This document shows, piece after piece, positions 1 to 64,000 of a stretch of DNA of 64,000 bases. Within the stretch, counting starts at the first letter, position 1; each line of letters starts with the position of its first letter. The notes under the pieces were generated by a model. It saw only the letters and a list, made by a program, of their open reading frames with translations. It did no database searches and was not told where the DNA came from. The position numbers and the translations under genes were made by a program. Source of the stretch: an uncultured Candidatus Saccharibacteria bacterium (lineage in GTDB: Bacteria; Patescibacteriota; Minisyncoccia; UBA6257; GWB1-50-10); NCBI GenBank assembly GCA_964365955.1, contig CAYISA010000005.1, positions 751 through 64,750 of the forward strand. The letters are read 5' to 3'.

Positions 1-1
1 G

Positions 2-712
2 GCATGGATTCTGAATACTCTCACGCCGTTTGGAGAACTCCGCCGCATGACCCAATTTAAAGATAAGTCCGAGACCGCGCCGGAAAATATAAACGTCGGC
101 TTATTTTCTTATCCAACCCTTATGGCCGCGGATATCCTGCTTTACGATGCCAAATATGTACCCGTCGGCGACGATCAGCTCCAGCACCTAGAACTTGCCC
201 GCACACTTGCGAGAAAATTTAATGGGCGTTTTGGAAAAACGTTCGTGGAGCCCCAGTCGCTTCTTACGGAAATTCCCCGCTTGATGAGTTTGGATGATCC
301 GACCAAAAAAATGTCCAAATCGCAGCCCTCGGGATGTCTATTCTTGGACGATGCACCGGACATTATCCGTTCCAAAATCAAAACCGCGGTAACGGATTCG
401 GGCCGCGAAGTCACCTATAATCCTGAACGCAAAAAGGCAGTGAGTAGTTTAATTCTTATTTATTCGGCACTTAGCGGAAAATCCATCAAAGCCATTGAAC
501 AGATGTTTAAGGGAAAGGGGTACGGCGAATTCAAAAAATCTCTCGCGGAAGCCGCGGTCTCTGCATTCGCACCGTTTCAAAAAAAGAAACGCGCGCTATT
601 AAAAAGACAAAAAACGCTCCACGCGATGCTTGCGCGCGGCAACAAAAAAGCGTTAGAGGTTTCCACGAAAAAAATGGAAAACATCAAGAAGAGCATAGGA
701 CTTTCACTATAA
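2..712 (+). CDS. trpS: Tryptophanyl-tRNA synthetase, 5'-truncated at the window edge (C-terminal ~237 aa).
   Basis: The frame is open from base 2. Motifs GELRRMTQFKDKS, LMAADILLY, VPVGDDQLQHLEL and KMSKS align collinearly with E. coli TrpRS. Confidence 0.9.
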   Translation, partial: AWILNTLTPFGELRRMTQFKDKSETAPENINVGLFSYPTLMAADILLYDAKYVPVGDDQLQHLELARTLARKFNGRFGKTFVEPQSLLTEIPRLMSLDDPTKKMSKSQPSGCLFLDDAPDIIRSKIKTAVTDSGREVTYNPERKKAVSSLILIYSALSGKSIKAIEQMFKGKGYGEFKKSLAEAAVSAFAPFQKKKRALLKRQKTLHAMLARGNKKALEVSTKKMENIKKSIGLSL

Positions 713-957
713 TCCTTGACCCCGAAACTTAAGAGGGTGTAGTATAGAATTCTGCTCCTTAACAGGACGGGACGGATGGGGCTACGATCCCAGACCTCAC
801 TCCACAGCGTGGGAACTGCAAGCCCCGCACGGACATCCGATTATCCGTAATGAACGAAAAGTTGCGGTAGACGCACTTGGTTCAGCGTTTTCTTTGCCGC
901 TTTATGCGACTACAGGGGAACAAAAGTCCGGGTAAAGGCACGGGCAGGATCATCAAC

Positions 958-991
958 GCCGGCGAAGGACATCTCCTTCGCCGGATTTTTT
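958..991 (+). terminator. Rho-independent terminator downstream of trpS.
   Basis: GC hairpin gccggcgaagg/ccttcgccgg followed by a T6 run. Confidence 0.6.
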
Positions 992-1029
992 ATAATGAAA
1001 TTCCTTTTTAAACCGCTTCATAGCGCTAT

Positions 1030-1058
1030 TTGACAATCGTAAAGAATAGGTATACAAT
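1030..1058 (+). promoter_or_regulatory. Sigma70-like promoter for the small ORF starting at 1108.
   Basis: TTGACA (1030-1035), a 17-nt spacer, then TACAAT (1053-1058). A GGAGAA RBS sits about 8 nt before the ATG at 1108. Confidence 0.45.
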
Positions 1059-1107
1059 CAAATCAGAACTTTAAATTCACTTTTCCCCTCATTTTTTTGG
1101 AGAATAT

Positions 1108-1380
1108 ATGAAAATTTCCGATTTCGGGCATAATCCTTACGCGTGCAGCTTTCCGGATTGCAAAGCAAAGGGACCCGCGGACGAGATGTGGAACGTGAAA
1201 GGAAAACCCATAATCCTCTGCGGAGAACACGCATACAAAGTGCGTGAGCACGGATTCCATACGTATCGGCTGTCAAATACCTTGGAGTTTTTGGAAGAGC
1301 AGAAGCTCCGGGAAAACCACTTTTTTACACAACTGGAGGAGCTGGTCCGTCAGCCCCAAAAACAGCACCAAAAGAAGTAG
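1108..1380 (+). CDS. Hypothetical small Cys-containing protein (90 aa), possibly a zinc ribbon.
   Basis: The ORF has its own promoter, RBS and terminator. Cys pairs CSFPDC and LCGEH. No family recognised. Confidence 0.5.
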   Translation: MKISDFGHNPYACSFPDCKAKGPADEMWNVKGKPIILCGEHAYKVREHGFHTYRLSNTLEFLEEQKLRENHFFTQLEELVRQPQKQHQKK

Positions 1381-1388
1381 GTTCCAAC

Positions 1389-1424
1389 ACCCCCGTCCAT
1401 TCATTGGACGGGGGCTTTTTTTTA
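1389..1424 (+). terminator. Rho-independent terminator.
   Basis: ccccgtcc-attcattg-ggacgggggc hairpin followed by T8. Confidence 0.65.
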
Positions 1425-1707
1425 TCAGAACACGAAAATGCTAAAATAAGACCAGAACCTAAAGTTTCGTAGGCAGCTCTCGGATCCCGCACTGCCATTA
1501 CGCTCCGGACGCCATTCCGGAAAAAATGCGGTTCCGCCGATTTTTGTGCGGAACAGGTGAGATGCTGATCCCCCCGCGTTTTAAAGGAGAATCTTTGTAC
1601 TCCAGCGACGAGCGTAAGTTGTCTTTTGCGTTCAAGCATCGTCCGCAGAAACGCCGCTTGCCGAAGTCCTAACACTGGCAAAAGGACAGGGATCCGTTGT
1701 GCGTTTA

Positions 1708-1731
1708 GCGAGGGCAAAAACCCTCGCTTTT
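1708..1731 (+). terminator. Rho-independent terminator.
   Basis: gcgaggg-caaaaa-ccctcgc hairpin followed by TTTTTATTT. Confidence 0.5.
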
Positions 1732-1770
1732 TATTTGTAAATCGTGAAAAGGACGCGTTATACTCTACTT

Positions 1771-2607
1771 ATGAATACAAATAGAATGGAGGATCAAATT
1801 TTAAATTCTCTTACAATCGACCAAGCATACAAACAAGCAATAAAAAAGATGCGCAGAGAGGCGATTAATCCGGAAACATTCCGCGATATTTATCACGAGG
1901 GCGTGGATAAGGATAACACCTATGTAAAAGCAATGGAAGATAAGTTTAAACAAGATTCCACTTCCGAAAAAGAGGAGGTGTTGAAACTTGCGACCGTGTT
2001 TGAGGGTATTATCCACGAAAACGCCGAGTTAAGCGATTGGCTGGGACAAAATGCGCAGACTTTCAAAACATCGCGGTTCGACGATATCGCGAACGGCGTT
2101 GACACCATCGTAGAGTTTGAAGAAAGTGAGACTACCGCATCGCATTTGGCGCTCGCGATTGATGTAACCTTCAGCAGCGATACCGAACGTAAACTCGCGG
2201 ACATTCGCGATAAAATCAAAAAGGGGGAACTCACGAAAATAAAATACTTCGCATCAGAGCACCTGGGGATGCGTGGAGAACTCGCAAAAGTGCCACGCGT
2301 TATCATCGGCGCGGAATCAAAAACCATCAAACAGCTCGCGGAATTATGGATAGAAGGGGACAAGAAAAAAGAACTCGGTGTACACCCTATCCAATTTCAA
2401 ATTCTTGAGGAAATTGTAGAACAACTCGAAACATTCCAGAACTTTGCGGAAAGAAACCATCAACCGGAATTGGCGGCGATTTTTGAGAAACGTCTTGCGT
2501 TCGTAAGTAAAATCCTTGAGGAAAAACGGATCATGCTCGACGACAACGGCGAGCGCGACAGCGTGTTTGAAGATATCGAACGCAATTTAAGAACGATGTT
2601 CGTCTGA
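1771..2607 (+). CDS. Hypothetical protein (~279 aa), probably leaderless.
   Basis: Long ORF. The GTG at 1744 given in the ORF track lies inside a TTGTAA-18 nt-TATACT promoter (1735-1764), so the ATG at 1771 (or 1786) is more plausible. No family recognised. Confidence 0.5.
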   Translation: MNTNRMEDQILNSLTIDQAYKQAIKKMRREAINPETFRDIYHEGVDKDNTYVKAMEDKFKQDSTSEKEEVLKLATVFEGIIHENAELSDWLGQNAQTFKTSRFDDIANGVDTIVEFEESETTASHLALAIDVTFSSDTERKLADIRDKIKKGELTKIKYFASEHLGMRGELAKVPRVIIGAESKTIKQLAELWIEGDKKKELGVHPIQFQILEEIVEQLETFQNFAERNHQPELAAIFEKRLAFVSKILEEKRIMLDDNGERDSVFEDIERNLRTMFV

Positions 2608-5600
2608 TTACTCCACTTTTCGTAGCGCGATCCACAAGGGCCATTCCTCGAATTTCGTCTCAAGTTCTACCGTGAATCGCTTTACACGTTTATACTCGAT
2701 TGCTTTTGCGTTTACTTCTGTCCCAATATTTTTGCGATTTTTTTCAATAAACGGGATAAGCTCTTTGCACTCGACATGGATTACAATCCTATTCTTCGGT
2801 TCCAGCTTCGCGTCCTGCCGCAGATCCTGCACCAAACGGATAAACTCGCGCACAAGTCCTTCTTCCTTTAGCGCTGGCGTTACACGAATGTCGAGCTCAA
2901 TCGGACGTTTGATGTCGTTATCCACGTAGGCATTTTTTACATTCACCTCTTCCGAGAGAAGCACCATCAGTTCTTTGTTTCCCCACAGATAGTTGTTCTC
3001 CGTTTTCACGCGCAGCATCTGAAGCGGCTGGCGCACTTTAATCGCCGCTTCGGCGCGCTTCGCAAGCGCCAAACTTGCGAACTCGCGGATCTCTGTCATG
3101 CCTTTAATCAGTTTTTCATTCGTCAGCGCTTTTTTCATTTTTGGCCAGTCCGTCAGATGGACCGAAAGCGTCTTGTTCCCCTCTGACACCAGCGATTTAT
3201 AAAGCGCCTCGGAAAAAAACGGCATAAAGGGCGCGAGTAACTGGCTTAACACATAAAGACAGTGTCCCAGCATTTTTGACGCCGCTTCATGGTCCGCCTG
3301 TGTTTCCGGTTTTTGAAGACGCCGTCGCGAGCGGCGAATATACCACCGGGAAAGATCTCCGGTAAATATTTCGATTGTTCTCCCAGCGGTTCCGGGGTTA
3401 TAAGCATCCATCGCTTTTGTGACACTCTTCGTTGTTTCCTCAAGGCGCGCCAAAATCCACCGGTCAAGAACGTGCTTCGGATTGCCTATAGTGAGCGGGA
3501 AATTGAATTTTTTGGCATAGGTTTCGTAAAAAATGAACGAATGATAAACCATCAGCACGAACTGGCGCAGGGTTTTTCCGAGTTCTGCTTCGTCGAATTT
3601 TTTTGGTTCGCCGGGCGGATTTACTGTAAACAGATACCACCGCACCGCGTCCGCTCCATACTTTGCGATCACCCCCCAAGCGTCTACCGCGTTCCCTTTC
3701 GATTTGGACATTTTCTGCCCGTTCTTATCAAGCACGTGTCCCAAACAGATAACATTTTTGTAAGGAGTTGTTTTATCTAAGAGGATGGACTCGGCAAGCA
3801 GGGTATAGAACCAACCGCGCGTTTGATCTACCGCTTCTGAAATATAATCAGCAGGAAAATCTATTTTTTCTTTTGCAAAAGGATAGTGCGCCTGTGCAAA
3901 CGGCATCGCGCCGGAATCAAACCATACGTCCGCCACTTCCGGAATGCGCGTCATGCGTTCGTGGCATTTTTCGCAAGGGAATGTTACGTCATCCACATAT
4001 GGGCGATGAGGGTCCGCGAAGTTCCAGCCGTTCCGCGGAAGCTTCAAAAATGGAACTTTGCGAAATTCCGTCGTCTCGATAAAATCATTACCACGCTTTT
4101 CTTTCTCCGTAATCGCCCGTTCTTCACCCCATCCGCTCATCACGGTCTGCATCATCCAGACGGGATACTCGTGACTCACAACCAAAATAGTTTTTCCTTC
4201 GTATTTTTTCTCGAGTGTTTCAAGACCTTCGTAAACGCGCTTCGCAAGATCGCGGAGTGATTCGCCTTTTGGCGTCCGTTTTGTAAATTTCTCCGCATAG
4301 GACGAAAAATACGCGTGATAGTCCTCACCCTTTTTTCCGTCAAAAATTCCTGTATTTATTTCGCGGAATTTTTTCTCGAAAATTATCTTTTTGATTCCCA
4401 GTTCGCTTGCGACAATTTCCGCCGTTTCGCGGGTGCGGCGAAAATCCGACGCTACGATGATATCAATATTTTCTTTTTTCAGTTTTTTTGCGGACCGTTC
4501 GGCAATAACGCGTCCTTTCAGGGTAAGGGGGTATACATTCCGCTTTGCAGGACTACTATTTATTTTTTTCATCAAGATATTTTGCGGTTCACCGTGCCGC
4601 ATTAAAATGTAGCGATTTTTAGCGCCTCCCTGCAATTGGCTTAATTCTTCATACCCACCTACCGCGCGCACTCCCCCACATTTTTTGCACTCCCAGAGCG
4701 GAAGCGGAGTGCCCCAGTAGCGTTCGCGCGAAATCGCCCAGTCCTTCACTTCGCGGAGCCACTCGCCAAACCGGCCCTCCTTCACGGATTCCGGAACCCA
4801 GCGGATTTTTTTGTTTTCCCGAAGCAATTCTTTGCGGAATTTGCTCATCGCGATAAACCAGGAGTCCCGCGCGTAATACAAAAGCGGTGTATCACACCGC
4901 CAGCAAAACGGATAGTCGTGCTTGTAAGGTTCCGTACGGAGCAAGAGCCCCTTTTTCTCCAGATCGTCCACAATCTTTTTTTCCGTCTCCTTGGCTTTAA
5001 CGTACATGCCTGCATATGCCGGAACGTCACTGGTGAATTTTCCTTGCAGGTCCACCGTGTGGTGCTGCGGCAGGCCAACCTCCTTTCCCAGATTGTAATC
5101 GTCTTCTCCGTACATCACTGCCGTGTGGACTACGCCCGTGCCATCTTCTGCCCCGACAAATTTTGCCGGATAGATTTTGTACGCCGCGCTTGATTTTTTA
5201 AACGCCTCAACGGAAAAAAGGGGTTCATAGGCGAGCCCAACCAGATCTTTTCCTTTTACGCTCGCCACAACGGTGTGTGGATCTTTCAAAACCGAGAGAC
5301 GATTCGTCGCAAGAATATAAATTTCTTTTTTCTTTCCTTCTCCCACGTTCACAACGGAATACTCGATATTCGCCCCCACCGCAAGCGCGACATTCCCCGG
5401 CAGTGTCCACGGCGTGGTCGTCCACGAAAGCACGTAGGTGGAAGCACCTGACCCCGCTTTTCTACCCACAGACTGCCCCTTCTTTAGCTTAAATTTGATG
5501 TATACGGAGGTTTCTTCCACTTCCCGGTATCCTAAGGCGATCTCGTGAGATGAAAGCGCCGTACCGCACCGGGTGCACCATGCCACCACTTTATGGCCTT

Positions 5601-6117
5601 TATAGAGGAGCCCGCGCTCCCAGACGCGCTTTAAGATCCACCAGAGCGTCTCGATATAGGAATTTTCATATGTAATGTAGGGGTGCCGCATATCGAGCCA
5701 GAATCCAATACGCTCGGTTAGGCGTTCCCACTCGTCTTTATAGGTCCAGACGGATTCTTTGCATTTTGCGTTGAATGCACCGATGCCGTATTTCTCGATA
5801 TCTTTTTTCGAGTTCAATCCCAGTTTTTTTTCCACCTCCAATTCCACCGGAAGTCCGTGCGTATCCCAGCCGCCTTTGCGTGAAACAAAATATCCCCGCA
5901 TGGTCCGATAGCGCGGGATCACGTCTTTGAATGCACGCGCCAATACGTGGTGGATACCCGGGCGGCCGTTTGCGGTGGGCGGCCCTTCATAAAAAACAAA
6001 CTTCTTTCCGTGAGCGCGTTGTTCAAGTGATTTTTCGAATATCTTATGTTCCTTCCAAAACTGAAGGATTTTTTCTTCTATTTCTGGAAGTGAGAATTTT
6101 TGAAGTTTTCTAAGCAT
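2608..6117 (-). CDS. ileS: Isoleucyl-tRNA synthetase with an inserted histidine-phosphatase-like domain.
   Basis: Class I aaRS motifs (PPTANGRPGIHHV, WCTRCGTALS, CWRC zinc knuckle, KMSKSKGN) are collinear with IleRS. An extra ~200 aa between WECKKCGG and HRPYVDD carries RHGE...SHE motifs. Confidence 0.92.
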   Translation of the reverse strand: MLRKLQKFSLPEIEEKILQFWKEHKIFEKSLEQRAHGKKFVFYEGPPTANGRPGIHHVLARAFKDVIPRYRTMRGYFVSRKGGWDTHGLPVELEVEKKLGLNSKKDIEKYGIGAFNAKCKESVWTYKDEWERLTERIGFWLDMRHPYITYENSYIETLWWILKRVWERGLLYKGHKVVAWCTRCGTALSSHEIALGYREVEETSVYIKFKLKKGQSVGRKAGSGASTYVLSWTTTPWTLPGNVALAVGANIEYSVVNVGEGKKKEIYILATNRLSVLKDPHTVVASVKGKDLVGLAYEPLFSVEAFKKSSAAYKIYPAKFVGAEDGTGVVHTAVMYGEDDYNLGKEVGLPQHHTVDLQGKFTSDVPAYAGMYVKAKETEKKIVDDLEKKGLLLRTEPYKHDYPFCWRCDTPLLYYARDSWFIAMSKFRKELLRENKKIRWVPESVKEGRFGEWLREVKDWAISRERYWGTPLPLWECKKCGGVRAVGGYEELSQLQGGAKNRYILMRHGEPQNILMKKINSSPAKRNVYPLTLKGRVIAERSAKKLKKENIDIIVASDFRRTRETAEIVASELGIKKIIFEKKFREINTGIFDGKKGEDYHAYFSSYAEKFTKRTPKGESLRDLAKRVYEGLETLEKKYEGKTILVVSHEYPVWMMQTVMSGWGEERAITEKEKRGNDFIETTEFRKVPFLKLPRNGWNFADPHRPYVDDVTFPCEKCHERMTRIPEVADVWFDSGAMPFAQAHYPFAKEKIDFPADYISEAVDQTRGWFYTLLAESILLDKTTPYKNVICLGHVLDKNGQKMSKSKGNAVDAWGVIAKYGADAVRWYLFTVNPPGEPKKFDEAELGKTLRQFVLMVYHSFIFYETYAKKFNFPLTIGNPKHVLDRWILARLEETTKSVTKAMDAYNPGTAGRTIEIFTGDLSRWYIRRSRRRLQKPETQADHEAASKMLGHCLYVLSQLLAPFMPFFSEALYKSLVSEGNKTLSVHLTDWPKMKKALTNEKLIKGMTEIREFASLALAKRAEAAIKVRQPLQMLRVKTENNYLWGNKELMVLLSEEVNVKNAYVDNDIKRPIELDIRVTPALKEEGLVREFIRLVQDLRQDAKLEPKNRIVIHVECKELIPFIEKNRKNIGTEVNAKAIEYKRVKRFTVELETKFEEWPLWIALRKVE

Positions 6118-6163
6118 ATTCCTCTCATTTTATATAAAATGCGACTCTTTTTCCAATCATAGA

Positions 6164-6598
6164 TTGTATAATAGAGTTATGGAAACTCACCCATCTATCC
6201 GCAACGTAAACGAAGAGCATCGCCAGAAACTTTCGCGGCTGGATAAATTTGCGCTCTGGATCACGTGTCACGTGGGCACTACTGGATTTTTCCTTCTGAT
6301 TGCCTTCTGGACAGCGCTCTGGCTTCTGTGGAATACGTTCGCCTCACATGAATTGCGTTTTGATCCGTTTCCGGCATTCGCGCTCTGGCTTTTTATCTCG
6401 AATGTCATACAGATTTCCATTCTCCCTCTTATTATGATCGGGCAGAATCTTGAATCGCGCCATGCGGAACTGCGCGCGCAGGCGGACTATGAGGTGAACA
6501 TCAAGGCGGAACAAGAAGTGAAGGTGATAATGGAACACTTGGAGCGTCACGACAAAATGCTCCGTGAGATACTTCAAAAAACGGAGAAGCAAAGCTAA
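6164..6598 (+). CDS. DUF1003-like small membrane protein.
   Basis: Two hydrophobic helices and a C-terminal coiled-coil region, typical of the DUF1003 architecture. Confidence 0.55.
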   Translation: MYNRVMETHPSIRNVNEEHRQKLSRLDKFALWITCHVGTTGFFLLIAFWTALWLLWNTFASHELRFDPFPAFALWLFISNVIQISILPLIMIGQNLESRHAELRAQADYEVNIKAEQEVKVIMEHLERHDKMLREILQKTEKQS

Positions 6599-8263
6599 CT
6601 ACATCTTTTCGGGCGCGGAGATTCCTAGCACCCGGAACAAGTTTTCAAATACTTGGATGGTGGCGCATACCAACCCCAACCGCGCCTGCGCTAGTTTTTC
6701 TTCTTCTCCTGCCACGCGTTCACGCTCGTAAAATATCTGGAATGCCCGCGCTAATTTTATGGCGTAGCGCGGAATACGATGCGCTTGGATGTCATTCGCC
6801 GTGTCCGCAACGATTTCGGGAAACTCCGCGAGCGCAAGCATAAGCCGCATGTCTTCCTCCGTGTGGAGCAAATTCCAATCCGGCCTTCTCTTTATTTCTA
6901 CCGCCTTCTCTTTAATTCCGCGCGCGCGAACATAGGCGTACTGCACGTAAAAAACGGGATTTTTGGATGAGTGTTCTTTCGCAAGTCCCAGATCAAAATC
7001 CATATGCGTTTCGGGTGCGATCATCAAGAAAAAGAACCGTGCCACATCTGCCCCCACATCGTTCACTAGTTCTTCGAATGTTATGAACTCGCCTTTCCGC
7101 TTCGACATCCTTGCTTCTTCTCCGTTTTTTATGAGTCGTACCGCCTGCGTAATCAATACGCGCGAATTCGCAAGCCCCAGAAGTTTTGCCGCCGCTTGGA
7201 TACGCGCTACATAGCCATAATGATCGGGCCCTAAAATATTAATCTTTCCCGTAAAACCGCGATCCTTGGTTTCCAGATAATGGCCGGCGTCCGCCAGAAA
7301 ATAGGTCGGCTCTTTTTCGCTCGTAACAAGGACCCGATCTTTATCGTCTCCATGCTCCGATGTTTTAAGCCACACCGCGCCGTCGCGCTCATATGCGGCA
7401 CCGGCTTTCTTGAACGCCGCAAGCGTTTTTTCGACGAATCCTTTAGCCCGAATATCGTTTTTTTCCGACGTATACCGATCAAACCGAATCCCGGACTTCT
7501 TCTCGATCGTCGTTTTGATCATCCCCAGAAAATCTTGCGCGGCCACCTCTCCCACCGCCTCGGGATTGTTTTTGTTTTCCGAAACGAATTTTTTATGCCC
7601 CGCACTCCACTCCGCGATGTAGGCGCCTTTATAGAACTCGTCTTCCTCGGGAGTATGTCCTTGCGACGCAATGATGGATTTTCCTAAAATAAGCACCTGC
7701 CGACCCATATCGTTTACATAATATTCCCGCTCGACTTCTATTCCAGAAAACGCGAGTGTGTTTGCGATCACGTCGCCCAAAAATCCGCCGCGTCCGTTTG
7801 CGAGCGTAAGGGGCCCCGTCGGGTTCGCGGAGATGAACTCCACCTGAATTTTTTCTTTTGTTTTTTTCCCCGCTCCGTAATTCTTTTTTTCTTTCAGAAT
7901 CACTTCAAGTTCCTTATAAAATGCGTCGGGTGCAAGCCAAATGTTTATAAATCCAGGCGCTACTGCTTCGGCTTTTGCTATTAATTTAGAAGCTTTGTTC
8001 TTTATTTTTTTTACAATATCTTCCGCAATCAAAAGAGGTGGCTGCTTACGGATTTTGGAGAACGAAAACGCAACGTTGGTGCTATAATGTCCGCGGTTTT
8101 CTCCGCTTGCGGTTGGTTCCGAAACCGCAATCTTAAAAGGAGTCGGTCCTTCAACCGCCTCTTCTAAGACCTTATGAATTTCCTCGCGTAGCATAATTCC
8201 ATTTAACACCAAATCATTCTCCTTTTCCATTGCCGCTTTATGGTACGCTACAAGAGATGCCAC
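6599..8263 (-). CDS. argS: Arginyl-tRNA synthetase.
   Basis: SANPTGPLTLANGRGG (HIGH region equivalent) and a DALR anticodon-binding C-terminus. The start may instead be at 8230. Confidence 0.9.
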   Translation of the reverse strand: MASLVAYHKAAMEKENDLVLNGIMLREEIHKVLEEAVEGPTPFKIAVSEPTASGENRGHYSTNVAFSFSKIRKQPPLLIAEDIVKKIKNKASKLIAKAEAVAPGFINIWLAPDAFYKELEVILKEKKNYGAGKKTKEKIQVEFISANPTGPLTLANGRGGFLGDVIANTLAFSGIEVEREYYVNDMGRQVLILGKSIIASQGHTPEEDEFYKGAYIAEWSAGHKKFVSENKNNPEAVGEVAAQDFLGMIKTTIEKKSGIRFDRYTSEKNDIRAKGFVEKTLAAFKKAGAAYERDGAVWLKTSEHGDDKDRVLVTSEKEPTYFLADAGHYLETKDRGFTGKINILGPDHYGYVARIQAAAKLLGLANSRVLITQAVRLIKNGEEARMSKRKGEFITFEELVNDVGADVARFFFLMIAPETHMDFDLGLAKEHSSKNPVFYVQYAYVRARGIKEKAVEIKRRPDWNLLHTEEDMRLMLALAEFPEIVADTANDIQAHRIPRYAIKLARAFQIFYERERVAGEEEKLAQARLGLVCATIQVFENLFRVLGISAPEKM

Positions 8264-8703
8264 CCATTGCCGTCAACAAAAACGCTACCTTCGATTACGA
8301 GATCGCGGAAAAATTCAGCGCGGGCGTGGAACTCACGGGACACGAAGCAAAGTCCGCAAAACGCGGACGGTTTGACCTCTCGGGTGCGCGTGTCAATCTG
8401 CGCGGAGGCGAAGCGTGGCTTGTAGGAACCTCGATTCCTTCTTTCCAACCCGGGAATACCCCTGCGGAGTACGACGTAACGCGCTCCCGCAAGCTTCTTC
8501 TCAAAAAAGATGAGCTTCTGTACTTGGACGGCAAGCTGAAGTCTGGATTGACACTGGTTCCTCTTTGTGCCTATACTAATCGCGGCTTCTTGAAGATTGA
8601 GCTGGGACTCGGTCGCATGCGCAAAAAATACGATAAACGCGAAGCGATAAAAAAACGCGACATGGAGCGCGACCTGCGACGTCTGAAACCGAACGAACAT
8701 TAA
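8257..8703 (+). CDS. smpB: SsrA-binding protein SmpB.
   Basis: IAVNKNATFDYEI...LTGHEAKS...RKLLLKKDEL...GLTLVPL...KREAIKKRD matches the SmpB family. Start taken at the second Met (MPPIAVNK). Confidence 0.85.
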   Translation: MPPIAVNKNATFDYEIAEKFSAGVELTGHEAKSAKRGRFDLSGARVNLRGGEAWLVGTSIPSFQPGNTPAEYDVTRSRKLLLKKDELLYLDGKLKSGLTLVPLCAYTNRGFLKIELGLGRMRKKYDKREAIKKRDMERDLRRLKPNEH

Positions 8704-8714
8704 GAAACGCATAT

Positions 8715-9053
8715 GGGGATGCTGGGCTTTGACAGGGTGCGGAATTGTAAACTTGCAAGCCGAGCCGAACGTCTCGTAAATCCGTTCAAACAACAAAACT
8801 GCCAACAAAACGGCGGCTCCTGCATTCGCTTTCGCGTAATGTAGGGGACCCCCGACCATTTAGCGTCGGGGCATCGGCCCCTCACGCCTTCTAAGGGATC
8901 GCCGGTGTTATAAGAAGGCCCGCGCACGCGAACTTGTTTCGTAGGTCGCGCGCGTTAAACCAAACGAAACAAACTTGTTTCTTTTGAGACTAAGCTTGTA
9001 GAGAGTTCATGAGGATCCACCTTGGACGTCGGTTCAACTCCGACCATCTCCAC
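8715..9053 (+). ncRNA. ssrA: tmRNA (ssrA).
   Basis: 5' GGGGAUGCUGGGCUUUGACAGGG matches the tmRNA 5' consensus. 3' T-arm GUCGGUUCAACUCCGAC then CAUCUCC-A closes a 7-bp acceptor stem with a G3:U wobble (Ala identity). Internal tag frame ...ANKTAAPAFAFA ends at TAA 8837-8839. It lies immediately downstream of smpB. Confidence 0.8.
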
Positions 9054-9091
9054 AATATAAAAACGCCTTTTTTAAGGGCGTTTTATATATT

Positions 9092-9934
9092 TCATTGCCT
9101 TTCGAATTTGTAATAACCGCAATTAAAACAGAAAGGGGACTCGTCGATGGTCAGCGCATCAGTGCCGCACATCTTCATTTTTCCATACAAATCGTACTCG
9201 CCTTCCTGTCGAATCAGAACAATAAGAAGTGTATCTTTTACCGCAGGCGGGAGGGATTCCCTTAAAATCCGATAGGTTCCGCTCCGAAAGAGCGTGTCAC
9301 TCCGAAAACGAAAAAAAATCCCCCGACTTTCGAAGGTCCACGTTTCTCTATAACCGACCATTGCGGGCGATGTCGTTCCATCGAACGGATTGTATGACTC
9401 CGCCCATTCCCAAGATCCATGGAGCGAACGTTTCGCTTGTGCCATGGAAGGAGTTGGCTTGATTCTCCCGTACACCGAGTATCCCACATCCGAAGAAAAA
9501 TAAGGATTTAAAACCATGGTGTCTTGACATGGAAATTGAACCTCGAATTTTGTTTCCCATATCCAGCCGGAAATTCTGCCATAGAACTCTATCATCTGTA
9601 CGGGATAAAAAGATGCGAACGGCGTCCGACCCAAGGAAACGCGGAAGTGGCCTTCTCCCCAAAGGGTGTCGTTTATATACACCGCAAATGTTGAATCAGG
9701 TTTAAACCAAAATGTTCGCGTATATCCCGCTTTCTCCGGAGTCCATCTTCCACCCATTCCTCCGTTTGATTCTGTCCAATACCATCGTCCGACAATTCCA
9801 TGTGGATCGTCAATAAAAACAGGCGGGGCATTGGGAGATATCTGCACGATATCTTCCTTACAACCCAAGAAATGAAACTGGGCCAAAAAGACCGCCATGA
9901 GCAAAAAAATCCACCATGCTGACCTTGCATTCAT
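9092..9934 (-). CDS. Hypothetical lipoprotein (signal peptide plus lipobox FLGC).
   Basis: N-terminal hydrophobic signal followed by L-x-G-C. Trp/Tyr-rich; no family recognised. Confidence 0.55.
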   Translation of the reverse strand: MNARSAWWIFLLMAVFLAQFHFLGCKEDIVQISPNAPPVFIDDPHGIVGRWYWTESNGGMGGRWTPEKAGYTRTFWFKPDSTFAVYINDTLWGEGHFRVSLGRTPFASFYPVQMIEFYGRISGWIWETKFEVQFPCQDTMVLNPYFSSDVGYSVYGRIKPTPSMAQAKRSLHGSWEWAESYNPFDGTTSPAMVGYRETWTFESRGIFFRFRSDTLFRSGTYRILRESLPPAVKDTLLIVLIRQEGEYDLYGKMKMCGTDALTIDESPFCFNCGYYKFERQ

Positions 9935-10078
9935 GATTTCTTCCTTTCGTCGATTTTAAAAATGCTGAATTCAGTATTCTTAAATCCAACGGATAAATCA
10001 AGAGCGTTTTGACATCCCTCCTTCCGCCTGTTACAACCAATACAGTATCTTTCAAACCACACGAGAGGAAACAGAGAT

Positions 10079-10747
10079 ATGCCTATAAACCTGATCGAGG
10101 TGGAAGTGACGCAACTGATAGAGGGAACAGCGGCTGGGAATAAGAAAGTTCTGGGTTTAGTGCTTGCAGAGAAAGACGGTCCAAGAATACTAACCATAGA
10201 ACTAGAGGCGTCCGATGCGCTCATGCTGACCACGCTCACCGAAAAAGTGAAGCTAGAGGATCCTCCTCTCCCGTGGGTAGTTGTGAACATGCTTCGCGTG
10301 CTTGGAGCAGAAGTCATCTGCGTGACGATCGCGAAAACGAAAGAAAAAATACTGCGGGCATTGATGAAACTGAACGGAAAAGACTCGATTCTGATACGGC
10401 CTCCGGACGCAATTGCAATGATAACGGACGCTTCAATCCTCGTCGCAGAGGAACTTTTGATGAACCCCACGGATAAGCAGCTCGCAAAACGGGAAACGCG
10501 CGAAGAAAAAAAGGCACGTGAAGCAGTAGCCGTGGAAAACGCGAAGAAGAACGAACGGCTGAAAGCGGAAATCGAGCAATTAGACAAGGCCATTGATAAG
10601 GCGCTTACCGCGCAAGATTTCCACAAAGTCGCGGAACTTCAAAAGGAGTTGCACATTAAACGTCTTCTGCTCGGAGATATTGCAAGACCCATTGATCCCG
10701 GCATCATCGCGCTATTAGACGAAAATGAACTGTCGCCCATTTTGTAA
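10079..10747 (+). CDS. Bifunctional-nuclease (BFN)-domain protein with a C-terminal UVR motif.
   Basis: N-terminal ~130 aa resemble the BFN/DUF151 fold. The C-terminal LTAQDFHKVAELQKELHIKRLL resembles the UvrB/UvrC interaction (UVR) domain. A GAGGAAACAGAG RBS precedes it. Confidence 0.65.
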   Translation: MPINLIEVEVTQLIEGTAAGNKKVLGLVLAEKDGPRILTIELEASDALMLTTLTEKVKLEDPPLPWVVVNMLRVLGAEVICVTIAKTKEKILRALMKLNGKDSILIRPPDAIAMITDASILVAEELLMNPTDKQLAKRETREEKKAREAVAVENAKKNERLKAEIEQLDKAIDKALTAQDFHKVAELQKELHIKRLLLGDIARPIDPGIIALLDENELSPIL

Positions 10748-10756
10748 TAGTGATCT

Positions 10757-10788
10757 CTCCCCGCTCGTTTTTGGGCGGGGATCTTTTA
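10757..10788 (+). terminator. Rho-independent terminator.
   Basis: ccccgc-tcgtttttgg-gcgggg hairpin followed by a T-run. Confidence 0.5.
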
Positions 10789-10854
10789 TCGCTTTACATT
10801 TTTTGACCTCATTGTTATGATGGCTCCATCCAACAATACAGAGTAAATAATCAA

Positions 10855-11331
10855 ATTAGCGCCCCGGAACTGCGCCTGATTGGGGAGACAGGTGAAAATA
10901 TCGGCGTCGTGTCGCGACAGGAAGCGCTCCGACTGGCTGCCGAAAAAAGCCTTGATCTGATCGAAATCGCCCCTACCGCCAAACCGCCGGTTGCCCGCAT
11001 CATCAGCTTCGACAAATTCCGCTATCAGAAAGAGAAAGAAGAGAAAAAACAGCGTGTGGCACAAAAGGTGAAGGAAATGAAGCAGATTCGGATTACCGCC
11101 CGAGCCGCCGCAAACGATCTGCAAATTCGGGTAACGCAAGCGGAAAAGTTTCTTGCGGATGGACATAAGATAGAGATCAATTTATTCTTGCGGGGACGTG
11201 AAAAGGCGAATAAGGATTGGGCACTCAAGAAAATGAAAGAGTTTTTGGCTCTTATCCAGATCCCCCACACCGTCACCTTGCCACCCAAACAGGGGGGGCG
11301 CGGATTCGTAGCTCAAATCACAAAAAAATAA
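10855..11331 (+). CDS. infC: Translation initiation factor IF-3 with a non-AUG start.
   Basis: The conserved IF3 N-terminus ISAPELRLIGETGENIGV is encoded upstream of the first in-frame GTG (10909). The only in-frame start candidates there are ATT 10855 and ATC 10828. E. coli infC is known to start with AUU. The coordinates assume ATT. Confidence 0.85.
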   Translation: MSAPELRLIGETGENIGVVSRQEALRLAAEKSLDLIEIAPTAKPPVARIISFDKFRYQKEKEEKKQRVAQKVKEMKQIRITARAAANDLQIRVTQAEKFLADGHKIEINLFLRGREKANKDWALKKMKEFLALIQIPHTVTLPPKQGGRGFVAQITKK

Positions 11332-11336
11332 TTCGT

Positions 11337-11510
11337 ATGAACAAAAGCATCAAAAAAAGGATCACGATTACTTCCACGGGGAAAATCCGCCGGCGCGCGA
11401 TGGCGCTCGGGCACTCGCGCACCAATAAAAACAGTCGGCAAATGCAGAGAAAAAAGAACACGCGCGGGATCGATATTACGTCGCGCGTGATCACAAAACA
11501 TTTCAGATAA
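11337..11510 (+). CDS. rpmI: 50S ribosomal protein L35.
   Basis: 57 aa, very basic (MNKSIKKRITITSTGKIRRR...). Canonical infC-rpmI-rplT order. Confidence 0.85.
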   Translation: MNKSIKKRITITSTGKIRRRAMALGHSRTNKNSRQMQRKKNTRGIDITSRVITKHFR

Positions 11511-11513
11511 CCC

Positions 11514-11858
11514 ATGACACGCATCAAACGCGGAAAAACCGCGAATAAAAAACGCGCGAAGCTTTTAAAATACGCCAAAGGGTTCCGTTGGGGACGCAAA
11601 TCCAAAGAGCGTTTGGCGAACGAAGCGCTTCTCCACGCGTGGAGTCGCCAGTTTAAAGGGCGCAAAGAAAAAAAGCGCGTCTATCGTTCGCTCTGGACCA
11701 CGCAGATCAATGCCGCAGTCCGGATGGAAGGGACCACCTACAGCAGGCTCATTGCGATGCTTAAGAAAAAGAATGTGAAGCTGGACCGGAAAATCCTTGC
11801 GGATATCGCAAACGAGCATCCGGCGGTGTTCAAGAAGATTGCGGAATCGATGAAATAG
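11514..11858 (+). CDS. rplT: 50S ribosomal protein L20.
   Basis: MTRIKRGKTANKKRAKLLKYAKGF...LWTTQINAAVR...KKNVKLDRKILADIA matches L20. Confidence 0.92.
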   Translation: MTRIKRGKTANKKRAKLLKYAKGFRWGRKSKERLANEALLHAWSRQFKGRKEKKRVYRSLWTTQINAAVRMEGTTYSRLIAMLKKKNVKLDRKILADIANEHPAVFKKIAESMK

Positions 11859-11862
11859 GTCA

Positions 11863-11892
11863 AGTCCCCACTTAAAAACGGGGATTTTTGTT
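11863..11892 (+). terminator. Rho-independent terminator after rplT.
   Basis: tcccc-acttaaaaac-gggga followed by TTTTTGTT. Confidence 0.5.
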
Positions 11893-12069
11893 GTGGATAA
11901 CTTTTGTTGCAGAGGAGATCGGGCGTGATATAGTAAATGCGTTAGGGGCCACTTTGATCTCGATCTTATTAACCCCTGACGGAAACAGCTCTTTGTAATA
12001 ATTTCGGAAACCAGCGCGTACAAACGCGCACATTCGACCCTCCCATTGCTAATGCGGAGGGTCAACTAT

Positions 12070-12369
12070 TTATCCCAAACCGAATTTCAACAGATCAATG
12101 CGTTTATTTTTGATACTCACCCCTTCTCTCCGAAGGAGTTTTTCTTTTTTCCCCGCCCCGCCGGCAAACCCTCCCAGTCGTCCGTCGGAACAAACCACGC
12201 GGTGACACGGAACGTGCGGAGCATACGGATTCTTGTGGAGCGCGTTCCCGACTGCCCGGACGGATCCTGGATTATTTATTTTGCGGGCGATCCACTGGTA
12301 CGTGGCGACTTTCCCGCGGGGGATTTTTTTCGCCGCTCGGTAGACTTTTTCGTTGAAGGATAACATCAT
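12070..12369 (-). CDS. Methylated-DNA-protein-cysteine methyltransferase (MGMT) DNA-binding/active-site domain protein (99 aa).
   Basis: HTH region VYRAAKKIPRGKVATYQWIA and the active-site PCHRVV motif. Confidence 0.75.
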   Translation of the reverse strand: MMLSFNEKVYRAAKKIPRGKVATYQWIARKINNPGSVRAVGNALHKNPYAPHVPCHRVVCSDGRLGGFAGGAGKKEKLLRREGVSIKNKRIDLLKFGLG

Positions 12370-12790
12370 GGGCGCGTTTTAAAATACTTCGCAGATTCCT
12401 ATGCATCAGAACCCGCAGGGCTTCCGGATAGGTAAACCAACCGTATCCATATGCGCGTTCTCCTTGTTTTTCTTCATCCACTTCCTGAAGCCGCACGCGC
12501 GTGGTCGCGGTTTCCGCCAGATAATAGGTCACGGTTTTGAAGATTTTTTGCTTGTCGCGCGTGAATACAAAATGATCCTGAATGCGAAACCAGTCTTTGA
12601 ATCGAAGGTCGCGCTCGCTGATTCCGGTCTCTTCCCACACCTCGCGAAGCGCCGCGCGAAAACTTTTTTCGCCTTCGGAGAGCTTCCCTTTGGGGAAATT
12701 CCAATACCGCCCTCCGTGATAGAGGACTAAAAACCGAGGACCTTCTTTTGTCTTTCGATAGATGATGATGCCAGCAGAGACCTCTTTCAT
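12272..12790 (-). CDS. NUDIX hydrolase.
   Basis: Nudix box GKLSEGEKSFRAALREVWEETGI. The unconserved 33-aa C-terminal tail overlaps the MGMT gene by 98 nt in another frame. Confidence 0.8.
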   Translation of the reverse strand: MKEVSAGIIIYRKTKEGPRFLVLYHGGRYWNFPKGKLSEGEKSFRAALREVWEETGISERDLRFKDWFRIQDHFVFTRDKQKIFKTVTYYLAETATTRVRLQEVDEEKQGERAYGYGWFTYPEALRVLMHRNLRSILKRAHDVILQRKSLPSGEKNPPRESRHVPVDRPQNK

Positions 12791-13479
12791 ACAGAGTTTT
12801 CCCCGAAATCGTCGAGGATGTTCTTAACTTCTTTTGCAACCGTTGACCACGCAATACGGCCGCGCTCAAACATTCGTACCGATCGGTCCTCTTCGGACAC
12901 GGTAATGATCGTCGTCCCTTTGAGTATATACGAAGCCGCAATGCCGGCCAAATGTCGCGTATGAACTTTTTTCTCGAATCCGAATGCCGCCGAAAGATCT
13001 TCAACGTTCCCACCGCACATTTCTTGCGCTACTTTTTTTGGCTTCATATTTTCCAGATAAACACCGCTTGCAAAAACAATTCCTTCACGGCTTATCAGAA
13101 TTGCCCCGTCAAAATCCGTGGTGCGTTTCAAAGACCCCACGCATTCCTTAAACGAGTGGTCGCTCACATTAAAATGCCGCGTTTTGAACAGATTTTGGTC
13201 CGCATCCGCTACCGCCGCATGATTCCGGTCCCATTTTCTACGCCAACCAACCACCATAATCATTCCGAACGGTTTCCGCGCGTGCGCCTGGAGTTCCAAT
13301 ACGGTTTTGTAGACTTTTAGTTTCAGTTCCGGATCAACGCCCCCCGGAAGCGCGGAAAGCGCGCGTTCCAAATACGTCTTCTCTTTTTCAGTAAATCTCG
13401 GATACGCATGAATCCTTTGGTCTAGCGAAAGATTTTTAATCATAGGCATAACGACTCTCAATAAGTAATACGCGCGCAA
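12787..13479 (-). CDS. Diadenylate cyclase (DAC) domain protein, soluble.
   Basis: DGAILISREGIVFASG and GTRHLAGIAAS...TIITVSEEDRSV resemble the DAC/DisA_N motifs (DGA, RHR). No TM segments. ATGA overlap with the NUDIX start. Confidence 0.65.
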   Translation of the reverse strand: MRAYYLLRVVMPMIKNLSLDQRIHAYPRFTEKEKTYLERALSALPGGVDPELKLKVYKTVLELQAHARKPFGMIMVVGWRRKWDRNHAAVADADQNLFKTRHFNVSDHSFKECVGSLKRTTDFDGAILISREGIVFASGVYLENMKPKKVAQEMCGGNVEDLSAAFGFEKKVHTRHLAGIAASYILKGTTIITVSEEDRSVRMFERGRIAWSTVAKEVKNILDDFGENSV

Positions 13480-13495
13480 GGACCGAAATGTGTCA

Positions 13496-14125
13496 TTATT
13501 TTATATGTCGTTCGGGAAATATTCGTTTTTGTCCGTCCTCTTGATGTCTTATCTCATGGCGGAGAGGGAGCTGAAGAAGCGCCGCGCCTACCGCAATCAC
13601 GGACGCAATCACAAAGAGCACCTGAAATCCGAATGCGTCAACAATATAACCTCCAACTGCGGCAGAGATTGCCACGGGAATTCCAAAAGAAAACACGCTC
13701 TGCAAACTCCATTCAAAACTTATTCGCCACTCATCTACATGACGCGTAAAAATGGCGTACCAACTCGGCACCGCTAACGCCATGGCAAATCCATAAATAC
13801 CCTGTACGACGTAGAGATGCCAGGGTTTCGTTACGAAAAGATACCCAAGAGGAACAAGGGCGCTGATTATGTAGCCACAAAACATGGTCCAAAAGTCATC
13901 CTTCTCTCCTTTTGTTTTGTCTAAAAAGCGCGCGACAGGAAGTTGAACAATCGATTTTACAATCCAAAAAACCGCGGTTGCCATACCTACAACACTTGCG
14001 GAACCATCCGTAATCTGTCTTGTTATAAAAATTGCGAAAATCGGAGCAAATGTTCCTAATGCCGAATTGAAGAAAAAATCCACAAAGATAAGCCGTTTGA
14101 TGATGGTATTAATATTTTGAAACAT
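13496..14125 (-). CDS. Six-TM membrane protein, MFS-half-like.
   Basis: About six hydrophobic helices and a loop VARFLDKTKGEK resembling the MFS 2-3 loop. Start codon abuts the Clp stop (TAAATG). Confidence 0.45.
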   Translation of the reverse strand: MFQNINTIIKRLIFVDFFFNSALGTFAPIFAIFITRQITDGSASVVGMATAVFWIVKSIVQLPVARFLDKTKGEKDDFWTMFCGYIISALVPLGYLFVTKPWHLYVVQGIYGFAMALAVPSWYAIFTRHVDEWRISFEWSLQSVFSFGIPVAISAAVGGYIVDAFGFQVLFVIASVIAVGAALLQLPLRHEIRHQEDGQKRIFPERHIK

Positions 14126-16633
14126 TTAGGCGGTGGTCTTAAAATCAAATTTCTCTCCGTCGTGGACGAGCGATAGTATATTTCCGCGCGCAATTTCTTT
14201 CCGCAGAATCTTGTCCGCAAGGGTGCTGCGCACATTTTCGGAAATCGCGTTCCGAAGCGGGCGTGCACCGAAAACGGGGCTGTATCCTACCTCCGCGATC
14301 TTCGAAAGCGCACTATCCTCCACCCGCAGTTCTACGCCTTGGGTTTCCATGAGTGTGTCCGCAATTTCCTTGATCATAAATGCCGTCACTTTTTTGATTT
14401 CCGCTATGTTCAAGCTGCGGAACACGATAATGTCCGAAAAACGATTGATAAGCTCCGGCTTGAAATACGTGGTGAGTTTTTTCTTAAGCTCGCCCGCAAT
14501 ACTTTCGCTGGTGTTTCCTTTTTCGATCTCTTCCTTAATAAAGTCGGAGTGCGCGTTCGACGTCGCAATAATAATCGTATTTTCAAAACTCACCGTACGC
14601 CCCAGACTGTCGGTTAATCTCCCGTCGTCAAACACCTGTAAAAATATGTTTAAGAGGTCGGGATTCGATTTTTCGAATTCGTCGAGCAGAACCAAACTGA
14701 ACGGTTTTTCAAATACCGCATCAGTCAGGGTTCCGCTACGGCTTCCGTCCGGATTTCCGATCAGGCGAAAAATGCTTTGTTTGTCTTGATATTCCGACAT
14801 ATCGAACCGCGATAGGGCGTCTTTTGACCCGAACTGCGTCTGCGCCAAAATCTTCGCAAGCTCCGTTTTCCCCACACCTGTGGGTCCCACAAAAAGAAAA
14901 ATGGCGATGGGGCCTCCTTTGCGCGCCAACCCGCTTCGGTACTCCCGAAGCGCGCGTGCCACCGCCTTGACCGCGGCTTCTTGGTTCACTAATTTGGCGT
15001 GGATCGTCGCCTCCAGATTCAGAAGTTTTTCCGCTTCCGCGCCGTGCGCCTGCTCAATCGGAATTTTACTCTGCCGTTCCGCGACCTCCACAACCGCGGA
15101 CTCATCCACGATCTTTTTGCCGTCCTGCGACACACTCGCAAGCGCCTGTTTCAGAAGGTCGGACGCGCTTCCCGGAAGCGGCTTCTGCCGAAAATAGCGA
15201 TGCGCCACTTCCACGGCTTTTTTGAGAGCCCGAAACGTCACCATGACCTTAAATTCCCGCTCCAAAATCATACTGTCGTAGATTAGAAAACGAAGCGCAT
15301 CTGCCTCCGAGATTTCTTCAATCGTAACCCGCTCGAACTGATCCAAGAAATCCGTCCGCGGCTCTATCCATTGCTTGCACTCGCGCGGAAACGTCTCACC
15401 GACCACGGGAATTTGTGCGTTTTTGATGATGGGGAGAAAAATATCGATGGCGTTCATGGAGTTCGCATCGGAAGTACGGAATAAATCATGAATATTGGGA
15501 ACGTGGAGAACGATATTCCCCGCTTTGATGATTTCATCCGCCACTTTTTGAAGGCGTCCAGACAAAACTTCACGCGGCGCGTTTGCCAGCAGTTCGGAAA
15601 GATCGAGCGACACAAGCCGTTTGTCGTACAAAACCGGCGGCACCTTGTCTTTGGTCATCTGAAACGCCAGATGCGCAATCAAAGTGGATTTTCCCGATCC
15701 GGGCTCTCCGATCAACAGCACATTCGGTTTTCCCGGGCGAGAAATAATCTGAACCAAATGGTTGTACTCCGCCTGATGGCCGATCAAAAAACCCGACTTT
15801 TCCGCTCGCGCAAGATCGGTATAGTCGGTGCCGTACTCGTCGAGCATCGGGGTAGGGCGCGACGTCCAGGCGCGGTTCATAATACGGTGCCGCGGAGCCC
15901 CCAGCTGATTGGCAAACCCGCCGATTGCCGCCGGAATCCGCCGCAAGCCGCTTCTCATTTTTCTCCAACGCCCGAAAATCACTGTCTCGCCCAAATCCGC
16001 GGTTTCAATGCTGAACAACGCGAACAGTTTCGCGACCGACGGGTCTTTTACCGCTGCGAGCCCCACCAAAACATTCCGTGTTTCGATAAACCGCTCATTC
16101 GTATTTTTCGCGTTTTGATACGCCTCCCGTACAATTTCTCCGATCCGCTCCAGATACGCCTCCCGCGTAATTCCCTCTTTTGTTTCCCCGCTTTGAGAAA
16201 GAGATTCTTCTACTTTTGTGAGAAACGCCTTGGGGTCGGTATCGAGCCGCCGGAGCGCTTCCTGCGCATCGGGACGCGCACACATTTCGCGGAGCAACAG
16301 AAGATGAAAATCCTGCTTGGTGATCAGTGCGCGCCGGAACGTCCGCCGCACGATATGAAATGCGTCGGATGTCATGGCCTCTATAAGATTCGCGTTTTCT
16401 TCGCGTTCCAGTTCGTACAATTTTTTTTCTCCCTGCTTCGCGTGCAAAAGCCGGTCCAAAAGAAACAGCGCGAAAAGAATTCCCGCGTAGAGAAGGCGGC
16501 TGTTTCCGGAAAAAAGAAACAGTGCGGTCGCAACGCTCAAAAAAGCGTACCACACCGCAACCACCAGCCGTACAAAAAACTCCACCGGTCCCGGAAAATC
16601 AAAGCGCGGATCTTTTATATAAACGGTTTTCAT
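14126..16633 (-). CDS. Clp-family two-AAA+ ATPase (ClpA/B/C-like) with a hydrophobic N-terminal anchor.
   Basis: D1 Walker A LLIGEPGSGKST and D2 Walker A FLFVGPTGVGKTELAK. The N-terminal 65 aa form two hydrophobic helices. Confidence 0.85.
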   Translation of the reverse strand: MKTVYIKDPRFDFPGPVEFFVRLVVAVWYAFLSVATALFLFSGNSRLLYAGILFALFLLDRLLHAKQGEKKLYELEREENANLIEAMTSDAFHIVRRTFRRALITKQDFHLLLLREMCARPDAQEALRRLDTDPKAFLTKVEESLSQSGETKEGITREAYLERIGEIVREAYQNAKNTNERFIETRNVLVGLAAVKDPSVAKLFALFSIETADLGETVIFGRWRKMRSGLRRIPAAIGGFANQLGAPRHRIMNRAWTSRPTPMLDEYGTDYTDLARAEKSGFLIGHQAEYNHLVQIISRPGKPNVLLIGEPGSGKSTLIAHLAFQMTKDKVPPVLYDKRLVSLDLSELLANAPREVLSGRLQKVADEIIKAGNIVLHVPNIHDLFRTSDANSMNAIDIFLPIIKNAQIPVVGETFPRECKQWIEPRTDFLDQFERVTIEEISEADALRFLIYDSMILEREFKVMVTFRALKKAVEVAHRYFRQKPLPGSASDLLKQALASVSQDGKKIVDESAVVEVAERQSKIPIEQAHGAEAEKLLNLEATIHAKLVNQEAAVKAVARALREYRSGLARKGGPIAIFLFVGPTGVGKTELAKILAQTQFGSKDALSRFDMSEYQDKQSIFRLIGNPDGSRSGTLTDAVFEKPFSLVLLDEFEKSNPDLLNIFLQVFDDGRLTDSLGRTVSFENTIIIATSNAHSDFIKEEIEKGNTSESIAGELKKKLTTYFKPELINRFSDIIVFRSLNIAEIKKVTAFMIKEIADTLMETQGVELRVEDSALSKIAEVGYSPVFGARPLRNAISENVRSTLADKILRKEIARGNILSLVHDGEKFDFKTTA

Positions 16634-16641
16634 CTGGGTGG

Positions 16642-16992
16642 TTAAAATAAGATTTTGAAAACAAGGTACAGCGGGATCAAAAGCCAGATTACATAAACAC
16701 AGACGATAATTGCGAAAAGAACGCTGTACACAATGGTCCCCACCAGAAGCCGCGCAGTGCGGAAAATGATACCAAGTAAACGCCCTAGAATGGAATAATC
16801 TTTATAAAGCGGCTCAAAAAAATGACGCGCTGTTTCGCGCCACGCAAGATAATAATCGACTTCTTCCAGACGATCCACCACCCAACCCGAGTACATTTTA
16901 AAACCGCGCACATACCAATGACGCAAAAACTCCCCGATATGATAGAGAAAGTGGCTGATTAGATAGGGAATGACACGGAGCATTTGTATCAT
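16642..16992 (-). CDS. Hypothetical membrane protein.
   Basis: ORF with a hydrophobic C-terminus. Start taken at MIQM, after an AAGAGG RBS. Confidence 0.4.
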   Translation of the reverse strand: MIQMLRVIPYLISHFLYHIGEFLRHWYVRGFKMYSGWVVDRLEEVDYYLAWRETARHFFEPLYKDYSILGRLLGIIFRTARLLVGTIVYSVLFAIIVCVYVIWLLIPLYLVFKILF

Positions 16993-17073
16993 TATACCTC
17001 TTTTTGGGGTTTCGGAGAAAAAATGCCCCGTCCGCAAAATGCGAACGGGGACACAAATCATAACACAAGGAAC

Positions 17074-17394
17074 CTAACCCAGAGACGGCAACATCATGTT
17101 TCTTTCTCTCTCTATTCTCTGCTTAAGATTCCTCAAACGAAAATACATGAGTATCATAGCCATAATCCAGAGTACCAACAGCAGCAAACTCAAGGGGATT
17201 TCCTCAGAAAACGACGACTCTCTGTAAAAGGCGAGTAGGCCAAAGATAATCGCGGTTGAAAAGAAAAACATCACCGCGATAGAAAATCCCTTTGTTTTTT
17301 TGTAGCTATTGTTTTTTCTCGTTTCTGCTGCTTTATTTGAAAGACCGAGAAAAATAAATGTGGTGATCATCAACGCGATACTAAGTGGAAACAT
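17074..17394 (-). CDS. Hypothetical three-TM membrane protein.
   Basis: ORF with three hydrophobic segments. Confidence 0.4.
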   Translation of the reverse strand: MFPLSIALMITTFIFLGLSNKAAETRKNNSYKKTKGFSIAVMFFFSTAIIFGLLAFYRESSFSEEIPLSLLLLVLWIMAMILMYFRLRNLKQRIERERNMMLPSLG

Positions 17395-17500
17395 AAGTTC
17401 TCCAAAAAAGTGTATGAAATTGTTAATTCGTACTTTCTGCTATAAGTTTAGCATACTACACACCATTTGTCAATACTGCCAAAAACACTGATTTTACTGC

Positions 17501-18130
17501 CTAAAACAGGTGTTCTTGGTCTGCTTTTGGCACCGGTCTTTCTTCTTTCTCCCCTTTTGCTCCTTTTGCTTTTACTTCCTCAATTTTCTTTATGATGGCG
17601 GGAAGCTTTTTGAAGCATTCTTCGAACTGTTTTAAAACGCCGGTTCCGCGGAGCGCTGCGGCCGGGTGGAACATCGGCGCTACAAACCATCCTCCGGCGC
17701 GAAATACCTTTCCCTGATCTCGACTGATTTTTGCAGTTGGCAAAAAATAATTCATGGAAAATCGCCCGAGTGTCACGATCACTTCCGGATTGATGATATC
17801 AATCTGCCGCGTAAGGTAGGGTTTGTAGCTTTCGATTTCCTCGGGAAGCGGATCGCGATTATTCGGGGGTCGGCGCTTCACAATATTGGTGATGTATACA
17901 TCCGCGCGTTTCCATCCGATACGCTCGATCATCTTGGTAAGAAGCTGTCCCGACCGCCCCACAAACGGACGTTTCAGCTCGTCTTCTTTTTGCCCAGGCG
18001 CTTCGCCGATAAAAAGCACCTTGGCATTGATATCCCCTTCTCCAAAAACTAGATTCGCCTCGCGGAGTGGAAGCGACACATTGGTTTCCATTTCTTCCGC
18101 AAGTTGTCGAAGCGCTTCAGCTTTCTTCAT
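17501..18130 (-). CDS. Uracil-DNA glycosylase, family 4.
   Basis: FIGEAPGQKEDELKRPFVGRSGQLL matches the family-4 UDG motif GEGPG...PFVG.SG.LL. Confidence 0.85.
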   Translation of the reverse strand: MKKAEALRQLAEEMETNVSLPLREANLVFGEGDINAKVLFIGEAPGQKEDELKRPFVGRSGQLLTKMIERIGWKRADVYITNIVKRRPPNNRDPLPEEIESYKPYLTRQIDIINPEVIVTLGRFSMNYFLPTAKISRDQGKVFRAGGWFVAPMFHPAAALRGTGVLKQFEECFKKLPAIIKKIEEVKAKGAKGEKEERPVPKADQEHLF

Positions 18131-19559
18131 GTTCTTTTATACTGGTGCCCTCGGGCCGATTCGAACGGCCATCACCTCCTTCGGAGGGAGAGATCCTATC
18201 CATTGAACGACGAGGGCTAAGCCCCATCATTATTCCCAAGAGCAGCCAAAACATCAACCGACCAGCTTGCAGGTCCCAAAAATAATGATCCGCCATTGCC
18301 ATCACAAGAAAAGAAATAAAAAGTGAAAACATAACCACTATTTCCACCGGGAACATCCCTTTTGTCTGCCGCAACGTGATCCACCCCGCGACCCCCAGAT
18401 ACGCAAGAAATATCAAAAAAACCGCGAGCGCCGGAAAACCCGCTTCTGTAGCGATCAGAATAAAAAGATTGTGCACGGGCTGCCAGTTCCAGAATTCCTT
18501 TTCGGTAATTCCTTCGTCCTGATAAAACCCCCGCCCCACTCCATACGCAACTTGGTTCCCCAACCCGACTCCCGACGGCCGCTCTACAATCGTTCGAATC
18601 CCGATCGTGTTATAGAGGACGCGGTACTGGAACGAAGGATCGGTTTGAATTGGAATCGCCGCGCGGGGTAAGACCAGATGCCCAAATGCCGCCAAAAGAA
18701 ATACGGCGATCGCGACTATGCGCGCGAAAAGGAGCAGTACAGGAAACCGCATTTCTCTAATCCATAGTCCCAATAGAACAACAAAAAACGTCATAATGCC
18801 GGCGCCAATCCATCCAGAACGAGAAAAGGAAAATAAAAGTCCCGTACTCACAATAAGAATTCCGGCTCCGATTGCGATTCTCCGCACGGAGAATTTTTTT
18901 GTTGCTTCGCTCAAAAAAAGATAGTAGAGCGCCGCAAGCCCCAGAACCAAAAACGCGGCATAAATGTTTGCGTGTGGGAATGTCCCGTAGGAACGGAGCA
19001 GAAAACCGCCGTCCACCAAAGCCCTTCCTACGTTCTTCGTGGCGCCGGTAATAACCGACTCCCCCAAAAACCACAACCCAACGCTTTTTTGAAATATGGA
19101 CTGAAAAATTCCTACGAGCCCTTCGAGTACCGCAGTCCCGGCAATCGCGGTTGCAACACTTGCGAAAGAAATTATTTTTTTAAAAAGCAAAGTCATGGCA
19201 GCAACGCCAGCGGCAACCGCAAGAAACAGGCGCGCATAAAGAAATAAGCCCGGAAACGACAGGGGTGTATACCAAACGGTCACGAGCACAAAACAAAAAA
19301 ATAAAAATAACAGGGTTTGTGCTTTTTTATTTTTCGCAAAAACTGTTCCGGCGTCTTCCCAAATATTTTTCGAAAAAAGAAACAGAAAGAGAAACAGGAC
19401 AGCGGTCATATCCGTCAAAAACAAAAACACAGCCGAAAATTCCTGAAACCTCGGAAGATTCGTGGGCACTTCAAACAAAAACTTTTTTGTTCCGAACGGA
19501 AGGGAGACGAGAAATACGAAAAATGCGAGCGCCAGAGGATTTTCAAAATACTTTTGCAT
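18117..19559 (-). CDS. O-antigen ligase/polymerase-family polytopic membrane protein. The last ~33 codons run through the tRNA-Arg gene.
   Basis: About 12 TM helices with a large loop typical of Wzy_C/WaaL-like proteins. The C-terminal tail SPRRSMDRISPSEGGDGRSNRPEGT is the translated tRNA sequence. Confidence 0.6.
   Translation of the reverse strand: MQKYFENPLALAFFVFLVSLPFGTKKFLFEVPTNLPRFQEFSAVFLFLTDMTAVLFLFLFLFSKNIWEDAGTVFAKNKKAQTLLFLFFCFVLVTVWYTPLSFPGLFLYARLFLAVAAGVAAMTLLFKKIISFASVATAIAGTAVLEGLVGIFQSIFQKSVGLWFLGESVITGATKNVGRALVDGGFLLRSYGTFPHANIYAAFLVLGLAALYYLFLSEATKKFSVRRIAIGAGILIVSTGLLFSFSRSGWIGAGIMTFFVVLLGLWIREMRFPVLLLFARIVAIAVFLLAAFGHLVLPRAAIPIQTDPSFQYRVLYNTIGIRTIVERPSGVGLGNQVAYGVGRGFYQDEGITEKEFWNWQPVHNLFILIATEAGFPALAVFLIFLAYLGVAGWITLRQTKGMFPVEIVVMFSLFISFLVMAMADHYFWDLQAGRLMFWLLLGIMMGLSPRRSMDRISPSEGGDGRSNRPEGTSIKEHEES
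18143..18217 (-). tRNA. tRNA-Arg (anticodon CCG), CCA encoded.
   Basis: Cloverleaf: acceptor GCCCUCG/CGAGGGC, D-loop AAUGGAUA, anticodon stem UCUCC/GGAGG with loop CUCCGAA, T-stem GGCCG/CGGCC with loop UUCGAAU, discriminator A, then CCA. Confidence 0.9.
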
Positions 19560-19562
19560 TTT

Positions 19563-20669
19563 TCAAAAAATTTTCACTACTCCCGAGATAATCGCCACGG
19601 CAAAGACTAAAATCAGCGGGATCGCAATCCATCGGTACGGATGCGCGGGAAATGCCTTCCGCCACATAAACGCGATCGCCGCTCCTTCCATCCCCAAAAG
19701 CACGCTTCCCGTAAAGCTCACGGCACTCAAAAAATGATTGACTCCCGCGAAGTAGAGCAGAAGCGGAAAAATCCAGGGAACGGCATATGCCGCAACATTC
19801 GGTGCTTTAAGGTCCTCCCGCAAAGTGTCGCGTAGATTGATTCCGATTATAAAATAGGAAGTCCATAGAGCAAAAAAGCCGAGCGTCCCGAGTGCCAAAA
19901 GTGCGCCGGACGGCAAAAATCCCAATCCGGCAACGGCATCGATCGAAGGAGAGGGGGGAAGTGTAAGTATGCCTACCACAAAAACGAAATAGAGTATCAC
20001 GGGAATTACGGTGCCCCAAAAAATAGCGCGCGGAAGAGAGAAAGGGGAATGCTCCCGTTCGCTTTTCCTCCATGTTTTTACCACTTCCCCAATCGCGGGC
20101 CTTCCTGAAAACGCAAAAAGAAGCGGACCGAACGGGAGCACAAAACCGAGCCAACCGGTCAGGGATGGGGTCGAAAACTCAAGAGATTTTCCCGCACCCA
20201 TCCATACAATCGCTCCCACCGCCCCTATAATGCTAAAGACGCCCAAAAACTCCGCCCAACCAACCCACGAGAGCCGTGCGAGCATAAAAAATGATCCGAG
20301 CGCCCAAAAACCTATTACTAAATATCCTGTCGGGATATCCGCCACAAGTTTTAAAAACGACGGCGCCAAAATAAGATAGATGGTCATCACAAACACCAGC
20401 TCCAAAAAAACTCCGCCGGAAACTAGATTCGCAAAGAAACGAGGGAGGTATGTGCGGGCGACGTAAAAAAACTGGTGGGATTCGTCTGTTTTCAATAAAA
20501 GATCCGCGTACATCCGATGAATTACCAAATACACGGCGGCGAAAAAAATAAAATAAAAAATGCCGCGGACCAGCCCCACGCGGCTTATCACATACGGCAA
20601 TGAAAAAATTCCCGCGCCGACAATCGTGCCCACCAAAAGGGCTATCGCCAGCACGCTGTTTTTATGCAT
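19563..20669 (-). CDS. Amino-acid permease-like transporter (Trp/Tyr permease family-like).
   Basis: About 11 TM helices. The N-terminal GTIVGAGIFSLPYV resembles the aromatic amino acid permease signature. Confidence 0.55.
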   Translation of the reverse strand: MHKNSVLAIALLVGTIVGAGIFSLPYVISRVGLVRGIFYFIFFAAVYLVIHRMYADLLLKTDESHQFFYVARTYLPRFFANLVSGGVFLELVFVMTIYLILAPSFLKLVADIPTGYLVIGFWALGSFFMLARLSWVGWAEFLGVFSIIGAVGAIVWMGAGKSLEFSTPSLTGWLGFVLPFGPLLFAFSGRPAIGEVVKTWRKSEREHSPFSLPRAIFWGTVIPVILYFVFVVGILTLPPSPSIDAVAGLGFLPSGALLALGTLGFFALWTSYFIIGINLRDTLREDLKAPNVAAYAVPWIFPLLLYFAGVNHFLSAVSFTGSVLLGMEGAAIAFMWRKAFPAHPYRWIAIPLILVFAVAIISGVVKIF

Positions 20670-20687
20670 AGCGCGCTTTTTTTGTCT

Positions 20688-20987
20688 TTATTCTGTAGCG
20701 TACACCTCGTCTCCTTCGCGAACCTTCCCGTCTACTTTAATTCCCACCTCCTGTCCTTTTTTGGCGGTATCGATCGGTTTGTGGTCAAACTGCATTGATT
20801 TGATGTTTTCCGTAAAATCCGTCGTTGCGCCTTTAAAATGGACCGCGTCTCCCACGCGCATAGCGGTGCTGAATTTTACGATCGCCACTTCCAAATGCCC
20901 GAAATAGTGCGTGACAACTCCGATCGGTTTCGATTTTTTGACTGCTTTCGGTTTTTTCGCTGCCGGTTTTGTTTTTGCGTTCGGCAT
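20688..20987 (-). CDS. Hypothetical small protein with a basic N-terminal tail and a beta-barrel-like domain.
   Basis: KKPKAVKKSK tail followed by a region resembling translation-protein beta-barrels. No firm family call. Confidence 0.4.
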   Translation of the reverse strand: MPNAKTKPAAKKPKAVKKSKPIGVVTHYFGHLEVAIVKFSTAMRVGDAVHFKGATTDFTENIKSMQFDHKPIDTAKKGQEVGIKVDGKVREGDEVYATE

Positions 20988-20993
20988 AATCGT

Positions 20994-21626
20994 TTAAAGA
21001 TGAATACGACCTTTGATTCCCTGTTTTTCTTCCTCTTCTTCAATCAGGTTCAGTACTTTTTCGACCAAATCCGACGGGTCGGAAGAGAACACAATCTTCC
21101 CGGGTCCCCGATGCGCCATTTCCAGAATATCCTTGATTCTATCCGCCATTCCTCCGGAACCTTCCAATATCCCCTGCGGTTTTTGATCTTCAAACGCGAT
21201 GGTGAATTCGTTTAAGGTTCCCATTCTCCCGCAGATCGTAATCACGGCATCCGCAGAACGCGTAAGAAGCAAATTGCGGCCCGCGTACTCGAAACCGGTA
21301 TAGATCACCATGTCGTGATAATCGAGTGGAAGATGATAGGTTTTTACATGCGCTACTTTCGAAGCGGCGGGAGAGAGGCCGATTACCACGCCGCCCGCTT
21401 CTTTCGCGCCTTTTGCCGCCCAGTACGGAGTCCCGGTGGTGGCTCCGGTCACCAGAATAAGACCACGTTTGGCGATTTCCCGCCCAATTTGTTCCGCTTT
21501 TTCGAGAGCATCCTTCGCGCAATGACCCGTTTCCGCCGCTCCGGATACGCAGATTTTATATTTTAAATTATGACTGTGATTATGAATGACTTTTGCGGTA
21601 TCACCCGCATTTTTCTTGATCGGCAT
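20994..21626 (-). CDS. LOG-family/TIGR00725-like Rossmann-fold protein.
   Basis: GGxGTxxE-type motif CGRMGTLNEFT and an N-terminal VSGAAETG region. Confidence 0.7.
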   Translation of the reverse strand: MPIKKNAGDTAKVIHNHSHNLKYKICVSGAAETGHCAKDALEKAEQIGREIAKRGLILVTGATTGTPYWAAKGAKEAGGVVIGLSPAASKVAHVKTYHLPLDYHDMVIYTGFEYAGRNLLLTRSADAVITICGRMGTLNEFTIAFEDQKPQGILEGSGGMADRIKDILEMAHRGPGKIVFSSDPSDLVEKVLNLIEEEEEKQGIKGRIHL

Positions 21627-21632
21627 ATGTAT

Positions 21633-22997
21633 CTATAATATCACACTGTCGCCCGCAGTCGGCACAGATGCTTCAACTGCCAGTTCGTCGCGTAATTTAA
21701 GCGCCAACGCTTCCGCCTGTTCTTCTTCTCCCTGAACTACAAATACTTTTTTGACACGGCTTCGCATTGCGTCCACCCATTTCACCAACTGCGGCTGATC
21801 CGCGTGCGCGGAATAACCGCTGATCGTACATGTTTTGCATCGCACCGGAACGACTTCTCCAAACATTTTTACGCTCGTCGCACCATCTAAAATCAAACGC
21901 CCCAGCGTTCCTTTGCCTTGATGCCCCACAAAAATAATCGTGCTGGCGGGGTCGGATAGGTACCTTCGTTCGTGGTGAAGAATGCGTCCGCCATTCGACA
22001 TGCCGGAACCCGCCATAATGACTTTGGGCGACGGGACATCATTAATCGCCTTTGATTCTTCTGTGGTAAGCGTCATACGAAGTCCGGGGAAATTAAAAAT
22101 AGCATCGCCTTTCTGAATCAATTGGATCGCTTTTTCGCTGAAATAATGGGGATCTTCGGAATATTTCTGATAGACCGCTGTGAGCTTGATTGCGAGCGGA
22201 CTGTCGATAAACACCGGAATGCGCGGAATACGCCCGTGTTCCACAAGTTCATTCAGTTCAAAAATCATCTCTTGCGTGCGCTCCAGCGCAAACGCAGGAA
22301 TCATCACTACACCTTTCAAAAGAATCGTCTCTTCAATCGCGTCTTCCAATAAATCCTTCCGCTCCGCCGCTTTTTCGTGTATTCGCGCGCCATAGACGGA
22401 TTCCACCAGCGCGTAATCCACGTCTTCGATATATTCCGTAGGGCGGATAAACGGAGCGGGAATATTCCCCAAATCACCCGAAAAAACAATCTTCTTCCCT
22501 TCTGCCTCAACCAGAATGGAAGCGGACCCCAAGACGTGCCCCGCATCATAAAGCTCAACAGTAAACGGCCCTACCGTAACGTGTTCGTGATACGCAATCT
22601 TCTGCCAAAACCCGACCGTCTGTATGACATCCGCGATGCTATATAAAGGGGTTCGTTTTTTTCTTTCGGCTTCCTCCCGAAGCAGATGCTCGGAGTCCAC
22701 CAGAAGCGACTCCGCCATGTCTTTGGTGGGGTGCGTTGAGTAGATTTTCCCGTGAAATCCCGCTTTGATGAGTTTCGGCAGCCGCCCGGTGTGATCAATA
22801 TGCGCGTGCGTGATAAAAACTGCGGAAATGTTTTTAGGGTCAAACTCAAACGGCTTATAATTTTCTTCTTCCACGTAACTCGATCCCTGGTGCAGTCCGC
22901 AGTCCACTAGAATCTTCGTGTCGCCGGACTCCAGTAAATAATTGGAGCCGGTTACTTCTTTCACGGCTCCCAAAAATGTGAGTTTCATCCCGTTCAT
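21633..22997 (-). CDS. MBL-fold beta-CASP ribonuclease (RNase J/CPSF-like).
   Basis: HAHIDHTG motif, with downstream beta-CASP and RNA-specificity regions. Confidence 0.8.
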   Translation of the reverse strand: MNGMKLTFLGAVKEVTGSNYLLESGDTKILVDCGLHQGSSYVEEENYKPFEFDPKNISAVFITHAHIDHTGRLPKLIKAGFHGKIYSTHPTKDMAESLLVDSEHLLREEAERKKRTPLYSIADVIQTVGFWQKIAYHEHVTVGPFTVELYDAGHVLGSASILVEAEGKKIVFSGDLGNIPAPFIRPTEYIEDVDYALVESVYGARIHEKAAERKDLLEDAIEETILLKGVVMIPAFALERTQEMIFELNELVEHGRIPRIPVFIDSPLAIKLTAVYQKYSEDPHYFSEKAIQLIQKGDAIFNFPGLRMTLTTEESKAINDVPSPKVIMAGSGMSNGGRILHHERRYLSDPASTIIFVGHQGKGTLGRLILDGATSVKMFGEVVPVRCKTCTISGYSAHADQPQLVKWVDAMRSRVKKVFVVQGEEEQAEALALKLRDELAVEASVPTAGDSVIL

Positions 22998-23125
22998 TAT
23001 AAATTGTCTGCACCAAAATAAAAAATCAGAATCTCGATGCCCTGATCAATCCCACCTGCTTCTCCAAAACGTGCATATTTCCATCCCAGAAGTATGGGAA
23101 TTCAATCACATACATATTTAGTATA

Positions 23126-23155
23126 TAAAAAAGCCTCTCGTTTGCACGAGAGGCT
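23126..23155 (-). terminator. Rho-independent terminator (minus strand).
   Basis: agcctctcg-tttgca-cgagaggct hairpin followed on the minus strand by T6. Confidence 0.6.
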
Positions 23156-23212
23156 AAGTCTAAGGGTCTAAGAGACCCGAGGTCATTACTGATGGACGTA
23201 AGCGTCTAAGCG

Positions 23213-23869
23213 CTATTCGTCGCAGTCGCAGAGACACAGGACAACGCCGTCGGAACGCCAGCCAAACTCGAAGTAGCCGAGGTAGAACCGGAAGTCACCG
23301 CCCGAGGCAGCGTCCACGCGCGGCACCCTGTGGTCACCGCCGGAGTCCTGCCAAAGAGCATCTTTCTCATCGAAAGAAACCGTGTACTTTCCTTTCGGAA
23401 GCACATCCTTCTTCAGCTGGTAGACCAGGGACAACCCTTGGGCACCCGTGAGGATCGCGCCGACCGCTTTGTAGAGGCCGAGACAATCGTCGGAGTTGAC
23501 GGTCTTGCGGATCGAGAAGAGTTTCGCTTTGTAGGTTTTCCCGGGGACGAGCTTCTGCGTCGCCTTCCGGAAATTCCTGTCCGTGATCTCATCATTGAAG
23601 TAGTAAAACTCCTTCTTCTTGAGTGTGCTGAGCTACGTTCCGTGGTCGTAGTCCGTGGGGACCGTGATCTTGAATTCCATGAGGAATTCGAATCGAGAGT
23701 CGATCGACGGGAGTTTCTTGCCCGAAAGAAACGCCTCGCGCTGTTCTTTCGTTAAATTGTTGAACCACTCAACTTGAGCGAGGGTCATCTGACCGCTACG
23801 CATCTTCGACAGCATGTCGATTTGCAAACCAGCCAATTTGGCCGCATCTGCGCCGATGATCATCTCCAT
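23213..23869 (-). pseudogene. GC-rich unknown gene interrupted by an in-frame TAG (78 aa, stop, then 140 aa in the same frame).
   Basis: ORFs 23633-23869 and 23213-23632 are contiguous in one frame, separated only by TAG 23633-23635. The final stop is also TAG. The gene has its own consensus promoter and terminator. Confidence 0.5.
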
Positions 23870-23937
23870 CGTTGTACCTTTCTGTTAATGAACACCTAGA
23901 GATTGCTAGGTCAGGCGTACGAGTATCGTACGTTAGA

Positions 23938-23967
23938 ATTGTAGCATGGTAGACGCTATTTTGTCAA
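23938..23967 (-). promoter_or_regulatory. Consensus sigma70 promoter (minus strand).
   Basis: TTGACA (23962-23967), an 18-nt spacer, then TACAAT (23938-23943). An RBS gaaagg lies upstream of ATG 23869. Confidence 0.6.
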
Positions 23968-23999
23968 GTATATAAAACCTTCTAAGATAGGGGGTTTAG

Positions 24000-25274
24000 T
24001 TAGTGTGCACGTTCTTTTTGTGCCAGCGCTTCTTCTACCACTTTCCGGTCACTCCACGGGATTTTCTTGCCTTTTGCGACGCGCAAATACGGCTCGCTCC
24101 CTTTCCCGGTTACAACCACAACATCTCCTTTTTTTGCCAACTGAACCGCTTTTTGAATCGCCTGCCTGCGATCCAAAATAGGGTAATAATTATTCGGTTT
24201 CAGTCGTGAATGTGTTGCGGTCAAAAAACCTTCCTCCACTTGTTTAATGATCTCCTCGGGGTTTTCGTCAAACGGGTCTTCGTTCGTCAAAATAATTTTT
24301 TCACAATGCTCTGCCGCGATCTGTCCCAAAACCGGACGCTTCCATTTGTCTCGTCCGCCTCCGGCGGCACCGAGCACGCAGATGAGCTCACCGCCCGAAT
24401 CCACTAAAAATCCCCGCTCAAGGGTTTCGTACACTTTTTCGAGTGAATCGAGAGTGTGCGCATAATCCACGACAACCGCGAAGGGAGTTTTTTGGACGAA
24501 TTCCAACCGCCCCGGAACGCCGCGAAAGTTATCGAGCGCTCGTTTGATTATTTTCCAGTGAATCCCGCGGGAACGCGCAAACGTCACCGCCGCAGCCGCG
24601 TTTTCCAGATTGAAGTCCGCCATGAGCCAATCCCCCAACAACCGCCGACTCTCTGCCGAGCTTAGATCGTACTGCGCCCCGAGGTCTTCCTTCACAAACC
24701 GCTCGCGTCCAAAAAATGAAATGTTGGAATCCGGAACCGCACGAGCCGCTTCTTCAAAATATTTCTGATTTTTGTCTTCTTCGTTGATGAAAAAATACTT
24801 TACTTTTTTTCGGGATGTCGCAAGCGAACGGAAAAATTCCATCTTTGCGTCACGATACTTTTCGAACGATCCGTGCGATTCGATATGCTCGGGCGCCAGA
24901 TTCAGAAACACAGCCGCATCCCAATCGATAAACTTGTGCCGATGCTGAACGACGCCCTGTGACGTAACTTCAATAAACGCATACTCGCACCCGCACTGCA
25001 CGGCTTCATTCAAAAACTGCTGAATCGCAAACCGCCCCGGCATGGTGTTGCCCGTAAGATTCGCCGCTTCGGACGCGCAGATTTTGCGCCGCACCGAAGA
25101 AAGCAACGCGGTGTTTTTGCCCGCTGCCTCGAAAATAGCATTCATGAGTTCCAACACCGTTGACTTCCCTTTGGTCCCGGTGACCCCGACCACAAACAGG
25201 CGCCTGCTCGGGTGACGCAGAAACAGATCTCCGAACCACGCCCACCCAAAATGATAAAGAGAGGTGAGGTTCAT
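24000..25274 (-). CDS. murE: UDP-N-acetylmuramoyl-tripeptide synthetase (Mur ligase, MurE-like).
   Basis: GVTGTKGKST P-loop and the DYAHTLDSLE motif typical of MurE. Confidence 0.8.
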   Translation of the reverse strand: MNLTSLYHFGWAWFGDLFLRHPSRRLFVVGVTGTKGKSTVLELMNAIFEAAGKNTALLSSVRRKICASEAANLTGNTMPGRFAIQQFLNEAVQCGCEYAFIEVTSQGVVQHRHKFIDWDAAVFLNLAPEHIESHGSFEKYRDAKMEFFRSLATSRKKVKYFFINEEDKNQKYFEEAARAVPDSNISFFGRERFVKEDLGAQYDLSSAESRRLLGDWLMADFNLENAAAAVTFARSRGIHWKIIKRALDNFRGVPGRLEFVQKTPFAVVVDYAHTLDSLEKVYETLERGFLVDSGGELICVLGAAGGGRDKWKRPVLGQIAAEHCEKIILTNEDPFDENPEEIIKQVEEGFLTATHSRLKPNNYYPILDRRQAIQKAVQLAKKGDVVVVTGKGSEPYLRVAKGKKIPWSDRKVVEEALAQKERAH

Positions 25275-25281
25275 CGTTTAT

Positions 25282-25866
25282 TTATGCCCGCTTTTTACTT
25301 AAAATCTGGAGCGCTTTTTTGAGCCGACTCTCAAGCGTTTTTTCCCCGTGTCCTATTTCTTTTAGAGCTTGCTTTACGTGCCCGCGCAGATACCCCAAAC
25401 CTACCAGCGCCTCTTCCACCTCGGCATTCACGTCCATTACGTCCGTGCGCGTCCGGGATTCTGGAAGATGCACTTTGCTTTCGAGATCCAAAATAATCCG
25501 CTCGGCCGTTTTTCTGCCGATGCCCGACGCTTTTGTAAGAAACTCGGGGCGCTTCTCCAAAATAGCCGCCATCAAATTTTCTACTGTGTCGCTTTCCAGA
25601 ACGGAAAGCGCGGATTTTGGCCCCACCCCCGAAACGCTCGTGAGCAACTCAAAAAATCGTAGTTCGTTTTTTTCCAAAAACCCGTAAAGCGATTCCCCGT
25701 CTTCTTTCACGTGATGAAATGTGAATAGCGTGATTTTCGATCCCGCCTCCGGAAGTCGGCGAATCGTTGCGGCATTTAAGAATACCTGATATCCCACCCC
25801 TCCCACATCCAAAATCACAAAGGATTCCCGTTTGCTAAAAAGCGTGCCAGTGAGCTGGTAGATCAT
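25282..25866 (-). CDS. ruvA: Holliday junction helicase subunit RuvA.
   Basis: VGGVGYQV and GVGPKSA HhH motifs; ~194 aa. Confidence 0.9.
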   Translation of the reverse strand: MIYQLTGTLFSKRESFVILDVGGVGYQVFLNAATIRRLPEAGSKITLFTFHHVKEDGESLYGFLEKNELRFFELLTSVSGVGPKSALSVLESDTVENLMAAILEKRPEFLTKASGIGRKTAERIILDLESKVHLPESRTRTDVMDVNAEVEEALVGLGYLRGHVKQALKEIGHGEKTLESRLKKALQILSKKRA

Positions 25867-25953
25867 TTGGTTTTAGTATAAAAGAAATTCTGTCTTTTTT
25901 CTAACTGTTTTTATTTGACTTCCGAAAGTAAATACGATTAAAATAGAGCCATA

Positions 25954-26208
25954 ATGCCCAAAACAAAATCCGCCAAAAAAGCGCTCCGCCAGGGTCATCG
26001 GCGATTCAAGCAAAATACGTCCCGCAAAAATGAGCTGAAAACCGTGGTGAAAAGATACCGGAATCTCTTGCAAGACGGAAAGAAAGAGGAGGCTCAAGTG
26101 TATCTGGCAACCGTCTATAAAAAATTCGACAAAATGGCAAAGGCGGGACTCATCAAAAAAGGAAAAGCGCGTCGTGTAAAATCGCGTTTTTCGAAAAAAC
26201 TAAAATAA
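25954..26208 (+). CDS. rpsT: 30S ribosomal protein S20.
   Basis: MPKTKSAKKALRQ...; 84 aa, basic. Confidence 0.9.
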   Translation: MPKTKSAKKALRQGHRRFKQNTSRKNELKTVVKRYRNLLQDGKKEEAQVYLATVYKKFDKMAKAGLIKKGKARRVKSRFSKKLK

Positions 26209-27033
26209 CCCAAAACGCTCACCCCCTAACGCTAGATCGGTGAGCGCTTCTTCGTACTCTAATTTTCCGCTTTTTACCGCCACATCATAGTCCGCCATTT
26301 TTAAGATCGCGGGGCCTTGTGCAAGCGACCCCGCCATATTGAATACGTATGCCGCTTCCTCTTCGTGGAGCGCGCGCTCAAGAAAAAAAAGGGCTTCCGG
26401 GCTGTTGCGCGCATTCAAAATTCCGCGCGCGAGCGCGAACACTCCCGTTTTCTGGCCTCCGGTCAGAATGGTTTGTATATGGTTCAGCGAAACAGGAGCC
26501 GGAAAATGCGCGAGCTCCGTTTTTTGAAGTGCGCGGACAACGGTCCATCCACGCTCCACGCCATTTTGAATGGCATCCGCAAAAAACCGAAAAGCATCGG
26601 GGCTTAAAACAACTCCGTATGTCGAGCATTCTTTTTTGATAAATTCAGAAAGCGCGACACCGACGAGCTCCGGAAACTCCTGCGCACGCGTGGGCGGTTT
26701 CGTTAAAAACTGAAACGCTTTGCGCGGTTTCGCCTGGTCCACCGCGATCACGAATATTGTTACCGATTCCAACTCTTTCTTGAGCGTCTTAATCCACTCT
26801 TTTTCATCGCGCTCCGGAACTTCGTTCGCCCCGCGAAGGATCGCAAGTTTTGAGTCCGCAAACATGGAGGGCTGTTCCAAAAAATCCCGAACATTCGTCC
26901 AGTGATCGGGGTTCTTCTCCAAATCCGCCTCGAAGATATCCGTTTCTTTATTTTTCCCGCGATACTCTACAACCAGCTCGTGGAGTTTCCGCGCGCGCCG
27001 ATAAGAATCGGGACCGTAGAGATAGATGATCAT
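26200..27033 (-). CDS. holA: DNA polymerase III delta subunit.
   Basis: MIIYLYGPDSY N-terminus and a delta-subunit-like length. Convergent 9-nt overlap with rpsT. Confidence 0.7.
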   Translation of the reverse strand: MIIYLYGPDSYRRARKLHELVVEYRGKNKETDIFEADLEKNPDHWTNVRDFLEQPSMFADSKLAILRGANEVPERDEKEWIKTLKKELESVTIFVIAVDQAKPRKAFQFLTKPPTRAQEFPELVGVALSEFIKKECSTYGVVLSPDAFRFFADAIQNGVERGWTVVRALQKTELAHFPAPVSLNHIQTILTGGQKTGVFALARGILNARNSPEALFFLERALHEEEAAYVFNMAGSLAQGPAILKMADYDVAVKSGKLEYEEALTDLALGGERFGLF

Positions 27034-27200
27034 GGCTTATTTTCCAGTTTACTCTTTCTATTTAAAAACAAAAATCCCTTCTTCTGCAAAAGCAGAAAAG
27101 AGGCGCACTATTCGACTGTTATGCTATAGCATAACACCCATCCTTCGTAGTCATAGCGGTCTATTACGAAGTAGGCCACCCGTGATTTTCTCAAAAGCAT

Positions 27201-27230
27201 AATAAAATCCCCTGCCGTTACAGACAGGGG
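27201..27230 (-). terminator. Rho-independent terminator (minus strand).
   Basis: cccctg-ccgttaca-gacagggg hairpin followed on the minus strand by ATTTTATT. Confidence 0.6.
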
Positions 27231-27247
27231 ACTCGATAAACCCACGG

Positions 27248-27694
27248 TCACTGAAGAAGAATCTGTTTCCCGTCGTCCGAAAGTTCCATAAGGATACTTT
27301 TTTCGTTGACGGTGGACCAGTCGTTATTCTCCCAGTTCCATGTCCACTGGGAATAATCCCAAGTCACTTTCGCTCCATGGATCTGCCCGATCTTTCTGAC
27401 CGGAGGGAGAATCACGACTTCGATGTAGAGGTTGTAGTTTCGTTGAACGAAGATTGAACGATTACCGTAACTAACTCTGGTGGAAGTCCCTGAAGGAACC
27501 GTAAAGCTCAGAGGGCCGAGCTCGACCGGAAGCTCGTAGGGCGTGTTGTTGACGAATTTGATACCCGCCACAGCACCGCCTCCGAAAGCGTACTGTTTGA
27601 AACTGGTGGTGGAGATTGTGTAGGTCCCCATGGCACATCCCCCGAAGCCCAACGCGACAATCACGAGAGCGAGAAAAAATACCTTCGTTTTCAT
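27248..27694 (-). CDS. Hypothetical lipoprotein.
   Basis: Signal peptide plus lipobox GFGGC. Confidence 0.5.
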   Translation of the reverse strand: MKTKVFFLALVIVALGFGGCAMGTYTISTTSFKQYAFGGGAVAGIKFVNNTPYELPVELGPLSFTVPSGTSTRVSYGNRSIFVQRNYNLYIEVVILPPVRKIGQIHGAKVTWDYSQWTWNWENNDWSTVNEKSILMELSDDGKQILLQ

Positions 27695-27822
27695 CTTTAA
27701 ATCCTTTCTTGAATATGAATAAGTTAAGTTTCTAGTATAATTATATCACCAAATACCACAGAAGTCAAATATGCACAGTTTTCGTTGATATTCGGGGCTT
27801 TGGGGGCTATCATGAATAAACA

Positions 27823-29496
27823 ATGCTTAGCCCCAAGGATCTGCAGGCAATGCTCCAGAAACAGCGCCATGCCGCCGAGGAAAATGACGCAAAACGGCGC
27901 GCGGAACGCCTGCGGCTCCCCTACATGGACTTGGTGTCGCTCCACGTCCCCACGGAACTCAAAGCGATGGCGCTCGTTCCAGAAGAAAGCGCCCGTGCCG
28001 GATTGTTGGTGCCGCTCCAACTTCTGCGAAAAAAACTGGTCCTCGCGGTTTTTGATCCAACGCTTCCGGAAACAAAAAAGGTAGCGGACGAACTGAAGAA
28101 AAAGTACGAGGTCAGCGTGGTGGTGGCTTCAAAAAGCGGGCTCGCGTTTCTTTGGACATTTTATAAATATGTCGCAAACGAGATGGATGAAATTTCGGGG
28201 CGCGTAGAAATCGACGAAGCGAATCTCTCGAATATTTTAGGGAACGTAAAAACGCTTGGCAATCTGAAAGCGTTGATTGAAGGATTCAAGGGCCAGCGCA
28301 CCTCCGAACTTTTGGAAATTATTTTAGGTGGCGCCATGGCGCTTCGATCTTCCGATATTCATCTGGAACCCACCAAAGAATGGGGGGTCTTCCGTCTGCG
28401 TATCGACGGGTTGTTGCACACCGCAACCGACCAGTTCCCGCTCGGAGCGTATCATTCCGTTATCACGCGCATTAAACTGCTGTCCAATCTAAAGCTCAAC
28501 ATCACTGATCAAGCTCAAGACGGAAGATTCACGATCGCCCTTAAAGATCGCGACATTGAAATTCGCACCTCAATCATTCCTTCGGAGTACGGAGAAACCA
28601 TTGTGATGCGGCTACTCGATCCGAATGCGCTCAAAGTAAACTTGGAAGAACTGGGTTGGAGATCGGATGATCTGGGAATTGTGACAAACGTACTTAAAGA
28701 ACCGAATGGCCTCATTTTGAATACCGGTCCCACGGGTTCCGGAAAAACCACAACCCTTTACGCGTTCTTGAAATACATTCTTACCCCCGAGATTAAGATT
28801 ATTACCGTCGAGGATCCGATTGAGTACCATATTGCCGGGATTTCGCAAACACAAGTGGATACCGATGCAAATTACACCTTCGCAAGCGGTCTCCGTTCCA
28901 TTTTGCGCCAGGACCCCGACGTGATTTTGGTCGGAGAAATCCGCGACGAAGAAACGGCGGATATCGCGATGAATGCGAGTCTTACGGGACATATGGTATT
29001 TTCGACTCTCCACACAAACGATGCTGTGGGTGCCATTCCCCGTTTACTCGACTTGGGGGCAAAACCACAGGTACTCGCGCCTGCGCTGTCGCTTGTAATC
29101 GCACAACGCCTGGTGCGCCGACTCTGCCCCACCTGCAAAACGGCGAAAAAAACAGACCAAAAAACCGCAAAGCAGTTTGAGGTTTTTTTGGAGAATCTCC
29201 CGAAGCGCGTGGACCGCGCCGTTTATACCACTATTACCGTTTTTGAGTCCAAAGGATGCGAGAAATGCGGCGGTTTGGGATACAAAGGCCGAACCTCTCT
29301 GTTTGAACTCTTCGAGGTAGGTGAAAAAATCGAAACGGCAATTTACGAAAATCCGAATGAACTGCGGCTTAAAAAATTGGCAAACGAGCAAGGAATGTCT
29401 ACAATGCAAGCAGACGGTATTTTAAAAGTATTCCAGGGAATCACGACATTCGCGGAAGTTGAAGGAGTAACGGGACCGATTGAGTGGAAAACTTAG
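27823..29496 (+). CDS. Type II/IV secretion-family ATPase (PilB/GspE-like).
   Basis: Walker A GPTGSGKTTT, His-box region, and a tetracysteine CPTCK...CEKCGG motif. Confidence 0.85.
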   Translation: MLSPKDLQAMLQKQRHAAEENDAKRRAERLRLPYMDLVSLHVPTELKAMALVPEESARAGLLVPLQLLRKKLVLAVFDPTLPETKKVADELKKKYEVSVVVASKSGLAFLWTFYKYVANEMDEISGRVEIDEANLSNILGNVKTLGNLKALIEGFKGQRTSELLEIILGGAMALRSSDIHLEPTKEWGVFRLRIDGLLHTATDQFPLGAYHSVITRIKLLSNLKLNITDQAQDGRFTIALKDRDIEIRTSIIPSEYGETIVMRLLDPNALKVNLEELGWRSDDLGIVTNVLKEPNGLILNTGPTGSGKTTTLYAFLKYILTPEIKIITVEDPIEYHIAGISQTQVDTDANYTFASGLRSILRQDPDVILVGEIRDEETADIAMNASLTGHMVFSTLHTNDAVGAIPRLLDLGAKPQVLAPALSLVIAQRLVRRLCPTCKTAKKTDQKTAKQFEVFLENLPKRVDRAVYTTITVFESKGCEKCGGLGYKGRTSLFELFEVGEKIETAIYENPNELRLKKLANEQGMSTMQADGILKVFQGITTFAEVEGVTGPIEWKT

Positions 29497-29720
29497 TTTT
29501 TTAAAAACAAAAATCCCGAAACAAGATCTGTGGGCAAGACGCCATAGAGAGAGCGCTTTTACTTTTCTGATTCTAAAGAATCTGAAAAGGTCGAATAAAC
29601 CAGCGGATATTTCCAGCCGAAGCCGGAAGGTCCTTGGACTGGGAGGTATCCGTTTGCCCACAGGTCTTATATCAGGATTCTAGTTACATGTTAGCATAGA
29701 CGGTCTAGATTGTCAATAGT

Positions 29721-30719
29721 ATGGAAAATAAGGCTATTTTGAAGGAAATCGACCCAAATTTTGACGCGGCACTCCGCCCCACGGAGTGGGGGGACTACAT
29801 CGGTCAGAAGAAAATTAAGGCGAATCTGCGCCTGATGATGGACGCCGCCAAAGAACGCAACGAATCGTGCGAGCATCTTTTATTTTACGGGCAGGCGGGA
29901 CTCGGGAAAACGACACTCGCCTATTTAATCGGCAAAGAAATGAACGCGCCCGTGCAGTCCACGTCCGGTCCCGCGCTCGAAAAAGCCGGGGACATCGCGG
30001 CAATTCTTTCGAACCTCGAGCCGCATCATATTTTATTCATCGACGAAGTTCACCGCATGCAAAAACTTGCGGAGGAAATCCTCTACCCCGCCATGGAAAG
30101 CCGTAAACTTCCACTTATCGTGGGGAAGGGTCCCTCGGCGCGGATGCTCACCATCGATCTTCCGCCTTTTACTATTCTTGCCGCCACCACCAAAATGAAT
30201 CTATTGTCCGCGCCGCTTCGCTCGCGGTTTGGCGCTACATTCCGCCTGGAATATTATTCAAGCGAAGAGATCGGGGAGATTGTAAAGCGCTCGGCAAAAC
30301 TGTTGGGAATAACAATCAATGCGGACGCGATCAAACTCCTCTCCGACACCTCGCGGTTTACGCCACGCATCGCCAATCGTCTTTTGAAACGCGCCCGCGA
30401 TTACGCGCAAATCCACAAACGCGGAGGAATTGACGCGGAATCGGTTCGGGAAACGCTGCGCCTTCTTGAGATCGACGGACTTGGACTGGAACTCACCGAT
30501 CGCCACCTTTTGGAGATTATCATCAAGAAATTCGTGGGTGGGCCCGTGGGGCTTAAAACCCTTGCGGCAGCCTTAAACGAGGAACCAGGGACTATAGAAG
30601 ACGTTTTTGAACCGTTCCTCATGAAGCTGGGATTCCTGCATCGCACCCCGGCGGGCCGCACTGCGACATCCTTGGCATACAAACATCTGAATTTGCCCAT
30701 GAAATCGGGCTTACTCTAG
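29721..30719 (+). CDS. ruvB: Holliday junction helicase RuvB.
   Basis: GQAGLGKTTLA Walker A and collinear RuvB motifs. Confidence 0.93.
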   Translation: MENKAILKEIDPNFDAALRPTEWGDYIGQKKIKANLRLMMDAAKERNESCEHLLFYGQAGLGKTTLAYLIGKEMNAPVQSTSGPALEKAGDIAAILSNLEPHHILFIDEVHRMQKLAEEILYPAMESRKLPLIVGKGPSARMLTIDLPPFTILAATTKMNLLSAPLRSRFGATFRLEYYSSEEIGEIVKRSAKLLGITINADAIKLLSDTSRFTPRIANRLLKRARDYAQIHKRGGIDAESVRETLRLLEIDGLGLELTDRHLLEIIIKKFVGGPVGLKTLAAALNEEPGTIEDVFEPFLMKLGFLHRTPAGRTATSLAYKHLNLPMKSGLL

Positions 30720-30723
30720 GGTT

Positions 30724-31185
30724 ATGCGTTTTTTGAGTACATCCGCAAAAGCAACCAAGGACTATGCTGCGCTTTTAGGCCGTGAGATTTCCCGCGCGTC
30801 TCTAAAGAAATCCCATGCCCTTGTTCTGGGTTTAGAAGGCGACCTTGGAAGCGGCAAAACGACGTTCGTGCAGGGACTCACGAAAGGGCTTGGGATCCGT
30901 GCACAAATTTTAAGTCCGACGTTTGTCATCTGCCGGAGCCACGCACTCCGAGGGAAACAGTACAAGCGCCTGTTTCACATGGATGCCTATCGCATCCGAT
31001 CCGAAAAAGAACTGGGTGCTCTCGCCTTTGATCCGATGATGAAGGACCCATCGCATGTGGTGGTTATTGAATGGGCTGATATCATCCGAAATGCCATTCC
31101 CCGCGACGCGATCTGGATTTGTTTTTCTCACGAACAAAAGAATGGGTCGCGCCTCATCACGATTCGGTCTCCCCGCAAACGATAA
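30724..31185 (+). CDS. tsaE: tRNA t6A biosynthesis ATPase TsaE (YjeE).
   Basis: LGLEGDLGSGKTTFVQG P-loop in a ~150-aa protein. Confidence 0.8.
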   Translation: MRFLSTSAKATKDYAALLGREISRASLKKSHALVLGLEGDLGSGKTTFVQGLTKGLGIRAQILSPTFVICRSHALRGKQYKRLFHMDAYRIRSEKELGALAFDPMMKDPSHVVVIEWADIIRNAIPRDAIWICFSHEQKNGSRLITIRSPRKR

Positions 31186-31188
31186 TTT

Positions 31189-33648
31189 ATGAAAACACTT
31201 CTGCTGATCGATGCTCATTCGTTAATCCACCGCGCATACCACGCACTTCCTCCTTTTGCTTCCCCTAAACACGAACCAGTGGGGGCAATCTACGGAATTT
31301 CTTCGATGCTTCTGAAAATGTTACGCGACATTCGCCCGGACTACGTTGCCGCGGCATTCGACAGGCCCGAACCCACGTTCCGGAAGGAACTGTTCGTGGA
31401 TTATAAAGCGCATCGCCAGAAAGCGGACGATGAGCTGGTGGCGCAGTTGATTGAGGCGCATCACACGTTCGAGGTGTTTGGAATTCAAGCGTTCGAAAAA
31501 CCGGGGTTTGAGGGGGATGATATCATCGGTACGCTCGCAAAAAAATTCCACAATAAAAAATCGCTCCGCGTCATTATTCTTACGGGAGATCTGGACACGC
31601 TTCAGCTTGTGGAGGGAGATTCCCTGGTGGTGGAAACGCCCAAAAAGGGACTTGGAGAAACCACTACGTATAACGAGAAAGCGGTCGAGACGCGTTATGC
31701 GCTTTCCCCTGGGCAACTCACGGATTATAAGGGCTTGGTAGGAGACCCGTCGGACAATATCCCCGGCGTGAAAGGGGTTGGACCGAAAACTGCGGCACAT
31801 CTACTTGCAGAATACGGCACGCTCGAAAATCTTCTTTTGCGCCTCGATCCAAAAACGGCGGCGGAGAAAAAGATTATTGCGGAAAAAGACGCTGCTCTGT
31901 TTTCAAAAAAACTTGCCGTGATAAAAACGGACGTTTCGCTTTCCGTTGACCTTTCTTCGCTTTCTTTTCCCGAACTTCCTATCGCACCGCTCAAAAAATA
32001 TTTTGAAGAAAAAGGATTTGATAGTCTCCTTGCGCGTTTAGGAATTTCGCCGACGTTACTGCCTTCTAAAACCAACCGAGCGGTAACAGAAGCCCCAAAG
32101 GACGCTGTCTTTGTTTTTGAGGAAACTGCGGAAAACATTCCATCGGAAACACGCTCGTCTTCCGTATTAAAGATTGCTTATGACTGGAAAAGTGTCCTAA
32201 AAACACCCGGGGGGGGGAACATTTCCGGTCCCTTTTTTGATATAAAGATCGCCGGCTGGCTTTTGGATCCGGAAAAAAAAGATGTCTCCGTCGAAGCGTT
32301 GATACGACGATTTCTAAAACGTCCGTTGGGCGGTCTTTTTCCACAGGAAGAAAAAGAGGGGGCGGTACGCGAACTGTATCCTTTTTTGAAAAATGAACTG
32401 CGCGCCTGTAAAATGGAGGATCTTTTTGAAAAAATTGAAATGCCCCTCATCCCCGTTCTTGCGAAAATGGAACTCGCCGGAATCGGAGTCGAAAAAGCGG
32501 CACTTGAATTGCTCGGAAAAGAAATTGATGCGGAACTTGAAGATCTAACCGAAAAAATCTATAAGGGGGCGGGAATGATGTTCAATATTAATTCTCCCAA
32601 GCAAGTTGCGCAAATTCTTTTTGAAAAATTGGAATTGGGCGGCGTGAGGCGTAAAAAAACAGGGACGGGACAGGCTCGAACCGGAAAAGATATTCTTCAG
32701 GAACTTTCCGGACATCATGCGATTGTGGATTTAATCCTTGCGTATCGCGAACATTTCAAAATACGCTCGAGCTTCGTAACACCTCTGTTGGATTCCATCG
32801 GGACAGACGGGAGAGTTCATACAGAGTTCCTGCAAACCGGCACAGCTACCGGCAGAATCGCATCCGAAAATCCCAACCTTCAGAACATTCCGCAGGAATC
32901 CAAGTGGTCAACACAACTTAGAGACGCGTTTCAGGCGAGCGACGGATGGAGCTTTCTTTCGTTCGACTATTCTCAGTTGGAACTGCGGCTTCTTGCCCAT
33001 GTGAGCGGTGACAAGAATTTGAAGAATGCCTTCAAAAACGGAGAAGATGTGCATACGCTGACCGCGTCTCGCGTTCTGAAAATTCCCGCCGAGAAAGTCG
33101 GTGCGGTTGAACGACGCATCGCAAAGACATTGAATTTCGGAATTATCTACGGAATGGGAGCGCGTGCGTTTGCGAAAACAAGCGGTGTTCCTCCGAAAGA
33201 AGCGGAGCGTTTTATGGAAGAATATTTCCGCACCTTCCCCGGTATCAAGGAGTGGCAGGAACGCACCAAGGCGGAAGCGCGTACGTTTGGATACGTCAAA
33301 AATTTGAACGGCCGCCGGCGCGTGTTTTTACGCACGGGAAACGCCTTTCTGCGAAACGAGATGGAGCGGGCCGCCATCAATATGCCCCTTCAAAGTCTGG
33401 GTGCGGATATTATAAAATTAGCTATGATCGGCACATCTGCCATTCTGACACAGCAAAAAAAATCGGCACGCTTGGTTCTTTCTATCCACGACGAACTGGT
33501 CTTCGAAATACAAGATGCCTTGCTCCCCGCGCTTCTTTCTCCGATTCGCGATATAATGGAACACGTCTTCCCCCTTTCGGTGCCGCTGCGCGTAGAGGCA
33601 AAGACGGGGAAAACATGGGGAAACATGAAAAAAATCGACACAGAATGA
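31189..33648 (+). CDS. polA: DNA polymerase I (5'-3' exonuclease plus polymerase domains).
   Basis: N-terminal 5'-nuclease motifs and polymerase motifs A/B/C (DYSQLELR, RRIAKTLNFGIIYG, HDEL). Confidence 0.93.
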   Translation: MKTLLLIDAHSLIHRAYHALPPFASPKHEPVGAIYGISSMLLKMLRDIRPDYVAAAFDRPEPTFRKELFVDYKAHRQKADDELVAQLIEAHHTFEVFGIQAFEKPGFEGDDIIGTLAKKFHNKKSLRVIILTGDLDTLQLVEGDSLVVETPKKGLGETTTYNEKAVETRYALSPGQLTDYKGLVGDPSDNIPGVKGVGPKTAAHLLAEYGTLENLLLRLDPKTAAEKKIIAEKDAALFSKKLAVIKTDVSLSVDLSSLSFPELPIAPLKKYFEEKGFDSLLARLGISPTLLPSKTNRAVTEAPKDAVFVFEETAENIPSETRSSSVLKIAYDWKSVLKTPGGGNISGPFFDIKIAGWLLDPEKKDVSVEALIRRFLKRPLGGLFPQEEKEGAVRELYPFLKNELRACKMEDLFEKIEMPLIPVLAKMELAGIGVEKAALELLGKEIDAELEDLTEKIYKGAGMMFNINSPKQVAQILFEKLELGGVRRKKTGTGQARTGKDILQELSGHHAIVDLILAYREHFKIRSSFVTPLLDSIGTDGRVHTEFLQTGTATGRIASENPNLQNIPQESKWSTQLRDAFQASDGWSFLSFDYSQLELRLLAHVSGDKNLKNAFKNGEDVHTLTASRVLKIPAEKVGAVERRIAKTLNFGIIYGMGARAFAKTSGVPPKEAERFMEEYFRTFPGIKEWQERTKAEARTFGYVKNLNGRRRVFLRTGNAFLRNEMERAAINMPLQSLGADIIKLAMIGTSAILTQQKKSARLVLSIHDELVFEIQDALLPALLSPIRDIMEHVFPLSVPLRVEAKTGKTWGNMKKIDTE

Positions 33649-34949
33649 TAAAGAATATTTTTGAAACATTCCGGCTGGTTACGCTCCACATAAGGGGCGT
33701 CCACGCAATAGCACTCTACACCGTGCTGGTGATCATGGCGGTTCCCCCTGTAGTGGCTTTTCTTTTTGCTCCGTGGTTTTTTGGAGTCCTGGGTTTCTTC
33801 GCTTATTTTTCGGCGGCGATCCTGTATCTGCGGAAAGCGCTCGATGTTGCGCGGCTACAGCTTTCGGAACAGTTTGAAACAAAAGAGTTTTCTGCGCTGG
33901 TGGATTATCTGCCCGAAGGCGTTATTTTGTATGATCCTTCTTTTAAGGTTCTTTCATTCAATAAAGCCGCACAAGAACTGTTTCGTCTTTCCGCCGAGGA
34001 AATCGTGGGACGCATGATGGATCCGGGGATGGCGAAAAATCCCCATTATCGCATTCTTGTGCAAGCCCTTTTTCCGTCCCTAGCTCCTTCCATGACGCAG
34101 GTTTCGACATCAGAGGCATGGCCACAAATTGTCGATTTAACGACCGATGAACCCGTGCTGGAGCTTCGTTCAACGCTTATCCGATTAACGGACGAAGGGC
34201 AAAATGCCATTGGTTTCCTCCGTCTGGTCAAGGACCGCACGCGCGAAAAGGCGCTACTTGCGGAAAAAACGGATTTTATCAACGTGGCGGCGCATCAGCT
34301 GCGGACACCCCTTACCGCAATGGGATGGGCTATGGAAAGCCTTGTGAATCTCACCGCTGATTCAAGTGCCGACGTAAAAGAAATCGTGAAAGAAGGGAAC
34401 GAAATTGCACAGCGAGCGCTTAAAATCACAAACGATTTGCTGGATGTGGCAAAGATCGAAGAAGGGAAATTCGGATTTTTATTTGAGGAAAAAGATATCG
34501 CGGAACTGATTCAACAACTCGTCTCTGCTTCCGGAAGCATCGCGAAACAGTACTCGGTCACTCTTTTTATGGAGCCGCCGAAGGAATCGATCGTGGTTCG
34601 CATGGATCCCGCAAAACTTTCGAGCGTATTTTTGAACCTTTTGGATAATGCCATCAGATATAACGTGAAAAACGGGCGCGTCGTAATCGCAGTTGATCGT
34701 CTGATGGATAAACCGTTCGTTAAAATTTCGGTGGAAGACACTGGAATCGGCGTTCCTTCCGAAGAAATAGGCGAACTGTTCACGAAGCTTCATCGCGGAT
34801 CGAACGCCGCGGTAGCGGAACCTAACGGAAGCGGCCTTGGTCTCTACATCGCGAAGAACATCGTGGAACAGCACGGGGGAAGCATCGGGTTTGAATCTAC
34901 GCTGAATCGTGGGAGCACGTTCTGGTTTACGCTCCCTTTAAAAAAATGA
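33645..34949 (+). CDS. Sensor histidine kinase (two TM, PAS-like region, HisKA, HATPase_c).
   Basis: H-box AAHQLRTPLT, N-box LLDNAIRYN, G-box GSGLGLYI. The start ATG overlaps the polA TGA (ATGA). Confidence 0.85.
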   Translation: MIKNIFETFRLVTLHIRGVHAIALYTVLVIMAVPPVVAFLFAPWFFGVLGFFAYFSAAILYLRKALDVARLQLSEQFETKEFSALVDYLPEGVILYDPSFKVLSFNKAAQELFRLSAEEIVGRMMDPGMAKNPHYRILVQALFPSLAPSMTQVSTSEAWPQIVDLTTDEPVLELRSTLIRLTDEGQNAIGFLRLVKDRTREKALLAEKTDFINVAAHQLRTPLTAMGWAMESLVNLTADSSADVKEIVKEGNEIAQRALKITNDLLDVAKIEEGKFGFLFEEKDIAELIQQLVSASGSIAKQYSVTLFMEPPKESIVVRMDPAKLSSVFLNLLDNAIRYNVKNGRVVIAVDRLMDKPFVKISVEDTGIGVPSEEIGELFTKLHRGSNAAVAEPNGSGLGLYIAKNIVEQHGGSIGFESTLNRGSTFWFTLPLKK

Positions 34950-34956
34950 GCGGCGT

Positions 34957-35424
34957 ATGGTTATTGTAGGCATTGATCCGGGGACGCACCGCGTCGGATA
35001 CGGGGTTATTAAAAAAACAGGATCTTCTCTTTCTTTTTTGGAGGCAGGTCTTTTGAACGTTGCGGTGGGACCAGACCGTCTACCCGCAATCGAGAGGAGC
35101 CTAAAGGAACTTCTGGACCGCGCCTTGCCCGATCGTGTGGGAATTGAAAAATTGTTTTTTACCAAGAACCAGAAAACGGCCATCGCCGTTGCCCAGGCAC
35201 GCGGCGTATTGTTAAATACGGTTATGAAGCATGGGACTCCCGTCGTGGAACTTACACCTTCCGAAATTAAGCTCGCGGTTGCGGGAAACGGGCGAGCGGA
35301 AAAACGGTCTGTTGCGCGTATGGTTTTTCGTTTTTTGAACATACCGCCACTCCGTTCCCCCGATGACATCACAGATGCTCTCGCGATCGCTATTGCCGCT
35401 TCCTCCCGCCGTATTGACATTTGA
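34957..35424 (+). CDS. ruvC: Holliday junction resolvase RuvC.
   Basis: MVIVGIDPGTHRVGYGV N-terminus with catalytic Asp; ~155 aa. Confidence 0.9.
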   Translation: MVIVGIDPGTHRVGYGVIKKTGSSLSFLEAGLLNVAVGPDRLPAIERSLKELLDRALPDRVGIEKLFFTKNQKTAIAVAQARGVLLNTVMKHGTPVVELTPSEIKLAVAGNGRAEKRSVARMVFRFLNIPPLRSPDDITDALAIAIAASSRRIDI

Positions 35425-35485
35425 AATCTGTTTTCTATACTATCCCCATCACAAAAGAAAGGTCGCTGGGGTCTTTTATTATTTC

Positions 35486-35704
35486 ATGTTAGACGCGCTA
35501 CTTCTTACAAAGATGTCAAAAGCCGAAGACGAGAAGGAGGAGATGGACGTTGAAGAAACGTTTGGTTCCGGTATTGCTACCCCTCGTTCGCCTTTCCCTG
35601 AAACCGAGGTGGGCGTGGGAGGATTGGAAGAAACGGAGGATGAGGGCACGCTTCCACTTCCCGACGAAGAAAAAACTGCGGGAGAAGGAGAAGAAGAGTG
35701 GTGA
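35486..35704 (+). CDS. Hypothetical small acidic protein.
   Basis: A TTGACA-16 nt-TATACT promoter (35414-35441) precedes it and a terminator follows. The Glu/Asp-rich sequence has no recognised family. Confidence 0.3.
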   Translation: MLDALLLTKMSKAEDEKEEMDVEETFGSGIATPRSPFPETEVGVGGLEETEDEGTLPLPDEEKTAGEGEEEW

Positions 35705-35726
35705 CAACGCGTAATGGTTTTCGCAA

Positions 35727-35765
35727 CCTCGTGGTGGGTTTGAAACACTCCCCACGAGGTTTTAT
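35727..35765 (+). terminator. Rho-independent terminator.
   Basis: cctcgtgg ... ccacgagg hairpin followed by TTTTA. Confidence 0.5.
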
Positions 35766-35774
35766 ATTAAAGAG

Positions 35775-38273
35775 ATGCTGATAGAATCGAAAAGGGGGAA
35801 GAGGTTAAAAATTCGCCACATCGCCGCGTTTTTTTTCGGATGGCTTTTCCTTGCCGGACTCGGCGTCGCCGGAGGAGGAGTGATCTATTTGGCGGTACTT
35901 ATCAAACAACTTCCGTCGCCGAACGATCTGAATAATCGTAACGTTGTGCAGTCTACAAAAATCTACGACCGCGACGGAAAAGTTCTTCTCTACGAGATCC
36001 ATGGAGAAGAGAAACGGACCGTCGTTCCATTCGAAAACATACCGCAGAACCTGAAAAATGCTACGCTTGCCGCGGAAGATGCGGAATTTTACACCGAACC
36101 CGCGTTCAGTTGGAAAGCGATTCTTCGCGCGCTCGCATCGAACCTTCGCGCTGGAAAAGTAACACAAGGCGGATCTACCATCAGCCAACAACTCGCTAAA
36201 AATATTTTTCTGTCTTCCGAACGCACCGTTACGCGAAAAATAAAAGAACTGGTTCTTGCGCTTGAACTCGAGGCAAATTATTCCAAAGATCAGATTTTTT
36301 CTTTTTACCTAAATCAGATTCCTTATGGTTCAAATGCGTATGGAATTGAAGCGGCGAGCCAGACGTTTTTCGGAAAACCCGTAAGCTCCACAACACTTGC
36401 CGAGGCGGCGGCACTCGCCTCTCTTCCTAAAGCTCCGAGTTATTATTCACCGTGGGGAAACAATATAAAACTCTTGTTGGAGCGAAAAGATAAGACACTC
36501 GACAGAATGGAGGAGCTGCATTGGATTACACCCAAAGAACGCGACCAGGCAAAAAAAGAGATTCTTGTCTTTATGCCGCCCTCGCTCGGCTCCATTAAAG
36601 CTCCTCATTTTGTCCTTTCGGTGAAAGATTATCTCATCAACAAATACGGGGAAGAGCTCGTGACAAACGGGGGTCTTCGCGTCCTGACTACGCTCGATTG
36701 GGACTTACAGCAACAGGCGGAGAAATCCGTGGAGGAGGGGGTTAAAAGAAATCTGGAACTTTACAACGCAAAAAACAGCGCACTTGTTGCACAAGATTCA
36801 AAAACGGGACAGGTTCTCGCTCTCGTCGGATCCCGAAACTACTTCGACATCGCAAACGACGGAAATTTTAATATCGCAACGCAAGGCCTTCGGCAACCCG
36901 GCTCCGCACTGAAACCGTTCGTGTATATGACAGCGTTTCAAAAAGAATACTCTCCGAAAACCGTCCTGTGGGACGTCCCCACGGAATTCGACGCTCGAAA
37001 CGACAACGATCCGGAACACAGCTACAGTCCCAAAAATTTTGACGATGTGTTTATAGGACCCGTCACCATGGAAAACGCACTGGCACAGTCGAGGAACGTT
37101 CCGGCCGTCAAAGCACTTTACCTTGCGGGATTCGACGACGTCTTAAAAAATCTCCACTCATTTGGAATTACGACTCTTAAAGAACGCTGGCGGTACGGTC
37201 TCTCCCTTACACTTGGGGGTGGCGAGGTGCGCTTGATTGACTTGGTAAATGCGTACGCGACCCTCTCTCAAGAAGGGGTTCGTCACACACAAACGCTGGT
37301 TCTTCGCATAGAAGACGCTTCAGGAAGGGTGCTCGAGGAATACAGGGACTCCAACGAGTCGGTAATGGATCCGCAGTATCCTCGCATGATTTCCCAGATC
37401 CTTTCGGACGCCCAACTCCGGTCTCCCGTTTTCCAAGCGAGTCTCCCTCTAACGGTCTTTCCGGACTATGAAGTAGCGCTCAAAACAGGCACCACGGAGG
37501 ACTATCGAGACGCTTGGGCGCTTGGATATACCCCCTTCCTCACTGTGGGCGTATGGGCGGGAAACAACAACAACACGCCCATGACACACAAAGGAACTAG
37601 CATTCTTGCGGCGGTTCCTATCTGGAATTCGTTTCTGAAAGAGGTCCTCAAAAAATTTCCGCCGGAATCATTTACGAAACCGGAATCGTACGTGCTTCCG
37701 CAAAAACCTATGTTGAACGGGGAATCGGAAATTATTCCCGTCCTGAACGGAAAACGTTTTCCACAAATTCATTCCATCCTTTTTTACACGGATAAAAACG
37801 ATCCGTTGGGACCGGTTCCGCAAAATCCTTTGGCTGATCCGCAGTACGAGAATTGGGAGCGGGGAGTTTTAGAATGGGCGCGTATAAACCTTCCGTCTTT
37901 TTCATCTTACAACCAGCCCGTTCCCGAGGGCGCGACGTTTTACTACCCTTCCCAAAAAATCCCCGTCGCTCCTTCGTTGCCACCTCCGGTGATGCCAGGA
38001 AGTTCGCTTTCGATGGAAAACTTGATGCCAAAAAGCGGTGAGTTTATGAACACGCCGTTTCGTATCACCGCAAATTTTAATTCTTCGGTGGGATTAAAAA
38101 AGATTGAACTGTATTATAACCGCCGTCTTATCAGTTCGCTCTCGGTGTTCGGGATTCGATACTATTACAGCTACCTTTTTGATCTCCCGCTAGAAACGCA
38201 AAACCTTTTCGAGATTCGCGCATCGGACGTAAACGGAAAAGAAATAAAATCTTCGTTCGTAGTGAACCATTAG
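35775..38273 (+). CDS. Penicillin-binding protein 1A-type bifunctional transglycosylase/transpeptidase.
   Basis: GT51 motifs (EDAEFY, GGSTISQQLAKN) and a transpeptidase region. N-terminal TM anchor. Confidence 0.88.
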   Translation: MLIESKRGKRLKIRHIAAFFFGWLFLAGLGVAGGGVIYLAVLIKQLPSPNDLNNRNVVQSTKIYDRDGKVLLYEIHGEEKRTVVPFENIPQNLKNATLAAEDAEFYTEPAFSWKAILRALASNLRAGKVTQGGSTISQQLAKNIFLSSERTVTRKIKELVLALELEANYSKDQIFSFYLNQIPYGSNAYGIEAASQTFFGKPVSSTTLAEAAALASLPKAPSYYSPWGNNIKLLLERKDKTLDRMEELHWITPKERDQAKKEILVFMPPSLGSIKAPHFVLSVKDYLINKYGEELVTNGGLRVLTTLDWDLQQQAEKSVEEGVKRNLELYNAKNSALVAQDSKTGQVLALVGSRNYFDIANDGNFNIATQGLRQPGSALKPFVYMTAFQKEYSPKTVLWDVPTEFDARNDNDPEHSYSPKNFDDVFIGPVTMENALAQSRNVPAVKALYLAGFDDVLKNLHSFGITTLKERWRYGLSLTLGGGEVRLIDLVNAYATLSQEGVRHTQTLVLRIEDASGRVLEEYRDSNESVMDPQYPRMISQILSDAQLRSPVFQASLPLTVFPDYEVALKTGTTEDYRDAWALGYTPFLTVGVWAGNNNNTPMTHKGTSILAAVPIWNSFLKEVLKKFPPESFTKPESYVLPQKPMLNGESEIIPVLNGKRFPQIHSILFYTDKNDPLGPVPQNPLADPQYENWERGVLEWARINLPSFSSYNQPVPEGATFYYPSQKIPVAPSLPPPVMPGSSLSMENLMPKSGEFMNTPFRITANFNSSVGLKKIELYYNRRLISSLSVFGIRYYYSYLFDLPLETQNLFEIRASDVNGKEIKSSFVVNH

Positions 38274-38280
38274 TGTTTTT

Positions 38281-39387
38281 CTACAACTTGATTGGCATCA
38301 AAACGTAGACGAGTGATGCGTCATGTGATGAGCGGATCAGCGCCGGGCGTCCGGGCGTCGCCCCGATCACAATTTCGCTTTCTGCATAAATACGGAGGCC
38401 GTCTAAAATATATTTCCAGTTGAAGATTGCGGAAAAAGCGCCGCCTTTTATTTTTGCCGGAACTTTGTATCGGTTCTCCCCTAAAGCCCCGTCCGCCGAA
38501 TGCAGTTCTAAAAAGTTCTTCCCGTCTTTGACGTTCATGGAAATCCCCTGCGTTCGTCCCGCAAACGCGGCTGTGAGTTTTATTGCGTTAATCATTTCTT
38601 CACGATCCACCGTGAGCTCGTTTTCCACTTCTTTTGGAATCACTCCTTGATACTCTGGAAAATTACCATCAATGAGACGCGAAATAATTTGTCCTGCCGG
38701 CATCTTAAACAGGACTTGGTTTGGGTCGATAAAAATCTCTACCAGAACGTCGTTTTTCCCGAGCACGCGCAATAATTCTTCGATTGTTTTTTTGGGAATA
38801 ATCATGGAAATGGCCTCGAAAGAAGTTTCGATCTCTTTCGCTAGGACGCGCTTTTCGACAAGTCGAAAGCTGTCGGTTCCCACGAAAACCAGCGAGTCTT
38901 TTTCGTATTTGAACAACACGCCGCTGATTTCGGGCCGTATTTCGGAATACTGGACAGCGGCGGAAACGGCAGATAGGGCGTCACGGAGAATGCTGGAATT
39001 GATCTTAAAAAAATGTTTTGTGTCGTGCACAGAAGGAATGAGCGGGAAATCTTTAGGGTTATTTCCCTGAATCTCTGCTTCGTAATTATCCGTGGTAATC
39101 GTGATTTTTTTGCCTTCTTCGTTTATCGAAACGCGTTCCGATAAAATATTTTTTACAATGGAATTTAGAAGTAAAAATGGAATGGAGCATTCCCCATCTT
39201 CGATTATTTTACCCGGAACCGTGCTTTGCGTCGCAATCTCTAAATCAGTTGTCGTAAGAAGAATTTTGTTTTCAAATGCCCGCAACAAAACACTTTTTAA
39301 AATCGGAAGGTTTGCGTTCATTCCAACGGAGTGTTCTACGGCGGAAAGACTTTCCACAAGATTGTTTCGGAGTAGTACTAGTTTCAT
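38281..39387 (-). CDS. dnaN: DNA polymerase III beta sliding clamp.
   Basis: Three-domain clamp; N-terminus MKLVLLRNNL. Confidence 0.88.
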   Translation of the reverse strand: MKLVLLRNNLVESLSAVEHSVGMNANLPILKSVLLRAFENKILLTTTDLEIATQSTVPGKIIEDGECSIPFLLLNSIVKNILSERVSINEEGKKITITTDNYEAEIQGNNPKDFPLIPSVHDTKHFFKINSSILRDALSAVSAAVQYSEIRPEISGVLFKYEKDSLVFVGTDSFRLVEKRVLAKEIETSFEAISMIIPKKTIEELLRVLGKNDVLVEIFIDPNQVLFKMPAGQIISRLIDGNFPEYQGVIPKEVENELTVDREEMINAIKLTAAFAGRTQGISMNVKDGKNFLELHSADGALGENRYKVPAKIKGGAFSAIFNWKYILDGLRIYAESEIVIGATPGRPALIRSSHDASLVYVLMPIKL

Positions 39388-39565
39388 ATAGATATAAAGA
39401 TAGTAGTAATAGAACTAAGAGTGTGGATATGTGGAAAACAAAATCCGTCCTTTAAACAGAAGAGTTTTTAAAAGAAGCGGCATTTTATATTCCGTGGATA
39501 ACGTGGGATAAAATACTATGGATTTTCGAGAACGGGTAAAAAAAGCTATTTTTTTCCACATGTTG
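39388..39565. other. Candidate oriC segment (DnaA-box cluster in the dnaA-dnaN spacer).
   Basis: TGTGGATAT (39422-39430), cGTGGATAA (39493-39501) and TTtTCCACA (39552-39560) are each one mismatch from TTATCCACA. There are AT-rich stretches between them. Confidence 0.5.
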
Positions 39566-41032
39566 TTAAGATTTATATAACCGTTCTTTTATCAGCATGA
39601 TTTTTTGGTTCAATCCCGGATTTTGATTAGTTTCCCTTGCGATTTTCTCGTAAGCATGAATCGCGGTAGTGTGATCTCGCTTTCCCAGTTTTTCCCCAAT
39701 GTGAGGATAGGAAAGTTTCAACATGTCCCGAAGAAGAAACATCGCAATTTGGCGCGGCTCCACGATTTCCTGTTTCCGGCTGCGTTCCGTGAGGTCGGAC
39801 ACAGGAACCTCGAAAAAGTCGGCCACCGTACGTATCACGTCTCCCGCGGAGATGTTTTTTGCGCTTACTTGTGAAGTCTCCGTTATCATTTCGTCCAATT
39901 TTTTCATATCGATATCCGCGTGTTTGTATTGCTGATAAAAGACAATCTTATTCAAAACCCCTTCGAGTTCGCGTATACTCCTTTGAACCTTTGAGGCTAT
40001 ATGTTCCAACGTTTTTTCGGGGACTGACCACCCCTTTTCTTGCGTTTTCGCTTTTAAAATAGCGAGACGCATTTCGTATTCCGGGTATTGGATGTCCGCC
40101 ACCATGCTGGCCTGGAAGCGCGACCGAAGGCGTTCCTCAAGAGTTGCGATCGCGGCCGGAGGCCGATCGGAAGAAATAATAATTTGTTTGTTGTTTTCGT
40201 GAAGCGCGTTGAACGTGTGAAAAAATTCCATCTCGGTTGCAGGCTTTCCGCCAATGAACTGAATATCGTCGACAATCAAAACATCGACGTTCCGATATTT
40301 ACGTTTCATATCTTCCATCCGTTTATTTTTTACGGACCACACAACGTCATTCACGAACTTTTCCGATGTGGTGTAAAGAACCTTTGTTCTCCCGCCGTAT
40401 TCTTTTTGAATTGCATTTCCCGCGGATTGAATGAGATGGGTTTTCCCGACGCCCGTCCCCCCGTAAATAAAAAGCGGATTGTATTTTGTTCCCACATCTT
40501 TAATGACGGCAAGAATGGCGGCGTGCGCAAGTTCGTTGGAGGACCCCACGACAAACGATTCCAACGTGTAGCGAGGGTTGAGATTGGAAATAGGGTCCAC
40601 TTTTAGTTCCGTGATGGGAAGCTGCGTTCTTTCTTCCACCAAAGAAGCTTGCGGAGACAACGGTTTTATTTTTGCGGTTTTTATAAATGTCGCCGCCTGA
40701 CTAAGCACCGTATAATTGACGTGCTTGATCGAAGTGTCGAGATTACGGAGGGAACCCAAGATGATTTTATGATAGCGGTTCTTTACCCACTCTTTCGCGA
40801 AGTTATTCGGAAGCCCGACGAACGCGATCCCCTCCTTTTCGTTTTTAGCGAGGAGCTCGCTATTTTTCATCCACGTGAGAAAATTAGGACGAGAAATCTG
40901 AAGTTCGATTTCTCCGAGTGCCGACTTCCACAAATCCTTGTTTTCCATTGGGTGCGTGTAATGAGTTTGAAAATTTTTCTGATGTTCGGCAATTTTTATG
41001 GACGCAAGTCCTCCCTCCGCTTGTATACTCAT
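39566..41032 (-). CDS. dnaA: Chromosomal replication initiator DnaA.
   Basis: AAA+ Walker A GGTGVGKTHL and the C-terminal DnaA-box-binding HTH. Confidence 0.93.
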   Translation of the reverse strand: MSIQAEGGLASIKIAEHQKNFQTHYTHPMENKDLWKSALGEIELQISRPNFLTWMKNSELLAKNEKEGIAFVGLPNNFAKEWVKNRYHKIILGSLRNLDTSIKHVNYTVLSQAATFIKTAKIKPLSPQASLVEERTQLPITELKVDPISNLNPRYTLESFVVGSSNELAHAAILAVIKDVGTKYNPLFIYGGTGVGKTHLIQSAGNAIQKEYGGRTKVLYTTSEKFVNDVVWSVKNKRMEDMKRKYRNVDVLIVDDIQFIGGKPATEMEFFHTFNALHENNKQIIISSDRPPAAIATLEERLRSRFQASMVADIQYPEYEMRLAILKAKTQEKGWSVPEKTLEHIASKVQRSIRELEGVLNKIVFYQQYKHADIDMKKLDEMITETSQVSAKNISAGDVIRTVADFFEVPVSDLTERSRKQEIVEPRQIAMFLLRDMLKLSYPHIGEKLGKRDHTTAIHAYEKIARETNQNPGLNQKIMLIKERLYKS

Positions 41033-41165
41033 AGTACGAATATTTTACTCCATCGCAAGATTGAGGGAAGAGTTCGTTTGTGTCTTAATTGTGCACGACA
41101 GGTGAACAACTCGTTTTAAGAAAAAAGTTGCGCCCGTCCGCAGGGCATAGTACAATCACTTCCAT

Positions 41166-41300
41166 ATGAGCGTTACCTATCAACCGAAAAAGAAGAAACG
41201 CCGCAGAACGCATGGTTTTTTAGCGCGGAAAAGAACTCCGGGAGGGCGCGCCGCGATAAAACGAAGAAGGCAAAAAGGACGGAAACGGCTTTCCGTCTAA
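41166..41300 (+). CDS. rpmH: 50S ribosomal protein L34.
   Basis: 44 aa: [44 protein letters not shown]. Absent from the ORF track because it is under 60 aa. Confidence 0.85.
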
Positions 41301-41307
41301 CGAAACC

Positions 41308-41562
41308 GTGGTCATCACCCTTAAAAAAGTTGTTTCAAAAACCGCGAAGAATCGGTGCGTGATTATTGTTGGGAAAAACGTCGAAAAAAAAGCGACAGGG
41401 AGAAATAAAATTAAAAGGCGCCTACGGGCAATTCTCCGCCCCCTTCTCGCAAGACAGGAAAAAGGACAAGGAGTACGTGTCGTGGTAAAACCGGGAGCAA
41501 CAGCGATGACTTTCCGGATATTGAAACAAGAAGTAGAGAGCAGCTTTGACTCCGCGAAGTAA
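41308..41562 (+). CDS. rnpA: RNase P protein component (GTG start).
   Basis: Basic 84-aa protein in the canonical rpmH-rnpA position. Confidence 0.8.
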   Translation: MVITLKKVVSKTAKNRCVIIVGKNVEKKATGRNKIKRRLRAILRPLLARQEKGQGVRVVVKPGATAMTFRILKQEVESSFDSAK

Positions 41563-41571
41563 TAAAAATAT

Positions 41572-42267
41572 ATGGCAGGATTTTTTAATACGATCATCTA
41601 TCAACCCATTCTGGCGCTTCTCGTCTGGATTTATCAGACGGTGGCGTTCCATGATTTGGGAATCGCGATCGTTGTTCTCACTGTTTTGGTGCGCGTCGTT
41701 CTGTTCCCTGTTTTTAACAAAGGGAGCCGCGATCAAACAATCATGCAGCATTTGCAGCCGCACGTTAAAAAAATTCAACTGGATCATAAAGACGAAAAAG
41801 AAATACAAGCAAAGAAACTGATGGAGTTGTATTCCCGCCACAAAGTTAATCCCTTGTCGGGATTTTTGCTTCTCATTGTGCAGTTGCCGGTGTTTATCGC
41901 CCTGTTTGAAATTTTCAGAAAAGAACTCGGCGGAGCAATGTTCGCTTCGCAAATGTTTCTAGGGTTTATGAATCTTGGAGAAAAAAGTATTGTGATCGCG
42001 ATTATTGCAGCACTGGCGCAGTATATTCAAGGGAAAATTAGTCTTCCGAAAACGCAACCCTCAATGGATTCCAAAAACCCTCTCGCTTCTATGGGGAAAA
42101 CAATGGTGTATATAGGTCCCGCTCTCACATTTGGAATTTTGATGGGACTGCCTGCGGCGATCGGACTGTACTGGATCGTGTCTTCACTGTTTTCAATCGC
42201 ACAACAGATGTACATCAATAAAAAGATGCCAGCATTCGAAGACCTTGAAAAACCGAGTAAAAGCTGA
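41572..42267 (+). CDS. yidC: Membrane protein insertase YidC (short form).
   Basis: Five-TM YidC/Oxa1 core in the canonical position after rnpA. Confidence 0.85.
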   Translation: MAGFFNTIIYQPILALLVWIYQTVAFHDLGIAIVVLTVLVRVVLFPVFNKGSRDQTIMQHLQPHVKKIQLDHKDEKEIQAKKLMELYSRHKVNPLSGFLLLIVQLPVFIALFEIFRKELGGAMFASQMFLGFMNLGEKSIVIAIIAALAQYIQGKISLPKTQPSMDSKNPLASMGKTMVYIGPALTFGILMGLPAAIGLYWIVSSLFSIAQQMYINKKMPAFEDLEKPSKS

Positions 42268-42279
42268 TAAAAAAGGACC

Positions 42280-42708
42280 ATGGATACGATCATAAGCAAA
42301 GCAAAAGAAATGCTCCATTATATGGGGTTTTCCGATGCAGAAATAACCTTCGATGAAGCACATCGTAGAATTTCCGTGGTGGTCACGGACAAAGTAGTCG
42401 AGGACAGTACCGCGCTATTTCTGGCCGCTATAGATCACATTATTAATCTAATGTTAAAAAAAGCGGAGTTGCCGATGTATATCGTGGACGTGAATTTCTA
42501 TCGGAAAGAGCGGGAACGATTGATTTCGGAACTCGCCCGCGCAGCGGCAAAAAAAGCGATGATCACAAAAACAGACGTGGAGCTTCCTCCGATGAATTCG
42601 TATGAGCGGAGGCTGGTGCATGTGGAAATAACTACGCACCCGGAACTGATGACGGAGAGCGGCGGCATCGGAAAAGAGCGCCATGTAATCATAAAACACG
42701 TTGTATAA
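42280..42708 (+). CDS. Jag/KhpB-like RNA-binding protein (KH/R3H).
   Basis: C-terminal R3H-like ELPPMNSYERRLVHVEI motif; canonical position after yidC. Confidence 0.75.
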   Translation: MDTIISKAKEMLHYMGFSDAEITFDEAHRRISVVVTDKVVEDSTALFLAAIDHIINLMLKKAELPMYIVDVNFYRKERERLISELARAAAKKAMITKTDVELPPMNSYERRLVHVEITTHPELMTESGGIGKERHVIIKHVV

Positions 42709-42731
42709 AATAACCCCTCCGATCGGCGGAG

Positions 42732-43898
42732 TTATTGTGATGCGAGGGAAAGTTCGTAAAGAAATCCGTCGTAACGGTTAATAAAATACAATTTTCCGGC
42801 GCGGGCGGTAACGTGTGAAGCGTCGATTGCCGGGAATGTTTCGCTAAGACTTGTAAAAATCTTTTCCGTTCCCGTGTCTTCGCTTGCCGAATAAAGATCG
42901 TCAACCGTGTAGAATTTTCGCATGAGGTAATCATCGGGAATGGTTGCCGGATTTTCTTTTGTCGAGAGCTCGCGGGGAACGAAACAGTAAACCGAAGAGC
43001 TTGCATAAGCCGCGCATTTCGAAGGAAACGTCGTGAAGATCACGGGAGTTTGGAGTCCCATTCTTTCGTCAAGAATCGAAAACTGGTTGGGGGAAAAGAA
43101 CATAAAAAGTGTTTTGAACGTATCGTCCCATCCGACCGTAAGCCCCCGCTCCCCCTGAACCAAAAGCGAGAGTTCTTGTGTTTTTAGATTCAGGCGCCAC
43201 AAACGCCCGTTTTGCAGGAACGACGGTTTTTCCGCGATAAGAAGCGTGCCGGGCGACTGTGGGATAAAATGAACGTCTGTAAGCCGAAAATCTTTTATAA
43301 CCGTAACATATTGGACGGGTGTGCGCGTATAGTCGAATGTCGCAAGAGACGGCAGACCGCCCGCCTGAACGATGCCCACAATCTCGTTTGTTTTTGTTCC
43401 CCATGCCGCCTCTTTTACTTCAGCCGGCAGGGGTCTCCACACCTTGTCCTGCGCGTCAAATACCCCCCATGAAGGCGTGAGCGGGCTTCCGAATGCCACC
43501 AGCACGCGCGTCCCGTCCGTGTTCGGGATTACGCGATTTAGCGTAGAGATGGTTTCCGTGGACACTTCAAGGTCGGGTCCGGATTTTGCGGACGCGATTT
43601 TCCCGTCGGGTTTGAAATAAAATACGTCTTCTCCGTTTTTCAAAACCCAGTAATCAAAAATAGGAACGTCCGAGATGCGGCGCAACACCGTTCCGCCTGC
43701 ACCCTTCATTTCTGCAGGGTATTCCTTTATCGGGGGCGCGGTGGGCGCAAACGGAAGCGATGATGTAGAAGAAGATTCGGAGGGAGGAACAATCGGCTCG
43801 CTTAACGCCTTCCAGACAAAATAACCCAAAAGAGCCACAAAGATTATTCCTACCGCTATAATTGTTATTTTAAATGAAAAGCGCATAAAGTTTAGCAA
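42732..43898 (-). CDS. Membrane-anchored protein of unknown function (last gene of the T4SS-like operon).
   Basis: N-terminal TM segment with a Ser/Pro linker. Its start overlaps the upstream pilin-like gene by 7 nt. Confidence 0.4.
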   Translation of the reverse strand: MLNFMRFSFKITIIAVGIIFVALLGYFVWKALSEPIVPPSESSSTSSLPFAPTAPPIKEYPAEMKGAGGTVLRRISDVPIFDYWVLKNGEDVFYFKPDGKIASAKSGPDLEVSTETISTLNRVIPNTDGTRVLVAFGSPLTPSWGVFDAQDKVWRPLPAEVKEAAWGTKTNEIVGIVQAGGLPSLATFDYTRTPVQYVTVIKDFRLTDVHFIPQSPGTLLIAEKPSFLQNGRLWRLNLKTQELSLLVQGERGLTVGWDDTFKTLFMFFSPNQFSILDERMGLQTPVIFTTFPSKCAAYASSSVYCFVPRELSTKENPATIPDDYLMRKFYTVDDLYSASEDTGTEKIFTSLSETFPAIDASHVTARAGKLYFINRYDGFLYELSLASQ

Positions 43899-44875
43899 GG
43901 ACGGATGTCATTTTGAATATCGGTCATTTCCGTGTCATTGTATAGATCGCAGTATCCAGTTACGGGATTACAGTTTGCTTCAGGAGAAGTTTGAGTCCCT
44001 CCTCTACCCGACGCTTGTAGTGGTTTTCTCCACGCATAGATAATACACCGAGCCCCCGTTTTGTTCGTATCACTCATTTTATAATAAGGATAGGTCCAAA
44101 CTAAGGAGTATGTTGGAATTTTTTCTTCATTCTCGGCATAAAAATCTTCATATATGGGTAGATTATCAGTAACACCGCCAAGTACATTTCCATAATTATT
44201 TCCTTCACCTTGTCTAAAAATATCACCAGACAAAGGACGAATTCCATGTGTTCCCATCCTCGTTCCGTCTAAATCTAAAGTGAGAATTATTTTCCCAGGG
44301 CATGTTGTAGTAGCCATCACGGTTCTGGGGCAAGCAATGGCTGATGGAACACACCCGCCGCAAGTCGCGCTCTGTTGCGTGCCCGGAGTGGTACAAATAT
44401 CCACGCATACTGATGGAGTATCTAAATACTCACCGGTTGGACCCTTTGGATTGCAACGATATTGTCTAGCAGGACATGCCAAAGAAGGGTCTTCGCGTAC
44501 GCTAAGCGTTTTAAGCTGCGGATTTACGGTATTCAGGATAAGCACCGCTCCGAAAAGAAGCGCCACACCCCAGAGTGCAGAAAAAATCATGTCTTTTGCA
44601 TCATTTTGAACATCCGGTTTTCCCGCAGAGGTTGCATAACGAATACCTCCCGCGACGATCATAAGCATTGCGAGCGCGCCGGAAATCCAGAGCGCAAACG
44701 TATAAAAATTCTGAATGTATTCCGCGATGGGATTGGTGTTTTTTGAAAATCCGGCATTCGGATTCGCGAAGCTTAAATCGATATTCGTTGCTCCAAATGC
44801 GGGCAGGACAAAACCGAGCGCCAGGATTCCTACATTCGCTATCAAAAACCATTTTGCGATTTTTTTGAGCGTCAT
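43892..44875 (-). CDS. VirB2/TrbC-like pilin-topology protein with a long Cys-rich C-terminal extension.
   Basis: Signal peptide ...PAFGA, then two hydrophobic helices separated by the short polar loop GGIRYATSAGKPDVQ (TrbC/VirB2 topology). Then ~200 aa containing 14 or more Cys. Confidence 0.45.
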   Translation of the reverse strand: MTLKKIAKWFLIANVGILALGFVLPAFGATNIDLSFANPNAGFSKNTNPIAEYIQNFYTFALWISGALAMLMIVAGGIRYATSAGKPDVQNDAKDMIFSALWGVALLFGAVLILNTVNPQLKTLSVREDPSLACPARQYRCNPKGPTGEYLDTPSVCVDICTTPGTQQSATCGGCVPSAIACPRTVMATTTCPGKIILTLDLDGTRMGTHGIRPLSGDIFRQGEGNNYGNVLGGVTDNLPIYEDFYAENEEKIPTYSLVWTYPYYKMSDTNKTGARCIIYAWRKPLQASGRGGTQTSPEANCNPVTGYCDLYNDTEMTDIQNDIRPC

Positions 44876-44878
44876 AAG

Positions 44879-45604
44879 TTATTGTATGGTTAATTGAAAA
44901 CGTTCCTGCGCGAACTCCAACGGGTTCGAAAGATTTTGTGCTAAAAGATTTATTTGGAGCGTCCTGTCGTATTCTGACGCAGGTGTTCCGACGCCAAGCG
45001 AAAGCGTATTTTCCCCTTGCGCTTTTTTCTGCTCGCCGTTAATAGTCCAGGTAAAGTAAAGATCGTTCAATGTTTTGATATTCCAGAAAAAAGGAAATGC
45101 CTCGAGTAAAAAACGACTCTGCGACGCTACGATTTCGAGAGGCAATGGGATGTTTGCAACGATTTGGGGCGAAAGGACGGGAACCTGGAGAGAAATTTCC
45201 CGGATGTTCTCTTGGTCCATGAGACGCGCTGTCGCTTTTATTGTGACGGTTTCACCCGCGATAGATTTAGGCGTGAAAAGAATTTCTTTTTTTCCATCGC
45301 CACGGTCCATAAGTTTATCATTTATGAACCACGTAATGGTTACGCGCGACAGATCTAAAAATTTTCCGCCGCGAAGTGCTTCCAAGGACGCGGTGATCGG
45401 CGTCCCTGCCGTAGGAAACACCTTTCCTTCAAAAAACGACGGATAGAAGTTATTTGCTCTCCAGGTAAGAAAAAACTGGGTTGGGGGGGGTGTTTGAGCG
45501 CGCGCTGTGTGAAGAATTCCCCCAGCCAAGAAAACGGCTGTCCCCAAAAAGAGCGCGGCGAAAGAAAAAATTAAAAATTTCATAGGTGACTTCTTATTCA
45601 TCAT
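44879..45604 (-). CDS. Secreted protein of unknown function.
   Basis: Signal peptide; no recognised family. Confidence 0.4.
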   Translation of the reverse strand: MMNKKSPMKFLIFSFAALFLGTAVFLAGGILHTARAQTPPPTQFFLTWRANNFYPSFFEGKVFPTAGTPITASLEALRGGKFLDLSRVTITWFINDKLMDRGDGKKEILFTPKSIAGETVTIKATARLMDQENIREISLQVPVLSPQIVANIPLPLEIVASQSRFLLEAFPFFWNIKTLNDLYFTWTINGEQKKAQGENTLSLGVGTPASEYDRTLQINLLAQNLSNPLEFAQERFQLTIQ

Positions 45605-45987
45605 ACAACAGTTTTCGTTGCGATTTTAGCGGCAGGACCGCCTTTAGCCGCCACTTTTTCTGTGATAGCCGCTAATTTCGGATTGTTGTGGATAAATACC
45701 TCGATAAGAAAGGGAATGGTTATGGTAAACGCGGTAATGATAATCGGAGTTACCGGAAGAAGATTTAAACCATATTTAAGAATCTGTTTGCCAAGTTTTG
45801 TAGCATTGGGATCACCTTTGCTTCTAAACCACATGGTGATGGCGAATGTAGCAAATCCTTGGATGACAGGAGCGATGATAACTCCAACTCCCGTGATATC
45901 AATAAGAATACTTATTCCATCGACGCCGAGCGCAAAGAATGTTCCGATGATTATCTCACCCGCCCCAAATTTTTTATGTTCATCCAT
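45601..45987 (-). CDS. Small polytopic membrane protein.
   Basis: Three to four hydrophobic helices; 4-nt overlap with the next gene. Confidence 0.4.
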   Translation of the reverse strand: MDEHKKFGAGEIIIGTFFALGVDGISILIDITGVGVIIAPVIQGFATFAITMWFRSKGDPNATKLGKQILKYGLNLLPVTPIIITAFTITIPFLIEVFIHNNPKLAAITEKVAAKGGPAAKIATKTVV

Positions 45988-46001
45988 ATTCTCTTAATAG
46001 A

Positions 46002-47774
46002 TCATTTTTGTTCTTTGGCGTTTTCTTCAAGCCCTTTAATCTCAAGCATCTGTTCGGGGTTTGTAGTGACAATCTGATCCTCGGTGTAAGACGCCACCAC
46101 TTTAATGGCAACGTGTTTTAAGCCGGCAAAAAAGAGTCCTTCGCCGACCCCCGCCTCCAAAAGAAGTGTCCGTTCCCCTTCTGTCAGGTCAAACGCTTTC
46201 CCGACCGCCTCGATCGATGTTGGCGATTGTTTCAGAAGAAATTGCAAGGATGAGTTGGTGATAATCGGGCGGCCGTAATCCGATTTGATAAAATCTTCCA
46301 CGTCTTGGGTGATGGTGGTAATGCCCAAGAAATATTTTCGCGCGCGTTTCACCAGTCCGAACAAAAACGACGCGCTGTCTTTGTACTTCATCATCCACCA
46401 CGCCTCGTCAATGATTAAGAGTCGGCGTTTCAGTTGCGATCGAACAATGCTCCACACGAAGTTCAGGACGATATACATAGCAATCGGACGGAGTTCTTCT
46501 TCAAGGTCCCGAATCGAAAAAACAATCAACCGATTTTTAATATCGATGTTGGTGGGTGCATTGGTGAATCCCGCATAAGAACCATGCGTAAATTTTTCAA
46601 GGCGCTGCGCCATACTCTGTGCACCGGCGGAATTTTGCAGAATCACCTGCAAATCTTCAAGAAGCGGCGGATTCATTTCTTTGTTCAGGCCGAAATTTTC
46701 CGCCGTAATATCACGCGACGCGTAGGTTTCGGTAATCGCGCGGTCCAAAATCGCGTCTTCTTCCGGCGTTACGGCAGTGAGCATCAGTTTTAAAAGACCC
46801 GTCAAGTTTAGCACATGTGATTTAAACACGTCGCCGGGTTCTTCGCCTTCCGGAATCACGGGAATGTCGAATGGGTTGATGTGGTTCGGCGACGTAAGTG
46901 AGATTTTAAAATAGCTTCCGCCGATCGCGTTCGAGAGATTCGCATACTCATTTTCTGGATCAATCACAATCACATCCGTTCCCATCATCATGGAACGCAG
47001 GATTTCTAGTTTGGTCGTGTAGGATTTTCCGGAACCGGATTTTGCGAAGACCACGGAATTTGCGTTTTCAAGCGAGAACCGGTCAAAAATAATCAAACTA
47101 TTGTTATGCATATTGACCCCGTACAAAATTCCTTTGTCGGATGTGAGATCAGGCGAAACAAAAGGAAAAATAGAGGCGGCGGGACCGCTATTCAAAGGCG
47201 TGGTGACTTGAAGCGCATCTTCTCCTTGCGGGAGCGCGGAGCGGAAACCCTCGAGTTGGCGGAAGAGCGATTGCTTGATGTATACCAGGCGGGACTCCAG
47301 CATGTTTTCCACTGTATTTTGAAGTTTATTTAACTCTTCTAACGTGCGGCCGTAGATAGTGATATAGATTCCCACACTGAAGAGTTTTTCCCGCGCTTGT
47401 TGTAAAGCGTCTCGGAGCGTTTCCACGTCCTGAAACGCGGTTTCAAGCTGGGGATCGCGCACTAATCCTTTTTCATCGCGTTCGGAAAGTTCTGCTTGGA
47501 ACTGCGTGACTTTTTTGCGGAGATTCTTGAGAGCCAAGCTTGTATCCATAGGATGCACGAAAATCGAAACATCCATCATTTCGGGCAGGTTAATGATCGG
47601 AGAAAACCAACCGGTCGAGATAAAGCGGGGATAAGTGAATACAAACATCGAGCGCGCGAAAAAGTCCCCTATTTTTATGAAATTCGGGCTTATTTCGAGT
47701 CCCGCGGGCGCGATCACATTCGGAAGGTCCTCGGGGGATGCCTGATATTCTTTGGGGATAGAAAGAGAAGACAT
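46002..47774 (-). CDS. VirB4/TrbE/TraC-family conjugation-type ATPase (C-terminal 590 aa).
   Basis: Walker A VVFAKSGSGKSYTTK and Walker B LLIIDEAWWMMK (the DEAW signature of VirB4-like ATPases). The conserved linker region IKIGDFFARSMFVFTYPRF is present. Confidence 0.8.
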   Translation of the reverse strand: MSSLSIPKEYQASPEDLPNVIAPAGLEISPNFIKIGDFFARSMFVFTYPRFISTGWFSPIINLPEMMDVSIFVHPMDTSLALKNLRKKVTQFQAELSERDEKGLVRDPQLETAFQDVETLRDALQQAREKLFSVGIYITIYGRTLEELNKLQNTVENMLESRLVYIKQSLFRQLEGFRSALPQGEDALQVTTPLNSGPAASIFPFVSPDLTSDKGILYGVNMHNNSLIIFDRFSLENANSVVFAKSGSGKSYTTKLEILRSMMMGTDVIVIDPENEYANLSNAIGGSYFKISLTSPNHINPFDIPVIPEGEEPGDVFKSHVLNLTGLLKLMLTAVTPEEDAILDRAITETYASRDITAENFGLNKEMNPPLLEDLQVILQNSAGAQSMAQRLEKFTHGSYAGFTNAPTNIDIKNRLIVFSIRDLEEELRPIAMYIVLNFVWSIVRSQLKRRLLIIDEAWWMMKYKDSASFLFGLVKRARKYFLGITTITQDVEDFIKSDYGRPIITNSSLQFLLKQSPTSIEAVGKAFDLTEGERTLLLEAGVGEGLFFAGLKHVAIKVVASYTEDQIVTTNPEQMLEIKGLEENAKEQK

Positions 47775-47777
47775 AAA

Positions 47778-48419
47778 TTATTTTTTTGCGACCTCGATTC
47801 CTTTCTTTTCGACCAGCCCGGGATTGTAAAGATTATAGAAAAGCTCGATCAGTTCCGCGTCTTCCAAGGGTGCCGCCCGAAGACCGATTAATTCGAGTCC
47901 GCTCACCACCTGATCCACGCGATGGGTGAGCTGCTCCAGATTGTTCTGTAGGTTCGCTTTCTGCTCCGTGGAAGACGTTTTTTGAAACAGTCCAAAGAGT
48001 CCCGCGCCCGAACTGCCGGACGAAAGCGACGGAGGATCATACGGCACCACCGTAAAAAATGTCTTATTGATAATCGCATTTTGATCCACAAATGTGCGGA
48101 TAAATTCGGCATATTCGTCAATCTGGATTTTCAGGAGTTCGTTTTCTTCCTCTTCTTTCCGCTTTTTTACCCGCGCGAGATAATCGTCAATGTTCATTTT
48201 ACGCGAGTGGATGAGAAACTGTAGTGAAAAGTCGAGTGAGTTTAAGAAATTTTGGAACGTATTCAGGATAAGCGTTTGTTCTTCTTCGGATTTCAGATCG
48301 AAATTTACGCCGCTCACGATAATAATCTGGCGCAAACCGCCGTTTTTGAGGTACACAATCCCCTCTTTTATGTTTTTTACGTCTACAAATTTTTGTGTGG
48401 GGAGTGTAGGTTCCGACAT
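47778..48419 (-). CDS. VirB4 N-terminal-domain-like protein (213 aa), in frame with the ATPase ORF across a single TAA.
   Basis: The N-terminus resembles the start of Gram-positive-type VirB4 proteins (…VDVKNIKEGIVYLKNGGLRQIIIVSGVNFDLKSEEEQ…FLNSLDF…). This recognition is from memory only. Confidence 0.5.
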   Translation of the reverse strand: MSEPTLPTQKFVDVKNIKEGIVYLKNGGLRQIIIVSGVNFDLKSEEEQTLILNTFQNFLNSLDFSLQFLIHSRKMNIDDYLARVKKRKEEEENELLKIQIDEYAEFIRTFVDQNAIINKTFFTVVPYDPPSLSSGSSGAGLFGLFQKTSSTEQKANLQNNLEQLTHRVDQVVSGLELIGLRAAPLEDAELIELFYNLYNPGLVEKKGIEVAKK

Positions 48420-48435
48420 GGATACGGTTATTGTA

Positions 48436-48957
48436 TCAATAGTCCATACGCTTCGCGAGTTTGCGCTCTCCAGTCAGATAGGTGACGACCTGATACTGGT
48501 CCTTTTCTTCTTCTTCTTCTTCTTCTTCTTCGCTGTGGCCCCGGAACGCATCCATCGAGAATAACTTTCCGGTGGAGATGCCGAGCGCAACCGATTTGAT
48601 TTTTTCCTGGATCCTCATGCGTTGGCGCAGCGCCTCAAGTTTTTCGATATGAGAAACGTCAACCGTGGCTTTTGGAATTTCACGTTGCCACAGATAACGG
48701 CGCGGGTTCCACGCGAACACGAAAGCGTTTTTTAAGAATTTCGGGAACGGCTGTCCGTTGATTTCTACGAACGCGAGCGCAATAGCGAACCCTGCGACGA
48801 AAATAGAAAGAACAATCCATGCGCCGAAGGAGAAAATATAGAAAAAAATAAACGAAACAATTCCAGCCACGCCGACATAGAAAAGCTGTATCAATGTCAG
48901 AAACCCGACAATCTTCGCTTTTTCCTCGATAAATTGTGGGACCTGAAATGTTGCCAT
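48436..48957 (-). CDS. PrgI/VirB3-like small two-TM protein with a poly-Glu tract.
   Basis: The N-terminus ATFQVPQFIEEKAKIVGFLT plus two TM helices lie immediately upstream of VirB4. An E9 run is encoded by (GAA)9. Confidence 0.4.
   Translation of the reverse strand: MATFQVPQFIEEKAKIVGFLTLIQLFYVGVAGIVSFIFFYIFSFGAWIVLSIFVAGFAIALAFVEINGQPFPKFLKNAFVFAWNPRRYLWQREIPKATVDVSHIEKLEALRQRMRIQEKIKSVALGISTGKLFSMDAFRGHSEEEEEEEEEKDQYQVVTYLTGERKLAKRMDY
48505..48531. repeat. Perfect trinucleotide microsatellite: (TTC)9 on the plus strand, (GAA)9 in the minus-strand coding frame.
   Basis: Nine tandem TTC units read directly from the sequence. Confidence 0.95.
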
Positions 48958-48971
48958 AGAAAATACCGGTT

Positions 48972-49868
48972 CTAACGGAGATCCACCACGTTCCCTTCAA
49001 TGCGCGGAGTCGGTTTTTCTTCTAGTTTTACTTCCGGCACCTTGATTGGGAGCGGAGCCCCAGAGAGAGGGGTAGGTGCGCGAGAAAATCCCGACAAACT
49101 TCGCGGAAGCGGTTTTGCGTTGGGGTTCGGTTTTTGAGGCGGCGTGACGGGCGGAAATCCTATCGAGGCAATTGGTGTTACGGGAGTTTTGGTCTCGTCA
49201 TAATGTACGACGCGTTGCGTTTTCGGGATTTCCACTTCCACGCGCGCGGGCGCTCTTTCCCCCGAGGATTGGGGCATATTCGATTTAAAGAATCTGAACG
49301 GAAGCGAAAACCCTTTCCGGTCTTCCTTTGAAGTTGTTTCCACCGCGCTCTTTTCTTCGTGGATAATAAACGGCTTGATCTCTTTTTCGCCGGCAGAGGT
49401 GCTTTGCTGTGTAACCGATACGGCGCGAGGAGTCATCGCCCCACTTTTCCCGGGAAAGAAATCCAACGACACCTTTGGGCCGTTTATTTTTTGCGATTGT
49501 GGTACGGCAGACGCTGTTTTTTGAGCCGACTCCTCCTTAAGGGGAGAGTATCCCTGTTCCAGCTGTTTCTGAATCGGAAAAAAAATCTTTTTTTCGAGTT
49601 CATCCACCAGCGCGCGGGAGTGATCGAAGTTCAGAAACAACTCTTCGCTCACAAAATGCGCCAATTCGCGCGTGTGAATGAAGCCAAGAAGCGCGAGCCC
49701 CACCAACTGTTCAAAAATCTGCAATTTTTCTTCGTTCAAGTACTGTGTTTTCCCGATGGTGCGAATAATCCGTCCGTCTTCTTCGGAATTCAAGACGCCT
49801 TGCACCGACTCCGGCAGGGAGTCATATCGTTCCAACATTGCGTCTTGTGTTAGGAGTTGGTAGTTCAT
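48972..49868 (-). CDS. Hypothetical protein with a Pro-rich C-terminus.
   Basis: ORF in an operon context; no family recognised. Confidence 0.4.
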   Translation of the reverse strand: MNYQLLTQDAMLERYDSLPESVQGVLNSEEDGRIIRTIGKTQYLNEEKLQIFEQLVGLALLGFIHTRELAHFVSEELFLNFDHSRALVDELEKKIFFPIQKQLEQGYSPLKEESAQKTASAVPQSQKINGPKVSLDFFPGKSGAMTPRAVSVTQQSTSAGEKEIKPFIIHEEKSAVETTSKEDRKGFSLPFRFFKSNMPQSSGERAPARVEVEIPKTQRVVHYDETKTPVTPIASIGFPPVTPPQKPNPNAKPLPRSLSGFSRAPTPLSGAPLPIKVPEVKLEEKPTPRIEGNVVDLR

Positions 49869-49874
49869 GGGGTG

Positions 49875-52457
49875 TTATGGTGTTGGCGGTGTTGATCCTG
49901 GTGGTGGATTCCCTCCCCCCTGTTTTTTCTTCAGCTCATCTTGTGCGTCGGACGCGGCGTTTTGAAGTTCTGTGATCATAGCGATATCTTCGGGTTTGGT
50001 CATATCAAGAATTCCCGCGTTTTGAATGCTTGTTATTTGATTCGCAAGATCCTTAACACGCTGATCCCACTCCGCCGCGCCCTTCGGTTTTTTGACCCGA
50101 ATGTTCTGGAATGTATCAATCGTCTGCTCAATTTTCTTTATTTCCGCGTCTTTTATGTCAGCCTGTGTTTTATTTCCGTCACCAATATATTGGTCCCTCT
50201 GCTTTTTGAGAGTTTGCATATGGGTTTCCCATTTCTTTTCGGCCAAGAATAATTTTTTATCTTCCTCATTAAAGCGCCGAATCTGCGCGTCCAAACTCTT
50301 AATTTTTTCGTCATATGCCGAAGACGGAACCATTTTATTTTCGATCTGCTTATCGCGTAACGCGGCGATCTCTTTCTTCTGCGCCTTTGCTTCCGCCGCC
50401 GTTTCCGGTTTTCCATGTTCTTTATCGCGGCGATCCATAAGAGAGTATTCCTGATACTCCAAAGCCTTCTTTTCTCTTTCAAGCCGAGGCTTATCAAGGG
50501 ATGATGCAACGTTGATCTCTTTTTGTTTGTCATTGCTCTCTTCCGTCACGCGATCTATTTCTTCTTCGATTGCCGGACCCTCCAGTTTTCCTTGCATCTT
50601 GCGGAGCTGCGCCTCGCGCTCCCGCGGATCTGTGTAGTTTGTTGCCGTTTTGTGGATGCGTTGTGCTTCCTCGTTTGCGGAGTCGGAGTCTTGTATCTTA
50701 TTCTGCAAAGTTCCAATCTGCGACTGTGTTACGCGTTTCTGTTCGGTAAGTCTCTCGATCTGGTCCTTGTCTTTTGTTGCAGAAATCGCAGCATCAATTT
50801 TTGTCAGGTCGTCGTGAAGCGTGTTAAGTTCGCTGTCTACCAAAGTGGTATTCGACGGATCAATCTGTGCATGCAGTTCATCCCGCTGTTTGTTGATTTC
50901 TTTCTGTCCTGCGCCGGCATAACCCTGTTGTTCCGTGGCGTCCGTAATACGCTTTGCGGCTTTCTCTTGTTCCGTTGCGGAGAGTTTTTCTTTCGGTTTT
51001 TCCTTCTCTTTGAAAATTCCCGCGCTCGTCAACATATTACCCATAACAGATCCTGGGTTGATTTTTTCCTGTAGCGCAAGGTTTTTGGTGTATTTTTCAG
51101 CTCCTTTCAGCGTGGCGCCCACACCGCCTTTCTTTGCGTCGTACGGTCGTATTCCTAAAGCAGACGTCGTAACGTTGGATGCAACTGCCGCGATTTTACG
51201 CCAGCCTTTCATATTCTTTGTATCAAAGCCTTTCTCAAGTTTCTGTAAGCGTCCACCAAGTTTTCCAGCTCCTGTCGCCAGTTTCTGTCCCATTTCCGTT
51301 TGCGCGACTCTTTTTTGATACAACGCTTTCGTACGCGCCCCCGCGTATTTTCGCAGACCCTTCCCGCCGTCTTTTGCCATTTTGACTGCCGCGCCGGCAC
51401 CCTCAATTCCCATTTTGTCCGCCACAATCAAACCGCCCAACATCACGCCCGCAACGATAATCATCTGAACGCCCTGTTGCATGATGCCACCCAAGACTCC
51501 GCCCAAAAAACCTCCGGCAGCCGCGCCGCCCATCGAACTCATTCCCGCTCCGCCCGTTCCCGCGAGTTTCGCAAGCTGTTTTACGGACGCAATTGAAAGA
51601 AACATGAAAAAAGTTGAGGCGGGAGCGAAAAATGTCCATTTCATAAAATCGTGCCACCATTTGCTGTACTGGCTTGAAAGCGGCGGAAATACCCAGAAAA
51701 GCCAGACAAGCGGCGAAAGAATCGCAAGGAACGAGAGATGTAAGAAACGGAGGAGCAGAAGAAACGCGAACGCCAAAAACACGAATGTCGCAAGAAGCGT
51801 AAAGACCATGGTAAACACAAGCCCCGCAACGGAGCTCAATGCTCCGACCGTAAGCGAAGTAAGCGCGCCCTCTTCTTCCGCCGGGTTTGGCGGTGCTGGG
51901 TCTTCTTCGCCGATCAGAAATTTTTGTGGACCGAATGCATCCGCAAGTGTGCCCGTGAGACCACTCGGACCCACACCCGTTCCCGTGGTCGTCTGTTTGA
52001 TGAAAAAATTAGTTATCGTGTTTGAAAAGTTCACAAAAACGGCCATGAGCGGCAAACTGAAGTTCACGATAATCGCCGCGGCGATGAGCTTCGGCAGAAG
52101 TTTTTTAGCGGCATAATCGCGGTACCGGACAATCGTGGAAACCGCGATGATAATGATCACGATCACAAAACCAAGGTTCGCAATATCGCGCACAATCGGC
52201 CAACCGACTGTCACAATCGTATTCCCTTTTCCGAGCACGCCCTGATTGATATTCAGCATCACATCCACAAGAAACGCGGCAAGCTGGAACAGGACCGAAA
52301 AAATGAAGTTCAGAATATACGCAAGAATTTTAAATGCGCCAATAACAATATCCGTGACGCTACCAAACGGCCAGACAGCATGCGTTACTGACGGCGTGAT
52401 CAAAACCATAAGCGCGAGTCCGGCTACAATAAGATATTTTTTAGGAATACGTTTCAT
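49875..52457 (-). CDS. VirB6/TrbL-like polytopic membrane protein with a long C-terminal coiled-coil and a Pro/Gly tail (860 aa).
   Basis: Eight or more TM helices in the first ~330 aa. It sits upstream of the VirB3/VirB4 analogues, as PrgH/VirB6 does. The C-terminus is a charged coiled-coil ending GGGNPPPGSTPPTP. Confidence 0.45.
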   Translation of the reverse strand: MKRIPKKYLIVAGLALMVLITPSVTHAVWPFGSVTDIVIGAFKILAYILNFIFSVLFQLAAFLVDVMLNINQGVLGKGNTIVTVGWPIVRDIANLGFVIVIIIIAVSTIVRYRDYAAKKLLPKLIAAAIIVNFSLPLMAVFVNFSNTITNFFIKQTTTGTGVGPSGLTGTLADAFGPQKFLIGEEDPAPPNPAEEEGALTSLTVGALSSVAGLVFTMVFTLLATFVFLAFAFLLLLRFLHLSFLAILSPLVWLFWVFPPLSSQYSKWWHDFMKWTFFAPASTFFMFLSIASVKQLAKLAGTGGAGMSSMGGAAAGGFLGGVLGGIMQQGVQMIIVAGVMLGGLIVADKMGIEGAGAAVKMAKDGGKGLRKYAGARTKALYQKRVAQTEMGQKLATGAGKLGGRLQKLEKGFDTKNMKGWRKIAAVASNVTTSALGIRPYDAKKGGVGATLKGAEKYTKNLALQEKINPGSVMGNMLTSAGIFKEKEKPKEKLSATEQEKAAKRITDATEQQGYAGAGQKEINKQRDELHAQIDPSNTTLVDSELNTLHDDLTKIDAAISATKDKDQIERLTEQKRVTQSQIGTLQNKIQDSDSANEEAQRIHKTATNYTDPREREAQLRKMQGKLEGPAIEEEIDRVTEESNDKQKEINVASSLDKPRLEREKKALEYQEYSLMDRRDKEHGKPETAAEAKAQKKEIAALRDKQIENKMVPSSAYDEKIKSLDAQIRRFNEEDKKLFLAEKKWETHMQTLKKQRDQYIGDGNKTQADIKDAEIKKIEQTIDTFQNIRVKKPKGAAEWDQRVKDLANQITSIQNAGILDMTKPEDIAMITELQNAASDAQDELKKKQGGGNPPPGSTPPTP

Positions 52458-52463
52458 GTGGTG

Positions 52464-54284
52464 TTATAGCGAACAGGCGTAGGGACCGGCTTGGCACGCT
52501 CTTAACCGCGGATTTACCGTGGACGAGGCAACCGTGTTGATGTCGAAGCTAAAGCTCGGAACGATGGTAGTGATGATATTCTCTACAGAAAGATAAACAT
52601 TATTTACGACCGCAACCAGTTCTGTAAGCGATGCAACGGAGATAGCGGGGTCGTTCGCGGCAGTGCGGACTTGCTGAAGCTGGCCGGAGAGCGTTTTTAA
52701 CGAATCCAACTGGGATTGGATCACGTTTGCGCGGGTCGTGTTATTTTTTGCGATTGTCTCTGTGCTTGCACAAGGGAAGTCGGGATAGAGACCATCGGGA
52801 TCTGGAATTTTTATTTTTTCACACGCAACCAAAAGTGTTGTGGACGCAATCAAACGGTTGTTCAATGGCGTGAGTATGGGGAGCGGTGAACTAATCGTCA
52901 AAAGCGAAGAACTTGCGACGCGCATGCGCGCGGTAGTTAAGGCAATCGTCTTTGAGATCGCGTCTTTTAGCTGTGCGCTGGGGTCGAATGAGGTTCCGTA
53001 CTCGCTCCCATACCCGCCATAACGCTGATCACGCGGATCACGGCTATTATTCCACGTTTCCGAAGCGCGTCCCGTACCGCTCTCGCTCGAGAGGTTGTTC
53101 GAATCTCCACGAAGTCCTTTCACCCCTTCTTTGAATAGACGATTAATTGAGGCGTCAAAAATGGCGGAGATGTAGGGGGCAAGATCATCTGCGTTAGCAA
53201 GTAGTTGTATATCAGGTTGTATAAGCGCCTGATTTGTAAGACTTGCAACCGTTGTTCCAGGAACAGTGACCTTTTCTTTGGTACACTTCCACGTTGATGC
53301 GCTAACTGCCCCGGCTCCAACAGGAAGAGCTGTAGGTATAAATCCTTGACGCGCGGCGTCTGTATCATAAAAATTATCGTTCCAAACTGGACCGTTAGGA
53401 CCGTAGGGATTAGGAGAATTATCCGACCGCATGGATTGTGGATGTACAGAGTTATCTCCAAGGCGAAGATCGCGTGACCACTCGTAACACGCTTTTTCGT
53501 CTGTGTATCCGCCACCGGAATTTAATGCGATGCGATCCGCCTCCGCTTTTTGCGCCTGCAGTTTCGACGCCTGATCGACTGCCAGAATTTCGAGCCCCCA
53601 GCGATTATTCTGCGGCTTCAGCACTTCGTTGTATCCAACCCAGCCGCCCGCGCGAAAGTCACGGTTAAAATCCCCCACGTTTTTTACGACATCCGTAAGC
53701 GTGCAGTTCACCTGTTCTGTAAATGGAGCGGGTTGTTGAAGTTGCAGTTGCAAACGTGCCGTTAGACTGCCGGAACAGAGATTACTAAATCCCAGCGCCT
53801 CTACGGTCTGTCCGATGGATTCATCGGCGGTATCTTTTAAGAAACCTCCAAAATCATCAACGAAACGAGGTTGTCCGCTACCATCGTCCTTTATCCAAGC
53901 CACAACATCGTCGGTCATTTTATCCAAAAGGCGTTTTTTGAATTTCTGAAGAGCAACCTTCGCTATTTTATCGGTGACATATTTGATGCAGTTTTTTAAG
54001 CCCTCTTTATGGGCAAGATTGCGCAGTTCAGCGTCCTTTACAGCATCTTCTCCGCCGCCAAAAAGACCGCCAAGAACACCGCCAATAATCGGAATGCCTT
54101 CAGCAATTTTACTTAGACGATTTTGGATCTGTGCGAACAAAAGGTCGAGCCCGAGATCGGACAAACAATCCTTCCCAGGGTCGGGATCCGCAGCGGAGAC
54201 GTTACGGGGAATTATTCCAATTCCAAACGCGGTCGCAAGAATCGCTACAAGGAGAACGCCGGATAGGGCGCGCGTAGGTTTCAT
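52464..54284 (-). CDS. Large secreted protein of unknown function (606 aa).
   Basis: Signal peptide; no recognised catalytic motif. Confidence 0.45.
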   Translation of the reverse strand: MKPTRALSGVLLVAILATAFGIGIIPRNVSAADPDPGKDCLSDLGLDLLFAQIQNRLSKIAEGIPIIGGVLGGLFGGGEDAVKDAELRNLAHKEGLKNCIKYVTDKIAKVALQKFKKRLLDKMTDDVVAWIKDDGSGQPRFVDDFGGFLKDTADESIGQTVEALGFSNLCSGSLTARLQLQLQQPAPFTEQVNCTLTDVVKNVGDFNRDFRAGGWVGYNEVLKPQNNRWGLEILAVDQASKLQAQKAEADRIALNSGGGYTDEKACYEWSRDLRLGDNSVHPQSMRSDNSPNPYGPNGPVWNDNFYDTDAARQGFIPTALPVGAGAVSASTWKCTKEKVTVPGTTVASLTNQALIQPDIQLLANADDLAPYISAIFDASINRLFKEGVKGLRGDSNNLSSESGTGRASETWNNSRDPRDQRYGGYGSEYGTSFDPSAQLKDAISKTIALTTARMRVASSSLLTISSPLPILTPLNNRLIASTTLLVACEKIKIPDPDGLYPDFPCASTETIAKNNTTRANVIQSQLDSLKTLSGQLQQVRTAANDPAISVASLTELVAVVNNVYLSVENIITTIVPSFSFDINTVASSTVNPRLRACQAGPYACSL

Positions 54285-55111
54285 AAGGATGGTTGCCCCA
54301 AAGATTTTCCGATCTCGGTCTGAAATGTTTCAAGAAGCTGACTTTCTCGGTCCGCGCTTTCCGACAATTTATTGATTGCCATATAAGCCCTGAAGGGATC
54401 TTCCGCACTTTGCGAAATAATCGTTCCAAGCGAAAATCGCGCTTGCCAGAGATTCAAAAGTTCTACATGAAATGCGCCCCATCCGGACGGAACCTTTATC
54501 GAGAGAAGATCAGTTACATAGTGTGATGCGGCATCCAACTGACTTTGTATGGCAGTGGTGCGCCCATTCTGGAATGCGTCCACGATTCCCAAAAAATAAT
54601 TCGAGGTAACATTTTTGAATTCTTTCGTATGCATCTCCACGACGGTTTTGAAATACGTGGTTAATTCTTCTTTTGTGGGAGCGGTCACGGAAACGCGGAT
54701 ATCGCGAACGCTATAAGTGGGAATCGTAAGGGATTGTGTATTCAGTTCGTTTGAAACAATAGAGTTTAAAGCGTCTTCCGTAGGAACAGAAACTTTGCCG
54801 CCGTTCAGCCCGGATCCTTTCGGATTTTGCTTCAAGATCTGGAGCGTGTAAGCATTCAGAACATTTTCCGTGATATTGCCAGAAAGGACGTTCGCGGGTT
54901 TCAGCGGTTCCGGCGTCGCAGTTTGTGATGTAGGCGCTTGAATGGATGCAAAATAAGGCGAGCTTTTTATGGACCCGCCCGACGGATCCATAGAAACAAG
55001 GATGTTTTGTTGGGGCGCACTCCCGCTTTTTGCGATGACGAAAGAAAATAAAACGCTTCCCGCAAGAATCATCAAGGCGTATACTCTTTTTCTTGTGAAA
55101 AGTGTTCGCAT
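54281..55111 (-). CDS. Secreted/membrane-anchored protein of unknown function (first gene of the operon).
   Basis: N-terminal hydrophobic anchor. An AAGGAA RBS sits 17 nt after the ksgA stop. Confidence 0.45.
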   Translation of the reverse strand: MRTLFTRKRVYALMILAGSVLFSFVIAKSGSAPQQNILVSMDPSGGSIKSSPYFASIQAPTSQTATPEPLKPANVLSGNITENVLNAYTLQILKQNPKGSGLNGGKVSVPTEDALNSIVSNELNTQSLTIPTYSVRDIRVSVTAPTKEELTTYFKTVVEMHTKEFKNVTSNYFLGIVDAFQNGRTTAIQSQLDAASHYVTDLLSIKVPSGWGAFHVELLNLWQARFSLGTIISQSAEDPFRAYMAINKLSESADRESQLLETFQTEIGKSLGQPSL

Positions 55112-55127
55112 TTTCCTTTATTATACA

Positions 55128-55931
55128 CTATTTTTGCGGACATCCGAGTGTTTTTGTAAGTGCTATAATGGTTTCAACCGATAGATTCTGCGGGCGGCTG
55201 TTTGCAGGAACAGAAAGATGCGCTAATGCTTTGATGACGGCGGTTTTTTTCGCGGGGTAGGCAAAAACAAGGTTGTTCAAAACCGTCTTTCTCGGTTGCC
55301 GGAAGAGATTGCGGACGAATAAGAAGTAATTTTTCAAAAAAGAATCATCGGGAATCCCGGGTTTCGAGTTTAACTCTATGACGGCGGAGTTCACGTTGGG
55401 CTGTGGCGAAAAATAGCGGGCCGGAATTTTTAAAATGAGTTTGGGCGTTGCCCATATCTGGAGCGTAGCGGCCAACAGATTCATGCGTGGCGGAAGCGCA
55501 ACGATCCGTTCCGCTACTTCTTGCTGGATCGTAAACACCGCGCGCGTCGGCCGTTTCGGCAAATCTCCCAGCAGGCGGAATAAATAACCCGTGAGGTAAT
55601 ACGGGATATTCCCTATGACCTTAAAGCCATTTTTGTTTGAAAAACGCGCGACAACGCCGGGAAGTTCTTTTCGGACATCTCCTTCCCTTACAACCAAATT
55701 CGGAAAGCGCGAAACCGGGAATATCCTGCGAAGCTCCTTTGCGAGGCGCGCATCCTTTTCGATTGTGAGAAGGTGAAGTTTCGGAACTTTCTCTAAAAGC
55801 GCGCGCGTCAGTTCGCCGTGACCCGGACCCACTTCGATGACCGCGTCTTCGCCGGTTGGTTCAAGCGCATCCGCAATTGCGAAGAGAGTCGGGTGGTGCG
55901 TCAAAAAATGTTGTCCTAATCGTTTCGGCAT
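55128..55931 (-). CDS. ksgA: 16S rRNA adenine dimethyltransferase KsgA/RsmA.
   Basis: LGQHFL N-terminal motif and SAM-binding VIEVGPGHGELT. Start taken at MPKRLGQHFL. Confidence 0.85.
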   Translation of the reverse strand: MPKRLGQHFLTHHPTLFAIADALEPTGEDAVIEVGPGHGELTRALLEKVPKLHLLTIEKDARLAKELRRIFPVSRFPNLVVREGDVRKELPGVVARFSNKNGFKVIGNIPYYLTGYLFRLLGDLPKRPTRAVFTIQQEVAERIVALPPRMNLLAATLQIWATPKLILKIPARYFSPQPNVNSAVIELNSKPGIPDDSFLKNYFLFVRNLFRQPRKTVLNNLVFAYPAKKTAVIKALAHLSVPANSRPQNLSVETIIALTKTLGCPQK

Positions 55932-55986
55932 GTTATATTGGGGTATCAGTACTATTCTAAGCCACATTTTGGAATACGGTAAGCGA

Positions 55987-56988
55987 ATGCTTAAGACGAC
56001 CACACTTTGGTCGATTGTTTTTCTGTGTATCGCGGTATCGGGGAGCGTTGCTTTTTCCGTGTTGGTGCGCAAGGGCAGTACGTTGGAAGAGATCTATCGC
56101 GTGGAGGGAGGTCTCGCAAACGGAAATGACGACTTTTCTTTTGCAGTAGGAAGACAGGGAATAGGAAACGGGCATGCCACTTTGGAAGCGATGCGCTTTG
56201 TATCTATGGACGGGTCTCTTCTTGCGTCCCTTTCCCCTTTAACGAACATGATTGCTTCGCGGAACGGCCTGAAGCGGTACACGGTGCAGAAAAAAGATAC
56301 GCTCGCAAAAATCGCCTCGCAATTCAATATCGATGTGGCGACCATCAAGGCGGCGAATCCGGGTATTCGCTCGGGGCTTCGTCCGGGGCAGCAAATCAGC
56401 ATTTTGCCTGTTTCGGGCATCGTGTACGACGTTGTGGAAGGCGATACGGTGGAATCACTCGCGTTAAAATTCCATATGGAACCCGATCTTTTCAGGCGTT
56501 ACAACCCCGATTTTCAGAAAGTTTTAGTAACGGGCCGCGGAACGCTTATTTTACCGAACGTGAAACCGGATACATCGCTCATCGCCAAAAAAGAAGGGGC
56601 GCTCCCCGATCTAAAAGGCTATTTTTCGCTTCCCGCGAAAGGATGGAATTGGGGCGAGCTACACGAAAAAAACGCGGTGGATATCGCGAATAAATGCGGA
56701 ACGGAAGTATACGCATCGGCGGACGGAGTGGTGGTTCCGGATGACAAGTTCGGCGAAGGTGCGGACGGGTGGAATGATGGATACGGCGTTTTTGTTTTGT
56801 TGGAACACCCGAACGGCACGCGTACGCGGTACGCGCATTTGGGACGGGCGCTCGTGACGGTGGGAGAAGAAGTGAGTCAAGGAACCATCGTGGGCGTGAT
56901 GGGGAACACGGGGAACACGCACGGACCCAGCGGGTGCCACCTTCATTTTGAAGTGCTCGGCGCAAAGAACCCTTTCGCTATTCGCTGA
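55987..56988 (+). CDS. LysM-domain plus M23 family metallopeptidase.
   Basis: LysM region YTVQKKDTLAKIASQFNIDVATIKAANP, and the M23 motifs HxxxD-like and GCHLHFEV. Confidence 0.8.
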   Translation: MLKTTTLWSIVFLCIAVSGSVAFSVLVRKGSTLEEIYRVEGGLANGNDDFSFAVGRQGIGNGHATLEAMRFVSMDGSLLASLSPLTNMIASRNGLKRYTVQKKDTLAKIASQFNIDVATIKAANPGIRSGLRPGQQISILPVSGIVYDVVEGDTVESLALKFHMEPDLFRRYNPDFQKVLVTGRGTLILPNVKPDTSLIAKKEGALPDLKGYFSLPAKGWNWGELHEKNAVDIANKCGTEVYASADGVVVPDDKFGEGADGWNDGYGVFVLLEHPNGTRTRYAHLGRALVTVGEEVSQGTIVGVMGNTGNTHGPSGCHLHFEVLGAKNPFAIR

Positions 56989-58522
56989 TCTTTAACCGAT
57001 ACTGCAGCGCCTCGGCAAGATGGTTTTTTGTTATACATTCCGACCCGTCAAGATCGGCGATGGTGCGTGCTACCTTTAGCGTTCGATAATATGCGCGCGG
57101 GGAGATGAAAGCTTTTTCGAGCGCTTGTTTCAAAAACGTTTCCGCCGGCGCATCCAATACGACTAGCAGGTCAGTCTGTTTTGAAGACATTTCGGAATTA
57201 CTCCAGATGTGTGGACGTGTGTGCGCGAAACGGTTGTGTTGGATGCCTCGTGCGCTCTTCACACGTGAACGGAAGTCCGCATCGTTTTTTATTTCGGGAG
57301 TTGCGCGAAGCGTTGCAACGGAAAGGCGCGGAATCTCGAGTTGGATATCGATGCGGTCGAGAAGCGGTCCGGACGCCTTTTTCTGATAGCGAAAAATTTC
57401 ATGTGCGGTACAGCGACATTCTTTTTCGGGATCTTCAAAGTATCCGCACGGACACGGGTTCATGGAGGCGAGAAGGGTGAAGCGAGCCGGGAAAACCAGC
57501 GCTTCCTTAGCGCGGGCAATGTGGATGCTTCCGTCCTCAAGGGGCTGTCGTAGACCTTCCAGTACATCGCGGTGAAATTCCGGCATCTCGTCCAAAAAAA
57601 GAACACCGCGGTGCGCCAAACTGACTTCGCCTGGGCGGGGGTTCGTCCCACCTCCTAAAATTGCGACAGCAGAAGCACTGTGGTGAGGCGCTCGGAAAGG
57701 GCGCCACGCAATAATCGGCGTACTTCCCGTGAGCCCCGCCGCGCTCCAGATTTCCGTAATTTCTATCGCTTCTTCAAGAGTCGGTGTCGGCAAAATAGAC
57801 GCAAACGCTTGCGCGAGCATTGTTTTTCCGGTTCCCGGAGGTCCGGACATAAGAACGTTGTGTCCGCCGGCGGCGGCGACAAGGAGCGCTCGTTTCGCGT
57901 GATCTTGCCCCTTGACTTCGGAAAGAGAGAAGAGTGAAGGAGGGAGCGCGGAAGTGAGTCCCGGCATATGGGATACGGGCGGAATAAGATGAATACTTTC
58001 CAGATGTTCCATGAGTTCCCGCAGTGTAGTGACGGGAAATATTTTTAATTGCGGAACGATCGCAGCTTCGGCTGCGTTTTGTGCGGGAAGATACAATTCT
58101 TTGAATCCGCGCCGTTTTGCGAGAAGCGCGATATTCAATGCCCCGTTCACCGGACGGAGGGTACCATCCAGTGAAAGTTCCCCCACAAACAGCGCGTGTG
58201 CTGTTTCGAATTGCTGAAGCTGTTCGCTTGCCAGAAGATATGCGAGTGCGATGGGGAGATCAAATCGCGACCCTGCTTTTTTTATATCCGCCGGCGCAAG
58301 ATTGATGGTAATGCGGCGGTTTTCTTTCGTGGGCGGCTTGATTCCGGAATTTTTCAGCGCCGAATTGACACGCTCTTTTGCCTCGCTCACCGCTTTGTCG
58401 GCGAGCCCCACGATGTTAAACGAGTGGAGACCGACGTTAATGTCGGCTTCCACTTCAATAAGGTTTGCCTGGATTCCCTCGAGTTCCGCGGAAAATAATT
58501 TAGGGATTCCTTTCCCACGCAT
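56978..58522 (-). CDS. YifB/ComM-family Mg-chelatase-like AAA+ ATPase.
   Basis: Walker A MSGPPGTGKTMLA and a Lon-protease-like N-terminus. ComM-like length. Confidence 0.85.
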   Translation of the reverse strand: MRGKGIPKLFSAELEGIQANLIEVEADINVGLHSFNIVGLADKAVSEAKERVNSALKNSGIKPPTKENRRITINLAPADIKKAGSRFDLPIALAYLLASEQLQQFETAHALFVGELSLDGTLRPVNGALNIALLAKRRGFKELYLPAQNAAEAAIVPQLKIFPVTTLRELMEHLESIHLIPPVSHMPGLTSALPPSLFSLSEVKGQDHAKRALLVAAAGGHNVLMSGPPGTGKTMLAQAFASILPTPTLEEAIEITEIWSAAGLTGSTPIIAWRPFRAPHHSASAVAILGGGTNPRPGEVSLAHRGVLFLDEMPEFHRDVLEGLRQPLEDGSIHIARAKEALVFPARFTLLASMNPCPCGYFEDPEKECRCTAHEIFRYQKKASGPLLDRIDIQLEIPRLSVATLRATPEIKNDADFRSRVKSARGIQHNRFAHTRPHIWSNSEMSSKQTDLLVVLDAPAETFLKQALEKAFISPRAYYRTLKVARTIADLDGSECITKNHLAEALQYRLKISE

Positions 58523-58525
58523 GGT

Positions 58526-58870
58526 TTATGCCGTTTGCCTAAGTTTGCAATCCTGACAGAGCTCGGACTCCGGATCCACTTCAAGAACGGCTAACGGGAT
58601 AGGTTGCTTGCATGTTTCGCATATTCCGTACGTCCCGTCCTTTATTTTTTGAAGCGCCGTATCAATGCGTTCCGTTCGTGTTTTTAGGGATTCCACCAGT
58701 TCCACCTGATTTGAAAATTCAGTGGTTTCATCGCCTTCTTCCTGATACGAATCCGTATCATCGCCGTAGTCGCGTGTTTTTTGCAATTCTTCAAGACGTT
58801 TTTTAATTTCTTTTCGCCCATTCAAAAGTTTTTCCGAAAAACGTGTGATTTGCTCGGTTGAAAATGACAT
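58526..58870 (-). CDS. DksA/TraR-family C4 zinc-finger protein.
   Basis: CETCKQPI...CQDCK (C-x2-C-x17-C-x2-C) after a coiled-coil N-terminal half. Confidence 0.7.
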   Translation of the reverse strand: MSFSTEQITRFSEKLLNGRKEIKKRLEELQKTRDYGDDTDSYQEEGDETTEFSNQVELVESLKTRTERIDTALQKIKDGTYGICETCKQPIPLAVLEVDPESELCQDCKLRQTA

Positions 58871-58925
58871 TGAAAAAACAATAGCTCCTCATGGAGCCAT
58901 TGTCAAACGTTTAAGTGGGCAGAAT

Positions 58926-60017
58926 TTATTCCAGCCGCCGCAGCGCCTCTTTAAAGCCGTCATAGGACGCGCTCATGATGAGATACTCCCCTTTCCACGC
59001 GTAATTAAACGAAGCTCCGGGCATGGCAAACGGCTGGTAGCGTGTCGGAGTTCCGTTCGCGGAGCCCGATTTCCAGGACTGCGAAACGCCAGGCGATTCA
59101 AGATAAAAGTTTAAGGAAGCGGAGCTCTTTTCGATTTCCCCGATCTGTTTTTGAAGATCTGGAAGGGAGGTTCCTGTTTTCGCTTTTGCCACAAACCCCA
59201 GCCATGTTCCTTGCGGATTGGTGAGCGCGAATAGCGAGAAATCGGGCTCGAAAGAAGACGCGACGGTAGGGGTGAAGATAGCGGGTAAAACACCCTGGGT
59301 AAAAAGTTCTAACGAGAGAAATTCTCCACCCGATGTTTTTCCTATCATCTCCTTAAAAACAAGAACGTTCGCGGTATCGAACGCGATTGCGTTTTTGATG
59401 TCTGCGACCGTAAGAGAAGCTAACGGAAGATCAATTTCTGTGTCGGTCGGAGATTTAAAAAGGGATGCATGAGATGCAAGGGGCTGGGGAGTATTTTGTG
59501 TCTCCGGTGCGGGCACGGGTTCCGGAGCCGGCGAAGGATTAGGAATAGGAGACGGAATGTTTGGAGTTTCCGCCGGTGCCACATTTGGCGCCGCTTTTTC
59601 CGAAAAAATCATGGGGTAAAGAACAAAATATCCGAGTGCGGCAAGTCCCACAACAATCACCGCGGTAAGAATTCCCACCATCACCCCTTTCGAAGATTTT
59701 TTCGGGGCGCTCATTAACGGCGCGGGAGCGTTCACTGGTGCGGGAGAGGAAGGAGGAACGGGTGCCGGTTTGGGGGGCATAGGAACGGAAAAAGTCGGCG
59801 CGGAAACATTCGCAGTGACAGTCTTCTCGGGTTGCGGTACATACGAGCGCGGCATTCCTCCGCCGCTTTCTTGAGCAGATTTCTGATCGGATGCCATAGT
59901 GCGCGTATCCAGTTTTGGAACAGGAGGAAGCGGCGCGAGCGGAACCTCTCCTTCGCCTGTCCCGATGCCCGGTGTTTTTGTGGGGTCCCAAGGCTGACCC
60001 ATCATTCCGTTTGTCAT
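58926..60017 (-). CDS. Pro-rich single-pass membrane protein of unknown function.
   Basis: Central TM helix, Pro/Ala/Ser-rich low-complexity regions, and a C-terminal globular part. Confidence 0.45.
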   Translation of the reverse strand: MTNGMMGQPWDPTKTPGIGTGEGEVPLAPLPPVPKLDTRTMASDQKSAQESGGGMPRSYVPQPEKTVTANVSAPTFSVPMPPKPAPVPPSSPAPVNAPAPLMSAPKKSSKGVMVGILTAVIVVGLAALGYFVLYPMIFSEKAAPNVAPAETPNIPSPIPNPSPAPEPVPAPETQNTPQPLASHASLFKSPTDTEIDLPLASLTVADIKNAIAFDTANVLVFKEMIGKTSGGEFLSLELFTQGVLPAIFTPTVASSFEPDFSLFALTNPQGTWLGFVAKAKTGTSLPDLQKQIGEIEKSSASLNFYLESPGVSQSWKSGSANGTPTRYQPFAMPGASFNYAWKGEYLIMSASYDGFKEALRRLE

Positions 60018-60087
60018 TATGATTTATTATACCATGACGCAAAAAGCGCTTCCAGAAGAGCGCTTTTTAAAGGCAAAAAACAACAAA

Positions 60088-62160
60088 TTAGACCGCCGCT
60101 TTTTTATTAACTTCGAGCGCTTTCATCGAAAGCCCGATACGCCCCTGTTCCACCCGAATGACTTTTGCCCGTACCACATCTCCCATTTTCACTACATCCT
60201 CCACGCGCTCCACAAACCCATTTTTAAGTTCCGATACGTGGATCATGCCGTCTTTGCCTGCGCCCAAATCCATAATCGCGCCGAAGTCCAATACTTTAAT
60301 AATCGGGCCTTCCACGATCTCCCCGATCCGATATTCATGCACAATTGCCTCCACCATGAGGCGAGCTTTTTCCACCATTGCTCGATCCGTGCCAGACACG
60401 AACACCTTCCCTTCCTGTTCAATGTCGATTGTGATTTTGTTTTCGCACGCCGCAATCATCCCATTGATTACTTTTCCGCCCGGACCGATGACTTCGCCAA
60501 TTTTTTCGGGATCGATCGGGATAATGACCATGAGCGGCGCGAATTCCGAGACATTTGGACGCGGTGCGGAAAGAGCGCCGGAAATAACGCCCAGAATTTC
60601 ATGCCGCGCTTTTTTGCCGCTTGCGAGTGCGTCCTTAAAAATAGTTTCCGTGATTCCGTTTACTTTCACATCCATCTGGATGGCGGTTACGCCCGTATCC
60701 GTTCCCGCTACCTTGAAATCCATATCCCCGTAATGGTCTTCGGGACCCTGAATATCCGTTAAGATTTTATACGCTCCCGTGTCATCCGACATAAGACCGA
60801 TTGCAATTCCACCCACTGGTTTTTTGATGGGGACGCCCGCATCCATAAGCGAAAGTGTCGTCGCACACGTGGAAGCCATGGAAGACGATCCATTCGAAGA
60901 CAGCGTTTCCGCGACTACCCGAATGGTGTAAGGGAACACGTCTTTTGTGGGAATCATATTGATGAGCGCCTTTGCGGCAAGCGCGCCATGCCCGATTTCG
61001 CGCCGTCCGGGACCCCGCGAACGGCCGACTTCTCCGGTAGAAAATTTTGGGAAATTATAATGCAGCATAAAACGTTTTGTCGTTCGCCCCTCCATGGTTT
61101 CGGAGATTTGTTCGGTAGACGGCGAGCCCAGAGTCGTTACTGCAAGAACCTGCGTATCTCCGCGCATAAAAATAGCGGAACCGTGCATGCGGCGAAGCGT
61201 GGCCACTTCCGCGTAAAGAGGACGGATTTCGTCCATCGCCCGGCCGTCCACGCGTTTTCCGTCTTTGATGGCAAAGGTATGCACGAACTCATCCACGATC
61301 TGTTCGAAAATTCCCTCCACCAGTCTCAGGTTTTCCACCGTTTCGCCGCCGGTTTTCAGATGTTCAAAAAGAAAATCTTTTACTTCTCCCAAAGTTTGGT
61401 TTTTGAGAGCCGCTTCCAGATTTTTCAAAACGAAACTTTTTACCGCTTCACGAAGGCGTGGCTCCGGTTCGGGAAGCGCGACATTCGTTTTCTTTTTTCC
61501 GATCTCCTTTATAATCCCTTCCTGAAATTCCACAAGGCGGTTGATTTCGTCTTGGATGGGTTTGTATAATCCTTCAATTTCCCCCTCTTCGATTTCAGTT
61601 CCTTCGAACTCGATCATGTTCACATGATTTTTCATCCCGGCAAAAAATGCTTCGTAACGAAAGATTTGGTCAACGGTCTTGTCAGAAAGCCGAATAGCGG
61701 CTACCGGACCGCCCCACGGGATGTCCGAGATGCCAAGGGCGAGTGACGCCGCCAAAAGGCCCGCTTCGTCGGGGTCGTGTATTTCGTCATAAGAAAGCAC
61801 CGTAAGCGTTATCTGTACATCGCGGCGAAGCCGATGATCGAATAAGGGGCGGATAGTGCGATCGATCAGGCGTCCGGAAAGGGTTGCGTCGTCCGAGCTT
61901 TTTCCTTCTCGACGAACAAAGCGGCTCCCCAAAATTTTCCCGGAAGCATAAAACCGCTCTTCATAGTCCACCGTGAGCGGAAAGAAATCCCCTTCCTTGT
62001 CCTTGTTTCCCATTACGACCGTTGCAAGAACCGCCGTGTCGCCATAATGCGCGATGACCGCCGCATTGGCTTGTTTTGCGAGATCGGAAACCTCGAACGT
62101 AAGTTCCGCATCCCCCATCTTCGTTGACCACTTTTTTCTTTTTAATATTTGTTGTTTCAT
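60088..62160 (-). CDS. pnp: Polyribonucleotide nucleotidyltransferase (PNPase).
   Basis: Two RNase PH-like domains plus C-terminal KH and S1 regions; canonical rpsO-pnp order. Confidence 0.93.
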   Translation of the reverse strand: MKQQILKRKKWSTKMGDAELTFEVSDLAKQANAAVIAHYGDTAVLATVVMGNKDKEGDFFPLTVDYEERFYASGKILGSRFVRREGKSSDDATLSGRLIDRTIRPLFDHRLRRDVQITLTVLSYDEIHDPDEAGLLAASLALGISDIPWGGPVAAIRLSDKTVDQIFRYEAFFAGMKNHVNMIEFEGTEIEEGEIEGLYKPIQDEINRLVEFQEGIIKEIGKKKTNVALPEPEPRLREAVKSFVLKNLEAALKNQTLGEVKDFLFEHLKTGGETVENLRLVEGIFEQIVDEFVHTFAIKDGKRVDGRAMDEIRPLYAEVATLRRMHGSAIFMRGDTQVLAVTTLGSPSTEQISETMEGRTTKRFMLHYNFPKFSTGEVGRSRGPGRREIGHGALAAKALINMIPTKDVFPYTIRVVAETLSSNGSSSMASTCATTLSLMDAGVPIKKPVGGIAIGLMSDDTGAYKILTDIQGPEDHYGDMDFKVAGTDTGVTAIQMDVKVNGITETIFKDALASGKKARHEILGVISGALSAPRPNVSEFAPLMVIIPIDPEKIGEVIGPGGKVINGMIAACENKITIDIEQEGKVFVSGTDRAMVEKARLMVEAIVHEYRIGEIVEGPIIKVLDFGAIMDLGAGKDGMIHVSELKNGFVERVEDVVKMGDVVRAKVIRVEQGRIGLSMKALEVNKKAAV

Positions 62161-62178
62161 AACTATTCAATTCTTATC

Positions 62179-62712
62179 TTAACGTGTCTGTTTTTGACGC
62201 TGCGGCCGGATTTTCAAAAGAATGCGGGGGATGGATTCCATTTCGATAAATCGATCCACCTGTTCTTTTAGTTTCCCCGAAGTCGTTCGGCTGAACGCCG
62301 CCACTTCCACCTGTTTTCCCATTCCCCATTTGATGTAATCCACAAGCGGAATAAAGTCTCCGTCGCCGGTCACTAGAATCACAACATCCAGAAAATTAGC
62401 CATGCGGATGGCGTCCACTGCCATACCCACGTCCCAGTCCGCTTTTTTCGAGCCGTCGGCGTTGATCTGAAGTTCCTTTAGGCGAAGCTCCAGTCCTGCT
62501 TTGCGAAGCGCGTCAAAAAAAGATTCTTCCCCCGCTACATATTCGCTTTTTACGACATAGGCGACCGCGCGAATCAGTTGCCGTCCGTCCACGAGCGTGC
62601 GGATCAACTCCTCGAAATTCACGCGCGAGTGATACAGATTTTTCGCAGAATGATAGACGTTCTGCACATCGATGAAAATTCCCACGCGCTGATGCGGATA
62701 CGCATTTGCCAT
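62179..62712 (-). CDS. NYN/LabA-like domain protein.
   Basis: VGIFIDVQNV ... VVILVTGDGDFIPLV pattern typical of NYN (PIN-like) domains. Confidence 0.7.
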   Translation of the reverse strand: MANAYPHQRVGIFIDVQNVYHSAKNLYHSRVNFEELIRTLVDGRQLIRAVAYVVKSEYVAGEESFFDALRKAGLELRLKELQINADGSKKADWDVGMAVDAIRMANFLDVVILVTGDGDFIPLVDYIKWGMGKQVEVAAFSRTTSGKLKEQVDRFIEMESIPRILLKIRPQRQKQTR

Positions 62713-62738
62713 AAGGGTGAAAATAAAAATTCCCGAGC

Positions 62739-63005
62739 TTACGCGCTAAGCTCGAGTTTTTTTACTATTTTTTCGTAGTGTTTTTCGTTTTCTTGTTTCA
62801 GATACCGCAGAAACCGGCGACGTTTTCCCACCATCATTAAAAGTCCGCGCCGCGAATGATTGTCCTTTTTGTGTGTTTTTAAGTGTTCTGCGAGGGCGGA
62901 AATCTGCTTGGTAATCAACGCGATCTGCACTTCGGCGGAACCGGTGTCTTTTTCGTGGCGACCAACTTCTTTTGCCGCATTCTGTTTTTGACGCTTGGTA
63001 AGCAT
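62739..63005 (-). CDS. rpsO: 30S ribosomal protein S15.
   Basis: [13 protein letters not shown]...[27 protein letters not shown] matches S15. Start taken at the internal Met of the longer ORF. Confidence 0.9.
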
Positions 63006-63092
63006 AAAAGCATTGTAATCCGTACAGTAGAAAATGTCAAAAAATACGTTTCGCAAAAATATTTTGCGACAGATAAGCTATAATGAATTTAG

Positions 63093-63977
63093 ATGAAAGA
63101 AGTCGAGAAGCTTTTAGAGGACTATCTCGGATATCTCGAAGTGGAAAAAAACCGTTCCGCAAAAACGCGCGAAAACTATGGGCGGTATCTTCATGTATTC
63201 CTGAAAGAAACCGGAGTCGCCTCTCCCCGCGGTATCACCGCCGATGCGGTGCGTAAATTTCGCGTAGCGCTTGCACGGACAAACATCAAAAAAATAACGC
63301 AGAGCTATTACGTGATTGCGCTCCGGAATTTTCTGAAATATCTGATGAAGCGCGAGTATGAAACTCTTTCGCCGGACAGGATTGAGCTTCCGAAAATTGC
63401 ACGGCGCGATATCGAAGTGCTGGACTATAAAGAGTTGGAGCGGTTGCTTGCGGCGCCCCAAGGAAACGATCTGCGTGTGCTTCGCGATCGGGCAATCTTG
63501 GAAGTATTGTTTTCGACCGGGCTGCGCGTTTCGGAACTCTGCAAACTGAACCGCTATCTTGATTTGGAGCGCGGGGAAATTTCCATTCGCGGGAAAGGCG
63601 ATAAAATTCGCGTGGTGTTTTTATCCGGCAGTGCGAAGAGTGCGATACAAAAATATCTGAAAGCCCGCGCCGATGCGGAAGAAGCGATGTTCGTAAGTAT
63701 TCAAAAAAACGGAACAGTGAGGGGAGGCATTATCCCGCGTACCATAGAACGCGTGGTGGATACCTATGCGCGCAAGGCAGGGATTCCGAAAAAAGTGCAT
63801 CCCCATCAGCTACGGCACTCGTTCGCGACCGATTTGCTGATCAATGGCGCCGATCTGCGCTCCGTGCAGGAATTACTGGGGCACGCAAACATTTCTACTA
63901 CGCAAGTCTACACTCATTTAACCAACAAAGAACTTCGCGATGTGCACGAAGCATTTCATGGAAGAAGGAGAAAGTAA
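63093..63977 (+). CDS. Tyrosine recombinase, XerC/XerD-like.
   Basis: C-terminal catalytic region HQLRHSFATDLL...LLGHANISTTQVYTH (R..H..R..Y). Confidence 0.85.
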   Translation: MKEVEKLLEDYLGYLEVEKNRSAKTRENYGRYLHVFLKETGVASPRGITADAVRKFRVALARTNIKKITQSYYVIALRNFLKYLMKREYETLSPDRIELPKIARRDIEVLDYKELERLLAAPQGNDLRVLRDRAILEVLFSTGLRVSELCKLNRYLDLERGEISIRGKGDKIRVVFLSGSAKSAIQKYLKARADAEEAMFVSIQKNGTVRGGIIPRTIERVVDTYARKAGIPKKVHPHQLRHSFATDLLINGADLRSVQELLGHANISTTQVYTHLTNKELRDVHEAFHGRRRK

Positions 63978-64000
63978 GAAAGGAAGAGTTGGCATGCGTG

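Follow-up and report, generated by a model that had tools for sequence, protein, structure and literature searches.

A TrsD-like gene and a short VirB4-type ATPase gene adjoin at an in-frame stop codon in a chromosomal T4SS locus of Candidatus Saccharibacteria

In Patescibacteria, TrsD, a protein resembling the N terminus of VirB4, is encoded beside virB4; of the 2,272 TrsD homologues reported for these bacteria, 1,664 adjoin a virB4 gene (Quinonero-Coronel et al. 2025, Microb Genom, PMC12102498). The T4SS machine is reportedly indispensable to cultivated Patescibacteria in their epibiotic lifestyle, and the TrsD homologue of Ca. Southlakia epibionticum is listed as essential in PMC12102498, which draws there on the Tn-seq data of Wang et al. 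2023. The same paper mentions VirB3-VirB4 fusions in some Campylobacter and other T4SSs, with none found in Patescibacteria. The words "split," "fission," and "shorter" do not occur in its text, which neither interprets the pair as resulting from fission at a defined linker nor discusses fused variants in a sister clade. As the name "TrsD" is absent from the main text of Guglielmini et al. 2014 (PMC4027160), the likeness between TrsD and the VirB4 N terminus is taken here from PMC12102498 and was tested independently by HMM and Foldseek searches; a literature search for TrsD together with TrsE returned only unrelated antibiotic-biosynthesis papers. The prototype of the MPF_FATA type, the S. 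aureus conjugative plasmid pGO1, encodes a 227-aa TrsD 14 nt upstream of a 672-aa VirB4-like TrsE. Bacillota plasmids (Pontibacillus NZ_CP062975 and B. thuringiensis Bt407 BTB_502p) carry a PrgI-family gene, an unannotated N-fragment of 274 to 328 aa, and a VirB4 ATPase of 621 to 661 aa, with an overlap of 11 to 14 nt. Full-length VirB4, as represented by R388 TrwK, CD1110-family VirB4, and fused Parcubacteria homologues of approximately 790 aa, is a single polypeptide.

The window, i.e., the whole 64,000-nt stretch of DNA analyzed, contains a comparable pair, ORF1 (213 aa) and ORF2 (590 aa), in an operon on the minus strand (Table 1). Like the patescibacterial TrsD and VirB4 described in PMC12102498, it belongs to the same phylum and has genes for a PrgI/VirB3-like protein, a TrsD-like protein, VirB4, and a VirB2-like pilin beside dnaA, dnaN, ksgA, and rpmH, and no essential difference between the two pairs is apparent. 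The TrsD-like/VirB4 pair is real, very probably functional, and already known. At the junction the minus strand of the window reads ...gtc gca aaa aaa TAA ttt ATG tct...; an earlier note on this DNA had given the same positions for stop and start and had placed the 213-aa and 590-aa ORFs in one frame, and both the sequence and the ORF list bear this out.

Table 1. Coordinates of the VirB4-related genes, their junction, and the other operon genes in the window
Feature	Position	Strand	Basis or remark
Junction: ORF1 stop TAA (47778-47780), TTT (47775-47777), ORF2 start ATG (47772-47774)	47772..47780	-	3-nt gap, one frame
ORF1, 213 aa; free-standing first module of VirB4 N-terminal region (TrsD-like; PF26593 "TraC-like" in the precomputed annotation)	47778..48419	-	NCBIfam profiles, model, homologues
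ORF2, 590 aa; second N-region module (residues ~1-205) and RecA-like VirB4 ATPase domain	46002..47774	-	Pfam, NCBIfam, motifs
PrgI-family (VirB3-like) membrane protein gene, immediately upstream of ORF1	48436..48957	-	Pfam PrgI 6.5e-08, above gathering score
Upstream operon genes of 606, 860, and 298 aa	48972..54284	-	ORF list; 860-aa and 298-aa genes syntenic in L081-L084
Two small operon genes, 128 aa and 241 aa, after ORF2	44879..45987	-	ORF list; order conserved in L081-L087
VirB2-like T4SS pilin gene, downstream end of ORF1/ORF2 operon	43892..44875	-	Pfam T4SS_pilin 3.2e-08, above gathering score

The translation of ORF2 contains intact Walker A (AKSGSGKS) and Walker B (LLIIDEAW) motifs and matches P-loop_TraG (1.3e-28), AAA_10, and DUF87 of Pfam above the gathering scores. 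It reached 370 bits with NCBIfam NF045971 (VirB4-like conjugal transfer ATPase, CD1110 family; cut-off 325), covering positions 186 to 733 of the 752-position profile, and merely 98 bits with the proteobacterial model TIGR00929 (cut-off 643); ORF2 is therefore placed in the monoderm-type branch and not in the VirB4/CagE subfamily.

ORF1 covers positions 18 to 174 of the NCBIfam profile VirB4_CagE, 7 to 119 of CD1110, 104 to 230 of VirB4_plasma, and 26 to 126 of TrsD. Since its score with the TrsD/TraD model NF041427 (36.4 bits, E 4.5e-9) stays below the cut-off of 200 bits and hhalign of the ORF1 family against the lone pGO1 TrsD sequence gave a weak match (E 0.0089, probability 4.6%), "TrsD-like" denotes remote homology combined with a shared position and break point and does not place ORF1 in the narrow staphylococcal subfamily. 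ORF1 does have the TrsD/TraD arrangement, i.e., a small protein of ~200 to 230 aa whose gene directly precedes that of a short VirB4-like ATPase, the VirB4 fold being broken at the same point. PF26593 is present in the precomputed annotation of ORF1 and of its best 120 homologues; our own hmmscan did not return it, the model possibly being missing there. The best 120 database matches to ORF1 are all stand-alone proteins of 209 to 227 aa. An alignment of 53 ORF1 homologues has 51 invariant columns, and the divergence of the ORF1 part, expressed as a ratio to that of the ATPase part, is 1.81 for split genomes versus 1.60 for fused proteins. Judged from these alignments, the ORF1 family is large and constrained, with a relative rate of conservation as in the fused proteins. 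The AlphaFold2 model of ORF1 has a pLDDT of 76.9, with the final 15 residues disordered. In a Foldseek search of this model against the PDB, the top 14 matches were all R388 TrwK/VirB4 chains (probability 1.00, TMq of ~0.5, 179 to 205 aligned columns), and no other significant match was obtained; by three-dimensional likeness, the predicted fold of ORF1 is that of the N-terminal domain of VirB4.

On the single-chain VirB4 profiles of NCBIfam, ORF1 and ORF2 are collinear and complementary. A conceptual ORF1-ORF2 fusion passes the cut-off of Pfam TraC_F_IV (38.2 versus 28.1 bits) with residues 152 to 396, a segment spanning the 213/214 boundary, whereas neither half alone reaches it (ORF1, 16.1 bits; ORF2, 22.3 bits). 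The N-terminal VirB4/TraC domain is thus present in the window, divided over two ORFs rather than joined with the ATPase in one chain. The break was mapped by pairwise local alignments, as the MAFFT multiple alignment misplaced terminal residues of fragment sequences, and corresponds to residues 220/221 of the fused homologue P0003, in a linker with pLDDT values of 54 to 67. The model of the fused homologue matches TrwK along its full length, and the alignment of P0003 with the crystal structure of the VirB4 C-terminal domain (4AG5) starts at P0003 residue 420. In these models, the break is located inside the VirB4 N-terminal region, in a flexible, poorly ordered linker, and not at the boundary between the N-domain and the ATPase. 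The earlier note had called the two ORFs N-domain and ATPase; ORF2 indeed holds the ATPase, but it adds a second N-region module, and ORF1 is only the first. The overall fold is that of full-length VirB4, with which the window ORFs are collinear; the difference is that the window chain is cut in the linker equivalent to P0003 220/221.

The start of pGO1 TrsE lies at the same fold point as that of ORF2 (TrsE residue 33 aligns to ORF2 residue 16), and the Bacillota plasmid ATPase is 35% identical to ORF2 over the full length and has the same start point, ORF1 being 26 to 30% identical to the N-fragments of these plasmids. By alignment, then, pGO1 trsD-trsE, the Pontibacillus plasmid, and the window pair have the same break point. 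The gene order PrgI, N-fragment, ATPase is likewise shared with the B. thuringiensis plasmid BTB_502p and with the loci L081 to L087. The systems differ in their setting: pGO1 is a conjugative plasmid with a relaxase and a coupling protein, whereas the window system is chromosomal and lies beside replication genes, with no relaxase seen near its T4SS, and the split systems of Bacillota have longer N-fragments and are plasmid-borne in cultured monoderms. The VirB3-VirB4 fusions resemble the window pair in that gene boundaries around the VirB4 N terminus are evolutionarily plastic, but they represent the opposite event, a fusion of neighbors without fission, and the PrgI gene of the window is separate.

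In all 52 related split Patescibacteria loci examined, an intact N-ORF is located directly upstream of the ATPase ORF. The junctions comprise ATGA, TAATG, and TAAnATG configurations, gaps of 1 to 28 nt, and spacers of 68 to 476 nt; in one relative (L048), a complete PD-(D/E)XK nuclease gene lies between the two halves. The ORF pair is in frame in 12 of these loci and in either of the other two relative frames in 20 each, and the N-ORF ends with TAA in 31 loci, TGA in 13, and TAG in 8. In the closest relative (88% identity), the junction is TAAtttgcATG and out of frame. Fused homologues of ~790 aa, from Parcubacteria, were found only at 59 to 66% identity, all closer homologues being split, so that the statement in the earlier note that the N-domain and the ATPase form one polypeptide in homologues holds for the distant ones and not for the closer ones. 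That note had considered a genuine split VirB4, stop readthrough, and a recent nonsense mutation or sequencing error, and had suggested comparing orthologous junctions, naming separate proteins in the orthologues as evidence against the latter two options. Separate proteins are what the 52 split loci consistently encode, which lends strong support to the genuine split, although the note had not named the known TrsD-like/VirB4 arrangement to which the pair belongs. Very probably, ORF1 and ORF2 are both genuine genes that are translated separately, belong to the chromosomal T4SS of a patescibacterial (Paceibacteria/Jorgensenbacteria-like) genome, and jointly supply a VirB4 chain that is single elsewhere.

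Programmed readthrough of the in-frame TAA, in which case the functional protein would be full-length fused VirB4, would accommodate both the shared frame, with just TAA and TTT between the ORFs, and the existence of the distant fused homologues, yet we regard it as very improbable. The in-frame relation is not conserved, being rarer among the 52 loci than the one-third expected by chance, and it is absent from the closest relative; many relatives have ATGA or TAATG overlaps or the long spacers, one of which contains a whole gene, and the 3-nt gap in the window has no room for a promoting structure. Among bacterial termination contexts, UAA with U as the next base is the strongest, which also counts against readthrough. 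Where a recoding site would combine a conserved in-frame relation with a leaky stop context, the frames are distributed 12:20:20 and TAA, TGA, and TAG are all used. The shared frame stressed in the earlier note is therefore correct as a description of the window, but it is not above chance among the orthologues and is, as far as the comparison of loci can tell, a coincidence without function; a very low level of UAA readthrough may occur. Slippage during transcription or translation on the A7 run that adjoins the ORF1 stop (positions 47781 to 47787) was also considered and rejected. This run merely forms two Lys codons in the conserved C-terminal ...IAKK tail of the ORF1 family; a +/-1 shift would exit the ATPase frame, and slippage could not join ORF1 and ORF2 because both are already in frame, with the stop in between. 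A reassignment of TAA was discarded as well, in agreement with the earlier note, which had thought a genome-wide reassignment unlikely: in relatives, the stop of the N-ORF keeps its place but may be TAA, TGA, or TAG, and dnaA, dnaN, and PNPase of the window have normal lengths under table 11.

A recent nonsense mutation leaving a pseudogenized VirB4 in this strain would explain a single stop within what is one polypeptide in some homologues. It has hardly any probability, given that the split extends across at least 93 sequences forming one clade of the ATPase tree and occurs in more distant clades too, that ORF2 has its own ATG where all split orthologues start (ATG in 37 of 37 near relatives, with ORF lengths of 577 to 596 aa), and that its catalytic motifs are intact. 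A pseudogene would be expected to show a lineage-restricted disruption and relaxed constraint on the severed part, whereas the split is clade-wide and ORF1, with its 51 invariant columns, is constrained to the same degree as in fused proteins. The probability that a sequencing or assembly error made the stop is negligible. The A7 homopolymer next to it might raise this suspicion, but an insertion or deletion in this run would change the reading frame and not yield TAA, and the junction DNA is identical on six of six independently assembled contigs from different runs and assemblers, including two variants 99.96% identical (ENA assemblies ERZ1292638, ERZ1292626, and ERZ1292640; Logan assemblies of ERR3858135, ERR3858116, and ERR3858133). 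Runs ERR3858135 and ERR3858116 are from Hainich H43 groundwater. The exact ORF1 protein is carried by 11 contigs. Readthrough, nonsense mutation, and sequencing error, the two remaining options of the earlier note, are thus unsupported and contradicted by the 52 split loci with their varied junctions and frames, the out-of-frame closest relative, and the six identical contigs.

In the two-gene reading, ORF1 is the first alpha/beta module, equivalent to pGO1 TrsD, and ORF2 comprises the second module and the ATPase; the two proteins would re-associate non-covalently into a VirB4-like protomer, which would dock on the PrgI/VirB3-like membrane protein and power the machine. Both ORFs would be carried by one polycistronic mRNA. 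No Shine-Dalgarno sites were found at the genes of the operon, and they are absent too from most window genes, so that Shine-Dalgarno-independent initiation is the norm here; the conserved intergenic ribosome-binding site that the earlier note had envisaged for orthologues encoding separate proteins does not exist in them. Because the ATG lies 3 nt past the UAA and lacks a Shine-Dalgarno site, ORF2 translation most probably begins either through the ribosome terminating at ORF1 (termination-reinitiation coupling) or through Shine-Dalgarno-independent initiation on the A/U-rich leader, as for the other operon genes, and we infer that coupling independent of a Shine-Dalgarno site is the most likely route. 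The second route, in which 30S subunits would bind the unstructured leader AAAAAAAUAAUUU irrespective of ORF1 translation, is possible but the less probable variant of the two-gene reading. It is favored by the genes without Shine-Dalgarno sites throughout the operon and most of the window, and by the fact that in 12 of the 52 relatives the two genes lie 43 nt or more apart; since spacers in 12 relatives measure 68 to 476 nt, tight coupling is not obligatory. Against it, the junctions of 27 of the 37 near relatives range from -17 to +14 nt, stop and start overlap in ten of these 27 (ATGA in seven, TAATG in two, and a 17-nt overlap in one), a classical signature of translational coupling, and four relatives with long spacers have inverted repeats that would juxtapose stop and start at the foot of a hairpin.

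The operon is compact overall, with neighboring genes overlapping by up to 7 nt or separated by at most 16 nt, and the 128-aa and 241-aa genes after ORF2 are packed with a 14-nt gap, a 4-nt overlap, and a 3-nt gap. Neither of these two genes nor any of the three upstream genes (606, 860, and 298 aa) has a Pfam or NCBIfam match; the latter three probably encode putative membrane components of the same T4SS.

In a crude midpoint-rooted neighbor-joining tree of the ATPase, which has no outgroup and is not robust, Fitch reconstruction gave "split" as the root state, and the fused sequences formed one block, sister to the near split clade and interrupted by one nested split sequence (L037). A tentative and rather unlikely reading of this pattern is that the TrsD-like/short-VirB4 pair is ancestral in Patescibacteria, perhaps in all monoderm MPF_FATA-type systems, with the ~790-aa chains of one Parcubacteria subclade re-fused secondarily, or else that the same linker was cut several times independently; the free N-module might then act at a non-1:1 stoichiometry or serve the PrgI/VirB3-like protein as a separate factor for assembly or docking. 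If so, nature would have dissected the VirB4 N-terminal region in these genomes. For T4SS specialists, the locus makes modest additions to the known pair: the position of the break at a flexible linker within the N-terminal region, its recurrence at the same point across Staphylococcus, Bacillus-group, and Patescibacteria systems, and the occurrence of fused and split forms side by side in sister clades. For annotation, an in-frame stop in a "VirB4" invites labels such as pseudogene, recoding, or assembly error, whereas here it belongs to a normal gene structure, and the small upstream ORF is better annotated as a TrsD-like N-terminal module of VirB4. Public records label the ORF1 homologues mostly "hypothetical protein."

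The minus strand at the junction was confirmed by re-reading to run GTC GCA AAA AAA TAA TTT ATG TCT. As described in the earlier note, ORF1 (TrsD-like; first module of the VirB4 N-terminal region) and ORF2 (second module and RecA-like ATPase domain) share a reading frame, with only the TAA and a single TTT codon between them. ORF2 contains P-loop_TraG, AAA_10, and DUF87 domains, has AKSGSGKS as its Walker A and LLIIDEAW as its Walker B motif, and passes the NCBIfam model of CD1110-family VirB4 with 370 bits (curated cut-off, 325). With every VirB4 model, the two ORFs cover complementary, collinear segments, i.e., positions 18 to 174 (ORF1) and 250 to 725 (ORF2) of VirB4_CagE, 7 to 119 and 186 to 733 of CD1110, and 104 to 230 and 287 to 891 of VirB4_plasma. 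The Pfam model TraC_F_IV (cut-off, 28.1 bits) was passed neither by ORF1 alone (16.1) nor by ORF2 alone (22.3), whereas a conceptual ORF1+ORF2 fusion passed it with 38.2 bits in one stretch spanning the junction (residues 152 to 396).

In P0003, a fused single-chain VirB4 homologue, the break corresponds to residues 220/221. The AlphaFold2 model of P0003 (pLDDT 75.9) aligns over its full length with R388 TrwK/VirB4, and its break region is a mostly irregular linker (pLDDT 54 to 67) joining two well-folded α/β modules. The model of ORF1 alone reached a pLDDT of 76.9, with residues 199 to 213 forming a disordered tail, and TrwK/VirB4 chains were its only matches in a PDB search. The crystallised C-terminal ATPase domain of VirB4 (4AG5) can be aligned only from residue 420 of P0003, about residue 207 of ORF2. 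Because of this late start and the TraC_F_IV match of the fusion only, the break is inside the VirB4 N-terminal region and not, as previously assumed, at the boundary between N-domain and ATPase; its precise location in a linker of this region is new here.

Among the matches listed for the fused sequence were 57 ATPase-only proteins (582 to 593 aa, 77 to 100% identity) and 63 fused proteins (778 to 809 aa) with only 59 to 63% identity; the best 120 ORF1 matches were all stand-alone proteins of 209 to 227 aa. The ORF1 family has 51 invariant columns (53 sequences aligned). For the comparison of orthologous junctions suggested in the earlier note, 80 loci were taken from species-representative MAGs, with both parts visible in 58, one of them the window itself; the other 57 comprise 52 split loci, 4 fused ones, and 1 that is cut off by the end of its contig. 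The N-ORF lies directly upstream of the ATPase ORF in all 52 split loci, with junctions that vary by genome: ATGA overlaps (7 loci), TAATG (2), TAAnATG (6), gaps of 2 to 28 nt, and spacers of 43 to 476 nt. The N-ORF stops are TAA (31), TGA (13), and TAG (8), and the frames of ORF2 relative to ORF1 are distributed 12:20:20; the closest relative found (ATPase 88% identical) has the out-of-frame junction TAAtttgcATG. A neighbor-joining tree built on the ATPase part shows the 93 sequences of the near split clade as monophyletic and the fused forms as a group next to them, with split clades at greater distance falling outside; that sister clades contain split forms on one side and fused forms on the other is new here. 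The ratio of N-part to ATPase-part divergence is 1.81 in split genomes versus 1.60 in fused proteins, so constraint on the N part is not relaxed. One split sequence, from Candidatus Wolfebacteria (L037), is placed with the fused clade, where the internal branches are very short; this reflects either noise in the tree or a separate event of fission or fusion.

The first explanation offered in the earlier note, a genuine split, stands: the split VirB4 is a real, functional feature, though an ordinary one with a published description. Readthrough of the stop into the in-frame ORF2, which would give a fused VirB4, is rejected since the in-frame relation is not conserved among relatives and UAA-U is a strong terminator. 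A recent nonsense mutation or sequencing error is contradicted by the split relatives and by aaaaaaaTAAtttATG, which stands at the junction in all six contigs inspected. These stem from different runs and assemblers, so an assembly error is very unlikely; they include variants 99.96% identical over both genes, and the exact ORF1 protein was found on 11 contigs. Separately, at least two such variants of this population (contig L081 versus L082, L083, and L085) co-occur in groundwater samples labelled Hain_H43; another difference between them is where the upstream gene of 288/298 aa was called to start.

[quoted passage not shown] Southlakia epibionticum is given as essential, and the loci are often near dnaA, dnaN, ksgA, and rpmH. 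Here, dnaN, dnaA, and ksgA flank the T4SS operon, which therefore lies at the presumed replication origin, as that study reports for Paceibacteria. In the prototype, pGO1, trsD (227 aa) and trsE (672 aa) are 14 nt apart, and TrsE starts at the same fold point as ORF2. In Pontibacillus and B. thuringiensis plasmids, a PrgI-family gene is followed by a gene for an N-fragment and then by a short VirB4 gene, with overlaps of 11 to 14 nt and the same break point as ORF1/ORF2; this identity of the break point across Patescibacteria and Bacillota is new here. ORF1 matches the NCBIfam TrsD/TraD model with an E value of 4.5e-9, yet far below the curated cut-off, which marks it as a remote homologue and positional equivalent of TrsD outside the narrow staphylococcal subfamily. 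Candidates for the VirB6-, VirB8-, or VirB1-like components still missing from the patescibacterial T4SS are the six operon-linked ORFs that have no family match.

Features of the T4SS region in the window
Feature	Position	Strand	Length	Remark
dnaN	38281-39387			flanks T4SS operon
dnaA	39566-41032			flanks T4SS operon
Operon-linked ORF	42732-43898		388 aa	no Pfam/NCBIfam match
T4SS operon	43892-54284	minus		
Operon-linked ORFs	44879-45987		128+241 aa	no Pfam/NCBIfam match
ORF2	46002-47774	minus	590 aa	
ORF1	47778-48419	minus	213 aa	
Operon-linked ORF	48972-49868		298 aa	no Pfam/NCBIfam match
Operon-linked ORF	49875-52457		860 aa	no Pfam/NCBIfam match
Operon-linked ORF	52464-54284		606 aa	no Pfam/NCBIfam match
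Operon-linked ORF	54281-55111		276 aa	no Pfam/NCBIfam match
ksgA/RrnaAD	55128-56072			flanks T4SS operon

The operon is tightly packed, adjacent genes overlapping by up to 7 nt or lying up to 16 nt apart, and none of its genes has a well-placed Shine-Dalgarno (SD) sequence; the missing ribosome-binding site before ORF2 is thus normal for this genome. Among the window's 61 larger ORFs, few are preceded by an SD-like sequence at the canonical distance; predicted duplexes with the anti-SD have a median energy of -2.8 kcal/mol, and the regions upstream of gene starts are A/T-rich. Genes of this genome seem to be translated largely by SD-independent initiation. The ORF2 ATG follows the ORF1 UAA by 3 nt, and the junctions of 27 of 37 near relatives fall between -17 and +14 nt, which points to a start of ORF2 by termination-reinitiation coupling after the UAA. 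Alternatively, ORF2 could be started by SD-independent initiation on an A/U-rich leader.

In four species, elements of about 105 to 130 nt (L009:3870-3997, L017:3875-3994, L025:3887-3994, and L058:3869-3988 of the loci compared) have their insertion point precisely between the stop of the N-ORF and the ATG of the ATPase ORF, and carry the inverted repeats CCCGT(T/G)AGA(G/A)...CT/TTCTAACGGG at their boundaries. They fold as long hairpins (-34 to -40 kcal/mol), stop and start meeting at the stem base, and seem to be palindromic elements of a MITE/REP-like kind in Patescibacteria. The same type occurs at other intergenic junctions of those operons, further copies lying near 2531 and 5757 in L025 and near 2611 in L058, and single arm matches were found in L001, L023, L026, and L030; the window contains no CCCGT-type inverted-repeat element. 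In Candidatus Jorgensenbacteria RIFCSPLOWO2_01_FULL_45_25b, the trsD-like/virB4 spacer (L048:1301-1776) holds a complete gene (136 aa; PD-(D/E)XK nuclease family, PF13366, E value 1.3e-17) bordered by inverted repeats ACGAACAACACGAAC/GTTCGTGTTGTTCGT, apparently as a small mobile insertion. The junction spacers (71 to 138 nt) of L060, L065, and L078, from more distant split lineages, carry a different inverted-repeat element, with arms such as TGTCATTGCGAGG...CTCGCGATGACG and TTGTCATCTCGAG...CTCGGGATGACAA.
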